Shown: in pieces, positions 1-2,775 of the stretch
Layout of the letters: each line of letters opens with the position of its first letter
How positions within the stretch are numbered: the stretch's first letter is position 1
Source of the DNA: Naegleria gruberi
Lineage: Eukaryota
DNA length: 2,775 nt
NCBI GenBank assembly: GCA_000004985.1
Contig: GG739245.1
Strand: one strand, 5' to 3'
Program-made: the position numbers and the translations under genes
Notes under the pieces: model-generated
Told to the model about the DNA's origin: nothing
Database searches by the model: none
Seen by the model: only the letters and a program-made list of their open reading frames with translations

Positions 1-1087
1 CAATTTGAGTAGTAGACTTGTAATTAGTGATTCCTTCGATAGTTACAAATAGTCCATGAATGGTTTCTTGAATATTAGTGAATTTTGTTTGTTTCAATTT
101 TGAACCTTCTTGGTGTTGGCTCATTAATTCTTCTACAGTCAATGTCTGAAATAAATCAACACTTTTGTCTTTGTTAATATTGTAAAATTGTAATGTTTTT
201 CCATCATGTGAAATACAGGAAGCTAATATTGGTTGACAAATTGAAATTCTCTTAAAAAAATAACCATTAAAAGTGATATCATTCTTTTCAATATTTGAAA
301 TCAATTGAGCAACAACTTGAATCTCTGTCTTTCCATTTCTAATATCGGCTTCATCTCCATTCAACACAATCTCTTTCAAAATTGTTTCGGTTTTGTAATC
401 ATACACTACATACACATTCCTAAATCTCAATACCATACTATTTGCGAGAAAAATCAATGAATCACATCTTTTAGATTCAAATTTCTCCAAATTAAATCTT
501 TTTTCAAAAGATAGAAATAAAAAAGTCACTGGTAATTTTCTGTAAACTGTAAATCGAAATTCCTTTCCCCAAACAATACAAAAAGAATCGTCTAAACTTT
601 GTAAAGGAATTCTTCTTGTACAAGAAATCAATTCTCCTGTTTCTTTCTTTTGGAAAATGGAATTTCTTTCCTTTAGTGTAAAATCCAAATCAGATCCAGT
701 CTTCTGGAATGCGTTACCCTCAAATTTAATTGTCAGCTCTTTTCCTAAAGCTGAAAAACTGTATGAAAAGAGTTGCACAATAGAATTCGCACCTTCACCT
801 TGTAAACTTTTATCAATTACTGTTGAGTAATGAACAAGCAACATTCCTTTTTCTTCATGACATTCAATTTTTTGAATGGAACAAGTTTCGGGTGAATTTT
901 CTTGGAATAAATGTTGGTGGTGAAAAACTTCACTCCGATCATAGTGAAACCACAAAATAATTCCCATATTTGTTCCACAAATAACTTGCTGATATTTTGA
1001 ATCAAAGGTTGAACAAGTAATCGAGCCATGTTGTGCGGAATCAAAGTGAAAACATTGGCAAGTTTTCATTAGTGGACCTGATGTCAT
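1..1087 (-). CDS. 3'-truncated protein-coding gene (N-terminal 362 codons; ORF continues past position 1); hypothetical protein, possibly WD-like/beta-propeller N-terminus
   Basis: I reverse-complemented 1..1090 by hand. The frame whose first codon bases fall at p mod 3 = 1 has an ATG at 1087..1085, preceded by an in-frame TAA at 1093..1091. It has no stop down to position 2; every TTA/CTA/TCA on the plus strand falls out of frame. The start context is gtaaaaaATGa (A at -3, A-rich). Codon use is Caenorhabditis-like: Gly is GGA in 12 of 19 codons, Arg is mostly AGA, Pro is mostly CCA, and Gln is mostly CAA. The protein starts MTSGPLMKTCQCFHFDSAQHGSITCSTFDSKYQQVICGTNMGIILWFHYD... A 362-codon stop-free run is very unlikely by chance in DNA this AT-rich. 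The supplied ORF track missed it, apparently because it only lists ORFs with both ends inside the window. Function is not recognised. Confidence 0.72.
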   Translation of the reverse strand, partial: MTSGPLMKTCQCFHFDSAQHGSITCSTFDSKYQQVICGTNMGIILWFHYDRSEVFHHQHLFQENSPETCSIQKIECHEEKGMLLVHYSTVIDKSLQGEGANSIVQLFSYSFSALGKELTIKFEGNAFQKTGSDLDFTLKERNSIFQKKETGELISCTRRIPLQSLDDSFCIVWGKEFRFTVYRKLPVTFLFLSFEKRFNLEKFESKRCDSLIFLANSMVLRFRNVYVVYDYKTETILKEIVLNGDEADIRNGKTEIQVVAQLISNIEKNDITFNGYFFKRISICQPILASCISHDGKTLQFYNINKDKSVDLFQTLTVEELMSQHQEGSKLKQTKFTNIQETIHGLFVTIEGITNYKSTTQI

Positions 1088-1387
1088 TTTTTACTAATAA
1101 TTACAACGCGGTCACGTTTAATAAAAATCTTATTTTTGCACAGTTTGATGGAATTTATTTTTCATGTGTTTTCCATCCAAATAATAATAATAGTATTGAG
1201 AGCATTTTATCTCTAAACACAAATAAAAATTAATTACACAGATTTAGCATGCTCCAAAAACAAACTGTTTTGTTCCAAATATTTAATTATTCCATCTGTT
1301 ACTGCTTTCCCTCTTTATTTCACTTGAATCTTGGGTTGTTGGTGGTGTTGATGTTGGTTTCTCTGATGAAGGTTCTTCTTACATTTT

Positions 1388-1567
1388 TTAATATTTAAAA
1401 TTAATAAAAAATGTATTAAACTTCTCCTTCATCAAACGGGAGAAGAAATCAGCAACCATTAGAACCCGATTCATGTCCAATTCTTGCAACAACAATATTG
1501 ATATCGGATCACATATTTCAAGATCAACGACGAATGAACTTTTACTACTAGATTCATAGAAAACAAC
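1388..1567 (-). pseudogene. 59-codon minus-strand ORF, possibly a further degenerate RT fragment (region around the YxDD block)
   Basis: Its translation is VVFYESSSKSSFVVDLEICDPISILLLQELDMNRVLMVADFFSRLMKEKFNTFFINFKY*. It has only loose resemblance to the RT region FVxVYLDDILIFS...HLxxVLxRLxExxL (FVVDLEI; ELDMNRVL; SRLMKEKF). It is on the same strand as, and downstream of, the RT fragment at 2473-2775. Confidence 0.15.
1421..1445 (+). other. inverted repeat CTTCTCC-(11 nt)-GGAGAAG, potential 7-bp stem hairpin
   Basis: Bases 1421-1427 are the reverse complement of 1439-1445. It lies 13 nt downstream of a plus-strand AATAAA at 1403-1408. No function can be assigned. Confidence 0.4.
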
Positions 1568-1619
1568 CTAAGATTCAAGAACAATAATTTATTATTTTAA
1601 TAAAATACTTTTGTGTTTT

Positions 1620-1633
1620 CACAAATATTTGTG
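1620..1633. repeat. 14-bp perfect palindrome CACAAATATTTGTG; a related 12-bp palindrome CACAAATTTGTG lies at 1667-1678
   Basis: Self-complementary. It is part of a cluster of CACAAA/TTTGTG motifs just left of the inverted-repeat structure. Confidence 0.9.
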
Positions 1634-1654
1634 CAAGATAAAATGGTCTGTCTA

Positions 1655-1672
1655 CACAAACACAAACACAAA
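1655..1672 (+). repeat. (CACAAA)3 microsatellite
   Basis: Read directly from the sequence. Confidence 0.85.
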
Positions 1673-1685
1673 TTTGTGAAAATAT

Positions 1686-1705
1686 TTTAGCACAATTTAG
1701 CACAA
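1686..1705 (+). repeat. 2 x 10-bp perfect tandem repeat TTTAGCACAA
   Basis: Read directly from the sequence. It directly abuts the left terminus (1707) of the inverted-repeat structure. Confidence 0.85.
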
Positions 1706-1730
1706 ATAGACTTCCGGAAAAAGTTTTGCT

Positions 1731-1744
1731 AAAAGTCGACTTTT
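1731..1744. repeat. 14-bp perfect palindrome AAAAGTCGACTTTT (GTCGAC core)
   Basis: Self-complementary. It lies in the left arm, between the TTCCGGAA and GGCGCC motifs. Confidence 0.9.
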
Positions 1745-1769
1745 TTAAGGTACTTTCACGCTAATTTGC

Positions 1770-1802
1770 AAAAAGGCGCCTAAAAGGTGCCTAAAAGGTG
1801 CC
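1770..1802 (+). repeat. 3 x 11-bp tandem repeat AAAAAGGCGCC / TAAAAGGTGCC / TAAAAGGTGCC, followed by TTTTTT
   Basis: Read directly from the sequence. It is the left-arm counterpart of the single-copy palindrome at 2410-2427. Confidence 0.85.
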
Positions 1803-2409
1803 TTTTTTACCTAAAAACTACTTGAAACACATCCAAAGTTTGTTCAAGAAAATCTTGAGCAACTTTCAAACTGTTTTCAAACAATTCCTCAAGAATGATT
1901 AATTACTTCTCAACCAAATTCTCAAAACGTTCAAGTATTTGCTAAAAAAACCCCAAGGGCCCTCAAACTTCTGAACTCACTCTCTTTCTTAACTATATCC
2001 TTTTCCAAAAAATCCACCAATTCCTTAAGAGACCCAAGGTTTTTGAATGTCACCATCTCGGGTCACTGTAGTTTTGATGGATTTTTTTTCATCAATCACG
2101 AAATCTTTCGAAAGCTCTGGTCTTTTGGCATGATGATTGTTTTCTTTTTGATAAGGTTCAGGTTTTTTCTCTTTCTGGGTGGAGTGATGTTCAAATCAAA
2201 TCTCTTCCTCTTCCTCAACATCTTCCGTTCCATCAACAATAGAATCAGCAAGATTAGGGAACCTTTCAACTTCAGCAAATGCAGTAAAGAAAAGGTTGAC
2301 ATCAGGAAAAAGAAAGCTTCAATAAATGTGCAGGAAAGGTTTAAACATTTCTTGAATTATGCTCAAACAAATTTCAAAAATTGCTCAAACATTTTTCAAA
2401 CCACTTTTT

Positions 2410-2427
2410 TAAAAAGGCGCCTTTTTA
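2410..2427. repeat. 18-bp perfect palindrome TAAAAAGGCGCCTTTTTA (GGCGCC core, no loop)
   Basis: The sequence is its own reverse complement. It lies in the right arm of the inverted-repeat structure. Confidence 0.9.
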
Positions 2428-2472
2428 TTTCTTTTTGACTTTTCCGGAAGTCTAATGAATCTTAATAACTTA

Positions 2473-2775
2473 CTGTTTTTCACAATAAAAAAATAATGGA
2501 GAAATACGGGGTGGATTCACCGTCATTTCATGTAAACCACAGCAGCCAAGACTCCAAGTTTGCAATTTCGATAATGGCTGAAAATGCAAAAAATCAAAGA
2601 ACCGAAGAAGGGAATTTAAAATCACTAATTTTTGAAAAAGACGCGTCTTCGAGTCTGTGCTTATGCCATCGTTTATCTTTCTTAGGTCCAAGATAAACCT
2701 GTATTCGGCTGAACCTTTCTTTGGGACAACGTTGATAGGATTTAGAACTGGATTTAAAGAATAGGTTATAATTGG
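2473..2775 (-). mobile_element. degenerate reverse-transcriptase fragment (LTR-retrotransposon/retrovirus-type pol, RT domains 1-3), relic; runs off right window edge
   Basis: The minus-strand frame p mod 3 = 0 is open from 2775 to the TAA at 2472..2470. Its translation is [101 protein letters not shown]. [28 protein letters not shown] matches the conserved RT domain-1 pattern, as in [35 protein letters not shown] sits where LDLxSGYHQ is expected. [18 protein letters not shown] sits where KTAFxTxxGxYEFxVMPFGLxNAP is expected, with the MPFGL block deleted. Local GC is higher than in the flanks. The deletions, substitutions and terminal stop make it a nonfunctional relic. These comparisons are against motifs recalled from memory, not a database search. 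Confidence 0.55.
2474..2577 (-). other. candidate 104-nt exon (exonised segment of the RT relic) bracketed by a canonical nematode 3' splice site TTTTCAG and 5' splice site GTAAGTT
   Basis: On the minus strand, TTTTCAG is at 2584..2578 and GTAAGTT at 2473..2467. The intervening 104 nt are open in the RT-like frame. Each 7-mer is expected about 0.6 times per window by chance, so this is weak evidence. Confidence 0.2.

Follow-up and report, generated by a model that had tools for sequence, protein, structure and literature searches.

What occupies the left end of this stretch of Naegleria gruberi DNA, and is it a gene at all? The window, by which is meant the whole 2,775-nt stretch analysed here from contig GG739245.1 of assembly GCA_000004985.1, begins with a very long minus-strand frame that lacks stop codons and runs off the left edge, and the list of open reading frames (ORFs) supplied with the sequence does not contain it. 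At issue are whether the frame encodes a protein, what that protein may resemble, and whether it belongs to the host genome or to an element or organism of another kind.

A truncated minus-strand frame and its coding signature

The frame takes up bases 2..1090 of the minus strand, where 363 codons follow one another without a stop up to the left edge of the window. Counted from the ATG at 1087-1085, 362 codons are read to the edge; since no stop is reached on the way, the window cuts the gene short. The resulting partial CDS (2..1087, minus strand) encodes a product that starts MTSGPLMKTCQCFHFDSAQHGSITC and is defined by its translation, open-run statistics, codon composition and bias, and a preference for frame 0. 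On the 5' side, an in-frame TAA at 1093-1091 lies two codons ahead of the ATG with one Lys codon between them, and it sets the limit of the N-terminus unless an upstream exon is spliced in downstream of the TAA.

An earlier note on this DNA had described just such a stop-free frame cut short by the window, and had considered a chance open run unlikely at about 0.08 stops per codon. Both statements hold up under calculation. Base composition gives an expected stop frequency of 0.082 per codon, which puts the probability of 362 codons free of stops at roughly 4e-14. When the window was shuffled 2000 times, the longest six-frame open run had a mean length of 82 codons and a maximum of 175, as against the 363 codons observed. 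In the six-frame stop-to-stop listing of the window itself, this run is the longest by far and is followed by runs of 179 codons (1899-2435, plus strand) and 101 codons (2473-2775, minus strand). The remaining five frames of 1..1093 carry stops at 5.8-8.8%.

The absence of so long a frame from the ORF track, to which the earlier note had drawn attention, is real and has a simple cause: the ORF lister leaves out ORFs extending past either end of the source sequence, so a gene that runs off an end is dropped. Two short ORFs are given by the track in this region, one at 817..1044 on the minus strand with a TTG start and one at 1033..1233 on the plus strand with a GTG start. Both overlap the 362-codon frame as had been described, and the advice to disregard them was sound, for they are judged to be artefacts. 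In consequence of the lister's rule, the supplied track lacks the only real gene of the window, and the two short overlapping ORFs are to be ignored. The same blind spot at sequence edges likely also affects other windows.

Composition within the frame is that of a coding sequence. GC by codon position is 0.37/0.32/0.23, and G stands at 24% of first codon positions and 13% of third. Ile is written as ATT 27 times, as ATC three times and as ATA once (1/31), while all phases of the ORF strand together contain 11 ATA triplets and the remainder of the window has 25-34 of them on each strand. Comparable choices are made for Cys (TGT 10, TGC 1), Arg (AGA in 9/12), Gly (GGA in 12/19) and Leu (TTG 12, TTA 11, CTA 4 and CTT 1, the last being 1/31). 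This synonymous skew exceeds what AT-richness alone accounts for. The bias also extends along the whole of the frame. In a leave-one-out codon model, for which a 40-codon test window of the ORF is withheld in each round of training, frame 0 beats both shifted frames in 17/17 overlapping windows. Since frame 0 is preferred in every window, there is no stretch that resembles an intron or a decayed segment; an intron within the frame was considered and gains no support from the codon model, with no segment losing the coding signal. Judged by length and by codon bias over its whole length, the frame qualifies as a genuine protein-coding gene. It is real coding sequence and forms a single exon over the visible part.

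These results bear on the view that the frame is a chance open run or a very recently dead pseudogene and so without function. The lack of homologues described below would suit that view, but it is confronted by the probability given above, by a length twice that of the longest run in 2000 shuffles, and by a frame-specific codon bias that is consistent from one end to the other. It is the least credible of the explanations weighed here.

The genetic code raises no difficulty. TAA, TAG and TGA are all absent from the frame, so the reassignments of a ciliate code or of code 4 are unneeded. Because the frame is without stops and because Gln is written as CAA/CAG (22 times) and Trp as TGG (twice), the standard code suffices. 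A ciliate-type reading, in which TGA is the only stop, lengthens the frame by only 7 codons, all upstream.

Translation most likely starts at the ATG at 1085..1087 (Met1), which lies in the A-rich context gtaaaaaATGa. Met7, whose ATG at 1067-1069 is also in frame, is the less likely choice. The context of the first, gtaattattagtaaaaaATG, has no Shine-Dalgarno-like purine run before the ATG. Upstream on the same strand, the AT-rich 5' flank at 1094..1210 presumably holds the promoter and the 5'-UTR, and it includes a T/A-rich 'tttttattaaa' some 30-40 nt before the ATG. In this otherwise AT-rich flank, a GC-rich island, acgcggtcacg, is present at 1106-1116, which is 19-29 nt upstream of the ATG. 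The island may act in regulation or belong to the core promoter.

The start context and codon bias had been likened in the earlier note to those of nematodes. An A-rich start context and preferences for ATT, GGA, AGA, CAA and GAA are common to many AT-rich eukaryotes. The scarcity of CTT in this frame (1/31 Leu codons) looks unlike Caenorhabditis, in which CTT is one of the most used Leu codons. The searches described below brought up no homologue from nematodes or from any other organism. The usual nematode splice acceptor ends in CAG, whereas the candidate SL1 acceptor 'ttattag' upstream of the ATG ends in TAG.

The protein product and its possible relatives

The product is longer than 362 amino acids and has neither a hydrophobic N-terminus nor a membrane span. 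Its maximum Kyte-Doolittle hydropathy, taken as a 19-residue mean, is 1.2 and implies that there is no membrane helix. The protein is probably soluble and intracellular, and probably made without a signal peptide. Ser, Leu, Ile, Phe, Thr and Lys are high in the composition while Ala, Pro and Trp are low, which is typical for an AT-rich genome. At the N-terminus, the first 80 residues (848..1087, minus strand) are rich in Cys and His. Six Cys (10, 12, 25, 37, 69 and 76) and seven His (14, 20, 48, 56, 57, 59 and 77) make 13 such residues, compared with 9 in the other 282. An enrichment over the first 80 or so residues had already been observed in the earlier note, and it stands together with the positions given for Cys 10, 12, 25, 37 and 76; the Cys placed there at 70 is actually residue 69. 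A zinc-finger domain was considered and rejected, as no zinc-finger family is found in Pfam and no canonical Cys/His spacing is recognised.

With the whole protein and its two halves as queries, Pfam at E<=10 yielded no more than two chance hits, DACND (E=0.046) and DUF4056 (E=0.12), which fall far short of their cut-offs, and the NCBIfam profile search with the 362-aa product gave no match. A single weak match to a family of unknown function in PHROGs (E=0.0053) was disregarded. Sequence search of the PDB yielded no significant match and left a short ubiquitin-like motif as the sole lead. Among protein collections, 5.8 billion protein clusters were searched by word index, which returned 1312 candidates with 0 at E<=0.01, and HMMER was run exhaustively over 1.84 billion representatives of clusters and found 0 proteins at E<=0.001. 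An exact look-up of the partial product and of three small ORFs revealed none on record. At the DNA level, a 34-mer of the ORF has no exact occurrence in viral, metagenome or prokaryote contigs; pattern and tblastn searches of viral (IMG/VR), metagenome and prokaryote contigs (185,579 species genomes) uncovered no relative; and tblastn against phage and plasmid collections gave no match. The 362-aa translation, for which the earlier note had recommended a homology search, is thus left with no family or homologue from the Pfam, protein-cluster, HMMER or tblastn searches. That note had named a lack of homologues combined with a lack of transcription as something that would refute the gene; on the side of homologues, none was found.

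Structure prediction gave models of low confidence and nothing usable. In the AlphaFold models, pLDDT is 35.6 for the whole fragment and 47.8 for residues 215-340. The low-confidence model of the whole consists almost exclusively of beta-strands in hairpins over residues 1-240, and a beta-beta-alpha-beta-beta-beta order is predicted for residues 225-320. Structural searches with the predicted models gave no match above noise, and a Foldseek search of the PDB with the model of residues 215-340 (pLDDT 47.8) returned nothing at E<=0.001.

Certain segments had been compared in the earlier note with the strands of a WD or beta-propeller protein. If this were so, the N-terminal region would form a WD40-type or other beta-propeller and the protein could act as a scaffold, for example as a subunit of a tethering or coat complex. 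The beta-strand-rich model over residues 1-240 is in keeping with such a fold, low though its confidence is, and segments such as ITCSTFDSKYQQVICGTNMGIILWF may resemble the inner strands of the first blades in many propeller and propeller-plus-solenoid proteins, which makes them a lead at most. Set against these points, no WD40 or other blade profile is matched in Pfam at E<=10, and a BLASTP self-comparison (word size 2, E<=10) produced the identity alignment only, although very divergent blades could be missed by it; no structural match rises above noise either. With no WD40 match, no internal repeats and a pLDDT of about 35, the resemblance gained no support, and a propeller is an unlikely though not negligible reading of the N-terminal region.

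Toward the truncated end, residues 287-313 (ILASCISHDGKTLQFYNINKDKSVDLF; 149..229, minus strand) resemble residues 44-70 of ubiquitin, with which they share the pattern DG+TL..YNI.K, at a level that is not significant. Against mono-ubiquitin the E-value is 0.55. Polyubiquitin entries give E-values down to 3e-12, and these are inflated because one stretch of 22-27 residues is summed over nine repeats. A Smith-Waterman comparison of the product with ubiquitin has a score of 49, which was reached by 6/3000 shuffles, ubiquitin having been chosen post hoc from 177,635 sequences. The Pfam ubiquitin family is not matched by residues 221-362, and among the top 50 Foldseek results for the model of residues 215-340 (pLDDT 47.8) there is no ubiquitin-like protein. 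Membership of the ubiquitin family was rejected in view of the mono-ubiquitin E-value, the lack of a Pfam match and the shuffles that reach the score. The motif, which is not significant, may serve as a lead and is not a finding.

Repeats, possible retroelement traces and the origin of the frame

The remainder of the window, bases 1094-2775, contains no convincing ORF, and in this respect the frame is, as had been claimed, the only convincing gene in the window. tRNA and Rfam scans were empty, a Pfam search with six neighbouring frames gave nothing, and concatenated pieces of pseudo-ORFs had no match in the protein collection. GC varies between 27 and 39% across the whole window and is about 31% overall.

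What this region does contain is repeats. The sequences TAGACTTCCGGAAAA / TTTTCCGGAAGTCTA at 1707-1721 and 2440-2454 form a perfect 15-nt inverted repeat with its arms 718 nt apart, and both arms continue inward with AAAAAGGCGCC. By a rough estimate, chance alone would give about 0.02 perfect 15-nt pairs over a stretch of this length. The interval 1707-2454 looks like a TIR-bounded, MITE-like element. Within it lie the 179-codon plus-strand run (1899-2435), which is F/L-rich, has a non-coding look and scores about 0 in the codon model of the ORF, and, on the minus strand at about 2028-2300, a hydrophilic frame that is interrupted by one stop. The searches found a homologue for none of the pieces of the interval. 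Closer to the gene, a 26-nt inverted repeat with 85% complementarity (1315-1340 / 1562-1587) surrounds a central near-palindrome at 1380-1415; the interval 1315-1587 is another MITE-like structure, about 270 bp long. Smaller repeats accompany these. Three tandem 11-nt units, AAAAGGCGCCT, AAAAGGTGCCT and AAAAGGTGCCT, occupy 1771-1803; AAAAAGGCGCC copies related to them occur at 2411-2422 and, in weaker form, at about 2630-2646. Overlapping palindromes built on TTTCACAAAT / ATTTGTGAAA extend over 1616-1697 and include a (CACAAA)3 microsatellite at 1655-1672.

At the right edge, a minus-strand frame that is open over 2473-2775 has an RT-like part at 2668-2754, which reads NPINVVPKKGSAEYRFILDLRKIN and NPVLNPINVVPKKGSAEYRFILDLRKIND and is similar to the fingers motif with which retroelement RTs begin. 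Its sole match in the PDB is to residues 56-84 of HIV-1 RT, at an E-value of 0.67 that is not significant, though the match lies where it would be expected within the fingers. There is no Pfam match for this frame and there are no word candidates in the protein collection. Since the likeness to RT ends after about 45 residues, the piece resembles a truncated or decayed scrap of a retroelement.

In such surroundings, the long frame could itself be the ORF of a mobile element, a DNA transposon or a retroelement, expressed for the element's own propagation. The inverted repeats nearby (the 15-nt pair of 1707-2454 and the 26-nt pair of 1315-1340/1562-1587) and the RT-like scrap at 2668-2754 on the same strand would agree with this, as would the fact that proteins of mobile elements are often orphans. 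However, the profile searches identified no transposase, integrase, RT, gag or other such family in Pfam or PHROGs, none of the window's inverted or direct repeats encloses the ORF, and the RT-like piece is 1.5 kb distant with other repeats between and has neither RNase H nor integrase after it. Mobile elements are usually multi-copy and widespread, yet no second copy or relative was encountered in any DNA or protein collection searched. On this evidence, a mobile-element origin is improbable.

A gene from the AT-rich genome of a prokaryote, a phage or a giant virus is less probable again. The absence of an intron over 1086 nt and a GC content of 31% would be in accord with it. By contrast, the adjoining 1.7 kb is without a convincing ORF, which is incompatible with the coding density of such genomes, and no ribosome-binding site is found at the start. 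Sigma-70 promoter-like and intrinsic terminator-like sites are no commoner than in shuffles. Avoidance of ATA is unusual in AT-rich bacteria. Finally, no match was obtained in NCBIfam, prokaryote genomes, IMG/VR, phages or plasmids, and PHROGs gave just the weak hit at E=0.0053. Low gene density, MITE-like repeats, the retroelement scrap, codon usage and the standard code instead point to a eukaryotic nuclear genome as the most likely host, one that would be AT-rich (about 31% GC) and would use the standard code.

A probable lineage-restricted gene among known systems

Taken together, the evidence favours the reading of bases 2-1087 of the minus strand as the 5' portion, uninterrupted as far as it goes, of a genuine gene that encodes an orphan protein restricted to its lineage, with a probability of roughly 85%. 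Transcription of this gene would begin in the AT-rich flank (about 1094-1210) and proceed leftward. Translation would follow from the ATG at 1087-1085 or, less likely, from Met7, and the remainder of the gene would lie beyond the left edge. The combination of a Cys/His-rich N-terminus and a beta-rich body is faintly suggestive of a soluble protein inside the cell that binds partners or acts as a scaffold and is not an enzyme, and the Cys/His-rich N-terminus might conceivably coordinate a metal such as zinc.

Whether the gene founds a new protein family, possibly with a new fold, in a eukaryotic lineage absent from public collections is a separate matter, and the idea is a tentative one that is rather more doubtful than not. 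It rests on the observation that roughly 15 billion predicted proteins and the contig collections searched contain no match to any part of the window; the 34-mer, the protein frames, the RT-like piece and the pseudo-ORFs were all without a match in any of them. For a whole window to have no match in such very large collections is unusual and suggests a poorly sampled source lineage. Orphan genes turn up often when new eukaryotic genomes are sampled, and a single one is nothing remarkable. One more of them is an ordinary find that would leave a specialist unsurprised and that makes no open question testable. Identification of the source lineage would allow the gene to be placed and would open its product, rich in Cys/His and in beta-strand, to study.

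Among known systems, the product is like WD40 scaffolds in the predicted beta-rich character of its N-terminal 240 residues and in a few strand-like hydrophobic-x-G-x segments, but it differs from them in having no profile match, repeated blade or structural match. The likeness to the beta-grasp of ubiquitin lies in the alignment of residues 287-313 and in the low-confidence beta-beta-alpha-beta-beta-beta order of residues 225-320, whereas neither Pfam nor a Foldseek search with the segment model brings up the ubiquitin family or fold. The closest parallel is with the orphan genes of eukaryotes, whose long intact ORF, clear codon signature, normal start context and want of a homologue or domain the present gene shares. 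It departs from the usual orphan gene in that no base of the window matches any collection, and its orphan status may reflect an unsampled lineage.

Follow-up and report, generated by a model that had tools for sequence, protein, structure and literature searches.

A perfect 15-nt inverted repeat delimits a 748-bp unit that may be a MITE-like transposon but is not a foldback element

Is the segment that spans positions 1707–2454 a mobile element and, if so, of what architecture? The segment lies in the window, i.e. the whole stretch of DNA analyzed here (2775 nt, 31.7% GC), and an earlier note had described it as a foldback or MITE-like element, probably non-autonomous, whose two arms would be inverted copies carrying the same ordered set of motifs. 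The answer depends on how far the resemblance between the two ends extends, on the nature of the short motifs found there, on whether the interior codes for a protein and on what else could account for such an arrangement.

Limits of the unit and its terminal repeat

The unit and its termini are as follows.

1707–2454, unstranded: the whole unit, 748 bp, GC 34.6%, with limits set by a perfect 15-nt inverted repeat
1707–1721, plus strand: the left terminal inverted repeat, TAGACTTCCGGAAAA, which contains the 8-nt self-palindrome TTCCGGAA
2440–2454, minus strand: the right terminal inverted repeat, TTTTCCGGAAGTCTA in plus-strand letters, the exact reverse complement of TAGACTTCCGGAAAA

The two terminal sequences match at 15 of 15 positions, in agreement with the inverted termini claimed in the earlier note. 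This terminal repeat is the longest perfect inverted repeat in the window, and it is G+C-rich amid DNA of 32% GC. When the window was shuffled with its dinucleotides preserved, a perfect inverted repeat of at least 15 nt appeared in 42 of 1000 shuffles (4.2–4.5%), in each case made of A and T only, and none of 1000 shuffles contained such a repeat with at least six G or C. Across the whole window, the only perfect inverted pairs of at least 12 nt are the terminal pair and a 12-nt pair, AAAAAGGCGCCT (1770/2415), which is nested inside the terminal pair at the same two ends and whose occurrence by chance within two 110-nt inner arms has P ~0.02. The combination of a G+C-rich 15-nt repeat with a nested 12-nt pair indicates that the two ends are related beyond chance. 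The composite pattern GACTTCCGGAAAA-N-AAAAG-N-AAAGGCGCC, which was picked after the sequence had been seen, is present once per end, on opposite strands, and in none of 200 shuffles. Note that eight of the 15 terminal bases are accounted for by the self-palindrome TTCCGGAA.

The unit also departs in composition from the DNA on its left: its GC content compares with 28.1% in the left flank (1091–1706), and its TA dinucleotides have an observed/expected ratio of 0.36, versus 0.67 in that flank. The earlier note had pointed out a TA at both termini. These dinucleotides are present, but they belong to the inverted repeat, of which they form the outermost pair, and so short a sequence carries no weight in AT-rich DNA. 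More generally, the possible target duplications are TA, as part of the repeat, or AAT (1705–1707 and 2454–2456), both being too short to weigh, and inspection of the flank letters revealed no flanking target duplication of 4–9 bp. A long direct repeat of the flanks, as would be left by a target or segmental duplication, was rejected because its score (13, versus 11 ± 1.8 in the null) is not above chance.

Relationship between the two ends

Beyond the 15- and 12-nt blocks, the two ends are not the inverted copies that they had been taken for. MAFFT opens a 57-column gap when aligning them, the spacers are unalignable and identity outside the blocks is at background level. Whatever the orientation, direct or inverted, the inner arms share a longest substring of 12 nt, and the block-free arm interiors score 16 when compared in the inverted and 17 in the direct orientation, with a null mean of 12.2 and a 95th percentile of 16. 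Since the direct score is about the same as the inverted one, the CTCAAAC/TTGAGCAA-rich segments of both ends reflect shared low complexity and not an inverted copy. As for GGCGCC and GTCGAC, they are self-complementary and hence uninformative on orientation. The claim that both arms carry one ordered set of motifs stands insofar as the motifs are present, but it was overstated, two of the three shared motifs being self-complementary or of low complexity.

Extended inverted arms were consequently rejected, the complementarity detected by MAFFT and by local alignments being limited to 15 + 12 nt. Folding of the whole unit as single-stranded DNA yields −85.7 kcal/mol, versus −73.0 ± 6.7 kcal/mol in shuffles (z −1.89), with pairing restricted to the termini and the GGCGCC blocks; folded separately, the two arms reach z-scores of −0.9 and −1.2. 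Drosophila FB elements belong to the foldback transposons with long inverted repeats; their long arms, built of tandem subrepeats, occupy the greater part of the element, which therefore snaps back. The unit shares with them inverted termini and a short tandem array (11 nt × 3) in one end, but differs in that only 27 nt are complementary and in the z-score of its fold (−1.9). A Foldback (FB-like) element was thus rejected, the long arms being absent and the whole-unit fold prediction marginal, and the description of 1707–2454 as a foldback is not supported.

Subterminal motifs and tandem

The two ends contain several short palindromic or periodic features, one of which has a further copy outside the unit.

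1731–1744, unstranded: subterminal perfect palindrome AAAAGTCGACTTTT, centered 31 nt from the left end
1770–1806, unstranded: AAAAAGGCGCCT, then AAAAGGTGCCT × 2 and a T-run, forming an 11-nt tandem × 3, with a 12-nt inverted match to 2415–2426
2363–2401, plus strand: imperfect 11-nt periodic tract, TCAAACATTTT × 3.5, just inside the right palindrome
2410–2427, unstranded: subterminal perfect 18-nt palindrome TAAAAAGGCGCCTTTTTA, centered 36 nt from the right end
2636–2649, unstranded: AAAAGACGCGTCTT, a copy of the AAAAGNCGNCTTTT type with the core palindrome AAGACGCGTCTT, outside the unit

The palindromes AAAAGTCGACTTTT and TAAAAAGGCGCCTTTTTA lie where the earlier note had placed them, and the triplicated 11-bp GGCGCC unit that it described in the left arm is confirmed as a tandem of 3.0 copies at 1771–1803 (TRF, period 11, 95% matches), which reads AAAAGGCGCCT, AAAAGGTGCCT, AAAAGGTGCCT. 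The A-tracts of this tandem are spaced by about one helical turn. The subterminal motifs have the common form AAAAG-NCGN-CTTTT, and this AAAAGNCGNCTTTT-type motif, with at most two mismatches, has four matches in the window (starting at 1731, 1793, 2412 and 2636), versus 0.5 expected. The fourth of these is located beyond the unit, to which the motif set is therefore not restricted. In terms of position, the counterpart of the left GTCGAC version (31 nt from the end) is the right GGCGCC version (36 nt), so that the left GGCGCC tandem comes in addition. Units 2 and 3 of this tandem (1782–1803) have GGTGCC in place of GGCGCC, i.e. a C-to-T change at a CpG; with two events only, the fit of these units to deamination of a methylated CpG is suggestive at most.

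Coding capacity of the interior

The interior is characterized by a compositional feature.

1815–2400, unstranded: TA-depleted interior, with a TA observed/expected ratio of 0.27, versus 0.49 in the neighboring ORF taken as a true one (see below) and 0.67 in the left flank

On the plus strand, the frame 1899–2435 is stop-free for 179 codons, which has P ~0.005 relative to dinucleotide-preserving shuffles. The first 77 codons of this frame are devoid of ATG, and its translation is of low complexity, rich in phenylalanine and leucine. Codon-usage scores for the six interior frames range from −0.29 to +0.03 bits/codon, while the neighboring ORF scores +0.20 to +0.28 (cross-validated). None of the frames matched Pfam, NCBIfam or the sequences of the PDB, no homologue of the interior conceptual protein was found, an exact-product look-up for the 131-aa interior ORF returned no record and the window contains nothing similar to a transposase. 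With TGA taken as a sense codon, three overlapping frames open together inside the unit, a multi-frame opening that is due to TA depletion and not to recoding; alternative genetic codes with TGA, TAG or TAA as sense were rejected, as the neighboring 362-codon ORF contains no TGA. The low-complexity translation, the lack of ORF-like codon usage and the lack of a homologue agree with the view, already expressed in the earlier note, that the interior is probably non-coding and the element non-autonomous. The open frame 1899–2435 itself is not explained by dinucleotide composition and could be what is left of a former ORF.

Searches for related DNA

No second copy of the unit was found in IMG/VR, in metagenome contigs from JGI/ENA, in GTDB genomes or in phage and plasmid records, collections in which the window itself is absent. 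Because the window is absent from all the collections scanned, these negatives are uninformative on mobility. Likewise, the composite end pattern, present at both ends of the unit in the window, has no match in the metagenome and GTDB contigs, from both of which the window is absent. A relaxed version of the pattern retrieved 74 metagenome loci, which we ascribe to chance, as they show no extended similarity and have a GC content of at least 37%. The terminal 15-mer had 17 chance matches in IMG/VR, devoid of extended similarity, BLAST against phage and plasmid sequences came back empty, and the motif strings had no occurrence in the full-text literature. The failure to detect any relative of the window in very large public collections, even for its long intact ORF, suggests an unsampled lineage with undescribed repeat families.

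Comparison with known classes of elements

MITEs such as the Stowaway-like ones derive from Tc1/mariner elements and duplicate a TA. The unit shares with Stowaway-like MITEs a size below 800 bp, AT-richness, short perfect terminal repeats, the lack of coding capacity and an intergenic location near genes, and the TA at both of its ends could be the duplicated target, although it is inseparable from the outermost pair of the repeat. Unlike typical MITEs, the unit, with its 748 bp, is at the upper size limit. To our knowledge, its termini (GACTTCC...) do not resemble those of Tc1, mariner or pogo, nor those of any other superfamily.

The organization of the ends is also reminiscent of Ac/Ds (hAT), En/Spm (CACTA) and the P element, in which short terminal repeats are accompanied by subterminal repeats that bind the transposase. 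As in these elements, a short terminal repeat is followed by repeated short motifs within about 100 nt of each end and the number of motifs is unequal between the ends, but here the subterminal motifs are perfect palindromes with CpG cores. An assignment to the hAT or P type was rejected for lack of an 8-bp target duplication, the flanks AGCACAAA (1699–1706) and ATGAATCT (2455–2462) agreeing at 2 of 8 positions; nor is there a 3-bp duplication with CACTA termini. A Helitron, which would display a 5' TC, a 3' CTRR, no terminal inverted repeat and insertion between A and T, was discarded since both strands begin with TAGAC and inverted termini are present. The unit is not a solo LTR of the probable neighboring retroelement relic described below either: its termini read TAGAC...GTCTA and not TG...CA. 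The 20 nt between the stop of the reverse transcriptase (RT)-like frame and the unit (2455–2475) are not purine-rich, in contrast to the polypurine tract expected next to an LTR.

Finally, mitochondrial GC clusters, double-hairpin elements and the bacterial REP, RPE and Correia repeats are dispersed, multi-copy units of 30–150 nt. Like GC clusters and REP-type repeats, the unit displays short G+C-cored palindromes that are locally over-represented in AT-rich DNA, but its palindrome cores differ among themselves (TCGA, GCGC, CGCG). The window gave no sign of an organelle or bacterial origin, be it a tRNA, an Rfam match or a bacterial homologue.

A MITE-like element and its rivals

The features to be accounted for are a perfect terminal inverted repeat of 13–15 nt and a palindrome located 31–36 nt inside each end, in a unit without recognizable coding capacity. 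We propose, with a probability of about 0.45, that 1707–2454 is one DNA transposon, non-autonomous and bounded by terminal inverted repeats, either MITE-like or internally deleted, whose mobility is putative. A non-autonomous element of this type is the most economical explanation for a unit that is this small, codes for nothing recognizable and departs from its left flank in composition; as in MITEs, terminal inverted repeats are found at both ends, the size is small and there is no transposase gene. Moreover, the presence of perfect 15- and 12-nt blocks amid unalignable spacers suggests conserved protein-binding sites rather than an inverted duplication decaying uniformly. The MITE-like, non-autonomous character put forward in the earlier note thus agrees with the short terminal repeat, the subterminal motifs and the absence of coding capacity, whereas the foldback architecture has to be abandoned.

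If the unit is such an element, its terminal repeat and subterminal palindromes would be recognized by a dimeric transposase encoded elsewhere, and bending at the helically phased A-tracts (11 nt) might assist the assembly of a paired-end complex. Movement would proceed by cut and paste, with duplication either of TA, in which case the repeat would be GACTTCCGGAAAA (13 nt), or of AAT, in which case it would be AGACTTCCGGAAAA (14 nt). The triplication at the left end might have arisen by replication slippage, GGTGCC being a putative product of CpG-to-TpG decay of GGCGCC. Several observations speak against the MITE-like reading: a single copy is known, although this is uninformative, as the source genome is absent from the collections scanned; the candidate target duplications are very short and the termini unlike those of familiar superfamilies; the palindrome type is also present outside the unit, at 2636–2649; palindromes are in excess throughout the window, so that they may characterize the locus and not an element; and more than half of the terminal repeat (8 of 15 bases) is self-palindromic. 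If the MITE-like reading is correct, it amounts to routine repeat annotation, useful for masking and for dating insertions, and unsurprising; mildly more interesting is the local excess, of about 6-fold, of CpG-centered perfect palindromes.

This excess is the core of the main rival explanation, which we regard as unlikely but ahead of the other alternatives, namely that 1707–2454 is a non-mobile intergenic or regulatory region with a cluster of short CpG-centered palindromes. The palindromes would then be bound by dimeric proteins, or would make the DNA bent or prone to form cruciforms, and the terminal repeat would consist of two opposed GAC-TTCCGGAA sites. CpG-centered palindromes of at least 8 nt number seven in the window, versus 1.2 expected (0 of 500 shuffles reaching this number), six of the seven being inside 1707–2454, and perfect palindromes of at least 12 nt number six, versus 1.25 expected (P = 0.002), with those at 613, 1620, 1667 and 2638 lying outside the unit. 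The regulatory explanation also accommodates the 4 versus 0.5 count of the AAAAGNCGNCTTTT motif, with one copy outside, the A- and T-tracts with 11-nt periodicity at both ends and the location of the region upstream of the start, at 1087, of the minus-strand ORF. However, it accounts neither for the perfect mirroring of the 5 + 2 bases beside the TTCCGGAA core, nor for the nesting of the two significant inverted pairs in the manner of transposon ends, nor for the difference in composition between the enclosed 640 nt and the left flank. The presence in the interior of a small or recently dead gene, maybe a remnant ORF of a larger element, with the palindromic modules as control or termination signals, appears improbable. 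The 179-codon stop-free frame and its P value argue for it, as do a TA ratio (0.27) that is below even that of the neighboring ORF (0.49) and the codon-aligned minus frame 2408–2028, which scores best of the six and, with TGA as sense, has 127 codons without a stop; yet codon usage in all six frames falls short of the coding value of the neighboring ORF, the 77 initial codons lack an ATG and the translation is of low complexity, no Pfam family, homologue or exact product is on record, and recoding is unsupported given that the neighboring 362-codon ORF is free of TGA.

We give still less credit to a decayed local inverted duplication, or a chance juxtaposition, devoid of function and mobility. 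It would fit with the single copy known (the source genome being absent from the collections scanned), with arms that are otherwise unalignable and with a fold only marginally better than that of shuffles, but a neutral decay that erased the spacers should not have spared perfect blocks of 15 and 12 nt, and chance has to contend with a G+C-rich terminal repeat seen in 0 of 1000 shuffles and a second block whose P is ~0.02 on its own. More far-fetched, one dimeric protein could recognize both the termini (GAC-TTCCGGAA) and the AAAAG-NCGN-CTTTT palindromes, the unit being either a TIR transposon of a new superfamily or a chromosomal module (origin, insulator or boundary) made of phased A-tracts and CpG palindromes.

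Genomic neighborhood

On the minus strand, a frame comprising 363 stop-free codons extends from 1090 past the left edge of the window; with an ATG at 1087–1085, it defines an ORF of at least 362 aa (1087–2). Judging from its codon usage (+0.20 to +0.28 bits/codon after cross-validation, the five alternative frames scoring −0.2 to −0.4), this is a true coding frame. Its product matches neither Pfam nor NCBIfam; searches of 5.8 billion clustered proteins and of 1.84 billion representatives (exhaustive HMMER search) retrieved no homologue, and IMG/VR and GTDB genomes contained no relative. An AlphaFold prediction made without an alignment consists mostly of beta strands and is unusable (pLDDT 36). 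The remaining 1.7 kb of the window contain no convincing gene, tRNA or Rfam match, and bacterial promoter and terminator patterns are not above expectation in the window.

Two further features of the window bear on its transposon content. Between the 362-aa ORF and the unit, region 1305–1595 contains an imperfect 26-nt inverted repeat (22/26), with arms at 1315–1340 and 1562–1587 that enclose 221 nt. The region is predicted to form a long nested hairpin (−38.8 versus −22.9 ± 3.6 kcal/mol, z −4.46), none of 200 shuffles being as good. This region, for which no clear target duplication was seen, is a far better foldback/MITE candidate than 1707–2454. On the other side of the unit, the minus-strand frame 2754–2671, part of an open stretch from 2775 to 2473, encodes NPVLNPINVVPKKGSAEYRFILDLRKIN. 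In a single BLASTP comparison with an HIV-1 RT sequence, this peptide aligns with residues 54–81 (fingers motif), with 10 of 28 residues identical, 18 of 28 positives and E = 8e-5. In tblastn of the same RT sequence against the window, 2754–2671 is the top match (E = 8e-4), the next one having E = 0.56. Downstream, where a DxxDAYF motif would fall, there is a weak, frame-shifted match, 'LEDASF' (E 29). The RT-like frame found nothing in Pfam, in PDB sequences or in a large protein database; from its resemblance to the fingers motif, minus-strand 2754–2671 is a probable, though not proven, relic of a decayed retroelement RT. With the 1305–1595 hairpin unit and this RT-like relic, the neighborhood looks transposon-rich, which favors the MITE-like reading of 1707–2454.

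CpG is depleted across the window (observed/expected 0.60), and the low coding density, the ORFan, the RT relic and this depletion together suggest transposon-bearing eukaryotic DNA. The surviving CpGs are disproportionately located at palindrome centers. CpG-containing palindromes are also found outside the unit, namely AAGACGCGTCTT (within 2636–2649), which contains ACGCGT, and CAACGTTG (2727–2734). To the left of the unit, CACAAATATTTGTG (1620–1633) and CACAAATTTGTG (1667–1678) are perfect palindromes with a common half-site, an (ACACAA)3 microsatellite lies at 1654–1672 and a perfect 10-nt tandem, TTTAGCACAA × 2, occupies positions 1686–1705, ending at the left terminus.

Follow-up and report, generated by a model that had tools for sequence, protein, structure and literature searches.

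What kind of element, if any, left the open frame that reaches the right edge of the stretch of DNA analysed here (the window, 2775 bp, ~31% G+C), and how much of that element is still present? The frame comprises 101 codons on the minus strand (2775..2473) and is closed by a TAA at 2472..2470; an adjoining element bounded by terminal inverted repeats (the TIR element) has its right terminus 16 nt away. A first-pass annotation of the window had taken this frame for a relic of reverse transcriptase (RT), and several of its claims are revisited below together with the results that bear on them.

The translation of 2775..2473 carries the RT domain-1 motif as the first-pass annotation had quoted it, and a search for RT similarity gave a clear result: among 1.84 billion representative proteins, HMMER found four matches, all of them RT proteins, with E-values from 2.1e-10 to 1.1e-5 and identities of 63-71%. 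All four span query residues 2-50 and stop there, and the matched proteins have the complete RT motif series (KIDLKKGYFHVPI, LPFGLSTAPR and FIYIDDIL). At the DNA level, positions 2654-2773 are 81.7% identical over 120 nt to positions 863-982 of the metagenome contig L004 (blastn; the E-value of 8e-29 was computed in a small database of fetched loci). When the pol proteins of two relatives, L002 and L004, were aligned to the window by tblastn, both matched 2772-2623, where 51 aa align with 65-69% identity (E 1.8e-13 and 2.7e-17). A family profile made from four relatives aligned residues 2-43 at 58.6 bits, and the alignment of residues 1-43 to P0003 scored 142, against 24.6 ± 4.0 for shuffled sequences. 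By HMMER, blastn, tblastn and the family profile, the RT-homologous segment occupies 2623..2775 on the minus strand and belongs to a retrotransposon pol ORF; measured by homology to RT it is ~43-50 codons long, with a best-conserved core at 2647-2775 and similarity that fades across 2623-2646, where one codon is deleted. Its content is the end of the pre-RT region and RT domain 1 (fingers), including the beta-hairpin of the fingers subdomain (PKKGSxxYRxxxDLRxxN), with nothing further of RT. Aligned to HIV-1 RT, this hairpin carries the Lys and Arg that we take to contact the dNTP (in HIV-1 RT, K65 and R72).

The break in RT homology, at ~2623-2647, is abrupt. The DNA alignment shows good identity to ~2650, then a 3-nt deletion, fading similarity to ~2620 and nothing beyond. 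Remnants of RT domains 2 and 3 had been described in the remainder of the frame, which the comparisons do not bear out: residues 44-101 received no score from the family profile, and their local alignment to downstream RT sequence scored 24, where shuffles gave 25.4 ± 4.5. The deletion of the MPFGL block reported at first pass is real in that the block is missing, and it understates the loss, as everything past the end of domain 1 is absent. Catalytic Asp motifs (the domain 3 Asp and YxDD) were not found in the window, the homology ending ahead of RT domain 2. Searches elsewhere in the window for gag, RT domains 2-7, RNase H, MT and the tyrosine recombinase (YR) gave only noise (tblastn, E<=50), the matches being YR 82-131 on the wrong strand (E 0.04) and YR 28-63 in the tail of the frame (E 0.16). 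That tail, 50 open codons in frame at 2473..2622 (minus strand), has no detected homology to RT or to other parts of the element, and it ends in the TAA at 2472..2470, as had been stated. Reading the DNA with alternative genetic codes (4, 6, 10, 15 and others) lengthened some frames and gained no homology. Between the break and the TIR element lie 168 nt (2455-2622) with no match in the window or in related loci, and the slightly larger region 2455-2660 showed no similarity to the remainder of the window. The stretch 2455-2622 may hold a clue to how the retrotransposon copy became truncated.

On the opposite strand, the ORF list contains a frame of 66 codons (plus strand, 2496..2696), which had been judged an antisense by-product and probably spurious. 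We agree that it is probably not a gene: Pfam gave no match for it, the gene collection lists no such product, and its tblastx similarity to the relatives is confined to the part that mirrors RT-homologous DNA.

The part of pol that was retained is in good condition. The residues that the family conserves in this stretch (NP..-VPKKG....R.ILDLR.IN.G) are all kept in the window copy, and many codons differ from those of the relatives synonymously only; over 43 conserved codons, the differences at first, second and third positions number 12/7/28 against L005, 13/8/23 against L001 and 6/8/15 against L004. Because the homology halts abruptly, the rest of the element is missing and the conserved residues are all kept, the copy is, judged by its sequence, truncated and not degenerate, as it had been called: a well-preserved piece that was cut off, perhaps by deletion or rearrangement. 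The description of the frame as an old, inactivated RT relic accordingly holds for an inactive RT remnant and not for its age, which third-position-biased substitutions do not demonstrate. At its other end the segment is cut by the right edge of the window, and homology is present from the first codons there; the element therefore probably runs on to the right, where we would place gag and the N-terminus of pol.

The class of the element has to be read from its relatives, which come solely from metagenome and Logan assemblies; 11 loci were fetched, one of which, L011, was added by a metagenome scan for related loci. They share a layout of a gag-like ORF, a pol ORF of ~600-670 codons and a third ORF that extensively overlaps the pol frame (in L002 this third frame is open for 901 codons), and these three ORFs fill compact units of ~4.0-4.1 kb. 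The pol of L002 matches Pfam RVT_1 at E 9.5e-20 (71.6 bits, cut-off 29.6), and the window fragment aligns to the start of that domain. The relatives' pol has the catalytic motif FIYIDDIL and matches the RNase-H-like family RVT_3 weakly. The L002 pol also matches the Dam-like family PF05869 at E 7e-5, with 23 bits under a cut-off of 28.1, and this match recurs: weakly in L007-L009, and as a precomputed assignment for P0011, P0012, P0015, P0031, P0051 and P0061. The third ORF encodes a tyrosine recombinase: the L008 frame at 3-890 matches Phage_integrase with 43.9 bits (cut-off 27.1). L007 and L010 likewise have this family listed for their YR genes and L005 has it as a weak match, and it appeared sub-threshold at E 3e-5 in the Pfam run that gave the RVT_1 score above. 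Neither a protease nor a DDE integrase was found in the relatives, whose sole Pfam matches are RVT_1, the Dam-like family, RVT_3 (weak) and Phage_integrase, and there is no room for either because the units span just ~4.0-4.1 kb. The closest named proteins to the family are uncharacterised animal proteins at ~29% identity. The nearest relative, L004 (82% DNA identity; 453-2385), is itself damaged, with pol spread across three frames and unrelated upstream sequence in place of most of gag; fragmentary copies are therefore typical of the family.

The ends of these units are informative as well. L007 has identical 30-nt ends (1-30 and 4098-4127) and thus a period of 4097 bp, as in a circle-like contig, and L008 and L009 are circular permutations in the order YR, 138 nt, gag, pol (seen at 3-1028 in L008); in the relatives just ~130-140 nt separate the YR and gag ORFs. 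L006 contains a direct repeat that is 97% identical (61-306 and 4079-4324) and begins sharply at TGTTC (61 and 4079), with unrelated sequence upstream of its first copy. No inverted terminal repeats (ITRs) were found in L003, L005-L008 or L010, contigs that are short and whose termini may be incomplete. As far as the contigs allow a reading, these features suggest that the family's termini are split or direct repeats, tandem copies or circular forms, unlike the ITRs and internal complementary region (ICR) of DIRS1.

Retrotransposons with a tyrosine recombinase encode gag, RT-RNase H (with a Dam-like MT in DIRS) and YR, without a protease or a DDE integrase (PMC3783388; PMC3266345), and their genomic copies are mostly truncated (PMC3783388; PMC3266345; PMC7192593). 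The relatives resemble the DIRS order (DIRS1-like and PAT-like elements; type DIRS-1 of Dictyostelium discoideum) in having a gag ORF, in combining a Ty3/gypsy-like RT with RNase H and a candidate Dam-like MT (a recurrent but sub-threshold match) in pol, and in the overlap of the tyrosine recombinase frame with pol; like that order, they are under 6 kb, have neither protease nor DDE integrase, and occur in many truncated copies (PMC3266345; PMC3783388). They differ from DIRS1 in that neither ITRs nor an internal complementary region was found in them, the repeats of L006 and L007 looking more like the split-direct-repeat (A...B-A-B) arrangement that PAT and Ngaro have, or like tandem copies; and for the DIRS order they are unusually compact, at ~4.0-4.1 kb with ~130-140 nt from YR to gag. 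Ngaro elements share gag, RT/RNase H and YR with the relatives, and their A-pol-B-A-B direct repeats would collapse into circular assemblies like L007 and L006. However, Ngaro has no Dam-like MT (PMC3783388), whereas the relatives repeatedly give weak matches to PF05869. Against all of these systems, the fragment in the window has RT domain 1 alone. We therefore assign a probability of roughly 0.85 to the reading of ~2623-2775 (minus strand) as the remnant of a 3'-truncated pol ORF from a tyrosine-recombinase retrotransposon of the DIRS order, whose host genome is AT-rich and probably eukaryotic, an assignment that runs through identities of 63-71% over 35-50 residues, and of 82% over 120 nt of DNA, to relatives from other samples, since the DIRS-defining parts (YR, MT and termini) are seen in those relatives and not within the fragment itself.

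Four other readings were weighed against this one. A chance resemblance of AT-rich DNA to RT motifs could be argued from the searches that came back empty. Pfam RVT_1, the check proposed at first pass, matched none of the 101-, 57- and 42-residue pieces even at E<=10; a word-index protein search with the fragment gave zero candidates; and phmmer with the full 101 residues had no match among PDB sequences. The 42-residue N-terminal piece did retrieve four PDB sequences at E<=10, with E-values that singly are only 0.25-1.8. The Pfam result reflects length and not unrelatedness: the L002 match covers model positions 1-203 of 205 (residues 135-297), of which the window holds the equivalent of residues 135-170 only, so that merely ~36 residues of a 205-position model remain. 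The four PDB sequences are all RTs, each matched at the homologous place in the fingers (HIV-1 RT 56-84, Ty3 RT 93-127, MMLV RT 69-99 and 70-100), and in 20,000 Markov-1 random windows an RT-motif regular expression occurred four times in its loose form (4/20,000) and never in its strict form (0/20,000). With an E-value of 2.1e-10 among 1.84 billion proteins, 82% DNA identity across 120 nt, a profile match of 58.6 bits and an alignment score of 142 far outside the shuffled distribution, coincidence is already refuted, and we give it next to no weight. A practical lesson is that an RT remnant of 45 residues, missed by Pfam and by word-indexed searches, was caught by an exhaustive HMMER scan. 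The first-pass annotation, for its part, had assigned the frame to an LTR-retrotransposon or retrovirus-like pol. The fingers motif (PKK.G..R...D.R.LN) and overall RT similarity are indeed common to this family, Ty3/gypsy and the retroviruses, and among solved structures the family pol matches Ty3 RT best (E 6.6e-19); the DIRS RT is, however, itself related to that of Ty3/gypsy (PMC3266345). Ty3/gypsy elements and retroviruses have a protease, a DDE integrase and LTRs, whereas the family here has a tyrosine recombinase and neither of those enzymes; no LTR or long direct repeat was seen in the window, and units of ~4.0-4.1 kb would be too small for protease or DDE integrase. Because the relatives with context encode gag, RT/RNase H with a putative Dam-like MT domain and an overlapping YR, we place the element in the DIRS order, and an LTR or retroviral origin appears improbable.

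The two remaining alternatives accept the homology and dispute what became of it. The element might not be truncated at all: an intron or nested insertion could separate this piece from the rest of pol, and the copy might be intact. Nested insertions do occur at the locus, given the 748-bp TIR element 16 nt past the stop, and an in-frame 48-nt candidate intron of the form GT...CAG can be drawn at ~2575-2622. Excising that candidate, however, does not bring back RT sequence, and past the TIR element no RT continuation is seen: 1090-1706, together with the whole remaining window, has no RT, RNase H, MT, YR or gag match, and 2-1087 is taken up by an unrelated 362-codon ORF. The sole collinear second tblastx HSP, at 2138-2052, proved to be noise, being out of frame in the relatives. 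An intact copy is in our estimate very unlikely. Slightly less credible again is an expressed chimeric or domesticated gene made of the RT fingers and a novel tail, for which one could cite the 101 open codons and the selectively preserved look of the RT part. Third-position bias is, however, equally expected from the divergence of active elements before truncation, 50 more open codons would arise by chance at p 0.03-0.10 given the composition, and the tail found no homologue among 1.84 billion proteins.

As a truncated DIRS-order remnant, the window copy cannot polymerise or transpose, because it is missing the recombinase, the MT-like domain, RNase H and the catalytic Asp motifs, YIDD among them, and we predict no function for it. 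It is an ordinary dead transposon remnant, which shows that DNA at the right edge of the window derives from a transposon and matters mainly for annotation; it also hints at a eukaryotic source with DIRS-type elements. An intact element of the family would be transcribed, its own RT/RNase H would make cDNA from the transcript, and the tyrosine recombinase, not a DDE integrase, would insert that cDNA; this scheme is drawn from gene content and follows what is known from work on DIRS-1, an element that needs its ICR and whose cDNA intermediates are for the most part linear, single-stranded molecules (PMC7192593).

Judging by the relatives, environmental eukaryotes appear to carry a compact clade of tyrosine-recombinase retrotransposons that has yet to be named and that would be of no more than mild interest to transposon taxonomists. 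A more ambitious proposal, which we put forward tentatively and at somewhat less than even odds, is that the fragment and its metagenome-only relatives represent an undescribed DIRS-order lineage in an AT-rich eukaryote host, unusually compact (~4.0-4.1 kb) and with direct-repeat, tandem or circular instead of ITR/ICR termini. If this is true, the window would be the first genomic anchor for the host, with the fragment still a dead remnant.

The TIR element next to the frame, 748 bp at 1707-2454, has perfect 15-nt termini (TAGACTTCCGGAAAA) that contain the palindrome TTCCGGAA and carry a TA dinucleotide at each outer end, where, alternatively, the outermost TA may represent a TA target-site duplication. 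The arms are imperfect and extend over ~120-180 nt (1793-1889 and 2425-2332 are identical at 69 of 84 positions); positions 2408-2423 form a perfect 16-nt palindrome, AAAAAGGCGCCTTTTT, and the left arm holds a degenerate, partly duplicated version of it at ~1769-1808. The element showed no coding or protein-family match and no similarity to the retrotransposon family, and it looks like the remnant of a MITE-type DNA transposon. Its inverted repeats were also considered as DIRS ITRs, a reading that we rejected: they have no similarity to the relatives, they lie downstream of unrelated sequence, and the relatives leave just ~130-140 nt between YR and gag. Inside the element, plus frame 3 is free of stops for 179 codons (1899-2435), a Phe/Leu-rich stretch of low complexity that is probably a side effect of the strand being T-rich, not a gene; a 131-residue ORF at 2043-2438 matches DNApol_Exo at E 0.059 with 13 bits, far under the Pfam cut-off of 26.7.

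Rfam and tRNA scans of the window found nothing, and a scan for sigma-70 promoters gave no more sites than shuffled sequence. Exact 40-mer scans of viral, metagenome and prokaryotic genome collections, and a blastn against phages, were likewise negative; this absence from prokaryotic and viral collections, together with a long non-coding stretch and an orphan gene, suggests that the source is a eukaryote. The 362-codon ORF mentioned above (MTSGPLMKTCQCFHFD...; minus strand, 1087..2) runs off the left edge of the window. It has no homologue in an index of 5.8 billion proteins and no Pfam family, and is possibly a lineage-specific host gene; its residues 287-313 weakly resemble residues 44-70 of ubiquitin.
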